A stretch of DNA of 64,000 nt from Sulfurospirillaceae bacterium (GTDB lineage Bacteria; Campylobacterota; Campylobacteria; Campylobacterales; Sulfurospirillaceae). Made by a program: the position numbers and the translations under genes. Location of the stretch: contig JAWVXD010000005.1 of NCBI GenBank assembly GCA_033723415.1, positions 32,001 through 96,000 of the forward strand, written 5' to 3'. Below, piece after piece: positions 1 through 64,000 of the stretch; within the stretch, counting starts at the first letter, position 1, and every line of letters starts with the position of its first letter. The notes beneath the pieces were generated by a model. The model worked only from the letters and a program-made list of their open reading frames with translations, did not search any database and had not been told where the DNA came from.

Positions 1-348
<348 letters not shown>

Positions 349-351
349 ATC

Positions 352-1599
352 ATGAGTATATTAAAAACAGAAGATCCAATCGTATATGATTTGGTTGAGC
401 TTGAATTAAAACGACAAACAGAACATCTTGAGATGATAGCAAGTGAAAATTTTACTTATCCTGCCGTAATGGAAACTATGGGAAGTGTTTTTACAAACAA
501 ATATGCTGAGGGCTATCCAAATAAAAGATATTATGGTGGATGTGAATTTGCGGATAAGGTAGAACTGTTGGCAATTGAGCGAGCTTGTGAACTTTTCGGA
601 TGCAAATTTGCCAATGTACAACCAAATTCAGGTAGTCAGGCTAACCAAGGTGTTTATCAAGCACTTCTACAACCTCATGATAAATTGCTAGGTATGGATT
701 TGAGTCAAGGCGGACATCTAACGCACGGTTCAAAAGTAAGTAGTTCAGGCAAAACGTATTCTAGTTTTTTTTACGGAGTTGATAAAGACGGTATCATTGA
801 TTATGAAAAAGTTAGAGAAATCGCTCATATTGTAAAACCCAAGATAATAGTCTGCGGTGCAAGCGCATATCCAAGAGTTATAGATTTTGCAAAATTCAGA
901 GAAATAGCCGATGAAGTAGGAGCTTATCTTTTTGCTGATATTGCTCATATAGCAGGTCTTGTGGCTGCAGGTGAGCACCCAAGCCCATTTCCTCATTGTC
1001 ATGTAGCAACAACTACAACACACAAAACACTTAGAGGTCCAAGAGGCGGACTTATCCTGACTAACGACGAAGAAATTGCAAAGAAGATAAACAGTGCTAT
1101 ATTTCCTGGAATCCAAGGTGGTCCGCTTATACACGTTATAGCAGCTAAGGCTGTAGGATTTGCATACAACCTAAAACCGGAATGGAAAACATATGCCAAA
1201 CAGGTAAAAGAAAATGCCAAAATTTTATCTGATGTTCTTATAAAAAGAGGATATGATATTGTAAGCGGCGGTACGGACAATCACTTGATCTTGGTTTCGT
1301 TTTTAAACAAAAACTTTAGTGGTAAAGATGCAGATATCGCACTTGGAAATGCAGGAATCACCGTTAATAAAAATACTGTTCCAAACGAAACAAGAAGCCC
1401 GTTTGTTACAAGTGGTGTTAGAATCGGTAGTGCTGCGTTAACTGCCAGAGGTATGGGTGTTGCAGAATTTGAGATAATTGCAAATAAAATAGCAGATGTT
1501 TTAGATAATATCGAAGATGTAAAATTACAAGAAAAAATAAAAAGCGAAGTAAAAGAGTTGGCTAGTAATTTTGTAATATACAACCAATCAACGTATTAA
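352..1599 (+). CDS. glyA: Serine hydroxymethyltransferase
   Basis: LIASEN-like [28 protein letters not shown] (PLP lysine). Confidence 0.98.
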
Positions 1600-1608
1600 G
1601 GAATACTG

Positions 1609-2151
1609 ATGTATGATATTGATACTTCTTTAATCAAGATTGATACCTCGCATTATTGGATTAAAAGAGACAGTATCGTCCAAAAGATTATGCATAATGG
1701 AAGAACATTTTTCGATAAATTTGAAAGAATTGATGAAAAGTTGACAAACCAGATCATGCAAGAGCATTTATCCGGGAATATTACTGTTGCACACTCTCTG
1801 ATCAATAGATTTAATAAAATAGAAAATATTGTTATTGATTACAATGGAATTAACACTGAAAGATTCTGGCATAGGGCACAGTTATTGCTTAGAGATGAAG
1901 GATATATAAATTTTACGGCATATGAGAGTAAGACTCCAGGTCACTTGCATCTTTATATACATAAAGGGCATACGACTTTGCAAGAAGGTTATCAGATAGC
2001 AAAGTTATTATCTATGAAACTTTCTCAAAGGATGCCTAGAGAATGGAAGATATTTCCTAGTGACAGCATGCCAAAAGAGTTTAATATACTGACACTGCCG
2101 TATAAAGTTTATCAAAAAGAAAGAGGCGCAGCCTGGTCAAAGCACATGTAG
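1609..2151 (+). CDS. DUF1882-family protein (HP0184-like, primase-polymerase-like fold)
   Basis: 180 aa; VIDYNG and YESKTPGHLHLYIH motifs; position after glyA as in other Campylobacterales. Confidence 0.75.
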   Translation: MYDIDTSLIKIDTSHYWIKRDSIVQKIMHNGRTFFDKFERIDEKLTNQIMQEHLSGNITVAHSLINRFNKIENIVIDYNGINTERFWHRAQLLLRDEGYINFTAYESKTPGHLHLYIHKGHTTLQEGYQIAKLLSMKLSQRMPREWKIFPSDSMPKEFNILTLPYKVYQKERGAAWSKHM

Positions 2152-2214
2152 TGCTTCACTGAAAGCACATATAATGTATTTCGTGATAATATAAGCAAAA
2201 AATAGGAGATAAAG

Positions 2215-2940
2215 ATGGATGACAAAAACGAATTAAGTGATATTGTCTTAGAAAAAGATAACGGAAAAGTTTTAAAAGCAAAGAGAATTCTGATAATTAT
2301 TGCATTGCTTATTATTGTATTTTTGGGTGTATTAGTAACTATGAAATTGATAAATAAACCAACTCAAAATACTGCTACTGAGAAGATGATTTTACCTCCT
2401 GAACCAAAATCTGTCACTGATAGCAAAGCAAAAGACGAAGAGTTATTTAAACAGGTTCCTATAATAGAAGAAAACAAAACCAATAAAGATAATTTTGACA
2501 ATATTGTTAAAAACTTAAAAGAAAAAGAAATGCAAAAATCGCAAATAAGCGATCAAAACCAAACAAAACCTGTACAAACACAAAGTCAGACTATTCAAGA
2601 GAAACCTGTTGCTCCGGTAGTAGAACCTCTAAAAAAAGAGGCAAAAAAAATACTTAAACCTAAAATCGAACAGAAGACTCAAAAGACTACACCTACTGCC
2701 AAGAACAAAGGTCTTTTTGTTCAAGTAGGCGCGATATACAGAGGAACACCTAGTAAAAAATTTCTGAAACTTATAACAGATAAACATTACAACTATTTCC
2801 TTTATAAGACAAAAGTAAACAACAAGTCTGTAACTAAAGTTTTGATAGGTCCGTTTAAGACAACAAAAGAAGCAAAAGCCGGTCTGATAGAGATCAAAAA
2901 ATCTATCAATAAAAATGCTTTTTTATATAGAGTAAAATAA
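2215..2940 (+). CDS. SPOR-domain membrane protein (DedD/FtsN-like)
   Basis: Single N-terminal TM helix, low-complexity linker, C-terminal FVQVGA...KVLIGPF SPOR motif. Confidence 0.85.
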   Translation: MDDKNELSDIVLEKDNGKVLKAKRILIIIALLIIVFLGVLVTMKLINKPTQNTATEKMILPPEPKSVTDSKAKDEELFKQVPIIEENKTNKDNFDNIVKNLKEKEMQKSQISDQNQTKPVQTQSQTIQEKPVAPVVEPLKKEAKKILKPKIEQKTQKTTPTAKNKGLFVQVGAIYRGTPSKKFLKLITDKHYNYFLYKTKVNNKSVTKVLIGPFKTTKEAKAGLIEIKKSINKNAFLYRVK

Positions 2941-2941
2941 T

Positions 2942-4354
2942 TTGTATAGCAAAACTATATTATTTGACCAACTAACGCCTATAACGATATTTGCAAAGTT
3001 GCAAAATCATTTCAAAGGAGAACTCTCTTTTCTATTTGAAAGTGCTATAAATTCAGAAGCAGGAAATTACAGCTTCCTATTTATAGGTGCTAGAGAGAGA
3101 GTGATCCACGAAAATTCACAAAGCTTTTATATAAATGAAAAAGATGAAAGAATTCAAATTGATGACAATCCTTTTATCTTTTTAAAAAAAAGATACAAAG
3201 AGATAGATCAAGATAAATATAAAAAACTCTCACATGACCTAAACATTGGTTTTGTTGACGGTTTTGTTGGTTATATAGGTTATGACTGTGTAAAAACTTT
3301 CGAGCCTGTCTTGCAAACACACATGAACAACTTAAAAGATGAAATAAAGATACCTGACCTTGATCTTATGCGTCCAAGACTCATATGTGCCTTTTCTCAC
3401 AAATCAAATACTCTTACTCTTTTAACTTTTATAGAAGAGATGGGAAAACAACTTGATGATATCATTAAGCTTATAGAACAGCCTCATATAAATATCCCTA
3501 TAGTAAAAACAAAAATTGACAAAAAAAGAGGAAATTTCGCTTTTTCCAAAGAACGATTTTTTGAAATGGTAAAACGATCAAAAGAGATGATAAGAAGCGG
3601 CGATGTTTTTCAAATCCTTATGTCAAACAGATTCACTCAATTTGCAAAAATAGATAGACTTAGTTTTTATAGGATACTAAGAAACAAAAATCCTTCTCCA
3701 TATATGTATAACTTAAATTACGGAAAATTTTCCATCATAGGTAGTTCTCCTGAGGTTATGGTAGGTCTTAAAAACGGACATATCATATTGAGACCTATCG
3801 CAGGCACAAGAAAAAGAGGCGATAGCTATGAAAAAGACTTGGAATTAGCAGAAGAACTTCTACATGATCAAAAGGAGAGAGCTGAACATCTAATGCTGAT
3901 TGATCTTGGTAGAAACGATGTGGGTAAAGTAGCAAAAGTCGGTAGCGTGCAGGTTAAAGAGATGATGAGAGTAGAGAGATACTCACATGTCATGCACCTG
4001 GTAACAGATATTGAAGCATTGCTTGACAAAAAGTATGATATGTTTGATCTGTTTGCTGCAACATTTACCGCCGGGACTATGACCGGAACACCTAAGATCA
4101 GAGCAATGGAACTTATAAGTGATTTTGAAAATCTAAAAAGAAGTTTTTACAGTGGAGCTGTAGGATATTTTGGATTTGACGGTAACCTTGATAGTGCTAT
4201 TTTGATAAGAACTGCATATTTGGACGATGAGAAAATAATCTTTCAAGCAGGAGCCGGGATAGTTGCTGACAGCACTCCTGAATACGAATATCAAGAGGTA
4301 TCAAATAAACTCGCAGCTATGACATCTTCGCTAGATGATCTAAGTGATTCTTAA
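2942..4354 (+). CDS. trpE: Anthranilate synthase component I
   Basis: FLFES, NPSPYM, SSPE, PIAGTRKRG, EHLMLIDLGRND, QAGAGIVADS chorismate-binding motifs; TTG start. Confidence 0.85.
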   Translation: MYSKTILFDQLTPITIFAKLQNHFKGELSFLFESAINSEAGNYSFLFIGARERVIHENSQSFYINEKDERIQIDDNPFIFLKKRYKEIDQDKYKKLSHDLNIGFVDGFVGYIGYDCVKTFEPVLQTHMNNLKDEIKIPDLDLMRPRLICAFSHKSNTLTLLTFIEEMGKQLDDIIKLIEQPHINIPIVKTKIDKKRGNFAFSKERFFEMVKRSKEMIRSGDVFQILMSNRFTQFAKIDRLSFYRILRNKNPSPYMYNLNYGKFSIIGSSPEVMVGLKNGHIILRPIAGTRKRGDSYEKDLELAEELLHDQKERAEHLMLIDLGRNDVGKVAKVGSVQVKEMMRVERYSHVMHLVTDIEALLDKKYDMFDLFAATFTAGTMTGTPKIRAMELISDFENLKRSFYSGAVGYFGFDGNLDSAILIRTAYLDDEKIIFQAGAGIVADSTPEYEYQEVSNKLAAMTSSLDDLSDS

Positions 4355-4379
4355 CATATCTACGCAAAAAGATGCATAA

Positions 4380-5171
4380 ATGAAACTTTTTTCCATATTT
4401 GGCGATCCTGTCTTTCACTCAATATCTCCAAGACTTCATAATAATGCCATAAGAAATCTAAATCTTGACGCTTGTTATATTAGACAACTCGTGAAAAACG
4501 GTGATGAGATTATTGAAATTTTTAAAGATCTTAGATTGGACGGAGCAAATGTCACGGTTCCTCATAAAGAGACAGCTTACAAATTATGTGATGAAGTCAG
4601 AGGAATTGCAAAAGAAATCAAAGCTATAAATACTCTTATCAACGAGAATGGAAAAATCATAGGATATAACACTGATGCACCAGGTTTTTTTCAGGCCATA
4701 AGCTCTTTTAAAAACATAAAAAAAGCATTGATCTTAGGAGCAGGAGGAACGGCAAAAGCTATTTCGTTTATATTGAGACAAAATAATATTGACGTTACTA
4801 TACTCAACAGATCAAAAGAAAGACTTGAATTTTTTATGAAAAACGGTTTTGATTCTTTTCATTGGAATAACTTCAATTCGAACAACTTTGATATTATTAT
4901 AAATACTACATCTGCAGGATTAAAAGATGAAAATCTACCATTACCTATAGATATACTCTCACAAATAATGCAAAATGCAAGTTATACGTTTGACGTAGTT
5001 TATGGAAGAAGGACTCCTTTTTTGCAACTCTCAGATAAATATAACTTACAAAATAAAAATGGGCAAGATATGCTTCTTTATCAAGGTATTATTGCATTTA
5101 ATCTTTTTTATAATAATAAATTTAATACCTCTGTAATAGAAAAACACATGAGAGAGGCTTTGACTTTTTAA
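4380..5171 (+). CDS. aroE: Shikimate dehydrogenase
   Basis: HSISP, GANVTVPHK, GYNTD, LGAGGTA, INTTSAG. Confidence 0.95.
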   Translation: MKLFSIFGDPVFHSISPRLHNNAIRNLNLDACYIRQLVKNGDEIIEIFKDLRLDGANVTVPHKETAYKLCDEVRGIAKEIKAINTLINENGKIIGYNTDAPGFFQAISSFKNIKKALILGAGGTAKAISFILRQNNIDVTILNRSKERLEFFMKNGFDSFHWNNFNSNNFDIIINTTSAGLKDENLPLPIDILSQIMQNASYTFDVVYGRRTPFLQLSDKYNLQNKNGQDMLLYQGIIAFNLFYNNKFNTSVIEKHMREALTF

Positions 5172-5229
5172 TCATATCTTCAGTACATTTTCACTACAAT
5201 GCAAAAACTTAAATCTTAATTAAAGGATA

Positions 5230-6315
5230 ATGATGAAGAAGTTATTTAAACTAATGGGCATCTTGGCTATTTTAGTTCTTATAAGTAGCAATTCTTTTGC
5301 TGCTGAAAAGACTGTTAGATGGAAATTGGCAATGAGTTGGCCTACTACACTGGCACCTCTTTCTAACCCACCTCTAAAACTTGCAAAACTTGTCAAAGAG
5401 ATGAGTAAAGGCAAATTTATCATTAAAGTAGAAGGTTCAGAAAAGACAAAATCACCACTTGGCGTATTTGATATGGTAAGAGGCGGCGCTTTTCAAATGG
5501 GACATACGGCTTCTTATTACTATCTTGGAAAAGATGTTAATGCTGTTTGGTTCACAACTGTTCCTTGGGGTATGACAAAAGACGAACAATATGCTTGGTT
5601 TTACTATGGAAACGGCATGAAATTCATGCAACAAGTTTATGGAAAATACGGTATGTTATCTTTCCCTGGCGGCAACACAAGTGTCCAAATGGGCGGATGG
5701 TTCAAAAAAGAGATCAAAAGTATAAATGACTTAAAAGGTCTAAAGATGAGAATCCCTGGATTTGCAGGAAAAGTTATGGCTCGCTTAGGTGTTAGTGTCG
5801 TAAATATTCCAGCCGGTGAATTATATACATCATTGGATCGTGGAACAATTGATGCACTTGAATGGGTAGGACCTGGTATGGACATCAAAATGGGCTTCTA
5901 CAAAGTTGCACCGTATTACTATACCGGATGGCACGAGCCTGCATCTGAGATGAATTTTGTCATAAACAAAAAAGCATTTGCAAAACTACCAAAAAGCTAT
6001 CAAGTAATGCTAGTTACTGCTATGAAAGCTGTAACTGCAGATATGGGTATGGAGAACTTTGCTGACAGTGCAACTGCATGGGCAGAGATGAAAAAAGAAT
6101 ACCCGGATATAAAAGTAGAATCATTCCCAGTACCTGTTCTAAAGGCTATGAAAAAAGCAACTGATGAAGTTATGAGTAGCTATGCTGCAAAAAACCCTCT
6201 GTTCAAAACAATTTGGGAAGATCAAAAAGCTTTCATGAAAAAAGCTAGAGTTTGGTCAATGATGTCAGAATATCACTACTTAAAAGCTTCCGAAGAAGTT
6301 AAAGACGTTAAATAA
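5230..6315 (+). CDS. dctP: TRAP transporter substrate-binding protein (DctP/TakP type)
   Basis: Signal peptide; QMGGWF, LKGLKMRIPG, GTIDALEWVGP. Confidence 0.92.
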   Translation: MMKKLFKLMGILAILVLISSNSFAAEKTVRWKLAMSWPTTLAPLSNPPLKLAKLVKEMSKGKFIIKVEGSEKTKSPLGVFDMVRGGAFQMGHTASYYYLGKDVNAVWFTTVPWGMTKDEQYAWFYYGNGMKFMQQVYGKYGMLSFPGGNTSVQMGGWFKKEIKSINDLKGLKMRIPGFAGKVMARLGVSVVNIPAGELYTSLDRGTIDALEWVGPGMDIKMGFYKVAPYYYTGWHEPASEMNFVINKKAFAKLPKSYQVMLVTAMKAVTADMGMENFADSATAWAEMKKEYPDIKVESFPVPVLKAMKKATDEVMSSYAAKNPLFKTIWEDQKAFMKKARVWSMMSEYHYLKASEEVKDVK

Positions 6316-6321
6316 ATTCAA

Positions 6322-6347
6322 TTTGGCCGACGCTTCTGTCGGCCAAA
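6322..6347 (+). terminator. GC-rich stem-loop between dctP and dctQ (mRNA stabiliser or partial terminator)
   Basis: TTTGGCCGAC-GCTTCT-GTCGGCCAAA, 10-bp perfect stem; no U-tract on + strand. Confidence 0.6.
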
Positions 6348-6372
6348 AAACTCAAGAAAAGACAATAAAAAG

Positions 6373-6912
6373 ATGCTAATAAAAATAGAAAAAATATTCA
6401 ACAAATTTATGGACTTCATAGGAAACATTTTAATAGTTATGTTATTACTTATGATACTAAATGTTTTTTATGATGTTATTATGAGGTATGCCTTTCATGA
6501 AAACTCTATTGCTATGCAAGAGTTGGAATGGCACTTTTTTGCAATAATAATCCTCTTTGGCACATCATACTCTCTCAAAGAGAATGCTCACGTCAGAGTT
6601 GATTTTTTATATGATAGATTTAGTGAACGAACACAAGCCGTCATAAATATAATAGGGACTCTATTATTCTTATTACCTTTTACTTTGCTTATTATTTATG
6701 GCTCATACACTTATGTAATGGATTCATATAGTATAGGAGAGACATCAGGCGATCCTGGCGGCTTAAAATACTTGTGGGCGATCAAAGCTATGATACCTTT
6801 GTCATTTATGGTACTGTTCTTAGAAGGCATTAATTACATAATCCAAAATATCAATATATACAGACATGTAGAAAAAGCTAAAAGAGTTGATCCTCAAGGA
6901 GCACTGTCTTGA
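6373..6912 (+). CDS. dctQ: TRAP transporter small permease
   Basis: 4 TM helices; QELEWH, HVRVD, GETSGDPGGL. Confidence 0.92.
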   Translation: MLIKIEKIFNKFMDFIGNILIVMLLLMILNVFYDVIMRYAFHENSIAMQELEWHFFAIIILFGTSYSLKENAHVRVDFLYDRFSERTQAVINIIGTLLFLLPFTLLIIYGSYTYVMDSYSIGETSGDPGGLKYLWAIKAMIPLSFMVLFLEGINYIIQNINIYRHVEKAKRVDPQGALS

Positions 6913-8246
6913 TAGGACTAGCTATGTTTGTAACAGCACTTCTGCTGTTGGTTATAGGATATCCGGTTGCGTTTACTTTTGGTGCAGTATCTATGTTCTT
7001 TGGTGCATTGGCAGCATATTTTCAAGTTATCCCTGATGGCGGTACGATGTCAGACTTTGTACAAGAGTTCCTGCAAATGTTCTCTTTAATGCCATTTCGT
7101 ATATTTGCTATAATGACAAATAAAATCCTTATGGCTGTACCTCTTTTCATATTTATGGGTATAGTTTTGCAAAAATCTGAACTTGCTACAAAGCTTTTGG
7201 AATCTATGGGAGTCTTATTTGGAAGAGTCAGAGGCGGTCTTGCCGTAAGTACTGTATTGATTGGAGCCCTACTTGCTGCTTCTACGGGAGTCGTTGGCGC
7301 AAGTGTTGTTGCCATGGGAGTAATATCTCTACCTGTTATGTTAAAATACGGATATTCAAAAAAACTAAGTACAGGTACGATATGTGCAGCCGGTACACTT
7401 GGTCAGATAATACCACCGTCTATCGTACTGATTGTTTTAGGAGATGTTTTTCAGCTACCTGTAGGTGACCTTTTTAGATTAGCTTTTTTCCCTGGACTTG
7501 TTTTAGTAGGCGTGTATATTATATATATACTAATAGTTGCATTCTTAGATAAAAGTGCTGCACCGGCAATAGAATTTGATGATAGTATGACAAAAACACA
7601 AAATGTAAAAAAAGCACTCTTGGCGATCATCCCTCCGTTGGTTCTTATAGTTATGGTACTCGGTTCTATATTTGCAGGAGTCGCTACACCTACGGAATCT
7701 GCATCGGTGGGCTCAGTTGGTGCTGTGTTATTGGCTTGGGGATATAAACAATTAAGTTTAGACATGATCAAAAAAGCTTCTATAGGTACTATTAAGATAA
7801 CAGCTATGGTTTTTGCTATATTAATCGGTGCGACTGCTTTTTCTATGGTTTTTGTTTATAGCGGCGCTGATGATATAACTGCAAATTTCATGATGAATTT
7901 ACCTGGCGATAAATGGGGATTTTTAATTCTATCCATGCTTGCTATTTTATTTTTAGGATTTTTTATTGACTTTATAGAAATATCATATATCGTTCTACCT
8001 ATTTTGATTCCAATTGCACACAATATAGGCCTGGATCCGACATGGTTTGCTATCCTTATAGCACTTAATCTTCAAACATCGTTTTTAACACCACCATTTG
8101 GCTTTTCTCTCTTTTATTTAAAAGGGGTTGCGCCTCCAACTGTAAAAACAACAGATATATATAAAGGTGTTATTCCATTTATACTTTTACAGATATTAGT
8201 ACTTATTTCAGTTGTTATTTTCCCACACTTTTATGGATTTAATTAA
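6909..8246 (+). CDS. dctM: TRAP transporter large permease
   Basis: AVPLFIFMG, GTLGQIIPPS, ATPTE, FLTPPFG; overlaps dctQ stop. Confidence 0.93.
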   Translation: MIGLAMFVTALLLLVIGYPVAFTFGAVSMFFGALAAYFQVIPDGGTMSDFVQEFLQMFSLMPFRIFAIMTNKILMAVPLFIFMGIVLQKSELATKLLESMGVLFGRVRGGLAVSTVLIGALLAASTGVVGASVVAMGVISLPVMLKYGYSKKLSTGTICAAGTLGQIIPPSIVLIVLGDVFQLPVGDLFRLAFFPGLVLVGVYIIYILIVAFLDKSAAPAIEFDDSMTKTQNVKKALLAIIPPLVLIVMVLGSIFAGVATPTESASVGSVGAVLLAWGYKQLSLDMIKKASIGTIKITAMVFAILIGATAFSMVFVYSGADDITANFMMNLPGDKWGFLILSMLAILFLGFFIDFIEISYIVLPILIPIAHNIGLDPTWFAILIALNLQTSFLTPPFGFSLFYLKGVAPPTVKTTDIYKGVIPFILLQILVLISVVIFPHFYGFN

Positions 8247-9658
8247 TGAAAAAAATAGCAATCATAGGCAAGCCAAATGTTGGCAAAAGTTCTCTATTTA
8301 ATAGAATAGCCAAACAAAGGATCGCGATTACATCAGATTTTAGCGGTACTACAAGAGATATCAAAGAACACACTGTAGAAATATTAGATAGACCTTGCAA
8401 AATACTTGATACCGGTGGACTTGACAGTTCAAATGAGCTTTTTGAGAACGTTAGACTAAAGTCAATAGAAGCAAGTAAAAAAGCTGATATCATCATCATG
8501 ATGGTCGATGGAAAGATGATACCTAGTGATGAAGATAAAAAGATATTTTATTCTCTACAGTCTCAAAAAAAACCAATCGCTTTGGTAATCAATAAAATAG
8601 ACAATGATAAAGAGATGGAGAGAGCTTGGGAATTTGATGAATTTGGTGCCGATAACGTATTTCCGATCTCAGTTTCGCACAATAGAGGTGTTACGAATCT
8701 TTTCAAATGGATAGCATCTTTTCTCCCAGAAGTAGAGACTCCAACAGAATTAAAAGAAAACGATGATGATGATTTTGACTTTGATGACTTTTTGGAAGAC
8801 GAAGAAAAGGAACAAAAAGTTGAAGAAGAAATCGAAACAAATGAGATAAATGTAGCGATCATTGGACGTGTAAATGTTGGAAAAAGTTCACTCTTAAATG
8901 CCTTGGTAGGAGAAGAAAGAGCTGTCGTAAGCTCAATCGAAGGTACAACAATAGATCCTGTTGATGAGAATATAGAATATAAAGACAAAATTATAAATTT
9001 TGTTGACACTGCAGGTGTACGTAAAAGAAGCAAAATAGAAGGTATAGAAAAATTTGCTCTTATGAGAACGAATGCCATGCTTGAAAAAGCCGATATTGCT
9101 CTACTTGTATTAGATGCCAGTGAAACTTTCAAAGAACTTGACGAACGAATAGCAAATCTTGCAGATAAAAATCACCTTGGTGTTATAATTGTTCTGAACA
9201 AATGGGATAAAGCACTTGAAGATTATAAAGAAACGATAGATGAGATAAGAGATAGATTCAAATTTTTATCTTGGGCGCCTATCATAACAGTTTCGGCTCT
9301 TTCTAAAAAAAGAGTTTTTCGAATAAAAGATCTTATACTAAGCGTGTACGAAAACTATAGTAGAAGAATTTCTACTTCAAAGTTAAATGAACTGTTAAAA
9401 TTAGCGACAATAAGACATCAACTTCCTGCTGATAAAACAAAAAGAGTAAAGATATATTTTGCAACGCAGTACGATACGAAGCCTCCAAAGATAGCCCTTG
9501 TCATGAATAGACCCAAAGCACTGCATTTTAGTTATAAAAGGTATCTTTTAAATAAATTAAGAGAAGAATTTGATCTAGAAGGAACTCCTGTATTGCTTTA
9601 TCCAAGGAGCAAAGGAGAAAAAGACGAATCAAATTTGGATGAAAACAATGGCCAGTAA
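8246..9658 (+). CDS. der: Ribosome biogenesis GTPase Der (EngA)
   Basis: Two G domains (GKPNVGKS, GRVNVGKS), acidic linker, KH-like C-terminus. Confidence 0.97.
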   Translation: MKKIAIIGKPNVGKSSLFNRIAKQRIAITSDFSGTTRDIKEHTVEILDRPCKILDTGGLDSSNELFENVRLKSIEASKKADIIIMMVDGKMIPSDEDKKIFYSLQSQKKPIALVINKIDNDKEMERAWEFDEFGADNVFPISVSHNRGVTNLFKWIASFLPEVETPTELKENDDDDFDFDDFLEDEEKEQKVEEEIETNEINVAIIGRVNVGKSSLLNALVGEERAVVSSIEGTTIDPVDENIEYKDKIINFVDTAGVRKRSKIEGIEKFALMRTNAMLEKADIALLVLDASETFKELDERIANLADKNHLGVIIVLNKWDKALEDYKETIDEIRDRFKFLSWAPIITVSALSKKRVFRIKDLILSVYENYSRRISTSKLNELLKLATIRHQLPADKTKRVKIYFATQYDTKPPKIALVMNRPKALHFSYKRYLLNKLREEFDLEGTPVLLYPRSKGEKDESNLDENNGQ

Positions 9659-10154
9659 TATCATTCTTATAGGTTTTATGGGAGTCGGTAAAGGTACTGT
9701 TGCCAGAGAACTTGCCCAAAAAAGTAAAATGTTTGCAATCGACACTGACGATTTGATAGAGAGCTTGGAAAACAAAAAGATCAAAGATATCTTTGCTGAA
9801 TCAGGAGAAAAATATTTTAGAGATTTAGAAAAAAAAACTGCAAAGTGGCTGCAGAAGTCTGTTAAGAACAGTATAATCTCAACTGGCGGAGGATTTTACA
9901 AGGTAGCTAATATTAAAAAAATTGGAAAGATTGTATACCTTGAATCCAGTTTTGAAAATATTATCAAAAGATTAAAAGAACATCCAGAATCAGAGAAAAA
10001 ATTTGCTAAAAGACCATTATTGCAAGATATTGACAAAGCAAAAACAATATTTGAAGCAAGATCTGCCGAGTACAAAAGATGCTCACATATTTCGATAAAT
10101 GTCGAGAACAGGACTCCAGAGGAAATAGCAAAAGATATATTAAAAATGATTTAG
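9648..10154 (+). CDS. aroK: Shikimate kinase
   Basis: LIGFMGVGKGT, DTD, GEKYFR, STGGG, RPLL; start placed at second ATG (ORF track starts 9639). Confidence 0.93.
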   Translation: MASNIILIGFMGVGKGTVARELAQKSKMFAIDTDDLIESLENKKIKDIFAESGEKYFRDLEKKTAKWLQKSVKNSIISTGGGFYKVANIKKIGKIVYLESSFENIIKRLKEHPESEKKFAKRPLLQDIDKAKTIFEARSAEYKRCSHISINVENRTPEEIAKDILKMI

Positions 10155-10194
10155 ATATAATCTCTATTAAAAATTACAAGTTATAGGGATTTTA

Positions 10195-11160
10195 ATGAGA
10201 GTATTGACAGGAATTCAACCCTCAGGCGCTCTTCATATAGGAAACTATTTTGGAGCGATCAAACAAATGTTGGACCTACAGGAAAAAAGTGATCTTTTTA
10301 TATTTATAGCCAACTACCACGCACTAACATCACTAAAAGACGGCGATGCATTGAAAAGAAATACAATGGATGCCGCTATAAATTTTCTTTCATTGGGAAT
10401 AGACCCAAACAAAAGTACATTTTGGCTACAATCTGATATAAAAGAAGTTTTAGAATTATACTGGGTGCTATCCAGTTTCACTCCGATGGGACTTTTGGAA
10501 CGGGCTCACAGCTACAAAGATAAAATTGCAAAAGGCATAGTCGCGAACCACGCCCTCTTCTCTTATCCTGTTTTAATGGCTTCTGATATACTTTTGTATA
10601 ATGCAGAAGTAGTTCCTGTAGGGAAAGACCAGGTTCAACATGTTGAGATAACCAGAGATATAGCGATTAAATTTAACAACCAATTTGGCGATATACTAAC
10701 CATACCTGAGTTCAAGATTGACGAAGTTGTCGCAACTGTTCCAGGGATAGACGGTGCTAAGATGAGCAAAAGTTACGGAAATACCATTGATATATTTTCT
10801 GATGCGAAACAACTTAAAAAAACAGTTTCCAAGATTGTAACCGATTCAACACCTATGGAAGAGCCGAAAGATTATGAAGATTGCAATGTTTTTGCCTTAT
10901 CAAAACTTTTTTTGGATGAAAACGGCATTAATGAACTAAAAGAAAGATACGTTAGAGGCGGAGAAGGATATGGACACTTCAAAATGCACTTAAATCAGCT
11001 TATTTGGGATTATTTTGCACCGGCACGTGAAAAAAGAGAATATTATCTCAAACACACGGATGAAGTAAGAGATATCTTAGATATAGGAGCAAGGAAAGCT
11101 AGAGTTATAGCTCAAGAGACGATTGAAAAAATCCGAGATTTAGTCGGAATTATAGGTTAA
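10195..11160 (+). CDS. trpS: Tryptophanyl-tRNA synthetase
   Basis: HIGN, VPVGKDQ, KMSKS. Confidence 0.97.
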   Translation: MRVLTGIQPSGALHIGNYFGAIKQMLDLQEKSDLFIFIANYHALTSLKDGDALKRNTMDAAINFLSLGIDPNKSTFWLQSDIKEVLELYWVLSSFTPMGLLERAHSYKDKIAKGIVANHALFSYPVLMASDILLYNAEVVPVGKDQVQHVEITRDIAIKFNNQFGDILTIPEFKIDEVVATVPGIDGAKMSKSYGNTIDIFSDAKQLKKTVSKIVTDSTPMEEPKDYEDCNVFALSKLFLDENGINELKERYVRGGEGYGHFKMHLNQLIWDYFAPAREKREYYLKHTDEVRDILDIGARKARVIAQETIEKIRDLVGIIG

Positions 11161-11166
11161 AACACA

Positions 11167-12411
11167 ATGTTAGATATAAAAATGATACAAAATGATTTTG
11201 ACTTGGTTTGTGCAAAGCTAAGAAAAAAAAGAGTAGATGAAAAACTGATAGAGGATTTAAGGATCAAATCACTTGATCTAAAAACTAAAAAAGCAGAACT
11301 GGAGCCGCTTCAAGCAGAGCAAAATGCAAATAGCAAACTTCTTGGCACTTATGCAAGAGAAGGAAAAGATATATCTGATCTAAAAGAAAAGCTCACGCTA
11401 AATAAAGAAAAAATTGCTGTTTTAAATAAAAGCACAAAAGATCTTGAAGATGAACTAATGTCTCTTTCTAAGATTATACCAAATCTACCTGATGATGATG
11501 TTCCTATAGGTGCTGATGAAAATGAAAATATAGAGTTGAAAAAAGTACTAACCCCTCCTGTTTTTACTTTCACTCCAAAAGAACATTGGGATCTTGATTT
11601 TGAGCAAAATTGGATTGATTTTGAGAGAGGAGTGAAAGTTTCTAAAAGTAGGTTTTCAGTTCTAAAAAATCAAGGCGCTAAATTAGAACGTGCTTTGATC
11701 AATTATATGTTAGACTTTAACTCAAAGAGAGGCTTTAGTGAAGTCGCTGTTCCTTATATAGTCAATCGAGAAACTCTAGAGGGCACAGGACAGCTCCCTA
11801 AATTTGAGGATGATCTTTTTAAAATTGACGGTGAAGAGTTGTTTCTTATACCTACAGCAGAAGTACCTGTCACAAATCTTTACAGAGATGAGATACTATC
11901 AAGTGATGAATTACCTATAAAGATGACATCATACACGGCATGTTTTAGAAAAGAAGCCGGAAGTGCAGGAAGAGATACAAGAGGCATGATCCGTCAGCAT
12001 CAATTTGACAAAGTGGAACTGGTTTGTATCGCTAAGCCCGAAGAAAGTGATAAAATATTTGAAGAGATGGTAAGTTGTGCGAGTGATCTTCTTTCTTCTT
12101 TAGGACTTGCCCACAGACATCTAATGCTTTGTGGCGGTGATCTTGGTTTTAGTGCGGCAAAAACTGTAGACTTAGAAGTTTGGTTCCCTGGGCAAAACAG
12201 ATACCGAGAGATTAGTTCAATTTCAAATACAAGAGATTTTCAGGCAAGACGTGCGAAAATAAGATATAAAAACGACAAAAAAAATGTGCTTGTCCATACG
12301 CTAAACGGTTCTTCTTTAGCAGTAGGTAGAACAATGATAGCAATAATGGAAAATTTTCAGAACGAAGACGGAAGTATAACTATACCTGAAGTTTTGAAAA
12401 AATATATGTAG
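11167..12411 (+). CDS. serS: Seryl-tRNA synthetase
   Basis: N-terminal coiled coil, LIPTAEV, FRKEAG, RQHQF, HTLNGS. Confidence 0.97.
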
Positions 12412-12436
12412 CTACATATATGTAAAAGGTTTAAAA

Positions 12437-14746
12437 ATGGCAGAAGAAGAGATAGTAATCCTTGAAGCTGACGATGAGATAGCTGAAGAACAGGATCAAA
12501 ACAATGAAGCAGACTTGTATGAAGAGTTAGAAAAGAAAAATAGAAAAATTCTCATTGCAATAATCATTGTTATCTCTCTTATTATAATAGCCTTATTGAT
12601 AGCCATCTTTATATTTAAAAGTAGAAAACCTGTAGGCACACAAAATATTGAGATACCTAAAGTATCTCACAAGACAATAAAACAAGAAAATCTAAATCAA
12701 TTTTCACCATCAAAAATAGAGAGTATGATACAAAAAGCAAATATTCTATATGAAAAAGGTGATAAGCAAAAAGCACTTAAAATTTATCAACAGATATCTA
12801 CTTTCAATGAGGCTCTGTCTTTTTACAACATCGGTGTCGTCAAGATGAAAGAAAAGAATTATGAAGATGCTATCAAAGCTTTTAAAAAAGCAATCCTCAA
12901 TGGCGAACAAAAATGTATTAGCTCTATTAATGCTGCTGTCAGTGCTTTATATCTTGGTAAAACAAAATTATTTACTTACTATCTTGATCTGGCAAATGTT
13001 TATCTACATGATGATGTAAACTCTCCTATTTACTCTTATGAGATGAGTCTGGTTAATTATTATCGAAATTTTTACTATGAGACTCTTTCTTCACTTAAAC
13101 ATCCAAATAGCAAATTTTATAAAAATGAACAAAGATATATAGCATCTAAGATTTTAGCTTATATGGGACAGAATAAAGAAGCCATTGACAGTTTGCTAAA
13201 TACTGCTTTACCTGACAATAACCTACCTTTAGGCTTATTATATGCAAGAATAGGAGATTATAAAATCGCACAAAGATACTTGCAAAAAGCTCAAACAACT
13301 ACTAATGATCCAATCAGAGTAAAAATGGCATTGGCATTGGTAGACAATAAGCTTGGAAATTTGAAAACAAGCGCAGAACTTTTAAACGACTCATTGAAAT
13401 TGAATGAAAAAAGAACTTTATCTATTTATCCTATAAAAGCTACTTTAAAAGATTCTCTTTTTGATGTAAATCTGGCCCAAAAGGGTTTTGAAAAAGAGCT
13501 CTTTTTAAATAAAGAAAACAGCTATGGACTTTTATTTTATTACGCTCCTTATAAGATCTTTAATGCTTCCCAAAGTGTGGAATACACAAGAAAAGGCAGT
13601 ATGAATATATTTTTAGATAAATTGGCACCTGCACTTAACTACCTACAGGCAAGTTCAAGTATCTCTCGCGTAAATTTATCTATGACCAAAGGAATAAAAG
13701 AAGCTTTGGCAAACCATATATTTAAGGCGAATAGAACATTTAAAGGTTTACTAAAAGATTATCCTGCACACGCGATTTTACACTATAATCTAGCGTTAAC
13801 ATATGCGCAAATCGGAAACTATGCACAAGCATACAAACATTTTTCTATCAGTTATCATCTTGATAACACAAACTATCTAGCCGGTGTTTTTGCTATATTT
13901 TGCTCAGATATCCTAAACAAAGATTCATCTAGACTTGGTGATGATGTTAAAACAAGTATCGGATTGGACAAAAAACTACCAAATATAAATCTTTACTTAT
14001 CTCTAATTAGTTTAAGTGACAATAATCAGTATGCTATGTCAAGATGGCTTGAGACTAAGAAAAAGACCAGCCCTTTGAGTCTTGTTTTTGATATTATTAT
14101 CTCTGAAAAAATTCAAAATAAAGATCTTTTCAGAAAAAGAGCTCAAGAATTAAAAGCACTTCTACCAAAAGATCTCATAAGTAATATTATATTTTTTCAT
14201 ATGCAAAATGCAGGCAAAAATATAAAAGAATATGCAAAATCTTTCCAAATGGAATTTAAAAACAATTCCTTAAATTTAGACAGCTTTTATTACGGTCCTA
14301 GTATTGCAAGAGAGCAATTTACAAAATTACTACAAATTTCCGGACTTTTATATTATGAGAGAGATAAATTAAAAGCAAAAATACCACTTGAACAATACGA
14401 TAGACGAGCATTGATCTATACCTTAGCATACCTTGATATCTATACAAACAATTTTGAAGAATCATATGTCTTATACAATAAACTTATTGATGATTATAAG
14501 CAAAAAGACTCCAAAACAATCTTTTTATCAGCTGTCGCCTCCATAGGGGCAGGACATGTTGCCAATGCTATTGCTCTCTTAGAGTTATCAAAGCTTATAG
14601 ATCCGGAAAACGTTGAAAGCAGATATGCTCTTGGTCTCTTGTATCAAGAAGTTAAAAACTTTAACGGGGCTACTATACAATATACAAAAATCGGAGATAT
14701 AGACTTTTCTTCCAAATATTTTAGCTTTAAAATAATCTCTAATTAA
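12437..14746 (+). CDS. pflB: Membrane-anchored TPR protein, probable flagellar motor accessory PflB
   Basis: Acidic N-terminus, one TM helix, multiple TPRs; follows trpS-serS as in C. jejuni. Confidence 0.72.
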   Translation: MAEEEIVILEADDEIAEEQDQNNEADLYEELEKKNRKILIAIIIVISLIIIALLIAIFIFKSRKPVGTQNIEIPKVSHKTIKQENLNQFSPSKIESMIQKANILYEKGDKQKALKIYQQISTFNEALSFYNIGVVKMKEKNYEDAIKAFKKAILNGEQKCISSINAAVSALYLGKTKLFTYYLDLANVYLHDDVNSPIYSYEMSLVNYYRNFYYETLSSLKHPNSKFYKNEQRYIASKILAYMGQNKEAIDSLLNTALPDNNLPLGLLYARIGDYKIAQRYLQKAQTTTNDPIRVKMALALVDNKLGNLKTSAELLNDSLKLNEKRTLSIYPIKATLKDSLFDVNLAQKGFEKELFLNKENSYGLLFYYAPYKIFNASQSVEYTRKGSMNIFLDKLAPALNYLQASSSISRVNLSMTKGIKEALANHIFKANRTFKGLLKDYPAHAILHYNLALTYAQIGNYAQAYKHFSISYHLDNTNYLAGVFAIFCSDILNKDSSRLGDDVKTSIGLDKKLPNINLYLSLISLSDNNQYAMSRWLETKKKTSPLSLVFDIIISEKIQNKDLFRKRAQELKALLPKDLISNIIFFHMQNAGKNIKEYAKSFQMEFKNNSLNLDSFYYGPSIAREQFTKLLQISGLLYYERDKLKAKIPLEQYDRRALIYTLAYLDIYTNNFEESYVLYNKLIDDYKQKDSKTIFLSAVASIGAGHVANAIALLELSKLIDPENVESRYALGLLYQEVKNFNGATIQYTKIGDIDFSSKYFSFKIISN

Positions 14747-14923
14747 TTGCAAAAACATAAAATTACCTACTACTAAATCCATGCAAGACAAAAATTTATG
14801 ATATAATAGATTTTATTTATGTACATATATATTAGACGCTACATTGTGGTGAATAAACGTACATAATCAAGTCAAACAGGGGTTATAATTATATCAATAA
14901 ATTATATTTGAGGGAATTTTTAT

Positions 14924-17539
14924 ATGCGGTTATTGAATTATAGATATGAAAACTTGATAATGCTCAACGAATATATAGAGACGAACAAATTGCAGAATCA
15001 GAAATCCATATTTATTCAAATATATGGATCAAATCAAAAATCCCAAAATTTACATGAAATACGAGATCATATACGGCAAATTTTACCTCAGGCTGAATTG
15101 ATCGGGACAACTACGGCAGGAATTATCACAGATGGCAGATTAATTGATGATGTTATTATGCTCTCATTCTCTGTTTTTGAGTATGAAACCACAATCAAAA
15201 CGCTAGCTTTAAGCAATAACGATACTAATGAATATATAACCAAGTTATCTTCTTACATAAACTCTTCTACAAAACTTCTAATCTTGTTTACAAATACCTT
15301 TACATTTGAACCAAGCGCTGTTTTGCGAGAATTAGAAATACATTTTCCAAACATCGTAGTTGCAGGTGGTAAAGCTGCAGATGATTTTCATTTTGAAAAA
15401 TGTGAAGTCTTTAGTAAAACTGATGATAATTGTGATGCTCTAGTAGCAGTTATTTCATCTGAACATTTGAATGTTACAGCAAATTGCTTTATGAATTGGG
15501 ATAGTATAGGTAAAGTAATGACAGTCACAAAATCAAAAGGCTCTGAAGTTTATGAGATAGATAATCAAAAAGCGATTGATATCTACCGCAACTATCTAGG
15601 AGATGAGATAGCCAATCGGATATTAGAGATAGGCAGTGAATTTCCACTTATTTACAAATCTGATGATGTCGATGTAGCGCGTGCTTTGATCGCCGCAAAT
15701 AAAGAAACCGGTTCAATTACCTTCGCAGGTGAAATCCCACAAGGAACAAAAGTGCGTTTTGGTTTTGCAAATATTGAACATTTAAAATATCATAACCAAA
15801 AAATATTGATGGAAAATTTTGCTCACACCAAGGAAGCGATATATGTTTATAGTTGTGCTATGAGAAGAAATATGCTTGGTTCATTTTTCGAAAATGAACT
15901 AGCACATATAAATGCAGTAGCTCCTACATCCGGTTTTATAACTTATGGAGAGTTTTTTCATAAACAAAAAAGTTGCTCAAATATTCTTTTAAATATCACA
16001 ACCACATTTGTTGTTTTAAGTGAAAATGAATCATCCAAAATCGTTGATTTTTCACCATCAAAAACAAAACTAAGTAAAAGAGATTTAATATTGGAAGGCT
16101 TGACCACTCTTGTTAGTAAAAGTGGCAAAGAACTTGATGAAACACTCTATTACTTAGAGCAATTTGAACATATCGTCAACGAAGCATCAATAATCTCTAA
16201 AACAAATAGCAACGGCATTATCACATATGTCAATAAAAATCTGGAAGATATCTCCGGGTACACAAATCAAGAGTTGATTGGACAACATCACAATATTGTA
16301 AGGCATCCTGATATGCCACAAGATATTTTCAAAGATATGTGGAGCACTATAAAAAAAGGTGAAATTTGGAATGGTCTGATTAAGAATAGACGTAAAGACG
16401 GTGTCCCATACTATCTTATTAGTGAAGTATCTGCTATCTACAACAAAGATGGAACTTTAAAAGAGTATATTTCGGTTAGAACAGACGTAACTGAGCTGGA
16501 AGAATATAAAAGTGTACTTACTAAAGAGCTTTCAAATACAAACCAAAATTTTAAAGAGAATATTCACTATATCCAACAATATGAAACAGCCGTAAATTCA
16601 ATGGTAGCAATCATAAAAATCAATACTCAAAATAAGATCATCTATGCAAATGAACAATTTTATCGTTTAAGCGGCTACACCGAAGAAGAGTTAATAGGAG
16701 TAGATTGTTCTACTCTGAGAGTTCATGACCATCACGGTAAGGAAGCTTGTATAGATATAATCAAGCGGCTAAAAAAAGGAGAAATAGTTCGCCAAAGACT
16801 ACATACTCTAGCAAAAAACGATGAAGTATTTGTTACGGAGACTCTCTTCTGTCCTATTACTGATGTTAATGGGAAGATATCCGGATATATTCAAGTCATG
16901 CACGATATCACACCTATAGTAAAACTCAATAATGAGATCATAGAAACTCAAAAAGATATAGTGCAAACCATGGGTATGATTGGCGAAACTCGCTCAAAAG
17001 AAACCGGATTGCATGTTGTACGTGTGGCAGAATACTCTCGTATGTTAGCAAAACTTTACGGTCTTGATGAACAAGAATCTGAGCTTTTATGGCAAGCTTC
17101 TCCTATGCATGATATTGGTAAGGTCGGGATTGAAGATGCTATCTTAAATAAACCTGGTAAACTATCAACACAAGAATATGAGATCATGAAGACTCACTCT
17201 CAGATAGGGTATGACATGCTTAAAAAATATGATCGTGATATTTTAAAAGCAGCCGCTATAGTTGCGTATACTCATCATGAGAAATGGGATGGAACAGGAT
17301 ATCCAAATGGACTAAAAGGAGAGGATATTCATATTTTTGGTAGAATTACTGCTGTTGCCGATGTATTTGATGCACTAGGACATGATAGAGTTTATAAAAA
17401 AGCATGGGCTGATGAACAAATTTTTGATTTTTTTAAAGAAGAGAGAGGAAAACATTTTGATCCTAAACTGGTTGATTTATTTTTTCAACACATAGATATG
17501 TTTAAAGAAATCAGAAATACACTTAAGGACAACTTCTAA
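14924..17539 (+). CDS. FIST(NosP)-PAS-PAS-HD-GYP cyclic-dinucleotide phosphodiesterase
   Basis: GTTTAG, AGGKAAD, YSCAMRR, GFITYGEF (FIST); two PAS (HNIVRHPD); MHDIGK, HHEKWDGTGYP, VADVFDAL. Confidence 0.9.
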   Translation: MRLLNYRYENLIMLNEYIETNKLQNQKSIFIQIYGSNQKSQNLHEIRDHIRQILPQAELIGTTTAGIITDGRLIDDVIMLSFSVFEYETTIKTLALSNNDTNEYITKLSSYINSSTKLLILFTNTFTFEPSAVLRELEIHFPNIVVAGGKAADDFHFEKCEVFSKTDDNCDALVAVISSEHLNVTANCFMNWDSIGKVMTVTKSKGSEVYEIDNQKAIDIYRNYLGDEIANRILEIGSEFPLIYKSDDVDVARALIAANKETGSITFAGEIPQGTKVRFGFANIEHLKYHNQKILMENFAHTKEAIYVYSCAMRRNMLGSFFENELAHINAVAPTSGFITYGEFFHKQKSCSNILLNITTTFVVLSENESSKIVDFSPSKTKLSKRDLILEGLTTLVSKSGKELDETLYYLEQFEHIVNEASIISKTNSNGIITYVNKNLEDISGYTNQELIGQHHNIVRHPDMPQDIFKDMWSTIKKGEIWNGLIKNRRKDGVPYYLISEVSAIYNKDGTLKEYISVRTDVTELEEYKSVLTKELSNTNQNFKENIHYIQQYETAVNSMVAIIKINTQNKIIYANEQFYRLSGYTEEELIGVDCSTLRVHDHHGKEACIDIIKRLKKGEIVRQRLHTLAKNDEVFVTETLFCPITDVNGKISGYIQVMHDITPIVKLNNEIIETQKDIVQTMGMIGETRSKETGLHVVRVAEYSRMLAKLYGLDEQESELLWQASPMHDIGKVGIEDAILNKPGKLSTQEYEIMKTHSQIGYDMLKKYDRDILKAAAIVAYTHHEKWDGTGYPNGLKGEDIHIFGRITAVADVFDALGHDRVYKKAWADEQIFDFFKEERGKHFDPKLVDLFFQHIDMFKEIRNTLKDNF

Positions 17540-17549
17540 GGAGGGGAAA

Positions 17550-17930
17550 ATGGAAGAGATACTCAAAGATACAGATTTTTTAGTTTCACAAACCGATTCA
17601 AAAGGAAGGATTCTTTTTGCAAATGAGGATTTCTGCAAAATTGCAGGATACACACTTGAAGAGATGGTGGGCAAACCTCACAATATTGTTCGTCATCCAG
17701 ATATGCCTAAAGCTGCCTTTAAAGATCTCTGGACAACTGTTCAAAGCGGAAAAGTATGGAAAGGGTATGTTAAAAATGCAACTAAAAACGGTGGTTTTTA
17801 TTGGGTATTTGCAACCGTATATCCAAATATAGCATGTGAAGAAAGTGATCACGGCTATATGTCATGTCGTAGAAAAGCATCACCTGAAGAGATTAAAATA
17901 GCCGAGGAATATTATAAAACCATACGTTGA
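17550..17930 (+). CDS. Stand-alone Aer-type PAS protein (CetB-like)
   Basis: LVSQTDSKG, GKPHNIVRHPDMP, FKDLW, WKGYVKN, YWV. Confidence 0.88.
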   Translation: MEEILKDTDFLVSQTDSKGRILFANEDFCKIAGYTLEEMVGKPHNIVRHPDMPKAAFKDLWTTVQSGKVWKGYVKNATKNGGFYWVFATVYPNIACEESDHGYMSCRRKASPEEIKIAEEYYKTIR

Positions 17931-17944
17931 AAGGATAGTTCATT

Positions 17945-19054
17945 ATGAAAGATATTACAAAGATTATCATCTTGCTGGCGATAGGGATAGTAGGTTTGAT
18001 TTCTGTAACACAGATAAATTCAATATGGATCAGTATTTTTATCATAATTGTCCTCACAGCAGTGGCAATATGGACAAATATCTCTTCTTCAGTAGATTTG
18101 ACTTTTTCTAAGCAATTGGACGATTTTAAAGAATTATTGCAATTTAAACGCAATCAATTAACTCCAATGCCTGCAGAAAAAAACAGCATAGAAGACAAAT
18201 TAAATCAAATCAGTAAAACCTATGAGGAGATACTAGAACAAGATACTAAAGTGGCTGGAGAGATGGTATTGCTCTCAGACAAGGTACGTAGAGGTCATTA
18301 TATGTGTAGAGTTGCCAGTGATAGCAAAACTCCTCATGTACACCTTTTACGCAAAACTATGAATACGATGCTTGATGCAACAGAAAAAAACCTAGATCAA
18401 GCGATTGAGGTTTTAGAATCCTTAAGTAAAGGTAATTTTTCATCAAGAATCAATATTACGGTAGAAGGTAAAATGAGCCAAATGCTAGAAAGGATCAACG
18501 ATCTGGCATCTGCATTGGAATCAATGGAACAGACGAATAAAGAAGCAAACGACATACTCAACAATAATACGTTACAATTAAAAACTACAATCGAAAGTTT
18601 GCGTCAAAATCAGTTTGTAGAACTCAATGGAATGATCAATGCAACTGTTGAAAGAATCCAATCTGTTGCAAACAAAGAGCATGAACTAGCAGATAATTTA
18701 CACTCTCTAGCAGGTAATGCGCAAGAAACTAAACAAATACTGGTCACAATAGGAGATATAGCAGATCAAACAAATTTACTAGCTTTAAATGCTGCTATAG
18801 AAGCTGCTCGCGCAGGAGAACATGGTCGTGGCTTTGCAGTCGTTGCCGATGAAGTACGAAAACTTGCCGAGAGAACGCAAAAAAGTCTAGCAGAAACTGC
18901 AGCTACTATTAACATCTTGATCCAAGCTATAAACGATAACAGTGAATCTCTAAATAAAAACATGAATGAGATGATGAATCTCACAAAATATGTCGGAACA
19001 GTAGATGACAAGATGGAAGAAGTGCTTAATTCAATGGATAAGTTAAACGAATAA
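17945..19054 (+). CDS. Methyl-accepting chemotaxis protein (CetA-like)
   Basis: Two adjacent N-terminal TM helices without periplasmic loop; [37 protein letters not shown]. Confidence 0.9.
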
Positions 19055-19065
19055 AGATTATTTTA

Positions 19066-19105
19066 AATAAAGAGATACTAGAATATATGCTTGTATCTCT
19101 TTATT
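19066..19105 (+). terminator. Probable terminator hairpin after the MCP gene
   Basis: AATAAAGAGATAC ... GTATCTCTTTATT, 13-bp inverted repeat. Confidence 0.55.
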
Positions 19106-19205
19106 GATCGATAAAATATCAAAGTAGCCCTGCTTAAGCAACAAAGCATAAGCAAAAAATATTTATCGAAGAACAACACAATTTTATTTGATCTAAGGCA
19201 AAGTT

Positions 19206-20123
19206 ATGAATTATTTTATTTTTTTTGGCATTTCTTTGCTTTTCTACACTTTAACTTTTGCAGAGCCAATAACTCCAATACCATTAACGAATAGTGGCAT
19301 TAATACTCAAAAAGCAAAGCTTGGTAAAAAACTTTTTTTTGATAAGATCTTGTCAAAAGATGATAGTACTTCTTGTGCCGATTGCCATAAACCAAGTCAT
19401 AGCGGTGCTGATAATCTTAGAGCATCTTTTGGCGTATATCACAATAAAACAAATCTAAATACCTCTACAGTTTATAATTCAAGATATAATTTTGTTCAAT
19501 TTTTTGACGGTAGAGCAAAAAATCTAGAAGAAGCCTCAAAGTATTGCATAGAAAGCAATACTACAATGGACAGCGTTTCCAGTGATCTAATAAAAAAACT
19601 AAATAACTCATCTTATAAAAAGGATTTTAGTAGAATTTATAATGATAAGATCAAACAAAAATATATTGATAATGCTATAGCGGAGTATATGAAATCTTTA
19701 GTTACACCAAATTCTGCATTTGACAGATATCTCAGAGGAGATAAATCAGCGCTTAGTAAATCGCAAAAAAGAGGATATTCCCTATTTAAATTAGAAGGTT
19801 GCATAATTTGCCACAACGGTATAAATGTAGGAAGTAATCTATTTGCCAAATTTGGAGAAGCTAGAGAAGCACCAAACAGTTATCTTGGCAAATATAATGT
19901 TTCTAAAGCATCATTTGATAAATATTTTTTAAAAGTCCCTACTCTTAGAAATATATCAAAAACTGCACCGTACTTGCATGACGGAAGATTTGATAACTTA
20001 AGTGATGTTGTAAAATTTATGCTCAAATATCAACTAGACAAATCTGTTAGTCAAAAAGACGTAAATGATATAGTAGCCTTTTTAAAATCTCTTGATGGGG
20101 AAACGCCTAAAAATGCAAAATAA
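19206..20123 (+). CDS. Di-haem cytochrome c peroxidase-family protein with degenerate active site
   Basis: Signal peptide; LGKKLFFD, CADCH, QFFDGRA, CIICH, KVPTLRNI, APYLHDG. Confidence 0.88.
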   Translation: MNYFIFFGISLLFYTLTFAEPITPIPLTNSGINTQKAKLGKKLFFDKILSKDDSTSCADCHKPSHSGADNLRASFGVYHNKTNLNTSTVYNSRYNFVQFFDGRAKNLEEASKYCIESNTTMDSVSSDLIKKLNNSSYKKDFSRIYNDKIKQKYIDNAIAEYMKSLVTPNSAFDRYLRGDKSALSKSQKRGYSLFKLEGCIICHNGINVGSNLFAKFGEAREAPNSYLGKYNVSKASFDKYFLKVPTLRNISKTAPYLHDGRFDNLSDVVKFMLKYQLDKSVSQKDVNDIVAFLKSLDGETPKNAK

Positions 20124-22623
20124 CCAACTATCAAAACTGAAACTTTTCAAGATATATGCAGATCAAATTGTTTTTATGCTGATATTTTTGATCCTATTTT
20201 CACTTTATGTTTTTTATCAATTAAATACAATACATGAAAAAGAGAGTAACTACATAAAAATCAGTGATACGATTCATAAACTTAAACTTATTAACAGTGA
20301 TTTCAATAATTTTTTCCTAAATCAAAAAATAGTAATAAATTACGATAACATAAAAAATAAAGTCTCTGATTTTTCCAACTCTCTTGACTATCTCGGCAGT
20401 GTGTTTAATGGTACAGATTTAACTATGCACATCAATAGAATAAAAAACTTTTTTCAAAAAAAGAGAGAATTAATAGAAAAATTTAAATCATATAATGCTA
20501 TCAGTATGTATTCGCTTATTCATATACTTAACCTATCCAATACCATCAAGAATAACGTAGATACAGATGTTCACAACATAGAAAAAATCAATCCTCTTAT
20601 TGACAATTCTATATACGATCTAATCAAAATTTATCTCAATCTAGGGATAGATTCGACAACCATTAAAACAAATTTAAAAAAACTACAAAAACAAAATAAT
20701 ATAATTCACAATGAAAGAATATCCCTTTTTTTAGCACAAATAAACGATACTATAAATAAAATCACATATGTAGAGAGCATAAAAGCAAAGGCTAGCAAAA
20801 TTCCTCTAGACACTGAGATTTCTACACTAAATGAAGTATTCAATACAAAACACAATAATCTCATGTCCTATCAAGAAAAAATCTTGTATTTTATATTTTT
20901 TGTGGCATTATCTTTGATTTTTATATTATTATACGTCTATATAAAATCTATACGTATAAAACAAGATTTACTAGCATTTAGGTATGCTGTCGAGAACAGT
21001 GATGATTCAATAGTTATCACAGACAAGAATAGACACATAACATATATAAATGATGCTTTCGTTAAGATATCAGGCTACACAAAGGAAGAAGTCCTGGGGC
21101 AGGATCCAAAAATTCTTCAATCTGGAGAATTGGAAAAAGAATTCTATACAAATATGAATAATACACTCAATAGAGGAGAAAAATGGTCAGGAGAGTTTGT
21201 AAATAAAAAGAAAAATGGTGAAGTATACTATGAAAAATCTTCTATCACTCCTATGATCACAGATGGCAAATTAACAGGATATCTGGCTATAAAATTAGAT
21301 GTAACCGACTATATAAAAGAACAAAAAAAGGTTGAATTTCTAGCTTATCATGATTCTTTGACAACTTTACCGAATAGATTGAGCCTAAAGATGATCTTAA
21401 ACAAAGAATACAAAAATCTGAAACAAAATAAATCTACTTTATCTTTACTGTTTCTAGATTTAGACGGATTTAAAACAATCAACGATACTTTAGGACATGA
21501 AATAGGTGATATGGTTTTATCAAAGATAGCAATGATGATAAGATCATATGTAAAGGAAGATAATAGAGTATTTAGGACAGGAGGAGATGAATTTGCTATC
21601 TTATTGTCAAACAAAGTAAATCATAGCATAAAAGTAGCTACAGAAATTTTACAAATATTTAACGAACCGATTACAGTAAATAATATTTTAATGAGAATAG
21701 GCGTAAGTATAGGAATTGCAAATTATACCGATGATTTTGATGATGACATATTTTCACTTATAAAATACGCTGACATGGCTCTTTATCAAGCAAAGAAAAA
21801 CGGTAAAAATAGATATATAGTGTTCAACAGACAATTATCTGAAAATATACACAAAAAGATGGAAGTCGAGCAAGCGCTCTCAAACGCACTAAAAAATAAT
21901 GAATTTTATGTTGTATATCAACCAAAATATAATATTAAAACTAAAGAATTCGTTTCTATGGAAGCCTTAATCAGATGGGAAAATGAAAAACTCGGCATCA
22001 TACCGCCTGATTATTTCATCCCAATAGCCGAAGATTTAAGTTTTATCCATGAAATAGGGAAGTTTGTATTTGCCAAGGCTTGTGAAGATTTTATAGAATT
22101 TAAAAAAGTTTACAAAAAACTGCAAAGTGTTTCCATCAACGTATCAGCTTCGCAACTGATAAATAAATCTTTAGCAAAAGACTTTCAAAATATCATTCGT
22201 GATTATAATATTTCTGCAAACAATATAGGTATAGAAATTACCGAAACTCATATTATGCATGACGTAGATGAAAATATCATATCTCTGCAAAAGATGAAAG
22301 ATCTTGGATTTAAAATAATATTGGATGATTTTGGAACCGGATATTCTTCTATGAGCTATCTAAAAAAACTTCCTGTAGAATTGCTGAAAATTGATAAATC
22401 CTTTATCGACAACATTTGTACTGATATAAATGATCTTAATATTGTTAAAGCGACAATAGCACTGTCTAAAAGCCTTGGATACAAAACTATAGCTGAGGGA
22501 ATAGAGACAAAAGAACAAGAAGATATCTTAATAGAACTTGGAGTAGACTGTGGTCAAGGATATCTATTTTCTAAACCAAAAACAAAAGAAGAATTTATAG
22601 ATTTTATCAAAGACAGATCATGA
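20113..22623 (+). CDS. Membrane sensor (helical periplasmic domain, possibly DAHL)-PAS-GGDEF-EAL protein
   Basis: Two TM helices flanking a ~220-aa helical region; PAS; RTGGDEF; MEALIRW, DDFGTGYSS, KIDKSF; ATG 20113 overlaps upstream gene end (ORF track starts 20092). Confidence 0.9.
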   Translation: MQNNQLSKLKLFKIYADQIVFMLIFLILFSLYVFYQLNTIHEKESNYIKISDTIHKLKLINSDFNNFFLNQKIVINYDNIKNKVSDFSNSLDYLGSVFNGTDLTMHINRIKNFFQKKRELIEKFKSYNAISMYSLIHILNLSNTIKNNVDTDVHNIEKINPLIDNSIYDLIKIYLNLGIDSTTIKTNLKKLQKQNNIIHNERISLFLAQINDTINKITYVESIKAKASKIPLDTEISTLNEVFNTKHNNLMSYQEKILYFIFFVALSLIFILLYVYIKSIRIKQDLLAFRYAVENSDDSIVITDKNRHITYINDAFVKISGYTKEEVLGQDPKILQSGELEKEFYTNMNNTLNRGEKWSGEFVNKKKNGEVYYEKSSITPMITDGKLTGYLAIKLDVTDYIKEQKKVEFLAYHDSLTTLPNRLSLKMILNKEYKNLKQNKSTLSLLFLDLDGFKTINDTLGHEIGDMVLSKIAMMIRSYVKEDNRVFRTGGDEFAILLSNKVNHSIKVATEILQIFNEPITVNNILMRIGVSIGIANYTDDFDDDIFSLIKYADMALYQAKKNGKNRYIVFNRQLSENIHKKMEVEQALSNALKNNEFYVVYQPKYNIKTKEFVSMEALIRWENEKLGIIPPDYFIPIAEDLSFIHEIGKFVFAKACEDFIEFKKVYKKLQSVSINVSASQLINKSLAKDFQNIIRDYNISANNIGIEITETHIMHDVDENIISLQKMKDLGFKIILDDFGTGYSSMSYLKKLPVELLKIDKSFIDNICTDINDLNIVKATIALSKSLGYKTIAEGIETKEQEDILIELGVDCGQGYLFSKPKTKEEFIDFIKDRS

Positions 22624-22654
22624 TTCTGCGTGCAATACAAGTTGCACGCAGAAT
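22623..22654. terminator. Bidirectional terminator-like hairpin between convergent genes
   Basis: ATTCTGCGTGCAA-TACAAG-TTGCACGCAGAAT, 13-bp perfect stem. Confidence 0.75.
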
Positions 22655-22664
22655 ATTAAACAGA

Positions 22665-24209
22665 TTATATTAAATTTTCTTTAACAAATCTTAGCCCTTC
22701 TTTCATAGAAATATAACTATTTAGTGCACCTATATATGCTTTGGCAGTTGCTTGCATTGTATCCACGCTCAAGCCGTGTCCTAAGATCGCAGGCTTGTCT
22801 TCATCAAAAACAACTTTTACTATGACACGAGCAAGTGCGTCTTTACCTTGCGTTACAGAATCCACTTTGTATTCTTTTAATTTTCCTTCTACCCCGCAAA
22901 CTCGATCAATAACTTTAAAGATCGCATCCATTGTACCATTTCCGATGGCTGCATCTGTGATGTTCTTTCCGTCATGACGTATTGTGACTGCTGCATTTGG
23001 AACACCGCCCGGGTTACAATCTGAAAGCTGCAATGTGACCAACTCAAAAACTTCAGAAATCTTGATAATCTCTGCTGAGATCAATGCTCTGATATCATCA
23101 TCAAATATCTCTTTTTTTGCATCTGCTAAAACTTTAAATTTTTCAAAAGCTACATTTGTATCTTCTTCGTTCAAACTGTAACCTAAATTTTTTAATTTAT
23201 CTTTAAATGCATGTCTGCCTGAGTGTTTACCCATAACTAAGGAATTATTGTCAAGACCGATATCTTTTGCATTCATAATCTCATAAGTCTCAGCATGTTT
23301 TAAAACACCGTCTTGATGGATTCCACTTTCATGAGCAAAAGCATTTTTGCCTACTATCGCCTTATTTGGTTGAGGCTCGATCCCGGTTACTGTAGAGACT
23401 AATTTACTTGTCGGATATATCTCTTTTATATTTATATTTGTATTGTAATCTGAAAAAATATCTTTTCTTGTTTTTAATATCATGACAATCTCTTCAAGCG
23501 CTGCGTTTCCTGCCCGCTCACCCAAACCATTGATAGTACATTCTATCTGTCTTGCACCGTTTTGTATGCAAGCTATTGAGTTGGCAACTGCCAAACCTAA
23601 ATCATTATGACAATGCACAGAAAGTATGGCTCTGCCATCAACACTTTCATGCAAAGATTTTATGATCTCACCCATCTCACCTGGCATTCTATATCCAACA
23701 GTATCAGGGATATTTAATGTCGTAGCACCTGCTATAATCACGGCATCCAATATCTCTTTCATAAATCCTATATCACTTCTGCCTGCATCTTCACAGCTAA
23801 ACTCTACGTCATCACAAAAAGTTTTAGCATAAGTGACTGCTTCAACGGCTTTTTTGATAACTTGATCAGGAGTCATCTTTAATTTATATTCCATATGGAT
23901 TGGACTTGTTGCTATAAAAGTGTGTATTCGTCTTTTATTTGCACTTTTAATAGCTTCTCCGGCTGCTTTTATGTCGCTTTCCATTGCACGGGCTAATGAG
24001 CATACCGTAGAATTTTTAACTTGATCACTTATCCTTTTAATCGCACCAAAATCTCCCGGGCTTGCTGCTGCGAAACCTGCTTCTATAACATCTACACCTA
24101 ATTTTTCCAATTGAAGTGCTATCTGAATCTTTTCCTCTGTATTCATCGATGCACCTGGACTTTGTTCGCCGTCTCTTAATGTCGTATCAAATATAATTAT
24201 ATCATTCAT
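22665..24209 (-). CDS. leuA: 2-isopropylmalate synthase
   Basis: [34 protein letters not shown]-terminal regulatory domain. Confidence 0.96.
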
Positions 24210-24262
24210 TGTATTTTTCCTTAATTTGTATATTGTGTTAAATTTAGTAAAGTATTAAATAA

Positions 24263-24358
24263 TTAGAGAGAGAGGAGGTTTTGCAGGAGAGCGTTTTTGA
24301 TTTCGATTTTAGGTAAGAATTTTAATGATTTTGCTATTCCGATGTGTACACCGTTCAC
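24263..24358 (-). CDS. Putative leu leader peptide, 31 aa (MNGVHIGIAKSLKFLPKIEIKNALLQNLLSL)
   Basis: GTG start 5 nt after AAGGAG; 5 of last 8 codons are Leu (CTC CTG..CTC CTC..CTC); directly upstream of leuA. Confidence 0.78.
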   Translation of the reverse strand: MNGVHIGIAKSLKFLPKIEIKNALLQNLLSL

Positions 24359-24390
24359 AATTTCTCCTTTCGTAATAAATTTTGTTGTTT

Positions 24391-24396
24391 ATTATA
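24391..24396 (-). promoter_or_regulatory. sigma70 -10 box for the leader/leuA transcript
   Basis: Perfect TATAAT on minus strand immediately after the pssA stop codon. Confidence 0.6.
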
Positions 24397-25125
24397 CTAA
24401 TTTTTTCTGTATTTTGCAATTGAAAAATTATAAATGGCTCTACACATACCGTAAAACAGATAAGCTGTTACAATTACTGTCAAACTTTCTATAGGATAAA
24501 GATATATAATTGAAAAGACCATAACAAGATAAACCAATACTTTAGTCAAATTCGGTTTTGTTAAATTTATCTTTTTGAAACTCGGATACCTGAAATTACT
24601 GACCATCAAAAGTGATATTAATCCGATACCTACTAGAACTATCATATTATACTCTTTTAAAAAGGCATACTTTTCAATCATGAGAATCCACATAGTAAGT
24701 ACAACTGCAGCAGTAGGAATTGGAACACCTATAAACACTGAAGGTTCACTTCCACTTATCATGACGTTGAATCTTGCTAATCTTATGGCTCCAAAAACGA
24801 CATACATAGCAGCAAGTAAAGAACCGACCTTACCGTAATTTATACCGACACTATAATAAAACAACATCGCCGGGGCAGCTCCAAAAGCAACTATGTCAGC
24901 CAAAGAGTCAAACTCTGCACCAAATTTACTTGCAGTGTTCGTAAGTCTTGCTACTCTTCCGTCTAGTCCGTCAAAAACCAATGAAAGAAGTATAAAAATT
25001 GCTGCTTTTTCAAAATCACCTTTAACAGAAGTCAAAATACTTATAACTCCGACAAAAATACTGGCAGCTGTAAATAAATTTGGAAATATATAAATTAACT
25101 GTATTTTATTAGTATTATTATTCAT
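24397..25125 (-). CDS. pssA: CDP-diacylglycerol--serine O-phosphatidyltransferase
   Basis: PNLFT, DGLDGRVAR...G.EFDSLAD CDP-alcohol phosphotransferase motif, RLARFN. Confidence 0.95.
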   Translation of the reverse strand: MNNNTNKIQLIYIFPNLFTAASIFVGVISILTSVKGDFEKAAIFILLSLVFDGLDGRVARLTNTASKFGAEFDSLADIVAFGAAPAMLFYYSVGINYGKVGSLLAAMYVVFGAIRLARFNVMISGSEPSVFIGVPIPTAAVVLTMWILMIEKYAFLKEYNMIVLVGIGLISLLMVSNFRYPSFKKINLTKPNLTKVLVYLVMVFSIIYLYPIESLTVIVTAYLFYGMCRAIYNFSIAKYRKN

Positions 25126-25774
25126 AATCTTCTACCTTTGAAGAAAAATAGCCCAAAACGCTCTCTCCTGCTTTTACTTTATCACCCAAATTCACTTTTA
25201 TCCTAACGCTTAAGGGTAAAAGCAATTCCACTTTACCATCGACCAAGATGCCAAGTCTTTCGGCAAACTTCAATCTGCCGATTTTTTTAAATAATTCAAT
25301 TTTTCTCGCAAATAGTCCACCATTTATTATCATTACAATAACACCAAAATGTGATTTAAATGACAATATAGCTCTTTCATTAAGCTTTTTTGAAAGCTTA
25401 TTCTCAATCTCCAAAAAAAGACCATGTATGATTTTTGTTTTAATGAAAGCAACTGATGCCGGAGATCTCAATATAGAAGCATCAAGAATATTCTTTCTAA
25501 TTTCTACTTTCAAAAATTCTGTTTTATCTTTGACCACAACCTTGGAAATATTTGTTATTTTGCCATCAACTGGCGCCAAAACAGACATTTTATCATCTTC
25601 CGCAGGTATTCTTTCAAAATTTCTATATATAAATGCTGAAAGAAGCAGTAATAAAAAAAATAACCAACTAAGGAAACCTATACAATATGACACAACAAAT
25701 AAAATGAAAAAAAAACTTACACACAGCCACCCTTCTTTAGCTATAAGTTGAGTGGTAGTATGTGATTTAAGCAT
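25118..25774 (-). CDS. Phosphatidylserine decarboxylase-related protein (catalytic Ser motif absent)
   Basis: IAKEG, LAPVDGKI, GDKVKAGESVLG; VDG at the position of FGS. Confidence 0.75.
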   Translation of the reverse strand: MLKSHTTTQLIAKEGWLCVSFFFILFVVSYCIGFLSWLFFLLLLLSAFIYRNFERIPAEDDKMSVLAPVDGKITNISKVVVKDKTEFLKVEIRKNILDASILRSPASVAFIKTKIIHGLFLEIENKLSKKLNERAILSFKSHFGVIVMIINGGLFARKIELFKKIGRLKFAERLGILVDGKVELLLPLSVRIKVNLGDKVKAGESVLGYFSSKVEDYE

Positions 25775-27728
25775 CTTTGCTTTCTTCTTGTTTTTCTATT
25801 GTAGTCTCTTTTCTAGCATGCATTTTTGTAGGCATATTATTTTCTATCTCAAATTCAGAAATTGTTTCTCTTAAAGCATCACCATCAATAGTTTCGTATT
25901 CTTTAAGTTTATCAACAATTCTTTCAATACACTCTCTGTATTCTTCAAGTCTTTCTTTTACAATTGCATATCTATCATTTAGCATTTGCTTAATATGGAT
26001 ATCTAGATTTTCAGCCATTTTTTCACTGTACTCTTTAGTGCTTCCGCCCATCAAAAACGTGTTTCTTTGTTTTTCCAGCACCATAAGTCCGGCAACATCA
26101 CTCATCCCGTAGATTCCAACCATAGATTTAACTATATCGGTAGCTCTCTCAAGGTCATTACCTGCACCTGTGGATATCTCTCCCAAGAACACTTCTTCAG
26201 CTGCACGACCACCTAAGAGAACATCTATCTCAGCGATCAATTCATGTTTTTGCATCAAATATTTATTTTCTTCAGGAGTATTTAGTGTATATCCAAGTGC
26301 AGCCAATCCTCTTGGTATAATAGATACTTTAGAAACACTTTTAGCGCCTTTGGTAGTCTCTGCTATAAGAGCATGACCACTCTCATGATAAGCAACGATT
26401 CTCTTCTCTTCAGGATTGATTCTTCTACTCTTTTTCTCTAATCCAGCTATAGCTCGCTCAACCGCTTCTATCATATCCTTTTGTTCTACATATTCTTTGC
26501 TCTTTCTACCTGCGAGCAGTGCTGCTTCATTTATAATATTTGCTAGGTCTGCACCGGCTAAACCTGCCGTCATTCTTGCGATCTCTTCTATACTGATATC
26601 TTTTGATAGTTTTATATCAGTAATATGAACTTTTAAGATATCAACTCTTCCTTTAAAATCAGGCTTATCAACTAAAACTTGTCTATCAAATCTACCAGGT
26701 CTCAAAAGAGCGGCATCAAGTACTTCCGGCCTATTTGTAGCTGCAAGTACGATAACCGGTGATTTATCTGAACTAAATCCGTCCATTTCAGCCAAGAGCT
26801 GATTTAGAGTTTGTTCTCTCTCATCATTACCACCCATCTGACCATTTGCTGCTCTACTTTTTCCTATAGCGTCTATCTCATCTATAAACACGATAGCAGG
26901 TGCTTCTTTTTTAGCATTTTCAAATAAATCTCTAACCCTGCTAGCTCCTACTCCAACGAACATTTCTATAAAGCTTGAACCTGAAACTGAGAAAAAAGGA
27001 ACATCCGCTTCTCCTGCGACAGCTTTTGCCAAAAGAGTTTTACCTGTGCCTGGAGGTCCTACTAACAGCACACCTTTTGGTATCTTTGCACCAAGATTAA
27101 TATATCTGCTTGGGTGTTTCAAAAAATCGACTATCTCTTTTACTTCTTCTTTTGCTTCTTCAACGCCTGCAACATCATTAAAAGTAACTTTTGGTTTCTC
27201 TGAATTGACTAGTTTTTTGCTACTTCCCATACCTAGGATCCCACCACCCATATTTTTTTGCATTCTGTTTGCCAACAGCATCCAAATACCAAAAAAGATA
27301 AACACTGGAAGAACCCAAGAAAAGAGTATCTCCGAAAATACATTTGTTTCGTTATAACCGCCGTAAGGAATTTTTTTTGCTTCTAATTGAGATATTAGAT
27401 TATTATCTCCTGCGACTTTTTTGACTATATAAACATCTTTTACTGTACCATTTTGAACATATGCTCTAATAGTTGTTTGTCCAATTGCAACATATGAAGG
27501 TTTGCCTTCTTTAACAAGCTCTTTAAATTGATAGTAATTAATATTTTTTGTCACAGCATTAGAAGAAGAGCTTAGAGAATTGCCGATCATACCGTCATCA
27601 GGAGTTATGAAATTTTTAAATATCACTATCACAACTATCGAAAAAATTGCAAAAACCAATAAAGGGTTTTGGTTAAAGAAATTATTCCCTTTTTTATTAT
27701 TATTGTTATTATTATTATTTTGTGCCAT
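25767..27728 (-). CDS. ftsH: ATP-dependent zinc metalloprotease FtsH
   Basis: 2 [28 protein letters not shown]. Confidence 0.98.
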
Positions 27729-28557
27729 CTATAACCTTTTTAAAAACTAGTGTGTACCATTCATTTTTTTTATATTTTTCCACAAGTTCCATATTTGTAA
27801 ATTTCGCTTGTACTTTATCTAAATATTTGTCTAATATTCCTGAGAGTATCAATACTCCACCAACTTCTACTTTTTTAATCAAATCTTGGCTTAGCATTAC
27901 TAATATATCAGCTATGATATTTGCTACAACAACATTATATTTTTTTTTACTCGCACTTACTGAACCTACCCATGATGAATTAAAAGCTTCATTGTTTAGC
28001 TCAAAATTATCTTCAGAACTCTTTACGGCAAGCTCGTCTGTATCGCAAAAATCAACAACTGCTCCAAGTTTTGCAGCTACTATCGAGAGTATACCGCTGC
28101 CGCAGCCTACATCTAAGAATGTATCATTTTTTTGTAAATATTTTTGCAATTCTAAAATACATCCATAAGTACTTTCATGATGTCCTGATCCAAAAGCAAG
28201 TGCAGGATTTATAACAATATTTATTTTGTCATCTTTTGCTGTTTCCCAATCTGGTCTTATATAAAAATTCCCAACATCTATAGGCTTTATTGATTCTTGA
28301 TATTTTTTTATCCAATCCTCATTTTCCAGAATCTTCAAATCTGTTCTTAAAGCAATTTCTTTATTTGTAGTCGTAGCTAATCTTTGAGAGAAAACTTCAA
28401 GGGCGAAAATCAACATTTCCATATCTTCTTCGCTTCTTACGATAATACTGCCATCTTTTTCTTCGATCGCATCAAACCCTAAAGTAAAAATAAAATCTAT
28501 AAAATCAGAGTGGTTTGAATCAGCAGTAATATAAAGTTCATTATAGGTTTTTTTCAT
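27715..28557 (-). CDS. prmA: Ribosomal protein L11 methyltransferase
   Basis: PALAFGSGHHEST, LDVGCGSGILS, VVANI, LILSGI. Confidence 0.95.
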   Translation of the reverse strand: MKKTYNELYITADSNHSDFIDFIFTLGFDAIEEKDGSIIVRSEEDMEMLIFALEVFSQRLATTTNKEIALRTDLKILENEDWIKKYQESIKPIDVGNFYIRPDWETAKDDKINIVINPALAFGSGHHESTYGCILELQKYLQKNDTFLDVGCGSGILSIVAAKLGAVVDFCDTDELAVKSSEDNFELNNEAFNSSWVGSVSASKKKYNVVVANIIADILVMLSQDLIKKVEVGGVLILSGILDKYLDKVQAKFTNMELVEKYKKNEWYTLVFKKVIDGTK

Positions 28558-28560
28558 ATA

Positions 28561-28926
28561 TTAACCTAAGACATCCTCTAATTTTTCCTTTAGTACTTGA
28601 GGTGTAAAAGGCTTGACTATATAGTTATTGACCCCGGCTTTAAGGGCTGTAATAACTTCAGATTTACCACCTTCTGTCGTTACCATGATGATTGGCATAT
28701 CTTCATACTTAGACTCTGCCCTCACCTTTTTTACAAGTTCTAGACCATTCATTTCAGGCATATTCCAATCAGTAATCAACATTTCTATGTCACTGTTTTT
28801 TTGCATAACCTGCCAAGCTTCTACCCCATGTTCAGCTTCTAAAACATCGGTATATCCCAATCTAGCTAATGTGTTTTTTATAATTCGTCTCATTGTCGAA
28901 CTATCATCTACTACTAACAATTTCAC
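28561..28926 (-). CDS. cheY: Chemotaxis response regulator CheY
   Basis: VVDDSSTMRRI, DWNMP, MVTTE, YIVKPF; cheY-prmA-ftsH order. Confidence 0.95.
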   Translation of the reverse strand: MKLLVVDDSSTMRRIIKNTLARLGYTDVLEAEHGVEAWQVMQKNSDIEMLITDWNMPEMNGLELVKKVRAESKYEDMPIIMVTTEGGKSEVITALKAGVNNYIVKPFTPQVLKEKLEDVLG

Positions 28927-28996
28927 TAAAATCCTTTTTGATCAGTTGTATATGTCAACAAAATCTTCTAAATATTTCATATTATTCTAACCTAAT

Positions 28997-29710
28997 TTAC
29001 TTTGAAGTTGCTTTAAATGCTGTTTTTAAATCAATTGTCCCTTCATAAAAAGCTTTACCTACAATGACTCCGGATATTTTATTTGTTTCTTGCAATTTAA
29101 AGATATCAGACATATCTTTTACACCTCCACTTGCTATAGTGTCAACTTCTGAGGCCTGTGCAATCTCAAGAGTAAAATCTACATTCACCCCATCCAAGGT
29201 ACCGTCTTTAGCCACATCTGTGCATATTATAGCTTCTACCCCTGCATTTGCAAATTCTCTTGCAAGATCCGTTGCTTTCATGGTAGATTTTTCTGCCCAG
29301 CCCTCAACTGCAACAAAACCGTCTATCGCATCAATACCCACAACTATTCTGTATTTTTTTGTCATCTCTTTTACAAAATCTGGATCTTTTAATGCAATTG
29401 ATCCCAAAATAATTCTATCAATACCGATGTCTATATACTTCTTAATAGTTTTTTCATCTCTGATTCCGCCACCTAATTCCAAAGAAAGATTGCAGTTTTT
29501 TCTTATTTTCTCTATCTGTTTTAAGTTTTTCGGTTCTCCGGCAAAAGCACCGTTCAAATCAACTAAATGCAGCCAAGAAGAACCCATGTCTTCAAAGCTC
29601 TTTGCAAGAACCCATGGTTCATCAGAATATATTTTGGCACTGTGCATAAGACCTTTTGTCAGTCTTACGGCTTTTCCGTCTTTCAAATCTATCGCAGGTA
29701 AAATTTCCAT
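28997..29710 (-). CDS. hisA: ProFAR isomerase
   Basis: [33 protein letters not shown]. Confidence 0.96.
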
Positions 29711-30322
29711 CTATAACTCCACAAAATTTTTCAGTATCTTAAGTCCGTTGTCATGAGATTTTTCAGGGTGAGGCTGAATACCGAATATATTATCTTTTTG
29801 TACTGCACTTGGGAACTCATACCCATAAGTTGTTTTTCCGATAACAAAAGAATCATCACATACAACGTGAAAGCTATGAACAAAATACAGATATATTTCT
29901 TTGGGTAAACCTTTGAACAAAGGAGAATCTTTTTGTACGAAGATTTCATTCCAACCCATGTGAGGTACTTTTAGTTTAGAAGCGACTTTTGATCTGTCAA
30001 ATTCAACTACTTCTCCTTCAATCAATCCCAAACCTTTAGTCTCTCCGAATTCACAACTTCGATCAAATAGGAGTTGCATACCCAAGCATATACCAAGAAG
30101 TGGTTTGCCGGAATTCGCAAATTCTCTTACAGCTTTTATCATCCCCGTATTATCTAAACTTTCCATGGCATCTTTGTATGCACCCACACCCGGCAATATG
30201 ATCTTGTCATATTTTTTAAGCGCGTCACAATCACTTACTACTTCAGCCTTCTCACCTAACTTTTCAAAACTGTTACATACACTTTTAAGATTTCCCATAT
30301 TGTAGTCGACTATGGCTATCAT
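29711..30322 (-). CDS. hisH: Imidazole glycerol phosphate synthase, glutaminase subunit
   Basis: DYNMGN, LPGVG, GICLGMQ, PHMGWN, HPEKS. Confidence 0.96.
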   Translation of the reverse strand: MIAIVDYNMGNLKSVCNSFEKLGEKAEVVSDCDALKKYDKIILPGVGAYKDAMESLDNTGMIKAVREFANSGKPLLGICLGMQLLFDRSCEFGETKGLGLIEGEVVEFDRSKVASKLKVPHMGWNEIFVQKDSPLFKGLPKEIYLYFVHSFHVVCDDSFVIGKTTYGYEFPSAVQKDNIFGIQPHPEKSHDNGLKILKNFVEL

Positions 30323-31689
30323 TTTAGTTTCTCCTTTGCTGTTGCAATCAACTCGTTCATCTTCTCTTCATAAATCTTCATTTTTTCTTCATCGGTTGAT
30401 TCAAATCTTGTTACGAGTATAGGAGTTGTATTGCTAGCTCGAATCAATCCCCATCCATCTTCAAATACCACCCTCACACCATCTATTGTTATAATTTGTT
30501 TTATATGAGGAAAATCTTTAGGTGGATTTTTCAACAACTCTTTGATCATATCTATTAAAGCAAATTTGGCTGATTCCGTTGTCTTTACTTTGATCTCTTC
30601 GGTTGAGAAAACTTTTGGCAAAGATTCAATCTTCTCATCAACATTTAAACCATCTTTAATAAGCTCTATCATTCTAAGCGTTGCATACAAAGCATCATCG
30701 TATCCAAAATATCTATCATTGAAGAACAGATGTCCACTTACTTCTGCAGCAAAATCCGCATTTAATTCTGCTATTTTAACTTTCAGATTACTATGACCTG
30801 TCTTGTACATAATAGCTGTACCATATGAATTTATTATATCGTACATGATCTGTGAGCATTTGACTTCACCTATGACTACAGGTTTTTTCATCTTTTCTGA
30901 GTATAAAATAGCCATAATATCACCCTTAACATTATGCTTTTGTGTCAAAAATGCCAATCTGTCGGCATCCCCGTCATATGCAAAACCATAAAGGCAATCA
31001 TCTTTCAACTCTTTTTTTATATCAATCAGATTTTTTTCAACAGTAGGATCGGGATGGTGGTTCGGAAAATTTCCATCAGGTTCTACAAAAAGAGCTTTAT
31101 AATCAAATCCAAGCCTATCAAATATGTCTGTTATCACAGTTCCTGCTACACCGTTTCCACAGTCAATAACAAACTTTTTATCAAATCCTTTAAGATGTTC
31201 AAATTCTCGTATCATAAAATCTATATATCTATTTTTTGCATCTATTTTTATCGATTGGGTGTTATCTTTGATCTGCATACCTAGATTGGAGACTACTTCT
31301 CTTCCAAGAGCATAAATATCTTCTCCGAAAAAAGGTTTTTTACCTATCGTGATCTTGAAACCGTTATATTCGCTTGGATTATGAGATCCCGTGATCATGA
31401 CACTAGCCTGAGGATTCAAACCATCGAAATTTTGATAATTACTAAAATAATTCACAGGAGTTGCTACAAGCCCCATATCTAAAACCGTACATTCTGCGCT
31501 ATTAAATCCGCTTGTTAGATACTCGCATAGTACGGGTGAATGACTTCTTGCATCATATCCTATTGCTACTACTCCGCCTAGCTTTGTAACTATTTTTCCT
31601 AAGAAATGTCCTATCAGTTTGGTAGTTTTTTCATTTAGTTCTTTTTCGTAGATACCTCTGATATCATATTCTCTAAAGATTGATGTCAT
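30319..31689 (-). CDS. Phosphomannomutase/phosphoglucomutase
   Basis: FREYDIRG, ITGSHNP, DGDADR, AEVSGH, RASNT. Confidence 0.93.
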   Translation of the reverse strand: MTSIFREYDIRGIYEKELNEKTTKLIGHFLGKIVTKLGGVVAIGYDARSHSPVLCEYLTSGFNSAECTVLDMGLVATPVNYFSNYQNFDGLNPQASVMITGSHNPSEYNGFKITIGKKPFFGEDIYALGREVVSNLGMQIKDNTQSIKIDAKNRYIDFMIREFEHLKGFDKKFVIDCGNGVAGTVITDIFDRLGFDYKALFVEPDGNFPNHHPDPTVEKNLIDIKKELKDDCLYGFAYDGDADRLAFLTQKHNVKGDIMAILYSEKMKKPVVIGEVKCSQIMYDIINSYGTAIMYKTGHSNLKVKIAELNADFAAEVSGHLFFNDRYFGYDDALYATLRMIELIKDGLNVDEKIESLPKVFSTEEIKVKTTESAKFALIDMIKELLKNPPKDFPHIKQIITIDGVRVVFEDGWGLIRASNTTPILVTRFESTDEEKMKIYEEKMNELIATAKEKLK

Positions 31690-32452
31690 TTTTGATTGCT
31701 TCCTTGAAAACTTTTGTGTAAGATTTATCTTCTTTTAATTTATTGCTCATTATATCCAAGCTTCTTTTAAAATCCTCTATAGTCAGGTTACCTTTAAGAA
31801 GTTCATATTTTAAAAATAACCAATAGGTATTTAATACATCGCTCTCACAGTACTCTTTGATTTTTTCTATTTTATCTTCATAAAAGAGTTCCATTACTTC
31901 CGAACCGTGAACGTCATACTTGCCAGGTGCTCCGATCATTGAACAAAGAATATCAAGTTTCAGACCTCTTGTTGCACCAAATTCAGAGATATGATCCATC
32001 AAATCAATATGAAACCGATTGGAAAACCTATAGCGATAATTATCCCATTTGCTTTTGTTAAGCGAACTGTTTTCTACTTCAAAATAAGCGGGACATGATA
32101 ATGAATACTTCATAGCTCTAATCATCAAAAGAGGCACATCAAAACTTCTTCCATTGAAGCTGATGAGTTTAGGATTTTGCTTGTCCAAAAAAGCAAGGAA
32201 ATTTGCTATCATCTCTTTTTCACTTTCACCTTCAATGGAACTGACTTTTTTAAAAATCCCAAAATCATCTGCTATCACGGCACTTATTGCAATAATCTTG
32301 TGATAAGGAAGCGGCAAAAAACTGCTACCGCTTTGAGCTTCCTGCTCTTGCATAGCTTGAATTGAAACTCCTACATCATCACCCTCAAAATGTAAAGTTT
32401 TTCTTATCAGTTCTGCATCAGGGATGGTCTCAATGTCAAAAACACATATCAT
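31673..32452 (-). CDS. PolB-like 3'-5' exonuclease (DEDD family)
   Basis: FDIETIP, FNGRSFD, HIDL, YCESDV. Confidence 0.85.
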   Translation of the reverse strand: MICVFDIETIPDAELIRKTLHFEGDDVGVSIQAMQEQEAQSGSSFLPLPYHKIIAISAVIADDFGIFKKVSSIEGESEKEMIANFLAFLDKQNPKLISFNGRSFDVPLLMIRAMKYSLSCPAYFEVENSSLNKSKWDNYRYRFSNRFHIDLMDHISEFGATRGLKLDILCSMIGAPGKYDVHGSEVMELFYEDKIEKIKEYCESDVLNTYWLFLKYELLKGNLTIEDFKRSLDIMSNKLKEDKSYTKVFKEAIKNDINL

Positions 32453-32516
32453 TTAGCACCTCTTTATCTTTATTTTTGTACAATTATAGCTTATTAGAAA
32501 AGGAATAAAAAATCAT

Positions 32517-33479
32517 ATGAGATTAGCAATCGTAAAACTTTCTGCTCTTGGAGATATTGTCCATGCTATGGTTGTTTTGCAGTACATAAAAAAATATGAT
32601 AAAAATATAACTATTGACTGGTTCGTTGAAGAACGATTTAGCGGAATTTTAGAAAACAATCCACAAATAAGTAATATATATAAACTAAAACTCAAAAACA
32701 ATAAATTAAACTTTTTAAGTGAATACAAAAAATTAAAACAACTTTCTCAGCAAAACTGTTATGATTTCGTTATCGACCTGCAAGGATTGATAAAATCAGC
32801 CATAGTTTCAAGAATCTTATGCAAAGATGTTATAGGTTTTGATAAAATAGGCTTGAGAGAACCTGCGGCATCCCTCTTTTATACAAAAAAGTTCAACATT
32901 CCTTATGAAGAAAATGTGATTGAGAGAAATATCAAACTTGTGTCATGCGCACTTGCCTTTAGTATGCCGGATTTAGAGAAAAAAGTGCCGTTTTTGTTTT
33001 CAAACATCAAATCTGTCTTCTACCCAAGGCTACTTATCATCACAGGTTCGTCATGGGAGAGCAAAGTATATCCAAAAGAGCATTTCATAAGCATCATCAA
33101 AGCATTAAATGTCGAAACATTTGTATCTTGGGGAAATGAAAAAGAGAAAAAAGATGCCGAGTTCATTTGTCAAAACAGTGAGGCAAAAATGCTTCCTAAA
33201 CTTAGCTTGGATGAGTTAAAAAGCGTCATATCAAACTCTAACTTGGTGATAGGAGCAGATAGCGGACCAACACACATGGCATGGGCACTGAACAGACCTA
33301 GTATAACAATATTCGGTCCTACTCCAAGTGAGAGAAATATGCTTCAAACGGATAAAAACAAAAGCATAAATTGTAACAAAGACATTGATGCCAAAGCTTT
33401 AAACAAAAATGACTTCTGCATCAGAGAAATTGATCCTAAAAAAATTGTAGAGATAGCCAAGGATCTTTTAGAATGTTAG
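32517..33479 (+). CDS. waaC: LPS heptosyltransferase I
   Basis: VKLSALGDIVH, IDLQGLIKSA, DSGPTHMAWA. Confidence 0.93.
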   Translation: MRLAIVKLSALGDIVHAMVVLQYIKKYDKNITIDWFVEERFSGILENNPQISNIYKLKLKNNKLNFLSEYKKLKQLSQQNCYDFVIDLQGLIKSAIVSRILCKDVIGFDKIGLREPAASLFYTKKFNIPYEENVIERNIKLVSCALAFSMPDLEKKVPFLFSNIKSVFYPRLLIITGSSWESKVYPKEHFISIIKALNVETFVSWGNEKEKKDAEFICQNSEAKMLPKLSLDELKSVISNSNLVIGADSGPTHMAWALNRPSITIFGPTPSERNMLQTDKNKSINCNKDIDAKALNKNDFCIREIDPKKIVEIAKDLLEC

Positions 33480-34366
33480 ATTATTTTTATCTCACGGTTT
33501 TCAAAATTTTTGTTTTGACCATTAAATATACACCTACATTTATAACAAATGCTGTCTTAAACTGCTTGGCAAAAATCGCCTATATGCTTGATAAAAAACA
33601 TCGCAAGATTGCTCGGGTAAATCTTGATTTGGCATATGAGGATAGTATGAGTGAAGAAGAAAAAACCCGTATTATAAAAAAATGTTATAAAAATCTACTT
33701 TACAATTTGAGAGATTTCGTAGAGAATCAAAATATAACGGGAGAACAATTACTAAATAAAGTAAATGTCCATAATAAAGACAAATACTTACAAGCTAAGA
33801 ATAGTGGTAAAAACATAATATTTATCACGGCTCATTATGGGAATTGGGAACTTTTACCACTTTTTGTAGGGGCATCTCTGGGTACTTTATGGGGAGTCGG
33901 ACGAAAACTAGATTCTCCTAGAATGAACCAGATACTACAAAACAATAGAGAACAATTCAACGTACATATGTTAGAAAAACAAGGCGCGATGAAAGGATTA
34001 CTAAGAGCAATCAAAAATAAAGAGAACATTGGTCTTTTAGTCGATCAAAATACAAGTGAAAAAGACGGAATATTGATAGAGTTTTTCGGTAAACTTGCAC
34101 GTCATACTCCTTCAGCTACTCTTATTGCAAGAAAGACCGGTGCAATCATTGTACCTGCTTTTATCACGACTAACGACTATAAAACCTATGATATTACTTT
34201 TTATGATCCTATCGTGACCAAAAGAACAGCTGACATAGACGAAGATATAAGACAAAGTGTTCAAGCACAGGCAGATGTAACCCAAAAAGCAATAGAGAAA
34301 AAGCCCGATGAGTGGTTTTGGCTGCACAGGCGTTGGAAAAATCAATACGAGGAATTATATAAATGA
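33473..34366 (+). CDS. lpxL: Lipid A lauroyl/late acyltransferase (LpxL/HtrB)
   Basis: TAHYGNWE, LVDQN, FFG, WFWLHRRWK. Confidence 0.9.
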   Translation: MLDYFYLTVFKIFVLTIKYTPTFITNAVLNCLAKIAYMLDKKHRKIARVNLDLAYEDSMSEEEKTRIIKKCYKNLLYNLRDFVENQNITGEQLLNKVNVHNKDKYLQAKNSGKNIIFITAHYGNWELLPLFVGASLGTLWGVGRKLDSPRMNQILQNNREQFNVHMLEKQGAMKGLLRAIKNKENIGLLVDQNTSEKDGILIEFFGKLARHTPSATLIARKTGAIIVPAFITTNDYKTYDITFYDPIVTKRTADIDEDIRQSVQAQADVTQKAIEKKPDEWFWLHRRWKNQYEELYK

Positions 34367-35583
34367 GTTTTTATAACAAGAGTAGACCCTTTAAAGAAAA
34401 TATCCGAGATATAAACAGTTACTTAGTAATCTTGCTTGGTTTTTCATTACCTTTGTCTATCTCAGTTTCTACTATCATTTTAGGCATGATTTTACTAGCT
34501 TGGATTCTAGAGGGGAATTTCATAAACAAATATCAAATAATAAAGCATAATCCAATTATATATACTTTTATCGCTTTTTTTGTATTGCAAGTTGTGGGTC
34601 TCTTATGGACATCTGATATGAAATGGGGACAGCATATTATAGGCAAAGAGTGGCGCATACTCTTACCTTTGATTCTCATAACGATAGTCAAAAAGGAACA
34701 TATTAAATACTATATCTTTTCATTTTTGCTTGCTATGAGTATATCGGAACTTTTATCATATCTGATTTTTTTCAAGATTGTTCCACCGATGCTCAATGCC
34801 ACGATCTATGATCCTACACCCTTCATCACACATGTATCTTACAATCCTCTACTGGCTTTTAGTATCTTTTTACTGGCTTATTTAACATTCTTCAAGAGAA
34901 ACTACACAAATTTTGTTGAGAAAATCATCTCTGTAGTATTTATGATAACGATGAGTGCGAACATGTTCATCACGGGTGGGCGCGCCGGACAAGTTGGATT
35001 TTTTACGATGTTTGTAGTTTTTATTTTTCTTTATTTTAGAAAAAATCTTACAAAAGCATTCTTTATCATTGTGATTACAATCCCTCTCTTGTTTACTTTA
35101 GCATACAATTCAAGCAAGATATTTCATGATAGAGTAGATATGGCCATCAAAAATTCAAAGAATTTCAAGCAAGATCCAAACACCAGTGTAGGTTTAAGAT
35201 TGACTTTTCTCACAAACTCTTTGGAGATCATCAAAAACAATCCGATCTTTGGAGTAGGTACAGGAGATTTCCCAAACGAATATAAAAAGATCAATCACAA
35301 AAATACGCCAACCGCTACAGCTCCTTCTCAGCCACATAACATGTATATACTAGAGATGGCTCAATTTGGAATTTTTGGATTGCTCTCATTACTGGCGATT
35401 TTTTATATACAGATCAAGATCTCCTTGGAGAATAATGAGTTAAAACCATTGCGATTGGCGCTTCCTGTACTATTTTTGGTCATTATGTTAAGTGATAGCT
35501 ATCTTTTGGGTCATTACACAACATTATTGTTTGTCTATTTTAGTTCGTTTTTGTATAAAGATTTTGACAGTGAATATATCTAA
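34363..35583 (+). CDS. waaL: O-antigen ligase family protein
   Basis: ~12 TM; GGRAG, TSVGLR, PIFGVGTGDF, PHNMY. Confidence 0.82.
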   Translation: MSFYNKSRPFKENIRDINSYLVILLGFSLPLSISVSTIILGMILLAWILEGNFINKYQIIKHNPIIYTFIAFFVLQVVGLLWTSDMKWGQHIIGKEWRILLPLILITIVKKEHIKYYIFSFLLAMSISELLSYLIFFKIVPPMLNATIYDPTPFITHVSYNPLLAFSIFLLAYLTFFKRNYTNFVEKIISVVFMITMSANMFITGGRAGQVGFFTMFVVFIFLYFRKNLTKAFFIIVITIPLLFTLAYNSSKIFHDRVDMAIKNSKNFKQDPNTSVGLRLTFLTNSLEIIKNNPIFGVGTGDFPNEYKKINHKNTPTATAPSQPHNMYILEMAQFGIFGLLSLLAIFYIQIKISLENNELKPLRLALPVLFLVIMLSDSYLLGHYTTLLFVYFSSFLYKDFDSEYI

Positions 35584-36634
35584 AATACTCATCATCATAC
35601 GACGCTCTAACGGCGATGTTTTTCTAAGTTCCGCTTTGATCAATGCCTTGCATGAACATTATCAAAATCCAAAAATCGACCTGCTGGTCGATGAAGGTAC
35701 TCTGGCTATAGCAAAAACTCTGAAACACATCAACGAAATTCTTGTATTTTCGCACGATAAAAAGAATTCACTCTCACAAGATCTAAGCATCATCAGGCGT
35801 ATCTATAAAAAGTATGATCTCTGTATCAGCCTCACAGCAACCGATAGAAATATCTTGTATGCCGTCCTTGCTTCAAAGATCTCTATCAGCGCCGTGGATC
35901 CTGAAAATAAAAAATCATGGTGGAAGAAAGTACTATTGAGTAAATTTTATAAATTTGATCTAAGAAGGCACATGATATACAATACCCTTGAGCCTTTGAA
36001 ACTACTTGGAATCAACATAAAAAGCTATGATTATGCACCCCACATCGATGAAGACAAGTGCAAAAAGACTCTTTTAAAATTTGGTTTACAAAGTGATGAT
36101 TATATGATTTTTCACCCAAGTGCTCAATTTATATTTAGAACCTATCCCATCAAAAACATCAATACTCTGCTGGAAAAACTCGTGACGCTCAACATCAAAA
36201 TTGTCATCACAGGTGGCAATGATGCGATCAATCATAATATTTCAGAGGCTTTAGTCCAACATGACAAAATCTTGAACCTCATCACAAAGACATCACTGCA
36301 AGAGTTGTATCACTTGATCTCACAATGCAAAGTGCACATCGGCATGGACACGCTCAATACACATATAGCGGCATCTTTTGACAAGCATCTCATCGCGATC
36401 TACGGTCCAAACGGAGTCACACAGTGGTCTCCTTTCAATGCCAAACTGGCTTATGCCCCAAGTGTCGATACGCCGCCTTTGACAAAATACGGTAATTTTA
36501 CTATTATTCAAGCCGATATGCCTTGTGTCCCGTGCAATCAAAACGGCTGCAAGGGGTTGGGTAAAAGTGAGTGTTTAGAAAATATCACGCCTGAAATAAT
36601 CTTTGACGAGGTAAAAAATTGTCTAACAAAATAA
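35570..36634 (+). CDS. Glycosyltransferase family 9 (heptosyltransferase-like)
   Basis: RRSNGDV, FHPSA, GMDTLNTHIAA, C-terminal CVPC..C; GTG start at 35570 (ORF track starts 35492). Confidence 0.87.
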   Translation: MNISKILIIIRRSNGDVFLSSALINALHEHYQNPKIDLLVDEGTLAIAKTLKHINEILVFSHDKKNSLSQDLSIIRRIYKKYDLCISLTATDRNILYAVLASKISISAVDPENKKSWWKKVLLSKFYKFDLRRHMIYNTLEPLKLLGINIKSYDYAPHIDEDKCKKTLLKFGLQSDDYMIFHPSAQFIFRTYPIKNINTLLEKLVTLNIKIVITGGNDAINHNISEALVQHDKILNLITKTSLQELYHLISQCKVHIGMDTLNTHIAASFDKHLIAIYGPNGVTQWSPFNAKLAYAPSVDTPPLTKYGNFTIIQADMPCVPCNQNGCKGLGKSECLENITPEIIFDEVKNCLTK

Positions 36635-37368
36635 CCGTAACTATATTGGCAAAAAATTCACAAAAATATATACAAGAGTGTTTGAGTGCACTTGTAAGAT
36701 TTGATGAGATTATACTGCTGGATAACGGCTCAGAAGATGCCACCATAGAAATCGCCAAAGAATTCAAAAATGTCAAAGTTTATGAGAGTAAGTTCATAGG
36801 CTTCGGTCCGCTAAAAAATCTTGCCCTCTCTTATGCAACGAACGATTGGATACTCTCAGTTGACAGTGACGAGATACTTAATGATGCCTTAGTTGATGAG
36901 ATACTGAATTTACACTTATCGAACAACAAAATTTATTCCATTCTAAGAGACAATTACTATAACAAAAAGCTCATAAAATGCTGTGGGTGGGAAGATGATT
37001 TTGTGCTCCGTCTGTTCAATAAGAATATCACAAAATTTAACGACAAACAAGTACATGAAAGTATCATGATAAACCCTCAAGTAGAAATAGTGAAATTAAA
37101 AAACAGTTTTAAGCACTACTCTTTTGATAGTGCACAAGAGCTCATAGAAAAGATGCAAAAGTACTCTACACTTTATGCAAAAGAGCACAAAAATCAAAAA
37201 TCATCGTCACCGGCTAAAGCCTTTTTTAGAGCTTTCTTTATGTTTTTTAAAAATTATATTTTCCAAAAAGGCTTTTTATACGGATATGCTGGATTACTGA
37301 TCTCAACGTCCAATGCAAACGGTGTTTTTTATAAATATATCAAACTTTATGAAGAAAATAAAAAATGA
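36619..37368 (+). CDS. Glycosyltransferase family 2 (WaaE/KdtX-like)
   Basis: LDNGSEDAT, GFGPLKN, WILSVDSDE, VHES, HYS. Confidence 0.88.
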   Translation: MSNKITVTILAKNSQKYIQECLSALVRFDEIILLDNGSEDATIEIAKEFKNVKVYESKFIGFGPLKNLALSYATNDWILSVDSDEILNDALVDEILNLHLSNNKIYSILRDNYYNKKLIKCCGWEDDFVLRLFNKNITKFNDKQVHESIMINPQVEIVKLKNSFKHYSFDSAQELIEKMQKYSTLYAKEHKNQKSSSPAKAFFRAFFMFFKNYIFQKGFLYGYAGLLISTSNANGVFYKYIKLYEENKK

Positions 37369-38168
37369 CGTGCAGCCTCATCATCACAACGTATAATTGG
37401 CCCGATGCACTGGAACAAACCTTAAAAAGTGTACTCAGACAAACTCACATCCCTGATGAGGTCATCATCGCAGACGATGGAAGTACTGATGCGACAAAAG
37501 CCTTGATAGAGAAATTTTCTCTTGAAAATCCACAATTAAATATCATCCATTCTTGGCAAGAAGATGAAGGTTTTAGAGCTTCTGCAAGCCGTAATAAGGC
37601 CATAGCAAGATCTCATTGCAAATACATCGTCTTGGTCGATGGAGATATGATCTTGGAGCAGAACTTTATCAGTGATCATTTGAAATTTGCCAAAGATGGG
37701 TACTTCACCCAAGGTTCAAGAGTACTTGTAAAAGAAGCAAAAACAAAAGAGATATTTGATGGTAAAGTACTCAAAAATTCATGGTTATCCTGCGGTATCA
37801 GCAACAGAAAAAATGCTATCCATTCAAATGTTTTAAGTAAAATTTTCTCTAAAAAATCACAAAGTCTCAGAGGCATCAAAACTTGCAACTTTGCTTTTTT
37901 TAGAGAAGACTGCATCCGAGTCAATGGCTTCAATGAAGACTTTATCGGCTGGGGTCGAGAAGACAGTGAATTTGCTATTCGACTTTTAAATTCAGGGATA
38001 CAAAGACAAAATCTTCGTTTTAATGCAGTGGCATTTCATCTATATCACAAAGAAAACAGCAGAAAAATGCTAGAGAAAAATGATGAAATATTGCAAGAGA
38101 GCGTAGACAAAAAACTTATGTGGTGTCAAAACGGCATCGACAAATATCTGGCTCAAACGCTATCATGA
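37365..38168 (+). CDS. Glycosyltransferase family 2
   Basis: ITTYN, ADDGS, VDGD, VNGFNEDFIGWGREDSE. Confidence 0.88.
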   Translation: MTCSLIITTYNWPDALEQTLKSVLRQTHIPDEVIIADDGSTDATKALIEKFSLENPQLNIIHSWQEDEGFRASASRNKAIARSHCKYIVLVDGDMILEQNFISDHLKFAKDGYFTQGSRVLVKEAKTKEIFDGKVLKNSWLSCGISNRKNAIHSNVLSKIFSKKSQSLRGIKTCNFAFFREDCIRVNGFNEDFIGWGREDSEFAIRLLNSGIQRQNLRFNAVAFHLYHKENSRKMLEKNDEILQESVDKKLMWCQNGIDKYLAQTLS

Positions 38169-39100
38169 GAATACTCATAGAAGTTCCGACTTGGCTTGGA
38201 GATAGTGTGATGAGTACGCCTGCCATAGAAGAAATCATCAAAATCTATCCTGATGCCAAGATAGTATTTTTTGGCTCTTTTGTTTCCACCGAAGCTCTAA
38301 AATCTCACCCAAATTGTGAACAGATAAAAATAGATGAAAGCAAAAAATCAAAGTGTAGATTGCTATGGCTTAGAAAAACTGCACAAACGTTAGGGACCTT
38401 TGATCTGGCCTTCAGCTTTAGAAGCTCTTTTACCTCAAAAGTTTTTTTATGGTTCTTAAATGCAAAGCAAAAATTTCAGTATAAAAAAAATACCTATAAC
38501 GGACATCAAGTTCAAAAATACGCAACCTTTGTATCCAAAGCCCTAAATGTTATCTTGGAGCCACAAAGTTTAAAACTCTACCAAATACCGCATCTTTATA
38601 ACCGTTCTACTTTAGGAATCAACCCAGGAGCTACTTACGGAAGTGCCAAAAGATGGTATCCTGAGGAGTTTGCCAAAGTTGCCGAGCACTTTGCAAAAGA
38701 TTATGATATCGTGATCTTTGGTGGGCCAAACGAACAAGAGATCGCAAATGAAGTAGAGAAACTAATCTCAAATGCTCACGTCACAAATCTGGCAGGCAAA
38801 ACTTCAATAACAGAACTTATAGAAAAGATAGCAGGTCTTAATCTCTTTATCACAAACGACAGTGGTCCGATGCATTGTGCCGCAGCTTATAAAGTACCGA
38901 CTGTTGCACTCTTTGGACCGACAATATATACAGAAACATCACAATGGGAAAATCCAAACGGATATCTAATCTCACATGATCTAGATTGCGCCCCGTGCAT
39001 GAAAAGAATCTGCCCTATAAAAACACATGAATGTATGAAAAGCATCAAAGCACAGGAAGTTATTACTCTTTTAGAAAATCATCTATCGCTTGACAGATAG
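38165..39100 (+). CDS. waaF: LPS heptosyltransferase II
   Basis: [33 protein letters not shown] overlap at 38165 (ORF track starts 38120). Confidence 0.92.
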
Positions 39101-39632
39101 TATGTCCTATAAGTATATGCATCTCCTGTATTCTAGGCGTGTCATCACTTGGAACAACGATATTGATATCGCAAAATTCATTCATAGCTCCACCGTCTCT
39201 TCCACTCAATCCGACAGTTTTACATCCTAAGTGTCTACCTAAACTAAGGGCCCTCAAAACATTTTTACTATTTCCGCTTGTAGAGATGCCTATCAGTAGA
39301 TCTCCTTCGTGTGCCAATGCTTCTACCTGCCTGTCAAATACTCTATCATAGCCATAATCATTGCCGACAGCGGTTAAGACCGAAGTATCTGTAGTCAAAG
39401 CGATCCCTGGAAGCCCTCTTCTCTCTCTTTTGTATCTTCCGCTCAACTCCGCTGCGATATGTTGTGCATCTGCCGCACTTCCACCGTTCCCAAAAAGCAA
39501 GATTTTTCCACCATTGTTGATCGTTTCACTTGCTATGATGCAAGCGGTATAGATGTGTGTTTGCAGCTCATCTATCGTTCGCTCTATCGTCTCTTTATGC
39601 GCTTGCAATTCGCGCTGTATCATGTCCATCAT
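39063..39632 (-). CDS. gmhA: Phosphoheptose isomerase
   Basis: [29 protein letters not shown]. Confidence 0.96.
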
Positions 39633-41044
39633 AATCGTGCCTTTTCTATTATACTTGTCGTGCTTTTCCCATCAACAAAATCAACTAAACGAACCTCTTT
39701 GGCGATGTCACTTCCTACAACCTCTTTGCCTTTATAATCGCCGCCTTTGACCAGAACATCCGGTCGTATGGCACTTATAAGCTCGTAAGGAGTGTCTTCT
39801 TCAAACTCAACCACAAAGCTTACCGATTCCAATGCACTTAAGACATAAGCTCTATCATGATGTGGATTGATCGGTCTACTCTCACCTTTGAGCCTTTTAA
39901 CTGAAGCATCGGAATTTAGACCCACGATTAGCATATCACCAAAGCTTTTTGCTATCTCCAGATACTTTACATGACCTACATGCAAGATATCAAAACAACC
40001 GTTTGTAAAGACTATTTTTTTATCTTTAAAATTCTCTAACAATTTAACGATCTCTTCTTTTGTCTTTATCTTACTACCGGCTTTAGCACTTCTGAGGCTT
40101 TGCTCATACAAGTCAATCTCGTCCAAATTCACAGTTGCACTTCCAAGTTTGCCTACTACTACGGCTGCGGCATTTGTTGCAAAAATCGCAGAGCTTTTAA
40201 TATCTAGTCCGGAAGACAGTGCAAAACCAAGAGAGGCAAGTACGGTATCTCCGGCTCCAGTGACATCATAGACTTCCCTTGCAACAGTTGGAATTTTTGT
40301 TATAGTATCGGTAAATATCGCCATACCGTCTTCGGAGAGCGTGATGATCGCGTATTGTAAATCCAGAGAATTTTTGAGTAATTCTCCTGCCTTCTTCAAG
40401 CTCTCATCATCTTTTATATTAATATTTGTGGCAATAGAAGCTTCTTTTTTGTTTGGAGTAAGAATCGTTGCACCTCTATACTTACCATAGTCGCTTCCTT
40501 TTGGATCCACTAAAATGAGTTTCTGACTCTCTTTTGCACATTTTATGATCCTTCGAGTCAAAGATTCACTTAGCACACCTTTGCCGTAATCAGATAAAAG
40601 GATAGCATCAAATTCATCTAAATTTTTTTCAAAATTTTTGTATAGTAACTCTTCACTCTCTTTATCTATGTCATCTTTTGATTCTAAATCATACCTTATT
40701 ATCTGTTGATGAGATGCTATAACACGACTTTTTTTACTCGTCTTTCGTCCTGTTTGTTTTATGATATACGTATAATCTGCTCCGGAAGCATCTAGCAGAC
40801 TTAATATCTCTTCTCCATTGCTATCATCCCCAATAACACTCATGACGCTAACTTTTGCTCCGAGTGTGATGAGGTTATTGATGACATTACCGGCACCTCC
40901 TAAAACTACTGTTTCTTTGCTTATCTCTACTACTTGAACAGGAGCTTCGGGAGATATTCTCTCACATTTTCCCCATAGATAGTGATCCATCATCAAATCG
41001 CCTATGACCAAAATATTTGGCATATGATTTTTTAGCCTATCCAT
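39629..41044 (-). CDS. hldE: Bifunctional heptose-7-P kinase / heptose-1-P adenylyltransferase
   Basis: [35 protein letters not shown]. Confidence 0.96.
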
Positions 41045-42044
41045 GACTTACTTCAGTTTCATAAATTTTTTTAATTTCAGGAATATATGATTTTATACCT
41101 TTTTCAAGTGTATACATTGGATCATAATCTAAAAATTCTCTACTTAAACTAATATCAGCTTCTGTGAAAAATTGATACTGTTTTTCATATGGATTTGGTA
41201 TATAAATGTCATCTCTTTTGATATTTAATTCATTCTTTAAAATATTGACGATATCTTGAAAACTTCTGGCAAATCCCGTTCCCACATTATAAACACCGCT
41301 TTTTTTGGGGTTACAAGCCTTTATATTAGCTTGTATAACATCTTCTATATATATAAAATCTCTTTTGATAGTATCACTTTTTACAAAGAGTTTTGCATTT
41401 GCTCCGCTTAAAAGTTGATGTCCAAACTGCAATACCATTGATGCCGTTTTATTTTTAAAAAACTCTCTCTCGCCGTATACATTAAAATATCTAAGACCTA
41501 CTATAGGTACTGAGGAACTTTTCATGTATTCTCTAGCCAAATTATCCATCATAAGCTTGCTAAAACCATAAACGTTATTTGGGCTTTCACATCCTATACT
41601 GAATTTATCGCTGTTTCCATATGTAGCAGCACTTGAGGCATAGATCATAGCAGCATTCATATTATTTGCCATATCAAGAAGCTTTTTAAAAGCATAAACA
41701 TTGGTGTCCATCATAATTTTTTGATCAGATACTGTTGTATCGCTTATAGCGGCTTCGTGAAATATATAATCAAAGTTAAAATCGTGTAATTTATTTAAGT
41801 CATCTTGGTTGTTCAAATCTCCGCTTATCACGATACCTTTAAAACCAAGCAGATTTTTAAAATGCCCGAAACTTTTGAGATTTCCATTTTCAAATGTTTC
41901 TTCATTTCTAAATTTGTCAAATATTATGATCTTAGATAAAGGATATTTTTCTTGAAAATAAAAAGCCAGGTTACTACCTATAAAACCGGCTCCTCCGGTT
42001 ATCAGGATAGACTTATTGTTAAAATCTATATCGCTATATGTCAC
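41037..42044 (-). CDS. hldD: ADP-L-glycero-D-manno-heptose 6-epimerase
   Basis: TGGAGFIGS, YASSAATYG, YGFSK, LRYFNVYG. Confidence 0.93.
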   Translation of the reverse strand: MTYSDIDFNNKSILITGGAGFIGSNLAFYFQEKYPLSKIIIFDKFRNEETFENGNLKSFGHFKNLLGFKGIVISGDLNNQDDLNKLHDFNFDYIFHEAAISDTTVSDQKIMMDTNVYAFKKLLDMANNMNAAMIYASSAATYGNSDKFSIGCESPNNVYGFSKLMMDNLAREYMKSSSVPIVGLRYFNVYGEREFFKNKTASMVLQFGHQLLSGANAKLFVKSDTIKRDFIYIEDVIQANIKACNPKKSGVYNVGTGFARSFQDIVNILKNELNIKRDDIYIPNPYEKQYQFFTEADISLSREFLDYDPMYTLEKGIKSYIPEIKKIYETEVSHG

Positions 42045-42052
42045 AATTGTCC

Positions 42053-42562
42053 TTATTTTTTGATGATATTTATTATATCCAAAATTGTTTTAGCATTGTA
42101 TTTAGCAGTTTGGTTTACAGTAGTATTTATAAAGATTGTATTTGGAATATTTGCTTTTAGTCCGGCTTCTATATCACTTGGTTTATCGCCGATCATCCAA
42201 GAATTATCTGTATCAAGATCATATTTTTTTATGGCACTTTCTAACATCTGAGCATTTGGCTTGCGACATTCGCAATTTTCTTCAGGTACATGAGGACAAT
42301 AATAAACTTCACAAATATGGATATCTTTCTTAGCAAACTCTTCAATCATCCAGTCTGTAAGGTTTTCAAAATCTTTTTTCGTATAATATCCTCTTCCTAT
42401 ACCGGATTGATTTGTGACAATAATGATCTTGTAACCCAAACTTTGCAAATATTTCAAAACTTCAAAGATACCTGAGGAAAATTCAAAATCTTTGATCTGT
42501 CCGACATATGATTTATCTACGTTTATGATCCCGTCTCTATCTAAAAAAACAGCTTTGTTCAT
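42053..42562 (-). CDS. gmhB: D,D-heptose 1,7-bisphosphate phosphatase
   Basis: FLDRDG, TNQSGIGRG, CPH..CECRKP, MIGD; ATG 42562 with GGAG SD (ORF track starts 42595). Confidence 0.93.
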   Translation of the reverse strand: MNKAVFLDRDGIINVDKSYVGQIKDFEFSSGIFEVLKYLQSLGYKIIIVTNQSGIGRGYYTKKDFENLTDWMIEEFAKKDIHICEVYYCPHVPEENCECRKPNAQMLESAIKKYDLDTDNSWMIGDKPSDIEAGLKANIPNTIFINTTVNQTAKYNAKTILDIINIIKK

Positions 42563-42563
42563 T

Positions 42564-43271
42564 TTACTTCTCCATAAGACCTTTGGAAATATCATTTAAT
42601 ATATGGGTATAATCAATATACTTGATATCTTTTTTGTGTTGTTCTAAAAGCCTACGTGAGATTTTAAAATATTTCACTGACTCAGCATGATTTTGAAAAT
42701 CTTCTTTCAATATCTTAGCCATGTAATAATTTGCGTAAAAATTTTCTTTATTATGTAAAAGTACTTTTTTGACTTCGCTTATACAGCTATATATTTGTCC
42801 ATTTTGTCTGTATGCAAGTGCCAGTTTCAATCTTATCTTATCTTGATGAGGATTGATCTTCAGACTTTTACCGTACCCGATAATAGCTTCATCTAAAATA
42901 CTCAATTCATAATACCCATCAGCCAATTTATTCCAATAAATAAAATTATTTGTTTTTAATGCTTCTTTCCTGAGTTTTGTAACCTGCAGAGCAAAAGGTA
43001 TGATTTTTGCTATCTCGCTGTTTTTAACGATACTTGGATCTATCCCATATGCATCTGTCAGAATTTCAAAACCTTTTGTCAATTTACCCTTTTTGAGATA
43101 TATGTTTGCCAACTGTAACAAACACTTTACATTCTCCGGCTCTATGTCCAATATCTTTTCTATTTGAGCCCTTGCAACTTCGGTATTAAACCTTCTAGCT
43201 GTGCATATAGGATAGTTTGACGAATACAAAAAAATCGAAAATAAACATAATATAAAAAAGTTTTTCAACAA
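42564..43271 (-). CDS. Exported TPR-repeat protein
   Basis: Signal-like N-terminus; TPR-like helices (LANIYLKKG, LADGYYEL, LALAYRQNG). Confidence 0.7.
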   Translation of the reverse strand: MLKNFFILCLFSIFLYSSNYPICTARRFNTEVARAQIEKILDIEPENVKCLLQLANIYLKKGKLTKGFEILTDAYGIDPSIVKNSEIAKIIPFALQVTKLRKEALKTNNFIYWNKLADGYYELSILDEAIIGYGKSLKINPHQDKIRLKLALAYRQNGQIYSCISEVKKVLLHNKENFYANYYMAKILKEDFQNHAESVKYFKISRRLLEQHKKDIKYIDYTHILNDISKGLMEK

Positions 43272-43438
43272 GACAATTCCCTAAATAAAGTATGTATAAC
43301 GTGATGTTATCTTAAAGAGGATTAAAAAAAACATTTAAATAAATAAACGCCAACTAATCTAAGAAAAAACAAAGTTTTACAAGAAAATTTAAAGATATAC
43401 ATGATAAAATTATGACCAAATTAAAAAAAAGGAAACGT

Positions 43439-43735
43439 ATGAAAAAGATAATTATGGCTACAGCTCTTGTTTTCGCAGCAAGCTCAGCAGTAATGGCAGC
43501 AGACACAGATGTTAATGTTGCAACGTGTAAAGGTTGTCATGGACAAAACTTCGAGAAAAAAGCACTTGGTGTATCAAAAATTGTAAAAGATATGACTCAT
43601 GCAGAAATTGCAACTGCACTTAAAGGATATAAAGCTGGTACTTTCGGTGGCGCTATGAAAGGTGTTATGAAAGGTCAAGTATCTAAATATTCTGATGACG
43701 ATTTAGTAGAATTTTCAAAAACAGTAGGTAAGTAA
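43439..43735 (+). CDS. Monohaem cytochrome c553-like protein
   Basis: Signal peptide, CKGCH, ALKGYK, GVMKGQ distal Met; AAGGA SD before ATG 43439. Confidence 0.92.
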   Translation: MKKIIMATALVFAASSAVMAADTDVNVATCKGCHGQNFEKKALGVSKIVKDMTHAEIATALKGYKAGTFGGAMKGVMKGQVSKYSDDDLVEFSKTVGK

Positions 43736-43743
43736 TTTACTTT

Positions 43744-43763
43744 GGCGGGTATACCCGCCTTTT
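43744..43763 (+). terminator. Intrinsic terminator
   Basis: GGCGGG-TATA-CCCGCC followed by TTTT. Confidence 0.75.
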
Positions 43764-43819
43764 GCATACTTTGTCTTTGCCCAAAAGCAATTCTCCACAT
43801 TTTGCAAGGAGATACAAAA

Positions 43820-44116
43820 ATGAAAACTCTCATTTTTTTATTTTTTATTTTTACAAGTACTTCACTTTTTTCATATGATGGCGCTGTTATTTTTAACAAA
43901 TGTGCAAAATGTCATGGCATAGACGGGAAACATAAAGCTTTCGGTAAATCTGCAAAGATAGCCGGTGCACCGGCAAAACAAACTATTGCAGTATTAGAAA
44001 TATTTAAAAATATGTCTAGAGTAGATAAATTTGCAAAAGTCATGAATAAAGAAGTTTCAAAACTAAACGAAGAGCAGATAAAAGCAGTAGCAGAATATAT
44101 CTCAAAACTAAAATAG
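43820..44116 (+). CDS. Second monohaem class I cytochrome c
   Basis: AAGGAG SD, signal peptide MKTLIF..., CAKCH, KVM distal Met, IKAVAEYI. Confidence 0.88.
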   Translation: MKTLIFLFFIFTSTSLFSYDGAVIFNKCAKCHGIDGKHKAFGKSAKIAGAPAKQTIAVLEIFKNMSRVDKFAKVMNKEVSKLNEEQIKAVAEYISKLK

Positions 44117-44117
44117 T

Positions 44118-44354
44118 CTAATCAGGCGGTCCATATCCTTTTTCTTTTGCCTTTCTTTCTTTTATATTCTTTTTTCTTTCTTCCAACATAACAGCATCCT
44201 GCAAAGATTCCTCATCATCATATAAAGCTCCATCCAGAAATTTATTTTGATCATCAAATTGACCTGTTCTTAAACCCCAAATAAGTGCCCAAAGTCCAAA
44301 AGCTCCAAGCGTTATAGATGCCCCAAGCATCATGGCTATAACCCAACTGTTCAT
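44118..44354 (-). CDS. ccoS: cbb3-type oxidase assembly protein CcoS/FixS
   Basis: TM helix then WGLRTGQFDD; downstream of ccoI. Confidence 0.9.
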   Translation of the reverse strand: MNSWVIAMMLGASITLGAFGLWALIWGLRTGQFDDQNKFLDGALYDDEESLQDAVMLEERKKNIKERKAKEKGYGPPD

Positions 44355-44355
44355 A

Positions 44356-44436
44356 TTAACTGTCTCCTTTAACTTGGGACAGGTTCCAAGTTAAATTCCT
44401 CTCACTAAAGCTTCGCCCTTGGCGAGAATTTTTCAT
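44356..44436 (-). CDS. Repeat-encoded mini-ORF, 26 aa (MKNSRQGRSFSERNLTWNLSQVKGDS)
   Basis: Strong SD GGAGGAG upstream; stop 1 nt before ccoS ATG. Confidence 0.55.
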   Translation of the reverse strand: MKNSRQGRSFSERNLTWNLSQVKGDS

Positions 44437-44447
44437 TAACTGTCTCC
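44356..44447 (-). repeat. 80-bp structured intergenic repeat, copy C, plus duplicated SD/stop/start end (GGAGACAGTTAA)
   Basis: TGTCTCC recurs at 44361 and 44441 (80-bp period); 61/81 identical to copy at 50769-50849. Confidence 0.9.
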
Positions 44448-44468
44448 TCCAACATTTAGTATGATCAT
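44436..44468 (-). CDS. Linker mini-ORF, 10 aa (MIILNVGGDS)
   Basis: TAATG overlap with ccoI stop and TAATG overlap with the next mini-ORF. Confidence 0.35.
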   Translation of the reverse strand: MIILNVGGDS

Positions 44469-46885
44469 TATTTTCTTTTTGGTGTCTTAATCATATTGAT
44501 TCTCATAGAATTTCCTACAACTATCAATGAACTAAGTGACATTGATAAAGCTGCAAACAGCGGAATCACATATCCTGCCATAGCAAGTGGTATCGTTATA
44601 GCATTATACAAAAATGATAACAATAAATTTTCTTTAACGATACGAAATGTCCTCTTTGAGATCAAGAATGAGTAATACAGTGACTCAAATGAATTATTTA
44701 TAAGTACGACATCACTTACATTTAGAGCTATATCAGCCCCACTACCCATAGTTATAGCTATCTCACTTTTTGAAAGTGCCAAAGCATCATTGATCCCATC
44801 TCCTACCATGACTACTTTTTTACCGTTCTTTCTAGCCTCTTCTATTATATTAGCTTTCTCTTGAGGCAGTAAAGAAGCATAAAATTTTTCTATTCCTACT
44901 CTATTGCATATTTTTTTTGCCACTTCCTTATTGTCTCCTGTCAGCATAATCACTTCTACACCTAAGTGTTTGATATTTTCTATGCTCCAAGCAGCATCTT
45001 CTCTTGGTATATCTTCTAATGCAAAAACTGCCACTACTTCATTATTGATTGCAAAGTAGTATTGACTAAAATCTTCAAAACTGCTATTACATTTTATACC
45101 ATTTTCAGATAATAAACTCATGCTGCCACCATAAAGTGTAGCTCCTTCATAAGTGGCTTTTATGCCTTTTGCTTCGATATTTTTGATGTTTTGCAAGTCT
45201 TTTATTTTAAATTTTTCTTCCTCAAAATATTCTGCTATCGCTTTACTTATAGGATGAGTAGAATTTTTACTTAGAGAATATAAAAGCGATCTGTCAAAAT
45301 CTTTTAAATATACTTTATCCACAATTTTGGGTTTCCCGGAAGTTATAGTACCGGTCTTATCCAACATCAATACGTCACATTTCGCCATAGTTTCTAGAAA
45401 TGAAGCTTCTTTAAATAGGATACCTGATTTAGCAGCCATCCCAAGACCAACAAGCGTAGAAACTGGAGTTGCCAATCCAAGAGCGCAAGGACATGCTATG
45501 ACTATAACAGAAATTGCAACTATTAAAGAGCGCTCAAAAGGTTCTCCGCCAAAATACCAAAATAGTAAAGTTCCAATAGAGAGTAATAAAATAATAGTAG
45601 AGAAGTAACCAGATACGATATTTGCTAGCTTTTCAATTTGTGGTTTCTTATTCATAGAATCTTCTAATAACGAAGTTATTTTACTCAATACCGAAGAATT
45701 GACATCACATATCGCACGATATCTAAAAACAGTATCTAGCGCGATATATCCACTTAGTATCTTATCTCCTGTCTTCAAAAAAACAGGTGTAGATTCTCCT
45801 GTCAAGCTTGAAGTATCAAATGAAGATTCACCGTCAATAATAACGCCGTCAATAACAATTTTTTCACCGGCCTTTACTTCTAATATATCTCCTGTTTTAA
45901 CTTCTTCTACACCTAACAATATCTTTTCATCGTTTTTTATGACCAATACTTCCGTAGGGACTGAGCTGTTAAAACTGTCCAACCTGTCTACAGCCTTTTT
46001 CTTTGATAAAACTTCTAAATATTTTCCTGCAAATACAAAAGTTATGATCATAGTCACAGAATCAAAATAAACTTCTCCTTTTTGAGAAAACATCGCATAT
46101 AAAGAGTATATATAAGCTGAAGTTGCACCTGTTGCAACTAGAATATCCATATTTACATATTTGTTCTTTATCCCGTAATATGCACCTTTAAAATACACCG
46201 AACCCGTGTAAAAAAGAGTTGGTGTTGCTAGTACGAATTCTGCAAAATTCAAGATGTTTTTTATTTCGAGTTTCATGCCTGTAAAATAACCTGCATATTG
46301 AGCTATTGCGATCCACATGATATTCATAGTAGTGAAAACGCCGACCAATAATCTAGCGTAATAATCACGTCTAGTACTATTTGCCTGAATCTCCTGCATG
46401 CTAGGATCATAAGGGTATGCATTGTAGCCGATGTTCCTGATAGTAAGTATGATTTCTGAGAGTTTTATAGTGTCCGGATCCCAAACGATTTTTGCTTTAT
46501 TGTTTGTTTGATTAATGCTTGCTTCTACTATACCATCTTTTTGATGCAATACTTTTTCGTTAAGCCAGACACAAGCGGAGCAGTGAATTCCTTCTATAAT
46601 GAGATAAATCTCATAAAATCCGTCTTTATTTTTTATATATTTTTTGTTAAAACCTTCTAGATCAAATTTTTCAACTTCACCAAGATCTTCTTTTGGTGGT
46701 TCAAGTTCAGTATTTCCGACTCTTTTATAAAAATCATCCAAACCTTCACTTTTCAGAAGATGGAAAACTCCTTGACAGCCTTTGCAGCAAAAATATTTTG
46801 TTGAATCTTCAAAACTGCTGTCTTTAATCAATACCTTTTCGTCAAATTCAAGATGACAATGGTCACAGCGTCTTTTTTGCATCAA
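44468..46885 (-). CDS. ccoI: P1B-type Cu ATPase CcoI/FixI
   Basis: CDHC..FCCKGC N-terminus, GIHCSAC HMA, TGES, CPCALG, DKTGT, GDGIND; adjacent ccoS. Confidence 0.9.
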   Translation of the reverse strand: MMQKRRCDHCHLEFDEKVLIKDSSFEDSTKYFCCKGCQGVFHLLKSEGLDDFYKRVGNTELEPPKEDLGEVEKFDLEGFNKKYIKNKDGFYEIYLIIEGIHCSACVWLNEKVLHQKDGIVEASINQTNNKAKIVWDPDTIKLSEIILTIRNIGYNAYPYDPSMQEIQANSTRRDYYARLLVGVFTTMNIMWIAIAQYAGYFTGMKLEIKNILNFAEFVLATPTLFYTGSVYFKGAYYGIKNKYVNMDILVATGATSAYIYSLYAMFSQKGEVYFDSVTMIITFVFAGKYLEVLSKKKAVDRLDSFNSSVPTEVLVIKNDEKILLGVEEVKTGDILEVKAGEKIVIDGVIIDGESSFDTSSLTGESTPVFLKTGDKILSGYIALDTVFRYRAICDVNSSVLSKITSLLEDSMNKKPQIEKLANIVSGYFSTIILLLSIGTLLFWYFGGEPFERSLIVAISVIVIACPCALGLATPVSTLVGLGMAAKSGILFKEASFLETMAKCDVLMLDKTGTITSGKPKIVDKVYLKDFDRSLLYSLSKNSTHPISKAIAEYFEEEKFKIKDLQNIKNIEAKGIKATYEGATLYGGSMSLLSENGIKCNSSFEDFSQYYFAINNEVVAVFALEDIPREDAAWSIENIKHLGVEVIMLTGDNKEVAKKICNRVGIEKFYASLLPQEKANIIEEARKNGKKVVMVGDGINDALALSKSEIAITMGSGADIALNVSDVVLINNSFESLYYSFLISKRTFRIVKENLLLSFLYNAITIPLAMAGYVIPLFAALSMSLSSLIVVGNSMRINMIKTPKRK

Positions 46886-46995
46886 ACCTATACCTTATTA
46901 ACAAAAACTATATGCGTAATTATATCGTGACTTTCTAAATTATAACTGACCTTATGGCATCAAAAATTCTACCTACTCTAAACTATTGAAACTTC

Positions 46996-47024
46996 TTGAC
47001 AAAAAACCTACATTATTATAAAAT
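46996..47024 (+). promoter_or_regulatory. sigma70 promoter of rho
   Basis: TTGACA-N17-TAAAAT. Confidence 0.7.
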
Positions 47025-47156
47025 TACGGTTACATTAGCAAGAGCACTTCGCTCTTATAAAGTCACTACAAAAAGCAACTATACTTCTCATTTTAGTTCA
47101 ACGGACCAACAGGAGAGGTATGCTTCAAAAAACATTAACTACAAAAAGAAGGCAAA

Positions 47157-48494
47157 ATGAATAATAATTCTTCCTCAGAGAACCAAAAACCAAAAAGCAA
47201 TGGAAATTATCGTAAATCAAGAACACATGTACCTGTTGAAGGTTACAAAATAGAAAACTTAAGAAGTATGGAACTTGATAAACTTGTAGAAATAGCAACT
47301 GAACTCAATGTTGAAAATCCAAATGAACTAAAAAGACAAGATTTAATGTTTGAGATATTGAAATCTCAAGTCAATAAAGGTGGTTTCATCCTATTTACAG
47401 GGATATTAGAGATAACTCACGAAGGATATGGCTTTTTACGAACGACTGACACAAATTTTAGTGACAGTGCAAATGATGCATACGTAAGTGCTACACAAGT
47501 AAAGAAATTCGCATTAAGAAACGGCGATATAGTGACAGGACAAGTAAGACAACCAAAAGATCAAGAAAGATACTATGCTCTTTTAAAGATTGAAGCTATC
47601 AACTATCTTCCTATGCAAGACAGTAGAAAAAGACCTCTTTTTGAGAATCTAACACCTGTTTATCCTACAGAATGCATCAAAATGGAATATGACAAGATGA
47701 AGATCACCGGCAGAGTGTTAGATTTATTTACCCCTATAGGAAAAGGTCAGAGAGGACTTATCGTAGCACCTCCTAGAAGCGGGAAAACAGAGCTTATGAA
47801 AGAGTTGGCAAACGGGATCTCTTTTAATCATCCGGAAATCGAACTCATAGTTCTCTTGGTAGATGAAAGACCGGAAGAAGTTACAGATATGCAAAGAAGC
47901 GTAAATGGAGAAGTATATAGCTCAACTTTTGATATGCCGGCCTCTAATCATGTAAGAGTTGCAAACCTAGTCATAGAAAAAGCAAAAAGAAGAGTTGAGA
48001 TGGGCAAAGACGTAGTAATACTTTTAGACTCAATCACCAGACTCGCTCGTGCATACAATACCGTAACACCTTCAAGCGGGAAAATACTAAGCGGAGGTGT
48101 GGACGCAAATGCCCTACATAAACCAAAAAGATTTTTCGGTGCAGCAAGAAACATAGAATTCGGAGGAAGTTTAACTATCATCTCAACAGCACTTATAGAA
48201 ACAGGCAGCAGAATGGATGAAGTTATTTTTGAAGAGTTTAAAGGAACAGGAAATAGTGAAATCGTGTTGGATAGAAATATTTCTGATCGAAGAATTTATC
48301 CAGCTATAAATATAATGAAATCTGCAACAAGAAAAGAAGAGTTGCTAGTTAATCCTGAAACATTACAAAAGATATGGGCTATAAGATCGGCTATCTCTCA
48401 AATGGAAGATATAGAAGCTCTCAAATTTTTATACTCTAAAATGTTGAAAACAGATAATAATGCAGAATTGCTTTCAACCATAAACGAAAGTTAG
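47157..48494 (+). CDS. rho: Transcription termination factor Rho
   Basis: [39 protein letters not shown]. Confidence 0.98.
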
Positions 48495-48560
48495 AAAAAA
48501 TAATTTTTTTATAATTTGTTTTAAGATATACTGTATATTATTACTAAAAGAGGTTGAAAA

Positions 48561-50201
48561 TTGTCACAAGTACTTGCATTAAAATATCGTCCTAAATCAT
48601 TTGAGCAACTTATTGGTCAAAACTCTGTCACGCAAACTCTATCTCTTGCTCTAAATCAAGACAGGTTATCTCATGCTTATCTTTTTTCGGGGCTACGAGG
48701 GAGCGGTAAAACTTCAACTGCAAGAATTTTTTCAAAAGCTCTTATTTGTGAAAAAGGGCCAAATTCAACACCATGTGATGTATGTGAAAATTGTCAGATG
48801 GCAAATGAAAACAGACACATCGACATAGTAGAAATGGATGCTGCAAGTAGCAGAAAGATTGATGATATCAGAGAACTGATTGAGCATACTAAATACAAAC
48901 CCAATATAGCAAGATATAAAATATTTATAATAGATGAAGTTCATATGCTCACAAAAGAGGCTTTTAATGCCCTTTTAAAGACTTTGGAAGAGCCTCCTTC
49001 TTATATTAAATTTATATTAGCTACGACAGATCCTATGAAACTTCCACCAACTATACTATCAAGAACTCAACATTTTAGATTTAAGCAAATTGGCGAAAAA
49101 GATGTTGTAAATCACTTATCACATCTGCTAAATTTAGAAAATATAAGTTATGAAATAGAGGCTTTGCATATGTTAAGCCGTGCAGGAAATGGCTCGCTAA
49201 GAGATACACTGACCTTGCTAGATCAAGCTATTATTTTTTCTAAATCTGATATAACTGCACCTAGTCTGGCTTCTATGCTAGGTCTTCTAGACCCTAAGCA
49301 ATTAGAATACATATTTGATGCTATTTTGTCTAAAGATAAAGACAAGATTCTATCAATTTTAAGAGAGTTAGAAAACTATGAGTGTGAAGTTGTCTTAGAT
49401 GAGCTTATAGCATATCTTAAAACAGCATTTTTTGAGCAAGACAGTAGATTTTCTATCTTGCTGAGTGAAAGATTTTTTAGAATTTTAAGTGAAGCAAAAA
49501 ACTTGCTGTATATAAATGCCGACAATATTTTTATACTCTCTTTAGTATTTTTCAAGATGATAGAAGCAACAAATATAAAAACTATAGATGATATGATAGA
49601 AGAGTTAGAAAATGAAAAATTTAGACATCCTATGCAAAAAGAAGAATCGACCATAACATCAGATATTCCCGTTGCCGCTACACCAAAAGAAGAAAAATCT
49701 GATATAACGCCTCAAAATCATTTTGCCAGACTGATAACTTTATTGAAAGATCGAAATCTAGATACAGGAAACTGTTTTGAAAGATATATAACATTTATCA
49801 GTTTTGAAGATGAGACTCTGACTTTAAGCTCTAATGCAAGCGAAGATTGCAAAAAAATGCTAAGACATGCGACTAGCATCATAAAGCACTTTGTTCAAAA
49901 TGTTTATGGTATAAATACTACCATCAAAATGGTACAAGGAACTCCAAAAGAAGATCTGTCTGAAGAGCAGCATGAACCTCAAGAACAATTTGAAAGTTCA
50001 CAAGAACAGACTCTGCCTCCAAAGGAAGATGAGAATAACACACTCAACAATCAAGAAGATAATTCAGGAAGCTGTGTTGCAGGTCATGTCATGAGCGGAA
50101 AAGAAGAGATAGATGCAAAAGAAATTTTGAATAATCCCTTTATAAAAAAAGCAACCGAACTGTTTGATCCTAAGAAAATAGAGATCCATCCAAAGATCTA
50201 G
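48561..50201 (+). CDS. dnaX: DNA polymerase III subunit gamma/tau
   Basis: LALKYRP, GLRGSGKT, C4 Zn site, IIDEVHML, NALLKTLEEPP. Confidence 0.96.
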   Translation: MSQVLALKYRPKSFEQLIGQNSVTQTLSLALNQDRLSHAYLFSGLRGSGKTSTARIFSKALICEKGPNSTPCDVCENCQMANENRHIDIVEMDAASSRKIDDIRELIEHTKYKPNIARYKIFIIDEVHMLTKEAFNALLKTLEEPPSYIKFILATTDPMKLPPTILSRTQHFRFKQIGEKDVVNHLSHLLNLENISYEIEALHMLSRAGNGSLRDTLTLLDQAIIFSKSDITAPSLASMLGLLDPKQLEYIFDAILSKDKDKILSILRELENYECEVVLDELIAYLKTAFFEQDSRFSILLSERFFRILSEAKNLLYINADNIFILSLVFFKMIEATNIKTIDDMIEELENEKFRHPMQKEESTITSDIPVAATPKEEKSDITPQNHFARLITLLKDRNLDTGNCFERYITFISFEDETLTLSSNASEDCKKMLRHATSIIKHFVQNVYGINTTIKMVQGTPKEDLSEEQHEPQEQFESSQEQTLPPKEDENNTLNNQEDNSGSCVAGHVMSGKEEIDAKEILNNPFIKKATELFDPKKIEIHPKI

Positions 50202-50202
50202 A

Positions 50203-50769
50203 TCATACTTTTACTCTTAAATCCATAGCTTTTGACAAAGATAAGATATCTACATTTTCAAGATGAACGCCCGTAGGAACACCTTGTGCAATTTTCGTAA
50301 AAGATAAAGACATATCTTTAAGATTATCTTCTATATGCATAATCACAACATCATTCGAAAGTGATGGTGTCAATGCAAATATAATTTCTTTAACTCCATC
50401 TTTAGCTATAGTTTTTAGATGATCTATACTATCCGGTTCTACATTTTCTAATACAAAATATTTTCCGTCATATAAGTTATACTCTTCTAATACCAATATA
50501 TCTTTTGCATTTTCTACTATGCAAATCTTTGTATTGTCACGTTTTTCATCCAGACATATCTCACATATCTCGTTTTCACTTAATGCCCCGCAATTTTGAC
50601 ATTTTTTGATTGATTTGACAGCAATTTCTATTGAATTTGCAAGCTTCATAGCCAAGAAAGTATCATTTAATACTAAGTGATACGCATATCTCATAGCCGA
50701 CTTTTTGCCAACAGTCGGTATAGATTGAAATGCTTCTACTAGATTATTGAATTTTTCTAATTGTTTCAT
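50203..50769 (-). CDS. recR: Recombination mediator RecR
   Basis: PTVGKKSA HhH, CQNC..CEIC Zn finger, Toprim, IAQGVPTG. Confidence 0.95.
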   Translation of the reverse strand: MKQLEKFNNLVEAFQSIPTVGKKSAMRYAYHLVLNDTFLAMKLANSIEIAVKSIKKCQNCGALSENEICEICLDEKRDNTKICIVENAKDILVLEEYNLYDGKYFVLENVEPDSIDHLKTIAKDGVKEIIFALTPSLSNDVVIMHIEDNLKDMSLSFTKIAQGVPTGVHLENVDILSLSKAMDLRVKV

Positions 50770-50849
50770 TAACTGTCTCCTTTAGTTTGGAACTCGTCCC
50801 GAACTAAATTCCTCGCACTAAAGCTAGCGCTTTGCGCAGAGTGTTTCAT
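50769..50849 (-). CDS. Repeat-encoded mini-ORF, 26 aa (MKHSAQSASFSARNLVRDEFQTKGDS)
   Basis: AAAGGAG SD upstream; TAATG overlap with recR start. Confidence 0.55.
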   Translation of the reverse strand: MKHSAQSASFSARNLVRDEFQTKGDS

Positions 50850-50904
50850 TGTCTGTCTCCTTTAACTTGGAACTCGTCCAAAGCTAAATTTCTCGTACTA
50901 AAGC
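50769..50904 (-). repeat. Tandem copies (B complete, A 3' part) of the 80-bp structured repeat
   Basis: CTGTCTCCTTTA recurs at 50773 and 50853 (80-bp period); matches 44356-44436. Confidence 0.9.
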
Positions 50905-50983
50905 ACAAAACAGAAGTTTCTGTATCGCTATTTTCTATAATTTGAAAAAGCGCAGGAGTTGAATTTTTGTCTATTTTTTTCAT
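50846..50983 (-). CDS. Mini-ORF, 45 aa, ending in the repeat (MKKIDKNSTPALFQIIENSDTETSVLCFSTRNLALDEFQVKGDRQ)
   Basis: ATGA overlap with kinase stop and ATGA overlap with the next mini-ORF. Confidence 0.45.
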   Translation of the reverse strand: MKKIDKNSTPALFQIIENSDTETSVLCFSTRNLALDEFQVKGDRQ

Positions 50984-52212
50984 GTAAGTATCTTAAATTG
51001 GTGTATTTTTATTTCTTCAGAGTAACTGTACTCTAGAGAAAAATCATGTAATTCTACTATATTTTTAACAATATAAAGACCCAAACCTAAGCCTTTGTCC
51101 ATATTACCGGAAACAAATGGCTTGAAGTATTCTTCTATGGCTAGAGAAAGTTTTTCTCCTCTATTTTCAAAAATTATGGCATTTTTTTCGCTTCTTACCT
51201 TTACTTGGTGATCAGGACTGTGCTTTATAGCATTATCCATCAAATTTTTCATAGCCAAAGCAAGTAGTTCAAAATCTGCCCACAGTATCATTTCATCCTG
51301 AACATCTACTATAACATGTTCATCTCTTTTTTCATTTTCCAACATCAACAGATCAATTCCATGTTCTAGAATATAAACAAGATTATATCTTTGAAAATTT
51401 GGAGTGTAGCTTTTGGACACAAGCTGTTCAATTTTGGCAAATTCGCTTATAAGAATGTCTAGTCTCTCAAATATCTTGATCAATCTGTTTTTAGATTTTT
51501 CATCTTCCAGCATTTCGGAAACGATTCTGCCTTTACCTATGGGTGTCTTTAACTCATGCATAATAGTTCTCAAAAAAAGTTGCCTTGAAGCCATCAGGGC
51601 AGATATTTTCTTCACAGCTCGATCAAATTCATTTGCAACCTCAGCTATCTCGTCATCTTGATCACTTTTACAATCAACACTCATATTTCCACTTGCAAAC
51701 TCCCGTATTTTCAAACTTAGTTCTTTAAGCGGTGAGATACTTCGCAAGATTGAAGCATACATCAATATAAAGATAATCAAGGCAATCGCAAAACCAATCC
51801 AAAGCTGCTTATCACTACTTTTTATATTACTAGTGCTTTCTAGCAATATATTAGTCATGATATTTTCGATAAAAAGATAGTATTTGTCGTTGTATTCTAT
51901 AGATGTAAATCTATTTAGATTTATGGATTTTCTGTAAATTATAGTTCCTTGATCTAAAACTGCTTGCTTTAGATTGGGATTATCAACCTTTTTGAGATCA
52001 AAAGTATGAAAATACTCTTCTATATTTCGTGGAGTATAGTTATTGCGATAGAGAGTAAAAAGATAATTTATAGATTGAAATTGTCTTTGTTTCATACGTT
52101 CAGTGTTGATTTCTTCTTGATATTTCAGCAAAAGGATAAAAAACATACCAAGGAGAACAAGAGAAAAAACAAAAATGATGGTAATTTTGGTGCTTAGTGA
52201 TTGTTCTTTCAT
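50980..52212 (-). CDS. racS: Sensor histidine kinase (RacS/ArsS-like)
   Basis: 2 TM, HAMP, IMHELKTPI H-box, NLMDNAIK, GLGLGLYIV; dnaJ/RR/HK/recR arrangement as for C. jejuni racRS. Confidence 0.75.
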   Translation of the reverse strand: MKEQSLSTKITIIFVFSLVLLGMFFILLLKYQEEINTERMKQRQFQSINYLFTLYRNNYTPRNIEEYFHTFDLKKVDNPNLKQAVLDQGTIIYRKSINLNRFTSIEYNDKYYLFIENIMTNILLESTSNIKSSDKQLWIGFAIALIIFILMYASILRSISPLKELSLKIREFASGNMSVDCKSDQDDEIAEVANEFDRAVKKISALMASRQLFLRTIMHELKTPIGKGRIVSEMLEDEKSKNRLIKIFERLDILISEFAKIEQLVSKSYTPNFQRYNLVYILEHGIDLLMLENEKRDEHVIVDVQDEMILWADFELLALAMKNLMDNAIKHSPDHQVKVRSEKNAIIFENRGEKLSLAIEEYFKPFVSGNMDKGLGLGLYIVKNIVELHDFSLEYSYSEEIKIHQFKILT

Positions 52213-52889
52213 CCTACTAACTTATAACCAATCCCTCGCACAGAGTGTATATATATAGGCTTTTTCGAGCTATCTCCGATCTTGCTTCGGAGTCTTCCCA
52301 TGATAACATCTAAGCTTTTACTTCCTTTATCTTTAAGTGAGCTGCAATTGTAAACCAGCTGCTCTCTTGATATAGAAAAACCGTTTTGTTTTATCATGTA
52401 TGATAATATTTCATATTCTGCAGGTGTTAAATTCAATGCTTCTTCTTTGAGGAATATCTGATGCCTTTTCTCATCAACTCTAAAATCACTATCTACATTT
52501 GATCCTACAGTTTCTGTTGTATTTGTTGATTTTTTATATCGTCTGATTAAACTTTGAATTCTCGCATACATCTCTTTTGGATCATAGGGTTTTGGCAGAT
52601 AATCATCAGCCCCTATCTGTAGTCCTATAACTTTGTCACTTATGTCGCTTCTTGCAGAAGAGATGATGATAGGGATATCATATTTTTCTACAACTTCCTT
52701 GCATACTTCCAATCCATCAATACCAGGCAATGTCAAATCCAATATTAAAAGATCATATTTTTTGATTCCGGCACTCAAACCAAGATAAGGATCTTCATAA
52801 TTTGTTATTTTAATATTGTATTTCGCTAAATATTCACTCAAAATCTCCGCAAATTCCGTGTCGTCTTCAATCATAAGAACATTTATCAT
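52209..52889 (-). CDS. racR: OmpR-family response regulator (RacR-like)
   Basis: MINVLMIEDD, LDLTLPG, GADDYLPKPY, SVRGIGY; ATG 52889 (ORF track starts 52916). Confidence 0.78.
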   Translation of the reverse strand: MINVLMIEDDTEFAEILSEYLAKYNIKITNYEDPYLGLSAGIKKYDLLILDLTLPGIDGLEVCKEVVEKYDIPIIISSARSDISDKVIGLQIGADDYLPKPYDPKEMYARIQSLIRRYKKSTNTTETVGSNVDSDFRVDEKRHQIFLKEEALNLTPAEYEILSYMIKQNGFSISREQLVYNCSSLKDKGSKSLDVIMGRLRSKIGDSSKKPIYIHSVRGIGYKLVG

Positions 52890-53007
52890 GTGGTCACCTA
52901 TCGTATAATTTTTCACAACAATTATATCATAAAAGAGAATTTGAGAACTTGCTCTTTGTCTTTAAAATCTCTTTTATGAAAATTGATTTTTTATTTTACA
53001 ATAATTT

Positions 53008-53253
53008 TTATTTACTTAATATTTCTTTTGCCGACAGATATTCTTCTTTAGAAATTTCTCCTCTGGCATATCTGTTTCTCAAGATTTCAATAGCATTATC
53101 AGTACTTCTGTTATTGTTGTTGTTTCTATTTGTCAGAAAAGAATTGACAAACAGATACATCAATATAAGAACAACTATAAAAAGTAAAATTCCCATACCC
53201 GGGAAAAACATCATATGACCGCCGAATCCACCTGCATATCCACCACCGTACAT
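53008..53253 (-). CDS. SHOCT-domain small membrane protein
   Basis: Gly/Met-rich N-terminus, TM helix, AIEILRNRYARGEISKEEY. Confidence 0.88.
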   Translation of the reverse strand: MYGGGYAGGFGGHMMFFPGMGILLFIVVLILMYLFVNSFLTNRNNNNNRSTDNAIEILRNRYARGEISKEEYLSAKEILSK

Positions 53254-53274
53254 TTTAACTCCTTGAAAGCTATT

Positions 53275-53296
53275 GCATAGGAGATATCTCCTATGC
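53275..53296. other. Perfect 22-bp palindrome/hairpin between Spy-like and SHOCT genes
   Basis: GCATAGGAGATATCTCCTATGC equals its own reverse complement. Confidence 0.7.
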
Positions 53297-53308
53297 CGTT
53301 ATTGAAGA

Positions 53309-53857
53309 TTATTTTGTTAGATTACTCTTTAATTCAGATATCTGCTCTTTTGTTAGGATTTTAAAAGCCTTTTCCATATAATCTGCTTTGATCTTTAACA
53401 TATGTTTATGCATATTGTCGGCATACTTTTCAAAAGCTTGTTTATCAAAACCTTTATCGCTTATAAATGCCGCCATCTTGCCTTGGCGATTGTATCCCAT
53501 CATTTTTTTCATATTTAGTCTCATCTCATCTCGGAGAATTGAAAGTTTGTATCTTTGTTCATTATTTAAATTCAATCCTGCGAACATACGCATACCTCTG
53601 GCATTGTGCATTCCCATCATCGGACTATTACCACGCATCATGCCTCTCATCTGCATATTTGGACAATTCATCATACCCTGACCTTGCATCATCATGCCTC
53701 TTGATTGCATACCTTGTCCCTGCATCATGCCTCTCATTGGCATATTTGGACAATTCATCATGCCAGGCCCGTAAGCAGGGGTATTCATAGTGCCTGCATA
53801 TAAGCTAGCGGACATAGCGCCGGCTATAGCCATTGTGATCATAAACTTCATCTTCAT
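53309..53857 (-). CDS. Spy/CpxP (LTxxQ)-family periplasmic protein with Met/Gly-rich N-terminus
   Basis: Signal peptide; LNLNNEQ and ILTKEQ motifs; duplicated GMMNCPNM.MRGMM. Confidence 0.82.
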   Translation of the reverse strand: MKMKFMITMAIAGAMSASLYAGTMNTPAYGPGMMNCPNMPMRGMMQGQGMQSRGMMMQGQGMMNCPNMQMRGMMRGNSPMMGMHNARGMRMFAGLNLNNEQRYKLSILRDEMRLNMKKMMGYNRQGKMAAFISDKGFDKQAFEKYADNMHKHMLKIKADYMEKAFKILTKEQISELKSNLTK

Positions 53858-54030
53858 TGTGTTCTCCTTGTTTTAAATATCATTGTGATATTTTAGATAT
53901 TGAAATTATAAGTTAATATACATAATAATGGCTGAATGAATTGTTAATACACCTTAACAAACATTGATAAATAACTCAAATTTTGATAAAATTCACAATC
54001 CTAAAAATACTACAAGAAAAGAGAAATAAA

Positions 54031-55161
54031 TTGGACTTAGAATATTACGAGATACTAGAAATAGATAAAAATGCAGATAGTGGTGAGATAAAAAAAGCAT
54101 ATAGAAAACAAGCTTTAAAATATCATCCTGACCGGAACCAAGGTGATAAAGAGGCTGAAGAGATGTTTAAGCTTGTCAATGAAGCTTATCAAGTTCTAAG
54201 TGATGAGACTAAAAGATCAACTTATGACAGATACGGTAAAGCAGGCTTGGATTCTCAAGGTTTCAGCCATTTTTCAGATATGAATTATGAAGATATCATG
54301 GGTGATCTAGGATCAATATTTGAATCAGTCTTTGGTGGAGGATTTGGAGGTGGTTTTGGAAGAGAGAGTAGAAGAAACGACCAAAAATATGCACTTGACC
54401 AAGAAGAAATTGTAACATTAGAATTTAACGAAGCAGCTTTTGGATGTCAAAAAGAGATTAAATTCAAGTATAAAACACCTTGTTCTCATTGTGATGGGAC
54501 AGGAAGCGAAGATAAAAAAGTTCAAAACTGTGTTGATTGTAACGGCAAAGGTCAAGTTTTCTATCGTCAAGGATTCATGACATATTCTCAAACCTGCCCA
54601 ACATGCGGCGGTCAAGGCAAAAGTATAAAGAATAAATGTACTAAATGTGCAGGAAAAGGATATGAAGAAGTCAAAGAAAAGATCAATATAGACATACCTG
54701 AGGGTGTTGACAACGACAATAGGATCAGAGTCGCAAACAAAGGAAATATCGATCAACTGAACAGAAGAGGAGATCTATATATATCAATAAAAGTCAAAGA
54801 AGATGAACACTTTATGAGACATAATGATGACGTATACATAGAAGTTCCTGTTTTCTTTACGCAAATAGCATTGGGTGAGAGTATAAAAATTCCAACGCTC
54901 AGAGGAGAAACTACTCTAGAGATTCCGCTTGGGGCAAAAGACAAACAACAATTTATATTTAAGAACGAAGGAATTAGAAATGTACATAGCCATAGACTCG
55001 GCAGTTTGATCGCTCAGATAAATATAAAATACCCTAAGAAAATAAACAACGAGCAAAAAGAGCTTCTTGAAAAGCTAGGAGATAGTTTTGGTTATAAAAA
55101 AGAAGTTGAGGATGACACCTTTAAGGGTGTTTTTGAAAAAATAAAAGGTTGGTTTAATTAA
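54031..55161 (+). CDS. dnaJ: Chaperone DnaJ
   Basis: YYEILE, YHPD, G/F region, four CxxCxGxG; TTG start at 54031 (ORF track starts 53983). Confidence 0.96.
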   Translation: MDLEYYEILEIDKNADSGEIKKAYRKQALKYHPDRNQGDKEAEEMFKLVNEAYQVLSDETKRSTYDRYGKAGLDSQGFSHFSDMNYEDIMGDLGSIFESVFGGGFGGGFGRESRRNDQKYALDQEEIVTLEFNEAAFGCQKEIKFKYKTPCSHCDGTGSEDKKVQNCVDCNGKGQVFYRQGFMTYSQTCPTCGGQGKSIKNKCTKCAGKGYEEVKEKINIDIPEGVDNDNRIRVANKGNIDQLNRRGDLYISIKVKEDEHFMRHNDDVYIEVPVFFTQIALGESIKIPTLRGETTLEIPLGAKDKQQFIFKNEGIRNVHSHRLGSLIAQINIKYPKKINNEQKELLEKLGDSFGYKKEVEDDTFKGVFEKIKGWFN

Positions 55162-55768
55162 AAAATATTTTATTTTCAATAATGAAAAAATTTTTTATAC
55201 TATTAAAACAAATAAAAAACTAAAGAATCTATACATTACGATAAACCCCTACCATGGGGTTATCGTAAAAAATCCAAACTTCCCTATTGAAGAAATAGAA
55301 AAAATTATAGCCCAAAAAGCTTCTTGGATATATAAAAAAACAAAATTTTTAGATAAAAAACAGAGTATTCAACAAATATATGCCGATGAAGGAAAGATCC
55401 TGTTTTTGGGCAATAAGATAAAAATAGATAAAAATGTTAATATAGAAGTTTTTTACAAAGAAAAGACTAAAGAGATCGTAACTCCTTTGGTTGAGAAATA
55501 CTCGAAGATTATGTCATTAACTCCAAGTGAGATAAAATATAGGAAAGCAAAAAGAAGATGGGGAAGTTGTAGTGGAAGAAATTCTATAAGTTTTAACTCC
55601 AGCTTATCTCAACTGCCACTTTCTTGCATCGAATACATCATAGTACATGAGCTATCTCACATCCTGCACAAGCATCATCAAAAAGATTTCTGGCTACATG
55701 TAGAAAAATTCATGCCCTCATTTAAAGAGCAAGAGAAAGAACTAAAAAAATATTTTCCGGCTATATAA
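55157..55768 (+). CDS. YgjP/DUF45 (SprT-like, HExxH) metallohydrolase; start uncertain
   Basis: KRRWGSCS, YIIVHELSH..HH..FW; frame open from 55145 but first canonical start is TTG 55406. Confidence 0.8.
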   Translation: MKKYFIFNNEKIFYTIKTNKKLKNLYITINPYHGVIVKNPNFPIEEIEKIIAQKASWIYKKTKFLDKKQSIQQIYADEGKILFLGNKIKIDKNVNIEVFYKEKTKEIVTPLVEKYSKIMSLTPSEIKYRKAKRRWGSCSGRNSISFNSSLSQLPLSCIEYIIVHELSHILHKHHQKDFWLHVEKFMPSFKEQEKELKKYFPAI

Positions 55769-55833
55769 AGTAATCAATTTGTAATCAATTTACTATATCA
55801 TATTTGAAAAAGTAACTCAAATAGGAAGTAAGT

Positions 55834-57537
55834 ATGGTAGATGTTGCACAAGAAATTATAAAAAAATTTCCAAAATTAAAGAACAAACCTTCGATCATAA
55901 AAAAGCCTCTTATCAAAATAGCTCAAAAACTTGTACATGAAGAGAAGATAAACAATTTTTTGCTTTCAAATAAACACTTAAAAGGATTTGAATTTGCAGA
56001 AGCTGTTTTAGAGTATTTTAAATTTGATTTTTCTTACTCAAACAATGATATGGAAAACATTCCATCCACCGGAAGAGTCGTCATCATAGCAAATCACCCC
56101 TTAGGTGGATTAGATGCATTGTGTCTGCTGAAACTGGTAGGCAATATAAGAAAGGACGTCAAGATTATTGCCAATGATTTTTTAGCAGGCGTAGACTCTC
56201 TTGATTCACTATTTATAAAAATAGACAATTTTAAGAATAGACAATCAAAAGATAATATAAAAAAAATATATGATGCCCTAAATAATGAAGAAGCCATCAT
56301 AGTTTTTCCGGCAGGTGAAGTAAGTAGAATGACTCCTTATGGCATAAAGGACGGCAAATGGCAAAGGGGTTTTTTAAAATTTGCAGGCAGAACAAACAGT
56401 CCGATACTCCCTGTATTTCTGGAAGCAAAAAATTCAAAAACATTTTATACCCTATCTATATTAAACAAGACATTTTCCACTCTTTTACTCTCGGATGAAA
56501 TGTTTAAACAACAAGATAGAAATATTAATATAAAGATCGGCAAGATCATACCTCATGAGTATATCCTTCCTGCTGGGATAGAAGATAAATATCTGGTAAA
56601 TTTATATAAAAAACATCTATACGGTCTTAAAAAAGGGAAAAAATTTTTCTTCCAAACTCAAAATGCCATCGCCCATGGAGAAAATAAACAGGCTCTAAAG
56701 AGTGAACTAAAAAACTCTCAAGTATTAGGCAAGACAAATGACGGTAAAATGATCTATCTCTATACGTACAAGGCAGATTCTGCGGTAATTCAGGAGATAG
56801 GCAGATTAAGAGAAGTAAGTTTTAGAAAAGTCAATGAAGGCGTAAATAAAAGAAGAGATATAGACTTATACGATATGCACTACAAACATATCATCCTATG
56901 GGATGAAGAAGAGTTAGAGATCATAGGGGCTTACAGAATTGCAATAGCAAAAGAAGTCTTTGAAAAATACGGAATAAACGGATTTTATACAAATACTCTT
57001 TTTAAATTCAATGATAATTTCATACCTTATCTAAATGACTCAATAGAACTTGGAAGAAGTTTTGTTCAACCAAAATACTGGGGTAGCAGAGCCCTTGATT
57101 ATCTCTGGTATGGAATTGGAGCTTATCTCAAAAACAATCCACAGATAAAGTATATGTACGGTCCTGTCAGCCTTAGTGCATCTCTTCCTCTCATAGCAAA
57201 AGAGTTGATTATATATTTTTACACTATTTATTTTGGTATTAAATCAGATTTAGTTACTCCTAAAAATCCATATAAACAGACAATGGAAAACAAAAAATTC
57301 TTGGATATTTTTATAAAAAACAACTATCAAGAAGACTTTAAAGTTTTAAGAAGGACACTTAGAAACATGAATGTATCCGTACCTGTTTTATACAAACAAT
57401 ATAGCGAGCTATGTGAAAAAGAAGGAGTATACTTCCATGATTTCAATATAGATCCTGATTTTTCAAACTGTGTAGACGGCTTCATCATGGTAGAAATTTC
57501 CAAAATAAAAGAATCAAAGAAAAAATATTTGGTATAA
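55834..57537 (+). CDS. Bifunctional acyltransferase: PlsC-like + GNAT (OlsF-like aminolipid synthase)
   Basis: NHPLGGLD, FPAGEVSR; GRLREVSFR, IGAYRI, ELGRSFV, FNIDPDFSNCVDG. Confidence 0.82.
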   Translation: MVDVAQEIIKKFPKLKNKPSIIKKPLIKIAQKLVHEEKINNFLLSNKHLKGFEFAEAVLEYFKFDFSYSNNDMENIPSTGRVVIIANHPLGGLDALCLLKLVGNIRKDVKIIANDFLAGVDSLDSLFIKIDNFKNRQSKDNIKKIYDALNNEEAIIVFPAGEVSRMTPYGIKDGKWQRGFLKFAGRTNSPILPVFLEAKNSKTFYTLSILNKTFSTLLLSDEMFKQQDRNINIKIGKIIPHEYILPAGIEDKYLVNLYKKHLYGLKKGKKFFFQTQNAIAHGENKQALKSELKNSQVLGKTNDGKMIYLYTYKADSAVIQEIGRLREVSFRKVNEGVNKRRDIDLYDMHYKHIILWDEEELEIIGAYRIAIAKEVFEKYGINGFYTNTLFKFNDNFIPYLNDSIELGRSFVQPKYWGSRALDYLWYGIGAYLKNNPQIKYMYGPVSLSASLPLIAKELIIYFYTIYFGIKSDLVTPKNPYKQTMENKKFLDIFIKNNYQEDFKVLRRTLRNMNVSVPVLYKQYSELCEKEGVYFHDFNIDPDFSNCVDGFIMVEISKIKESKKKYLV

Positions 57538-57659
57538 CAGAATAACATAAATAATATATCTTTTCGTATACTCTCAAAAGAGGATTAATTATGTATTAAA
57601 TGTATATTTATGCATTATATGTTAGTATTCACGATTAATTATACTTTGTGGGTTGCCAA

Positions 57660-59579
57660 ATGAATATGAAAAAAGTTTTATTTATATTACTTATATTTAC
57701 CTGCATAATATACGCACAAGAAGATATAACAAATCTACTCAGCAATTTTGCACAAAAATCAGATCTTTCAGAGCAAACTAAAAAAGAAAGTGCCGGTTTT
57801 TTAAAGATATATACAAGACAAGACTTAGATCGTATGCAAATCCATACATTAAGAGAAATATTAGATAAACTCCCCTTCTTGAGATACAATGAAGATAACC
57901 AAGGACGCACCAGTCCATTTTATATTCCATACCAACCAGAACCGCAAGATATAATAAGAGTATATATAAATGATCGAGAACTTGTGACCCCGTTCAGAGG
58001 AAATGCTTTAGGACTGTTTGGACAGATAAGTATGAACTATATAGATCACATAGAGATATATATGGGCATCCCATCTGCTACTCTTGGAATCCAAACAGCT
58101 AGAATAACTATAAAATGTTATACAAAGGACCCGAAAAGAGAAGAAACAAATCTAGTCGGTATGACAGTTGGAAGCTACAACACAAAAAATATATACGGTT
58201 ATAGCGCTCAAAGTTTAGATAAGTTCTCTTATCTCGCATATATTAATAATAGACAATTAGGTAAAAAACACATCAACTACAAAGGGACTAAACTATCAAG
58301 AGATAAAGATATTACAAATTTTTATGGAGAAATCAGAAAAGACAATTTAAGATTTGAAACACAAATCGTTAAAGGTTCTCTAGATAATTTTATTGGAAAT
58401 AGTCTCAACATGGACCCAAAATCCAACTATACTGATTTTTCATATTTTTATACAGGTTTGTATTATAAGAATACCGACAATGGATTAAAAGCTTTTGTCA
58501 ATTTTGCACAAGATCGAAACAATCACTATGAAAAATCAAAAACTATATTAGGCATTATGTCTCTTACAACTCCTCCTTACATATACGCTTATCAAGATTA
58601 TAGGGCAAATATGACAGCAAGAATAAGCGATGCACAGATTTATAAAACTATTAAAACAAATAAAAACAAACTTTTAATTGGAATTCAAAGTAGGTATAAG
58701 AATTTTAACTTTGAGAATCTTCGTTTTGGAAATATACATATTAATAACTCGGCAAACTATAATTCGGAATTTATATTATCAACTTTTGCTGAAAACAGCT
58801 ATCTAATAGATGAATCAAATATGGTCACAAGTACAATCAAATATAGCCATATTGCGGAAAACGGCGATGTCCAAGATTATAAAACTTATTTGGGTAGATT
58901 AGGGTATATCTATAATAACGAGAAATGGACATCAAAAACATTTTTCTTTGTAGGAGAAGTTACGCCGACTATGCAAATTCTATTTGATAATAGAGTTTTT
59001 TATCATCAAACAACAGATCTCAAAAAAGCAAGGAAGATCGCTTTTGGGACAGAGTTAATCTATAAAACTCAAAAATATACTACATCAATTTTTGTGGATC
59101 ATTCTATCGGTAAGAATTCTGTTTATTTTGATGGCAGTGCATATAGAAATTTTACATCAACAAACACGATAGATACTATAGATTTCACCTATAAATATAT
59201 GTTTAATTCACTCAACAGTATAGAGTTGGACGCTTGGACTAATAGAATATATAAGGAAAATCATCCTTTAGGCTCAGTAAGTAACTACTACGGTGGTATG
59301 ATCAGTATCTTGAACAGTATAGGCAAATTTGATTTTTCGAATGATTTGGTCTATAAACACTGGCCAGAAATCCAAAATGACGGTTGGAATTTAAATAGTT
59401 CTATAACTTATCACTACTCAAGACCGTTAACTTTATATGTAAAAGCAGAAAATATCTTAGGGAAAGCTCTAAAAAGTGATTATTATATATATAATTCTAT
59501 AACAAATACTACAAATTACTTAAATAATGTCGATTCTATAGATAGAAGAGTTTGGTTAAAAGTCGAGTACCAATTTTGA
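57660..59579 (+). CDS. TonB-dependent-receptor-like outer membrane protein (plug + beta-barrel)
   Basis: Signal peptide; plug-like YTRQDLDRM..TLREIL..LP, VYINDR, IDHIEIYMG; Tyr/Asn-rich beta strands; ends VEYQF. Confidence 0.8.
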   Translation: MNMKKVLFILLIFTCIIYAQEDITNLLSNFAQKSDLSEQTKKESAGFLKIYTRQDLDRMQIHTLREILDKLPFLRYNEDNQGRTSPFYIPYQPEPQDIIRVYINDRELVTPFRGNALGLFGQISMNYIDHIEIYMGIPSATLGIQTARITIKCYTKDPKREETNLVGMTVGSYNTKNIYGYSAQSLDKFSYLAYINNRQLGKKHINYKGTKLSRDKDITNFYGEIRKDNLRFETQIVKGSLDNFIGNSLNMDPKSNYTDFSYFYTGLYYKNTDNGLKAFVNFAQDRNNHYEKSKTILGIMSLTTPPYIYAYQDYRANMTARISDAQIYKTIKTNKNKLLIGIQSRYKNFNFENLRFGNIHINNSANYNSEFILSTFAENSYLIDESNMVTSTIKYSHIAENGDVQDYKTYLGRLGYIYNNEKWTSKTFFFVGEVTPTMQILFDNRVFYHQTTDLKKARKIAFGTELIYKTQKYTTSIFVDHSIGKNSVYFDGSAYRNFTSTNTIDTIDFTYKYMFNSLNSIELDAWTNRIYKENHPLGSVSNYYGGMISILNSIGKFDFSNDLVYKHWPEIQNDGWNLNSSITYHYSRPLTLYVKAENILGKALKSDYYIYNSITNTTNYLNNVDSIDRRVWLKVEYQF

Positions 59580-59995
59580 GAAAACTTCTTTTATCTATTA
59601 TCATTGTAGTGTATTCTTATGCAAGTAGCACGGCAGATATTAAGGCAAAAATAATAGAGAATATATCAAGGGTTTTTATTAAGAATAAAATTATAAAGCT
59701 TTATGTTGCAGATAAAACTTTCAATGATGTCTTTAATGTAAATAAAAATCTACAAAGAGTTACGAAAATAAAAGATGCCAATATTATCTTGACAAACGAT
59801 TCTGCTAAATTTAAAGATCTAAAAAGTCCTATATATGTCATAAGTACTAGCTACAAAGACTATAAAAATGCGCTTTCTTTTGATTGTGCTGCTTTCTTCT
59901 GGCAAAAAGGAAGACCAAACTTAATCTTAAATTCGAAAGTCATAAAGGACAAAAAAATAAAACTATCAAAACAGTACAATAGGTTTGTTGAATAA
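59576..59995 (+). CDS. Small periplasmic protein, YfiR/DUF4154-like
   Basis: TTG start overlapping upstream TGA; signal peptide ending SYA; IKAKIIENI..., GRPNLILN...IKLS. Confidence 0.6.
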   Translation: MRKLLLSIIIVVYSYASSTADIKAKIIENISRVFIKNKIIKLYVADKTFNDVFNVNKNLQRVTKIKDANIILTNDSAKFKDLKSPIYVISTSYKDYKNALSFDCAAFFWQKGRPNLILNSKVIKDKKIKLSKQYNRFVE

Positions 59996-59997
59996 TC

Positions 59998-61911
59998 ATG
60001 ATAAATTTAAAAAATAGGCTTATAGCCGTTTACTTTGTAATACTAATATTTTTAACTTCAGGAATCACTTGGTTATATATAAATTCTGATTTGTCACTAA
60101 GCGGTTCAAACAAAGAAATTGCCAATATAGAGGTTATGAGGGCTAAAAATTTTGGAGAAAATATAATAACCCAGATACAATCTTTAGCACCTTTAAATCT
60201 GGTTCAAACCATAAAAGAGAGTAAAAAATTACAAAGAAGAATCACAAATATTCTTTCTTTATTTTCTAATGAACAATACCGCTATGTATATCTTATATAT
60301 CCTGATTCACAGGGCAAACTGAGATATCTGGCAGATGGTTCAAAAGAGTTAAATCAAAGAGGTGAATTAAATCAAAAGTTTGATCCTCTTTCTCCTCTTT
60401 GGACAGAAGTAATAAAAAACAAAAAGCCCATATACACAACTCAACAAAACATATCTGATCTTTGGATAACATATCTTTATCCTATAGTAAAAGCAAATAA
60501 AATTGAAGCGATTCTAGCGTTTGATATCTCGGCAAAAGAGTACACTGACCTCATGAAAGTCGTAACACCATTGCACAATTTCTTATTGATCATATCAATC
60601 TTCATGGTTTTTATTTTGATATTTAGTCTATTTCAAATGTATCTATATTTAAAACAGCAGAAAAAAACCAATATTGATGCACTTACACGTTTATATAATC
60701 GACATTATCTTGATGAAAAAAGAAAAGATATAGATCTCTCCAAGTGTGCTATTATCATAGTAGATATTGACCATTTCAAAAGGATCAATGACAACTTCGG
60801 TCATGACGTAGGCGATATAGTTCTTGAGACTATAGCAAAAAGATTACTGAGTGCTACACGTATATTTGATGCCGTTATAAGATATGGCGGTGAAGAATTT
60901 CTGATAATATTACACAAGCAAGTAGATACAAAAACGATAAGAGAAATTTCGAATAGGATTTTAAGTTCTGTTTCTAAACAACCCATAAGGGCAGAAACAA
61001 GAAATTTACACGTTACTGTATCTATGGGCATAAATCCCCCGACTATTGATAAAATATCGTTAGAAGAAGCTATAGCAAATGCCGATAGAATGTTGTATTT
61101 AGCGAAAACTAGCGGCAGAAATAGAATAGTCATACTGAATGAAGAGATAGGAGACAGTCATATACTTCTTATTGATGAAGTTTCTTTGGCTATACAAGAA
61201 GAACGTTTATGTGCATATTTTCAGCCTATCCTTGACATCAAAACAAACAAGATTAAAAAATATGAAGCTTTGGTCAGGATCATCGGCAAAGACGGAAGAG
61301 TATTTGTGCCTGCTCAATTTTTACGAATGATCAAAAAAACCGGTGTTTATAGAGCCTTAACGAAAAGTATACTATTAGAAGCTTTTGACACCATCAAAAA
61401 AAATAATATCTCTGTCAGTGTCAATTTTGATGTTGGAGACTTTTTTGATGATACTCTTTTTGAAAATGTTAAAGATCTGATAAGCGAAAATATAAAGTAT
61501 GCTAATTTATTAACTATAGAAATACTTGAAGATACACTGATCTCTGATATGGATAATTTTGTGAAAAGATTGAATATCCTAAAAAAAATGAACATACAAA
61601 TCGCTATAGATGACTTTGGTAGCGGCTATTCAAGCTTTAATTACCTAATCCATATCAGACCTGATATCCTAAAAATTGATGGCAGCATCATCTCAAAACT
61701 GCTCATAGATGAAAATGCAAAAACTATAATACAGGGAATAGTAAATATTTGCAAATCATTAAATATATGCAGTATCGCTGAATTTGTTGAGAGTGCGGAA
61801 GTTTTGGAGATACTTAAAGGGTATGGAGTAGATATGGCACAGGGATATTATATCGGCAGGCCAAACAAATCTCTTGTAAATACAAATTTCGGTACTGTTA
61901 TAAATTATTAA
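59998..61911 (+). CDS. Membrane-bound GGDEF-EAL protein with periplasmic Cache-like domain
   Basis: 2 TM; DALTRLYNR, RIFD I-site, RYGGEEF; YEALVR, DDFGSGYSS, KIDGS. Confidence 0.92.
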   Translation: MINLKNRLIAVYFVILIFLTSGITWLYINSDLSLSGSNKEIANIEVMRAKNFGENIITQIQSLAPLNLVQTIKESKKLQRRITNILSLFSNEQYRYVYLIYPDSQGKLRYLADGSKELNQRGELNQKFDPLSPLWTEVIKNKKPIYTTQQNISDLWITYLYPIVKANKIEAILAFDISAKEYTDLMKVVTPLHNFLLIISIFMVFILIFSLFQMYLYLKQQKKTNIDALTRLYNRHYLDEKRKDIDLSKCAIIIVDIDHFKRINDNFGHDVGDIVLETIAKRLLSATRIFDAVIRYGGEEFLIILHKQVDTKTIREISNRILSSVSKQPIRAETRNLHVTVSMGINPPTIDKISLEEAIANADRMLYLAKTSGRNRIVILNEEIGDSHILLIDEVSLAIQEERLCAYFQPILDIKTNKIKKYEALVRIIGKDGRVFVPAQFLRMIKKTGVYRALTKSILLEAFDTIKKNNISVSVNFDVGDFFDDTLFENVKDLISENIKYANLLTIEILEDTLISDMDNFVKRLNILKKMNIQIAIDDFGSGYSSFNYLIHIRPDILKIDGSIISKLLIDENAKTIIQGIVNICKSLNICSIAEFVESAEVLEILKGYGVDMAQGYYIGRPNKSLVNTNFGTVINY

Positions 61912-61934
61912 TACAATTATGATAAAATGTCACT

Positions 61935-62438
61935 ATGAAATTTTTAAAAGACACACCGTTACAAGATAAAATCTTAAATTATATTTTTAAAACATCGAAC
62001 AGACCTGTAAGGTTCAAAGACTTATTGTTGGCAAATGCTTTATTCAATGAAGGAATGCATGTCGATCCTGCAAAGCTTGGCTTTCGTATGATAATAAAAA
62101 ATACATATATCATATATGCTATCTTTTGTCTTATGATACTTATCCCTGTGCTGGTCGTATTACATATCTTCTTCTTAAATATTGATTTTCATATATCTAT
62201 CCTGGGAACTGCACTGGTGACCTCAGCAATTTTTATCGGTTTTCAATATTTTTATTCTTGTGTCAGAGATCAAATGACGTTAAAGATCATAAAAAACTCT
62301 TGGAGCATACATTTTCCATATTTTTCTTATGAAAAGTATAATAAAGAAGTCGAAAAAATCTTCAACGAAGCAATGAAAAAAGAAGTAAAGAAAAACGATC
62401 TACAACAATACGTGATGGATCGACTCTCTTCACTTTAA
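61935..62438 (+). CDS. Hypothetical membrane protein (2 TM)
   Basis: 167-aa ORF with two hydrophobic helices, typical codon usage. Confidence 0.7.
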   Translation: MKFLKDTPLQDKILNYIFKTSNRPVRFKDLLLANALFNEGMHVDPAKLGFRMIIKNTYIIYAIFCLMILIPVLVVLHIFFLNIDFHISILGTALVTSAIFIGFQYFYSCVRDQMTLKIIKNSWSIHFPYFSYEKYNKEVEKIFNEAMKKEVKKNDLQQYVMDRLSSL

Positions 62439-64000
62439 TTCTCCCCAGTTTTTGCCTATTTTTACTGAGACTCTTAAAGGAACTTTCAACTCATAGATAT
62501 TTTCCATGATATCTTTTGCTTTTTTTGAAAATTCATCTACCAGCTCATCTTTTACTTCAAATATTAATTCATCGTGTATTTGAAGTAAAAGCTTTGAATT
62601 CTCATCCTGAATAGAACTTACGATCTTATTCATAGCCATCTTTATCAAATCTGCCACACTTCCTTGAAATACGGTATTGACAGCTTCTCTTAAATAAGAG
62701 GCATAAAGCATTGCATTTGCATTTTCAAAATCAAAATATCTTCTTCTTTTCAAAATGGTCTGAGAGTATCCTTTTTCTTTTGCTTCTTCTTCAATCTTAT
62801 GCAAAAATTGTTTTACAGTAGGGAAAGATGAAAAATAATTTTCAATATAGACTTTTGCATCTGCTTGGCTAACATGAATAGTTTGTGATAATTTTCTAGG
62901 TCCCATACCATACAGTAAACCAAAATTTATGCTTTTTGCTATACCTCTTTTTTCTTTTGCTTCATCTGAACCGAATATTTTGACTGCTGTTTCATAGTGA
63001 ATGTCTTTTTCATTCAAAAATGCATTTAAAAGAGCCGTATCTCCGCTAAAATGAGCCAATAGTCTCAACTCTATTTGGGAATAATCAATCCCTACAAGAC
63101 TAAATCCTTTTTTTGAGATAAAACCGGTTCGTACTTCCCTGCCTAATTCAGTTTTTACCGGTATATTTTGTAAATTTGGATTTTTAGAACTAAGTCTCCC
63201 CGTTGCAGTTCCAGTTTGCAAGAACGATGTATGAATCCTTGCATTTTTATCTTTTAACCCTAATTTATATAAAGGCTCAATATAAGTTGATTTTAGTTTA
63301 TGTATCTCTCTGTATTCCAATATTTTTGGAATCACTCGGTGTTCGTTTATGAGATTGTTCAAAACTTTTTCATCTGTGCTGTATCCGGTTTTTGTTTTCT
63401 TTGCAGCTTTTAAGCCTAAATCTTCAAATAAAACTTTTCCTAACTGCTGCACTGAATTTATATTAAATTCGCAACCGCAGTCTTCATATATAGCATATTT
63501 TAATTTTTCTATTAATTGCTGAGCATTTTCGAGCAAGACTTTGAGATATCTAACATCAACTCCTATCCCCTCTTTTTCCATTTTCAAAAGTGTAAAGATA
63601 AAAGGAAACTCTAATTTTTTTGCCAAATCTATTAATTCTGGTTCTAGGAAATCTATAATTTTATAATACACTTTTAATGTCATCCAAGCATCTTCACTTG
63701 CATATAACAAAGCAGAATCTATATCTACAGAATCAAATGTTTCACCTTTTTTAACCGTGTCTTTGAATTTGATCATTTTATGATTAAAAAATCTTAATGC
63801 CAAAGCATCCAATCCTATACTTTTTTCAGGATTTAAAAGCCAAGCCAAGATCATTGTATCAGCATAGATATTTATATCTTTAAACTCAAAATTATTTTCT
63901 ATTACAGCTAAATCATATTTTAAATTTTGACCTACTATTCTATGTTTAAAAAGCTTTTCTATCGCAACTTTTGCATCATCTAATTTTACTTGATTCCCGA
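62430..64000 (-). CDS. polA: DNA polymerase I, C-terminal part (5' end outside window)
   Basis: TATGRLSS.NPNLQNIP, DYSQIELR, AKSINFGLLYG, LQIHDEL. Confidence 0.97.
   Translation of the reverse strand, partial: GNQVKLDDAKVAIEKLFKHRIVGQNLKYDLAVIENNFEFKDINIYADTMILAWLLNPEKSIGLDALALRFFNHKMIKFKDTVKKGETFDSVDIDSALLYASEDAWMTLKVYYKIIDFLEPELIDLAKKLEFPFIFTLLKMEKEGIGVDVRYLKVLLENAQQLIEKLKYAIYEDCGCEFNINSVQQLGKVLFEDLGLKAAKKTKTGYSTDEKVLNNLINEHRVIPKILEYREIHKLKSTYIEPLYKLGLKDKNARIHTSFLQTGTATGRLSSKNPNLQNIPVKTELGREVRTGFISKKGFSLVGIDYSQIELRLLAHFSGDTALLNAFLNEKDIHYETAVKIFGSDEAKEKRGIAKSINFGLLYGMGPRKLSQTIHVSQADAKVYIENYFSSFPTVKQFLHKIEEEAKEKGYSQTILKRRRYFDFENANAMLYASYLREAVNTVFQGSVADLIKMAMNKIVSSIQDENSKLLLQIHDELIFEVKDELVDEFSKKAKDIMENIYELKVPLRVSVKIGKNWGELK

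Follow-up and report, generated by a model that had tools for sequence, protein, structure and literature searches.

The window analyzed here was the whole 64,000-nt stretch of a Sulfurospirillaceae bacterium contig (JAWVXD010000005.1, assembly GCA_033723415.1, positions 32,001 to 96,000 of the forward strand), and it contained the following features at the junction of ccoI and ccoS:

44468..46885, minus strand: upstream gene, 805-aa ORF encoding a copper-type P1B ATPase (ORF list; NCBIfam TIGR01511/TIGR01525)
44436..44468, minus strand: 10-codon ORF MIILNVGGDS (from the sequence)
44356..44436, minus strand: 26-codon mini-ORF MKNSRQGRSFSERNLTWNLSQVKGDS, reading through unit A (ORF list; no Pfam/NCBIfam match)
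44349..44439, minus strand: element unit A (G000:C5:76349-76439; covariance model 94.6 bits, E 4.6e-17)
44435..44447, minus strand: 13-nt direct repeat GGAGACAGTTAAT (SD plus spacer), left copy (from the sequence)
44413..44425, minus strand: hairpin 1 of unit A, with a 5-bp stem that varies among copies with compensation and a 3-nt loop
44393..44411, minus strand: near-invariant linker core of unit A, GCTTTAGTGAGAGGAATTT
44368..44395, minus strand: hairpin 2 of unit A, with a 10-bp stem whose 3' arm runs into AAAGGAG
44355..44367, minus strand: right copy of GGAGACAGTTAAT, in which GGAG (44367-44364) is the ccoS SD
44118..44354, minus strand: ccoS, the downstream gene (TIGR00847)

The upstream gene was named ccoI/fixI by genomic context, while NCBIfam supported a copper-type P1B ATPase. 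The reading frames formed a relay from the ccoI stop through the 10-codon ORF and the 26-codon ORF to ccoS, via TAATG/TAA-N-ATG junctions: (i) the ATPase TAA (44470-44468) overlapped the next ATG (44468-44466) by one base; (ii) the TAA of the 10-codon ORF (44438-44436) overlapped the ATG of the 26-codon ORF (44436-44434) by one base; and (iii) the TAA of the 26-codon ORF (44358-44356) lay one base before the ccoS ATG (44354-44352). The chain of coupled mini-ORFs reported in a preliminary description of this DNA was confirmed by these positions, and both hairpins that it had placed at 44413-44425 and 44368-44395 were found there. The two GGAGACAGTTAAT copies (44447-44435 and 44367-44355) had a period of 80 nt, and an exact 80-mer was expected 0 times in shuffles. 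The 10-codon ORF probably combined the old junction with what was left of the 3' part of a lost upstream unit, since its 3' half repeated the SD-spacer end of the unit.

A second occurrence had been claimed before recR, and a unit of about 80 nt was indeed present there, with two units in tandem:

50980..52212, minus strand: gene for an ArsS-family sensor kinase, lying upstream of units B and C (NF038389)
50846..50983, minus strand: 45-codon ORF enclosing unit C, its ATG overlapping the kinase gene stop
50842..50926, minus strand: element unit C, whose 5' module differs, in tandem with unit B on its upstream side (covariance model)
50762..50852, minus strand: element unit B, directly before recR (covariance model)
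50769..50849, minus strand: 26-codon ORF in unit B, its TAA overlapping the recR ATG
50203..50769, minus strand: recR (TIGR00615)

The genome under study (2.43 Mb) yielded 41 covariance-model matches and 35 nhmmer matches (E-values down to 1e-17), and with further copies found in relatives, the proposal of a dispersed element held up. The element was present in 24/24 genomes of the same family (2-89 matches each) and, order-wide, in 32/151 genomes and 9/26 families, several families having it in only 1-7 of 10 genomes; the records were labelled Sulfurimonas, Sulfurovum, Sulfurospirillum, and Arcobacter (environmental Campylobacterales). Tandem arrays were composed of two to four units, and some neighbouring units were identical. 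Blastn against plasmids and phages gave no element copies; two exact core matches on IMG/VR contigs lay within coding sequence with the hairpins absent, and a Calothrix core match (L142) had no element anatomy, and these were rejected. In Rfam 15, no family reached its gathering score within the window, and eight copy-bearing loci held no element match at E ≤ 1; searching the literature for the motif string or for a comparable repeat from Campylobacterota returned nothing relevant, the sole string match being a Francisella paper. The earlier remark that the unit was not recognised as a named family stood for the sequence family, which had no name in Rfam or the literature, but not for the kind of element, which had already been described (MIRUs and Neisseria REP2; see below).

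The copies were strand-specific and sat in uniform orientation between co-directional genes, which fits the operon-junction siting proposed in the preliminary description, with one antisense exception in the spacer between two tRNA genes. In 89 of 110 usable cross-species copies, a start codon stood 51-59 nt from the beginning of the linker, the frame staying open as far as the locus end (mirror control: 10/110); the remaining copies were followed by a start slightly further on (10), another unit (6), the 16S rRNA 5' end (1), or none of these (4). Whether copies sit directly before a start with the frame open had been posed as a check; most were followed by a start, and the mini-ORF frame was closed before the SD in 33/117 cross-species copies. 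In the genome under study, 37/41 copies had a same-strand ORF whose end fell between 9 nt within the unit and 207 nt ahead of it, and 34/41 were followed by one of 60 codons or more on the same strand. Downstream genes, named for 30 of 33, were unrelated housekeeping genes, e.g., argB, argF, argG, clpX, recR, parB, infA, and secY, together with rplK, rplL, atpA, nuoC, dnaE, and others; a riboswitch or gene-specific leader was rejected because the 30 named genes came from unrelated pathways. The copy at L186 ended 3 nt short of the first 16S rRNA position in Rfam, which argued that the SD is part of the element, and the flgE copy in a sister genome was located in the 5' UTR just after the promoter. 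Translational coupling had been said to survive the element, and this was borne out: the downstream gene kept an SD, and the ORF relay was unbroken at the ccoS locus.

The unit had a constant order from 5' to 3': variable hairpin 1, near-invariant 19-nt linker, hairpin 2, strong SD (AAAGGAG), and gene start. Hairpin 1 was small, and hairpin 2 displayed a 10-15-bp, freely covarying stem across copies. Covariation was seen in both hairpins: pairing was found in 86.0% of cells in 27 MAFFT-aligned copies versus 66.8% in shuffles (0/500), with 77 double-change cells versus 28.2 and slid controls at most 57% paired; for 107 cross-species copies in an alignment fitted to the model, the values were 93.3% versus 64.5% paired and 389 versus 120.6 double-change cells. 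G.T pairs outnumbered A.C pairs in both the unfitted (26:11) and the fitted (74:21) alignments, so the hairpins look RNA-level, as expected for RNA read on the sense strand. The single-stranded 19-nt linker was kept in no fewer than four named genera and in nine families, with freely varying stems on either side; its invariance in the cross-species sample was by construction, because that sample was picked by exact linker match. The hairpin-2 apex was GCTTTGC-like in about 70-90% of the 107 copies, and two GGA-containing purine tracts flanked the hairpin-2 base.

GGAG was predicted to be unpaired directly 3' of hairpin 2 in 5/6 minimum-energy folds and 6/6 centroid folds; in the minimum-energy fold of unit A, part of the SD paired with the hairpin-2 loop. 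The idea that ribosomes on the mini-ORF open an SD-proximal stem was left unsupported, because GGAG lay outside the stem in nearly all folds. The median predicted cost of opening the SD-to-start region was 3.20 kcal/mol for 18 element-borne starts versus 4.35 kcal/mol for 150 other AAGGAG-SD starts (Mann-Whitney p 0.0055), a modest difference, the 18 copies being related and thus not independent and the gene model being rough. Minimum-energy folds preferred a longer 5' helix (TTCTC...AAAG with CTTT...GAGAG) for type-1 copies, which was not adopted because its 5' strand varied, the linker did not, and type-2 copies were without it. Kissing of the two hairpin loops was rejected, the hairpin-2 apex being unchanged when hairpin-1 loops differed and no covariation supporting it. 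Tethering of the linker to 16S rRNA was also rejected, its duplex energy being matched or bettered by 130/300 shuffles; for the 11-nt 5' part of the linker, one of four strings tried, only 12/300 shuffles were as good. With an E. coli-type consensus, none of the three units in the window gave a sigma-70-type promoter match on its sense strand, and the only terminator-like match was hairpin 1 of the ccoS copy on the antisense strand.

Filled and empty sites were compared at three junctions, 30 loci each: (i) ccoI-ccoS had the unit in 4 loci (nhmmer), 24 being compact with stop and start overlapping or adjacent and 2 having spacers of about 100 nt; (ii) kinase-recR was filled in 3; and (iii) argF had 6 called copies and 3 further ones recognized by eye. 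Most relatives were empty at both ccoI-ccoS and recR, giving the empty orthologous sites that a mobile unit had been expected to leave. At recR, the closest relative (L192) read ACATGAAACAATTA, a stop/start overlap with the unit absent; the filled recR site retained the old ATGAAA on its left, and the filled ccoS site in L049 carried AAAGGAGAAATTAATATGA on both flanks. The closest complete genome harbored 11 loci, 7 common to the genome under study and 4 not. Long flanking direct repeats (at least 18/22 identities) were found for 6/88 solo copies versus 12/1306 non-own pairs; as a general target duplication they were rejected (overall test p 0.20), and where present they were 13-19-nt duplications of the SD-start region. 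The suggested MITE-like nature was not supported: there was no fixed target-site duplication, and there were no terminal inverted repeats, since the two ends differed (ATTCT-hairpin versus hairpin-AAAGGAG). A REP-like nature fared no better, the orientation being uniform and Y1 transposases not tracking the element; a Y1/RAYT transposase was rejected as the mobiliser, because Y1_Tnp occurred in 32/41 genomes, including element-free families, and was absent from carriers G018 and G021.

In the low-copy genus g3, the argF copy was 89-99% identical among four species, while argF third codon positions were 49-69% and positions 1+2 were 92-97% identical. Between the genome under study and its closest relative, element identity was at or below the synonymous level in 3/6 shared loci (element versus synonymous: rplL, 0.69 vs 0.67; a 110-aa gene, 0.49 vs 0.49; rpoZ, 0.52 vs 0.69), which fits neutral passengers. 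Decayed copies existed in which a native SD further downstream served.

The mini-ORF was not retained as a hallmark of the family. An in-frame ATG with no stop in between occurred in 23/117 cross-species copies versus 28/117 in the control frame; in the genome under study it was present in 12/29 anchored copies, 10 of them having it 25 nt before the linker. The mini-ORF would mostly represent the host's former start codon left 5' of the unit. That it instead codes for a 26-residue peptide with a function of its own, or for a leader peptide regulating the downstream gene, appears extremely improbable, and this reading was largely refuted as a family trait. It could draw on the ATG that opens the frame at the ccoS locus and in those 12 anchored copies, on a stop that usually falls between 15 nt ahead of the gene start and 1 nt past it in the genome under study, and on a linker that always reads SFSERN-like in this frame. 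Against it stood the control-frame level of the ATG, the 33/117 copies with the frame closed before the SD, compensatory stem changes that alter the peptide sequence, a linker variation by codon position (11/24/40, or 11/24/26 without the first stem base) that was not a coding pattern, and a search of Pfam and NCBIfam that gave no match.

From sequence comparison and structure modelling, we tentatively favor, at a little short of an even chance, the interpretation that the unit is a copy of an unnamed sense-oriented structured repeat family of Campylobacterales acting as a portable translation-initiation leader. The unit would insert or duplicate at the SD-start region of a gene and supply its own SD plus spacer, the former SD and/or start codon of the gene staying 5' of the unit. 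A surviving old start would open a mini-ORF that runs through the unit and ends on or next to the real start (ATGA, TAATG, or TAA-N-ATG), which would produce the relay seen between ccoI and ccoS. Hairpin 2 in the mRNA would lock up the sequence just upstream, so that SD and start would remain single-stranded whatever the 5' context, and the downstream gene would remain translated though the original stop and start no longer overlapped. The invariant linker and the conserved hairpin-2 apex would most likely be a recognition surface for a putative partner. The patchy spread (32/151 genomes) and the copy number of 2-89 are features of selfish DNA and count against a leader. An insulating hairpin would leave the near-invariance of the 19 linker bases across families unexplained, and many copies look decayed or replaced, with an antisense copy in a tRNA spacer; these observations, together with the modest size of the accessibility difference, the partial SD pairing in the fold of unit A and the small number of copies with long flanking repeats, also speak against a leader function.

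The element may instead be a purely selfish MIRU-like mobile repeat, whose hairpins and linker, recognised as DNA or RNA, would serve its own copying via a putative enzyme with no host benefit, the SD and overlapping stop merely rendering insertions harmless. We regard this as somewhat unlikely. Presence and absence at each of the three junctions compared, tandem arrays with as many as four units and identical neighbours, 2-89 matches per genome spread patchily over 9/26 families, decayed copies using a native SD further downstream, and the antisense copy in the tRNA spacer all agree with it, and covariation among copies can come from selection on the element lineage alone. It is harder to reconcile with the argF copy, which evolves like nonsynonymous sites in a genus with one or two copies per genome (89-99% versus 49-69% at third positions), and with the excess of G.T over A.C on the sense strand. 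The search for a mobility system likewise tells against it: no candidate enzyme was found, with the Y1 transposase genes of 32/41 relatives not tracking the element; there were no terminal inverted repeats or consistent short target duplication; and no copies were found on plasmids or phages.

Linker and hairpin-2 apex being the dock of a dedicated factor, either an SD-start copying machinery or a global RNA-binding regulator, is judged rather unlikely; if true, the former would place the unit specifically into SD-start regions and constitute a new RBS-homing mobility, while the latter would make the 30-90 element-bearing genes per genome a rapidly rewirable post-transcriptional regulon. The genome under study encoded one CsrA and one RT gene. 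A shared platform, in which linker and apex bind a trans-acting protein or small RNA to form a post-transcriptional regulon, seems distinctly unlikely: the linker kept over at least four genera and nine families while stems vary, the GCTTTGC-like apex in about 70-90% of 107 copies, the GGA-containing purine tracts at the hairpin-2 base in a genome encoding CsrA, and the REP2 precedent (PMC3184786) favor it, but the downstream genes are functionally incoherent, the binding partner remains hypothetical, linker-16S complementarity was no better than shuffles (130/300), linker invariance was built into the exact-match sample, and sister species have very different sets of copies, an odd pattern for a regulon. 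Quite improbable is an intercistronic processing/stability module, in which an endonuclease would cut the linker and uncouple the levels of neighbouring cistrons, with hairpin 1 protecting the upstream mRNA at its 3' end and hairpin 2 the downstream mRNA at its 5' end. The predicted geometry of two stable hairpins around an unpaired linker between co-directional genes, the copy before the 16S rRNA 5' end (a processing place), and the segmental mRNA stability effects of ERIC, REP, and SMAG (PMC3184786) are consistent with such a module, but nuclease sites rarely need 19 conserved bases, and 5' UTR copies after a promoter (flgE in the sister genome) need no punctuation.

The family could become a new entry in Rfam, and it explains many of the 'extra' spacers between cistrons and of the spurious small ORFs that carrier genomes show. 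The conserved argF copy in the low-copy genus offers a clean functional test case.

Among the closest known elements were the interspersed repetitive units found in mycobacteria (MIRUs), reportedly going back to Supply et al. 1997. MIRUs are 40-100 bp long with tens of copies within polycistronic operons, follow the orientation of the genes, are often in tandem, and are said to enter at start codons with a unit ORF coupled to the gene at -4 spacing and with tetranucleotide direct repeats (PMC12548453, PMC3184786). The Campylobacterales family resembled them in its short dispersed unit (41 matches in the genome under study), tandem arrays, gene orientation, start-codon siting, and filled and empty sites among relatives; an ORF overlapping the flanking stop/start, a trait of MIRUs, was present at ccoS, recR, and 12/29 anchored copies, and family-wide in 23/117, no more often than in the control frame. 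Compared by description only, it differed in belonging to another phylum with an AT-rich rather than GC-rich host, in a dispensable internal ORF (about 20% of copies), in having its own strong SD, a 19-nt invariant linker, and extensively covarying hairpins, and in that tetranucleotide direct repeats were not seen.

Synthetic bicistronic design (BCD) relies on translation of the leader cistron and has no conserved hairpins or linker, while most natural element copies are without a leader cistron. ERIC, Correia/NEMIS, REP/BIME, and SMAG occur in both orientations, have terminal inverted repeats or are single palindromes, supply no SD, and show no link to start codons. The layout at ccoS and recR, a short leader cistron that held the SD of the gene and whose stop overlapped the start, was that of BCD, a design mentioned in PMC12548453; the element offers a natural counterpart of it. 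Like ERIC, Correia/NEMIS, REP/BIME, and SMAG, which are transcribed and can change mRNA stability or processing (PMC3184786), the units are short hairpin-forming repeats between genes and are presumably transcribed. The same review describes Neisseria REP2 as 120-150 bp long in about 25 copies, with a promoter inside, marking a co-regulated gene set for which post-transcriptional regulon-like co-regulation was proposed (PMC3184786). Our family shared with REP2 and Borrelia IR-A/IR-B (PMC3184786) the lack of terminal inverted repeats, two predicted RNA-level stem-loops, and an RBS plus ATG at the 3' end immediately 5' of ORFs, and with REP2 also translated frames that may fuse with neighbouring ORFs (here at yedF); unlike REP2, its unit was about 80 nt, mostly intercistronic, served unrelated genes, and had no sigma-70-type sense-strand promoter matched by the E. 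coli-type consensus.

The best reading is that the kind of element (MIRU/REP2-like start-codon repeats) is known while the Campylobacterales sequence family is new. It adds a well-resolved, covariation-supported Campylobacterales family to the repeats that sit exactly at start codons with signals keeping the displaced gene translated, until now known mainly from mycobacteria (MIRU) and Neisseria (REP2).

The feature at the ccoS junction was real, and the preliminary description of it was accurate: the ORF chain, the 13-mer repeat and the hairpin positions between ccoI and ccoS were all re-found. On the minus strand, the TAA of the 805-codon upstream ORF and the ATG of a 10-codon ORF shared one base (TAATG), and the stop of the 10-codon ORF overlapped the ATG opening a 26-codon ORF. 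The two tandem units before recR displayed stop/start overlaps of the same kind, their first ATG overlapping the stop of an ArsS-family kinase gene. The features of the two junctions were as follows:

44468..46885, minus strand: upstream ORF of 805 codons, copper-type P1B ATPase, named ccoI by context only
44447-44435 and 44367-44355, minus strand: two copies of the 13-mer GGAGACAGTTAAT
44356..44436, minus strand: 26-codon ORF, its stop lying one base before the ccoS ATG
44413-44425 and 44368-44395, minus strand: the two hairpins of the ccoS unit
ATG at 44354, minus strand: ccoS, the downstream gene (TIGR00847)
50762-50852 and 50842-50926, minus strand: two tandem units before recR

On the plus strand (44412-44426), hairpin 1 of the ccoS copy read in antisense and followed by AATTTTTCAT scored as terminator-like; this score was absent at the recR copies.

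The proposal of a dispersed element was borne out on the whole assembly of this genome (2.43 Mb, 17 contigs, 34.5% G+C), in which iterated nhmmer gave 35 non-overlapping matches at E<=1e-3 and a covariance model derived from 27 full-length copies gave 41 matches at E<=0.01. The aligned copies shared one anatomy, composed of a short 5' end rich in pyrimidines, hairpin 1 (stem of 4-6 bp, differing in sequence between copies), an almost invariant linker (core in the window: GCTTTAGTGAGAGGAATTT), hairpin 2 (10-15 bp, its stem sequences again varying between copies), AAAGGAG, 4-9 bases, and the start codon. Two alternative 5' modules were seen in front of a common linker and hairpin 2 (loci L079, L097, L110, L120, L140, L161, L163, L171, L174, L188, and L190, and window 50842-50926): (i) type 1, a TTCT lead plus a stem with an AAAG-like loop; and (ii) type 2, an ACAGAAG...CTTCGT hairpin. 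A further sub-type carried an extra module of ~25-42 nt inside the linker, between AGCTTT and GTGAGAGG, which started with CTCAC, a stretch able to pair with the GTGAG that follows (G000:C5:215058-215189 and G000:C3:327662-327754 of this genome, the former outside the window, and locus L068).

The units of this genome were oriented with the genes around them: 37 of the 41 copies had an upstream same-strand ORF, ending from 9 nt inside to 207 nt before the unit, and 34 of the 41 had a downstream same-strand ORF of at least 60 codons, most of these starting 6-8 nt before the 3' end of the model. Thirty of the 33 downstream proteins scanned could be named, the genes being argB, rbfA, clpX, ccoS, an arsC-like gene, dnaE, ureC, recR, prpB, parB, nuoC, infA, lysS, lutB, an hflK-like gene, gpmI, nadC, yedF, atpA, rplL, an aminotransferase gene, rplK, argG, argF, rpoZ, a sugar-phosphate nucleotidyltransferase gene, truD, apbC, secY, and mreB; these 30 had no function in common. 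Three of the 33 were arginine-biosynthesis genes: argB (C1:111580), argG (C1:227269), and argF (C5:215058). That three such genes were served and that the argF copy was kept in a low-copy genus could be coincidence or a hint of the founder locus. One degenerate copy (G000:C2:313653-313741; L278:254-342, minus strand) lay antisense between tRNA-Cys and tRNA-Ser, a position at which the sister genome has kept it too.

The same placement was found across species. When the genome collection was scanned for exact matches to the linker core, at least 120 stretches were obtained, and among the matches listed 127 of 128 had the full anatomy, the sole exception being a match in Calothrix. Among the matches listed, 110 copies were usable (17 lay too close to the end of a locus or contained N), and 89 of these had a start codon 51-59 nt downstream of where the core begins, in a frame that stayed open as far as the locus end, compared to 10/110 in the mirror control on the opposite strand. 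The other listed copies were followed by a start slightly further away (10), by another unit (six), or by the 5' end of a 16S rRNA gene (one), and four were unclassed, three of them preceding a 10-codon ORF and one a short gene closing before the locus end. In L086, L091, and L135, from records labelled Sulfurovum or Epsilonproteobacteria, the unit was followed by an identical 10-codon ORF (MRAMYENGTI), downstream of which lay another SD and start. The named records with an exact core, among the matches listed, were labelled Sulfurimonas, Sulfurovum, Sulfurospirillum, Arcobacter, or unclassified Campylobacterales; one cultivable carrier is Sulfurospirillum arcachonense DSM 9755. All 24 sampled genomes of the window's family had matches (2 to 89 per genome). 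An even sample of the order, with only 28 candidates scored per genome, gave matches at E<=1e-6 in 32 of 151 genomes and 9 of 26 families: f1 (7/9), f2 (1/1), f4 (1/10), f6 (4/10), f8 (2/10), f11 (7/10), f16 (4/10), f20 (4/9), and f24 (1/4). No units were found on plasmids or phages.

Base pairing in the hairpins was kept while their sequences changed. In a MAFFT alignment of 27 copies, standard pairs occupied 86.0% of cells compared to 66.8% in shuffles (0/500 reaching the observed value), double-side changes amounted to 77 cells compared to 28.2, and no slid version of the pairing exceeded 57%. For 107 copies from other genomes, among the matches listed, the corresponding values were 93.3% vs 64.5% and 389 vs 120.6, in an alignment made to the model and hence biased towards it. 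G.T pairs outnumbered A.C pairs by 26 to 11 in the unfitted and by 74 to 21 in the fitted alignment, an excess to be expected of a structure that forms in sense-strand RNA. The hairpins are thus real, and they are probably RNA structures. The apex of hairpin 2 was also constrained, a GCTTTGC-like loop being kept in about 70-90% of copies. Hairpin 2 was present in every single-sequence fold, and GGAG was unpaired in five of six minimum-energy folds and in all six centroid folds; the ccoS copy gave the sole minimum-energy fold in which part of the SD was paired, with the hairpin-2 loop.

Comparison with relatives revealed filled and empty versions of the same junctions. Among 30 ccoI-ccoS loci of the window's family, nhmmer found four filled (this genome, G006, G009, and G073, the last with three tandem units), while 24 were compact, the ccoI stop either overlapping the ccoS start or lying no more than about 10 nt from it, and the SD falling within ccoI; the remaining two, the sister genome G013 and G051, had ~100-nt spacers without a called match, which may be remnants of the unit. 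The kinase-recR junction was filled in three of 30 loci (two units each in this genome and G006, and G010) and not in the other 27; in the sister genome the stop overlapped the start (ACATGAAACAATTA in L192). The left recR junction in this genome was still ACATGAAA, and therefore the start of the first mini-ORF is the former start codon of recR. A rare linker variant was common to all three filled recR sites, and one origin of these sites is argued on that account. At the junction upstream of argF, nhmmer found six of 30 loci filled, in three genera, and three more were recognized by eye: a type-2 unit (G009), a cut flank (G067), and a degenerate unit (G064); a further linker variant was common to argF copies of two genera. 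In G066 and G072 (L318 and L322 being the loci concerned), an unrelated ~75-nt insert with a long GC-rich hairpin (GCGGGAC...GTCCCC) lay at this same junction.

The sister genome, the closest complete one, harbored 17 units at 11 loci, in arrays of up to four; seven loci were common to both genomes and four (rpe, rplJ, flgE, and rpmA) were not. At its rpmA and flgE, the native SD was kept 3' of the SD-like end of the unit itself, which had decayed. The two units in the flgE 5' UTR (L272; G013:C1:2374904-2374995 plus upstream sequence) lay 3' of GGAAC-N-TTGCT, which we take to be a sigma-54-like promoter motif. At the rpe site, this genome had, between the same flanks, a different insert of ~170 nt (G000:C3:145408-145597; L277:159-348; outside the window) with a closing 23-nt inverted repeat; this insert was essentially single-copy in this genome (one weak 62-nt match elsewhere) and had no Rfam match at E<=0.1. 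As for the insertion ends, AAAGGAGAAATTAATATGA flanked the unit on both sides in G006 (L049). Long flanking repeats were not general: in 88 solo copies the left flanks were no closer to their own right ends than to those of others (means 12.65 vs 12.24 of 22, p 0.20), although identities of at least 18 were seen in 6/88 solo copies vs 12/1306 non-own pairs.

One copy shows that the SD belongs to the unit. In L186, whose flank was the same as that of L116 from a Sulfurospirillum arcachonense record, the AAAGGAG-spacer of the unit stopped three bases before the first position of the Rfam bacterial SSU model. An SD is of no use to an rRNA gene, and so this one must have arrived as part of the unit; the 16S leader of the sister genome contained no unit.

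Genomes of genus g3 have 1-2 copies each, and the one at argF showed 89-99% identity among four species, compared to 73-90% for the final 90 nt of the gene before it, 92-97% for argF codon positions 1+2, and 49-69% for position 3. Gene conversion is unlikely with so few copies per genome, and these identities reflect either purifying selection at this locus or a recent transfer of very short extent. The comparison of this genome with its sister was mixed: the element was more similar than third codon positions at prpB (0.83 vs 0.54), a 163-aa gene (0.78 vs 0.58), and a 112-aa gene (0.66 vs 0.58) but not at a 110-aa gene (0.49 vs 0.49) or rpoZ (0.52 vs 0.69), and rplL (0.69 vs 0.67) was counted as no excess. 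The prpB pair displayed a compensatory change in hairpin 2.

The mini-ORF relay was real at ccoS and recR. The suggested translational coupling held at the ccoS locus, with its stop/start overlaps, but not family-wide, where an in-frame ATG without an intervening stop occurred in 23/117 copies vs 28/117 in the control frame and the mini-ORF frame was closed before the SD in 33/117. Among 29 anchored copies of this genome, 12 had an in-frame ATG (in ten, precisely 25 nt upstream of the core), the stop of the frame usually fell from 15 nt before to 1 nt after the gene start, and two copies shared the frame of the gene. Variation at the three codon positions of the linker was 11/24/40 (11/24/26 when the first stem base was left out), and the mini-ORF peptides had no match to Pfam and NCBIfam models. 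We conclude that the relay is a by-product of unit placement, with the old start remaining on the left and a stop built into the SD-spacer on the right, and not the selected feature.

Beyond its anatomy, position, orientation, covariation, presence/absence, and local constraint, all directly observed, the unit may be a portable leader for translation initiation: hairpin 2, which immediately precedes the SD, would sequester upstream sequence and so leave the SD and start open, and where the old start was kept, ribosomes terminating on the mini-ORF could also re-initiate. The predicted cost of opening the SD-to-start region had a median of 3.20 kcal/mol for 18 element-borne starts, which are related to each other, vs 4.35 kcal/mol for 150 others with the same AAGGAG SD (p 0.0055), a modest effect. 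The leader reading leaves the 19 invariant linker bases unexplained; a partner reading them could be a regulator, a nuclease, or copying machinery.

Similar repeats are known. According to passages of PMC3184786, MIRUs (40-100 bp, 40-50 copies) are part of polycistronic mRNAs and have both filled and empty sites, and Neisseria REP2 and Borrelia IR, described there as being without terminal inverted repeats, have two internal stem-loops, carry a promoter, RBS, and ATG, and lie directly upstream of genes. The present family behaved like MIRUs and like REP2/IR repeats; as far as can be told, it lies outside both sequence families, and no name for it was found in Rfam 15 or the literature searched. 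The kind of repeat is already known; what is new is the family, together with its phylum and its invariant linker.

Follow-up and report, generated by a model that had tools for sequence, protein, structure and literature searches.

The window (the whole 64,000-nt stretch that was analysed) carries on its minus strand a sensor kinase gene followed by recR, and the two are separated by a pair of mini-ORFs and by two tandem copies (A and B) of a short repeat, a third copy of which lies between ccoI and ccoS (Table 1). Successive reading frames meet at overlapping stop and start codons all the way from the kinase to recR. The kinase and the 45-aa ORF are joined at ACATGAAA, the TGA of the 45-aa ORF overlaps the ATG of the 26-aa ORF at CAATGAAA, and the TAA of the 26-aa ORF shares one base with the recR ATG at TTAATGAAA. 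This series of junctions (ATGA, ATGA, TAATG), first described in a sequence-only reading of the locus, is confirmed by both the coordinates and the letters. A scan of the minus strand between 50600 and 51100 found no promoter-like or terminator-like site.

Table 1. Coordinates of the genes, mini-ORFs and repeat copies at the recR and ccoS loci of the window.
Feature	Position	Strand	Details
ArsS-family sensor histidine kinase gene	50980–52212	-	NF038389, 424 bits; TGA overlaps the ATG of the 45-aa ORF
45-aa mini-ORF	50846–50983	-	begins where recR originally started and runs through copy A
Decayed duplicate of the first 23 nt of recR	50959–50983	-	ATGAAAAAAATAGACAAAAATTCAA vs. ATGAAACAATTAGAAAAATTCAA, local alignment
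Repeat copy A	50844–50923	-	covariance-model match C5:82844-82923, 60.5 bits
Parts of copy A	H1 50910–50923; linker 50886–50904; H2 50861–50888; SD to ATG 50847–50863	-	
Repeat copy B	50764–50849	-	covariance-model match C5:82764-82849, 93 bits; folded
Parts of copy B	H1 50827–50837; linker 50806–50825; H2 50781–50808; SD to recR ATG 50767–50783	-	
26-aa mini-ORF inside copy B	50769–50849	-	its ATG overlaps the 45-aa ORF stop, and its TAA the recR ATG
recR	50203–50769	-	TIGR00615, 179 bits
Third copy, between ccoI and ccoS	44351–44436	-	covariance-model match, 96.5 bits
Parts of the ccoS copy	H1 44414–44424; linker 44393–44412; H2 44368–44395; SD to ATG 44352–44370	-	
ccoI	44468–46885		upstream neighbour of the third copy
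ccoS	44118–44354		TIGR00847; downstream neighbour of the third copy

Copy B and the ccoS copy are identical at 61 of 81 positions without indels, and three segments (GCTTTAGT, AATTTA and TAAAGGAGACAG) are common to all three copies of the window. The first hairpin (H1) reads CGCC-AAG-GGCG in the ccoS copy and GCGC-AAA-GCGC in copy B, with both sides changed in three pairs, while the second (H2) pairs TTTAACT with AGTTAAA in the ccoS copy, TTTAGTT with AACTAAA in copy B, and TTTAGCT with AGTTAAA in copy A. All of these had been reported in the earlier reading and were found again. Copy A is more distant, being identical to copy B at only 50 of 81 positions, and its first hairpin differs, with a longer stem (ACAGA-AACT-TCTGT) that corrects the earlier description. 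A second SD-spacer-ATG segment is present at 44434–44450, at the 5′ edge of the ccoS copy.

The element is about 80 nt long and has the order UCU, H1, a near-invariant linker (AGCUUUAGUGAGAGGAAUUU), H2, AAAGGAGA, a spacer and an ATG. It carries its own start codon and a strong SD (AAAGGAG) complementary to CCUCCUUU at the 16S 3′ end of relatives, which reads GGATCACCTCCTTT; this SD is unpaired in predicted folds. The 16S gene is absent from the assembly of this genome. The conserved part of the element is free of stop codons in two of its three reading frames.

In this genome, a profile of the three copies matched 24 sites at E ≤ 1e-3 (a count that may include the query copies), an iterated profile matched 30 sites at E ≤ 1e-4, and a covariance model matched 43 copies at E ≤ 0.01. 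The covariance model gave 2–89 matches per genome in all 24 of the 24 genomes of the same family, and zero matches in each of the phylum's two largest families; the named carriers belong to Campylobacterota throughout, and a cultivable one, Sulfurospirillum arcachonense DSM 9755, has several copies. Exact pattern matches in Capilliphycus and Filifactor failed the covariance model and were taken as chance. Nearly all copies abut the start of a gene. Of 37 profile matches, 32 have, within 30 nt of their 3′ end, a start codon that opens an ORF of 40 aa or more, and of the remaining five, four are the upstream partner in a tandem pair. On the 5′ side, 32 of the 43 covariance-model matches follow a co-oriented ORF of 90 aa or more at a distance of no more than 100 nt. 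Tandem pairs are found at recR, clpX, ureC, dnaE and C5:213958-214120, and arrays reach four copies in the relative G013.

The downstream genes, named by sequence reading, include arsC-like, ccoS, recR, ureC, rbfA, clpX, argB, argF, argG, nuoC, parB, dnaE, lysS, infA, rplK, rplL, rpoZ and secY, among others, a list that bears out the proposal that the element precedes functionally unrelated genes. Of 78 foreign copies, only 13 are at a gene for which this genome has a copy too. A search of Rfam 15 with positions 43000–52500 of the window left the element unmatched at E ≤ 10, and ten diverse copies gave no match on the element at E ≤ 1, the one listed match being on the other strand and far below threshold. 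The linker sequence was not found in the literature searched, where topical searches gave nothing relevant, and the motif strings are absent from the text supplements of the one paper that analysed an Arcobacter genome. The element appears to be an RNA and repeat family without earlier description.

Complete stop/start chains occur in this genome at recR, clpX (54 aa, two copies), ureC (53 aa, two copies), nuoC (38 aa) and argF (41 aa), and the relative G006 has a 52-aa chain at recR and a further chain at ccoS. The mini-ORF relay is real as a layout, and recurs at four junctions here besides recR, as well as at the two in G006. Of the 95 foreign copies, 69 lack an ORF that spans the element, and relays are missing from most junctions of this genome too, so that coupling cannot be the general function of the element. 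Furthermore, two frames are left open by the consensus itself, and an open chain is therefore not strong evidence of selection.

The 26 foreign copies with a spanning ORF are split between frame 0 (12 copies, SFSxRN) and frame +1 (14 copies, ALVRGI, an unrelated peptide), and the conserved peptide FS.RNL.....Q.KGD that had been read from the window is not supported by this distribution. A functional small-protein family of this type (FSxRNLx5QxKGD), encoded by the 26-aa and 45-aa ORFs, might be argued from the ~12 of 27 aligned copies in this genome that begin with ATG in frame (counted from rows), and from several linker changes that look synonymous by eye (e.g., TTT/TTC, AGC/AGT and AGG/AGA). 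However, two frames are in use and most foreign copies have neither, covariation in H2 changes the peptide throughout its C-terminal half, and both ORFs matched no family in Pfam or NCBIfam; the explanation is extremely improbable and close to refuted already.

Selection on nucleic-acid structure, in contrast to the peptide, is supported, both hairpins covarying strongly within and between genomes. Among the 27 aligned copies of this genome, 9 of 14 pairs are compensatory. Covariation is also strong in a larger alignment of 93 distinct foreign copies, where 95.6% of cells are paired compared with 65.1% in shuffles and 49–58% in slid controls, and double changes are seen in 12 of 14 pairs (394 cells), although these pair counts lean towards the covariance model to which the alignment was fitted. 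The foreign copies were gathered by an exact linker pattern, and the invariance of the linker among them is therefore partly by construction. G-U and U-G combinations outnumber A-C and C-A (68 vs. 15) among the foreign-copy pairs, indicating that it is the sense strand that folds. H2 ends at three A's directly 5′ of the unpaired GGAG, so that it may insulate or stabilise the ribosome-binding site (RBS).

A two-state switch, in which CTTTAGT would pair alternatively with (A/G)(C/T)TAAAG, had also been suggested. This pairing did no better than shuffles and showed zero compensatory changes; only four invariant pairs (CUUU:AAAG) are generally possible, and the other three form in 22–49% of copies, leaving the switch unsupported. 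A candidate helix between the 5′ YUCU and AGAG of the linker was pairable in 90.5% of cases, with no double changes and with slid controls at 87–89%, and was set aside as uninformative.

Comparison of 25 recR loci found the element only in this genome, G010 and G006. In G013 (RecR 85% identical) and G001 the site is empty, and the kinase stop and recR start overlap at ATGA. Since the closest relative has the ATGA overlap without the element, the copies at recR represent a lineage-specific insertion. Pairs of filled and empty sites were also found at clpX, ccoS and argF, and at the empty sites the stop and start overlap or sit a few bases apart. The SD-spacer-ATG segment is often directly repeated on both sides of the element: the ccoS copy of G006 has a perfect 19-nt flanking repeat (AAAGGAGAAATTAATATGA) at a distance of 80 nt, and the flanking repeat of recR copy B matches at 20 of 22 positions. 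Over the copies, the 5′ flank gave a mean match of 8.17 against its own 3′ RBS segment and 7.20 against those of other copies, a difference reached in 0 of 2000 permutations. The element thus inserts at ribosome-binding sites and start codons, in the orientation of the gene.

The decayed recR start at the head of the 45-aa ORF has 21 matches to recR in a local alignment, whose score was reached by 3 of 2000 shuffles and, with ATGAAA kept, by 7 of 2000. In the empty sites of G013 and G001, the kinase stop overlaps the very start that this duplicate matches. Duplication of the 5′ coding end of a gene is not general and was seen only at recR: one of 30 loci exceeded the 95th percentile of cross-comparisons. 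Both the start-codon-associated insertion with direct repeats of the RBS segment and the decayed recR start opening the 45-aa ORF were missed by the sequence-only reading. In five relatives, a copy is found within the RNase P RNA gene, at a place in the P12 helix that resembles an RBS. There the whole module has been kept across three genera while the SD has decayed, and in the copies of G020 and G017 the linker has decayed as well.

A repeat that moves in this way might be purely selfish REP-like DNA, carried in single-stranded form by a Y1 (HUH) transposase through recognition of the hairpins, with the RNA features and mini-ORFs incidental. Its wide variation in copy number, patchy gain and loss among close relatives and tandem arrays of up to four copies (G013) are consistent with this; Y1_Tnp genes are present in this genome and most relatives, and G-T wobbles would be tolerated in single-stranded DNA too. 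A co-occurring Y1/HUH transposase had been named as something to look for, but neither the presence nor the copy number of the element tracks such a gene. Y1_Tnp (PF01797) was not found in G018, G021 and G025, all of which carry the element, and is present in nine of 16 genomes of other families, seven of them without the element. REPs as a rule flank their Y1 (RAYT) transposase gene; the sole Y1 gene here (C1:746-1036) has no element nearby, the closest covariance-model match being at C1:111582. The stems vary freely in sequence from copy to copy, an argument against sequence-specific recognition of the hairpins, and the element follows gene starts, not a strand, in its orientation and position. 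Orthologous copies at argF and at P12 of RNase P RNA show compensatory changes (by eye), which also speak against this reading, and we regard a purely selfish origin as very unlikely. Reverse transcriptase, a second candidate mobiliser, likewise showed no correlation with the presence or copy number of the element, and no mobilising enzyme was found among the transposase and reverse-transcriptase candidates checked.

It is also unlikely that the element is chiefly an RNA processing or stability element. Under this proposal, cleavage by an endonuclease in the A/U-rich linker would leave H1 to shield the upstream fragment at its 3′ end, and H2 to shield the downstream mRNA at its 5′ end and present the SD. 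The position of most copies between co-oriented genes, the order of hairpin, single-stranded linker and hairpin directly before an unpaired SD, and the folding of the sense strand are all compatible with it. However, sites for RNase Y or RNase J are not known to need an invariant sequence as long as 20 nt, the start-codon insertion and flanking repeats are left unexplained, and a copy in RNase P RNA would risk the cutting of an essential RNA.

The preferred reading, to which we give a probability of about 0.6, is that of a dispersed intercistronic repeat of ~80 nt, present in tandem at the kinase/recR start overlap, that is probably under selection at the RNA level and could relay translation at this locus. 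The element was inserted at the kinase/recR ATGA overlap in this lineage, and the old recR start would have survived to open the 45-aa ORF. With that start in place, ribosomes leaving the kinase gene could reinitiate through copies A and B to recR, by a putative termination-reinitiation route (ATGA, ATGA, TAATG). Such a relay would keep translational coupling and polarity protection across the 214 inserted bases, and the leader would act like a natural 'bicistronic design'. The mini-ORFs would then be by-products of the insertion position and not peptide genes, and both hairpins are probably retained by selection on the sense-strand transcript. This coupling model leaves the near-invariant linker without explanation, and also fails to account for the retention of the module in untranslated RNase P RNA across three genera.

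Both of these features could be accommodated if the element chiefly binds a trans-acting factor (CsrA, another RNA-binding regulator or an sRNA), with mobility and relay ORFs secondary, an alternative that we consider fairly unlikely. The putative site would consist of the invariant linker and two GGA purine tracts around H2, and the ~40 genes per genome that carry the element would make up a post-transcriptional regulon. Conservation is highest in the linker, whereas the stems vary freely with compensation, which is the pattern of a recognised sequence held by structural helices. The GGA motifs (GAGAGGAA and AAAGGAGA) lie ~30 nt apart, one on each side of H2, and the module persists in RNase P RNA, where translation does not occur. 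In addition, the argF copy here carries an insertion of 42 nt, the 5′ part of which may pair (by eye) with GUGAGAGG, and access to the linker would thereby become switchable.

A regulon is not what the distribution suggests, however: the downstream genes have no common function, few sites are shared between genomes, and copy number varies from 2 to 89 within one family. CsrA prefers GGA motifs in hairpin loops, and those of the element lie outside them. No antisense partner to the linker was found outside the elements at up to two mismatches on either strand, and the matches with 3–4 mismatches look like chance. The decay of the linker in the RNase P copies of G020 and G017 also counts against a trans-acting factor. 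A boxA-like antitermination site was considered too, and nothing linker-like was found in the rrn leaders of G013 and G015. A more speculative combination, which we consider doubtful, is that H1-linker-H2 forms a self-spreading 'portable ribosome-binding-site cassette' without a dedicated transposase, its linker docking a global RNA-binding factor. Such a cassette might be copied to sites with an SD plus ATG, for example by template switching between the direct RBS repeats made by insertion.

Among known systems, the closest analogue by description is MIRU. According to the review PMC12548453, MIRU (mycobacterial interspersed repetitive units; Supply et al. 1997) insert at start codons, have an internal ORF coupled at −4 spacing, and were first seen in a two-component-system operon. 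Like MIRU, the element is a short repeat, of the class of about 40–100 bp, found at many sites, often in tandem, between co-oriented genes, and here it follows a sensor kinase; both are apparently mobile, inserted at start codons, and thought to spare the expression of the target gene. The overlap of a repeat-internal ORF with the flanking stop and start is matched at the relay loci listed above and is absent from most copies. The element belongs to another phylum and, on a comparison of descriptions, apparently to another sequence family, and is not classed here as a MIRU. It differs in its two covarying hairpins, near-invariant 20-nt linker and own SD; moreover, most copies have no spanning ORF, two frames are used, and copies also occur in RNase P RNA.

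Synthetic bicistronic design (BCD) leaders contain a short ORF with its own SD and a stop that overlaps the start of the target gene. The relay loci resemble them in that the leader ORF holds the SD of the gene and its stop overlaps the start (TAATG or ATGA), and ribosomes would unfold the structure and reinitiate. Unlike BCD leaders, the element is natural and repeated, the leader ORF is found in a minority of copies, and the relay is deduced from layout. REP/BIME, ERIC/IRU, Correia and RUP/BOX elements are structured, transcribed intergenic repeats of variable copy number, some of which affect mRNA stability or processing, and these repeats occur in both orientations or at gene 3′ ends and are not known to bring an SD and start codon. 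The element is likewise a small, structured intergenic repeat with a copy number that varies between relatives, but it is always co-oriented and abuts a start codon, and no RAYT link was found. Structured leaders share with it the covarying stems around a conserved single-stranded core directly 5′ of the start codon. It differs from riboswitches and protein-binding leaders in its incoherent gene set, turnover of sites between species, tandem arrays, unsequestered SD and lack of an Rfam 15 family.

These results suggest that the MIRU solution, a start-codon repeat with expression preserved through coupled mini-ORFs, has arisen in a second phylum, where it is combined with a conserved RNA fold and a strong SD of its own and would be the natural equivalent of engineered bicistronic leaders. 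Annotation will go wrong for the mini-ORFs and for in-frame N-terminal extensions, and the tandem arrays can probably serve as VNTR markers. The invariant linker offers a concrete way to search for an RNA-binding or mobilising factor. If the linker does dock a global RNA-binding factor on a self-spreading cassette, dozens of housekeeping genes and even RNase P RNA would come under a single post-transcriptional circuit in environmental Campylobacterota.

Two small ORFs between the sensor kinase gene and recR pass through tandem repeat copies A and B. The junction sequences are ACATGAAA, CAATGAAA and TTAATGAAA, so that every stop overlaps the following start, from the kinase through recR. As claimed in the sequence-only reading, copy B and the copy before ccoS are 61/81 identical with no indels, the three motifs it named occur in all three window copies, and the hairpin differences among these copies match its description. 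Copy A is more diverged (50/81 identical to B), with a different first hairpin. NCBIfam checks covered only recR, ccoS, the kinase, its response regulator and the P-type ATPase upstream of ccoS. An unrelated 43-nt direct repeat (GCATCATGCCTCTCAT...; three partly overlapping copies, 70–93% identical) occupies window positions 53635–53764.

Genes, small ORFs and repeat copies in the window
Feature	Position	Strand	Remarks
ArsS-family sensor kinase gene	50980-52212	minus	NF038389 (NCBIfam)
45-aa ORF	50846-50983	minus	next after kinase gene
26-aa ORF	50769-50849	minus	between 45-aa ORF and recR
recR	50203-50769	minus	TIGR00615
Repeat copy A	50844-50923	minus	within tandem pair crossed by small ORFs
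Repeat copy B	50764-50849	minus	within tandem pair crossed by small ORFs
Third repeat copy	44351-44436		between ccoI and ccoS

A profile built from the three window copies matched 24 sites in the genome under study (G000; 2.43 Mb, 34.5% G+C) at E ≤ 1e-3. The iterated profile gave 30 sites at E ≤ 1e-4 and 37 at E ≤ 1e-2, and a covariance model made from 27 G000 copies (85 positions, 14 pairs) gave 43 at E ≤ 0.01. The element consists of five parts: a conserved UCU; hairpin H1 (4–6 pairs, A-rich loop); the linker AGCUUUAGUGAGAGGAAUUU; hairpin H2 (10–13 pairs); and AAAGGAGA followed by 5–7 bases and ATG. Downstream of 32 of the 37 profile matches, an ORF of 40 aa or more starts within 30 nt; of the remaining five, four are the upstream copy in a tandem pair. 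Since 32/43 model matches follow a co-oriented ORF at a distance of no more than 100 nt, the element is mostly an intercistronic operon feature. The genes behind it are unrelated (arsC-like, ccoS, recR, ureC, rbfA, clpX, argB/F/G, nuoC, parB, dnaE, lysS, infA, rplK, rplL, rpoZ and secY); they were named by reading protein sequences, recR and ccoS among them being NCBIfam-checked. The argF and rpoZ leaders (G000:C5:215060-215186 and G000:C3:327645-327752) have 20–40 additional nt separating H1 from the linker; this insert begins CTTTC(T/C)CACAGAGAGTG, and its 5′ part could, by eye, pair with GUGAGAGG of the linker. At G000:C6:64969-65056, two degenerate copies are arranged back to back, one on each strand; a transcript of either would therefore be antisense to the other's linker.

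Both hairpins were predicted by RNAalifold from 27 G000 copies, with compensatory changes at 9/14 pairs. Among 93 distinct copies from other genomes (foreign copies), standard pairs filled 95.6% of cells, against 65.1% with partners shuffled and 49–58% with partners slid by 1–3 columns. Both sides had changed at 12 of the 14 pairs (394 cells), and none of 500 shuffles reached any measure; the proposal of selection at the RNA level was therefore right. The 93-copy alignment was fitted to the model and its members were gathered by an exact linker pattern that excludes the stems, so the invariance of the linker within it is partly by construction. G-U plus U-G outnumber A-C plus C-A by 68 to 15, identifying the sense strand as the folding strand; this fits a transcript, and sense single-stranded DNA is also compatible. 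Folds of single sequences leave the SD GGAG unpaired, directly 3′ of H2. The suggested alternative pairing, a two-state switch, was not borne out: only four invariant pairs (CUUU:AAAG) are possible, and the other three positions pair in 22–49% of copies with zero double changes.

Comparison of filled and empty sites shows that the element inserted at the start codon. Among 25 genomes fetched, only G000, G010 and G006 have it at recR. At the empty site of G013, the closest complete relative (RecR 85% identical), and of G001, the kinase ends ...ATAACATGAAAC..., its TGA overlapping the recR ATG; in G000 the kinase gene still ends in the same ATGA, which now opens the 45-aa ORF. The first 25 bases of this ORF and the first 23 of recR share 21 matches, an alignment score equalled by 3/2000 shuffles, or 7/2000 with ATGAAA held fixed. 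The intact recR start behind copy B is preceded by AAAGGAGACAGTTAATGAAACA, and this 22-mer, with two changes, also stands before copy B. At ccoI/ccoS, most relatives show an ATGA overlap. The single copy in G006 lies between perfect 19-nt direct repeats (AAAGGAGAAATTAATATGA, 80 nt apart), the first of which holds the ccoI stop and the start of a 27-aa ORF, the second the stop of that ORF and the ccoS start. The clpX site is empty in G001, G003 and G008 (stop, 0–1 bases, ATG) and filled by two copies in G000 and one in G005. For argF, 9/20 family genomes are filled and 11/20 empty, and none of eight loci outside the family has an element match. Over 128 copies, the 5′ flank is closer to the copy's own 3′ SD-to-ATG segment than to those of others (means 8.17 vs 7.20; reached in 0/2000 permutations, with tandem members supplying part of the signal). 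Counting cases where the downstream gene has a G000 counterpart, 13/78 foreign copies precede a gene that has a copy in G000 too (argF, parB, secY, infA, atpA, prpB and one other); sites are mostly not common to different genomes.

The relay layout described earlier for recR (ATGA, 45 aa, ATGA, 26 aa, TAATG) is one of five G000 junctions with a complete chain from upstream stop to downstream start. The others are clpX (ATGA, 54 aa through two copies, ATGA), ureC (ATGA, 53 aa through two copies, ATGA), nuoC (TAATG, 38 aa, TAATG) and argF (TAAgATG, 41 aa, ATGA). SD-led mini-ORFs also end at or near the starts of the arsC-like gene, parB, ccoS and C5:214036, and recR of G006 has a 52-aa chain through two copies. 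We read the relay as a consequence of insertion downstream of a start codon that was already there. The relay may be retained where translation of the neighbouring genes was coupled, and ribosomes presumably use it. Stops in the conserved part of the element are confined to one frame (UAG, UAA), and among 95 foreign copies frame 0 is open in 61, +1 in 50 and +2 in 1. An ATG lies near the 5′ edge in 40 of the 95 and a spanning ORF in 26, of which 12 give ...SFSxRN... and 14 the unrelated ...ALVRGI... With two unrelated peptides, and an ORF in 26/95, the conserved peptide proposed earlier is not the product under selection, and most copies do without a leader ORF. The tandem pair at G000:C5:213958-214120 holds an annotation trap: the second copy's +1-frame ORF shares the reading frame of the gene downstream, which could thereby be extended by 26 aa at its N-terminus (189 vs 163 aa).

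Of 41 relatives examined, element matches occur in 24/24 same-family genomes (2 to 89 per genome), and 3/16 from other families of the order have one each. In an even sample of the phylum it was found in 8/151 genomes, and in 0/53 and 0/60 of those from the two largest families. An exact linker scan with one genome per species gave at least 121 loci; among the matches listed, the carriers named are Sulfurospirillum, Sulfurimonas, Sulfurovum, Arcobacter and unclassified Campylobacterales, and two matches outside the phylum were rejected as they fail the covariance model. The element has no Rfam 15 family, and the linker sequence was not found in the literature searched. The linker is the most conserved part, also among G000's own copies, and varies by subfamily (GCUUCAGUCGCGAGGAAUUU in G003, G008 and G009; GCACAAAAGUGCGAGGAAUUU in G005) around the common core GAGGAAUUU. 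Tandem arrays of four copies (periods 74–77 nt), VNTR-like in look, occur at G013:C1:526765-527071 and G013:C1:602336-602647. Neither of two candidate movers, Y1 transposase genes and reverse transcriptases, follows the distribution of the element across genomes. The sole Y1-transposase-like match of G000 (G000:C1:746-1036, in a 228-aa open frame) and its sole reverse-transcriptase match (G000:C1:80814-81374, in a 579-aa open frame) have no element copy near.

Each of the three genus g3 genomes contains just two copies: one before argF, the other at the helix P12 tip of the RNase P RNA gene (RF00010, 258–263 bits). Full P12 copies occur in five relatives from three genera (L250 in G015, L251 in G020, L252 in G023, L275 in G016 and L281 in G008), with a decayed one in G017; P12 is short in 17 other parsed relatives, and the 325-nt rnpB of G000 has no element copy. 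The inserts align over their full length, with the SD decayed to AAGAAGA and a tail, AAGAAGACAGTTTAATGG, that looks like a decayed SD-spacer-ATG; in G008, H2 has changed with pairing preserved. P12 of G013, without insert, reads ...AAAAAGGTATGG..., an SD-plus-ATG look-alike. We take the P12 copies to support what would be sequence-directed insertion at RBS-like sites. They also signal that an untranslated RNA tolerates, or retains, the folded module.

The original observation is thus confirmed and much extended, and of its interpretation RNA-level selection and the relay layout stand, while the peptide and the switch do not. According to a review (PMC12548453) citing Supply et al. 1997, mycobacterial interspersed repetitive units (MIRU) insert at start codons and have an internal ORF coupled at -4 spacing. 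Their insertion likely spares target gene expression, and the 1997 study found the units in a two-component-system operon. The likeness is one of behaviour, and the element differs in its phylum, covarying two-hairpin fold, invariant linker, built-in SD and use of two frames. Its leader-ORF copies share the layout of engineered bicistronic-design leaders, mentioned in the same review. Among repeats of the MIRU kind, which are intercistronic and start-codon-associated, the element forms a new, structured variant.
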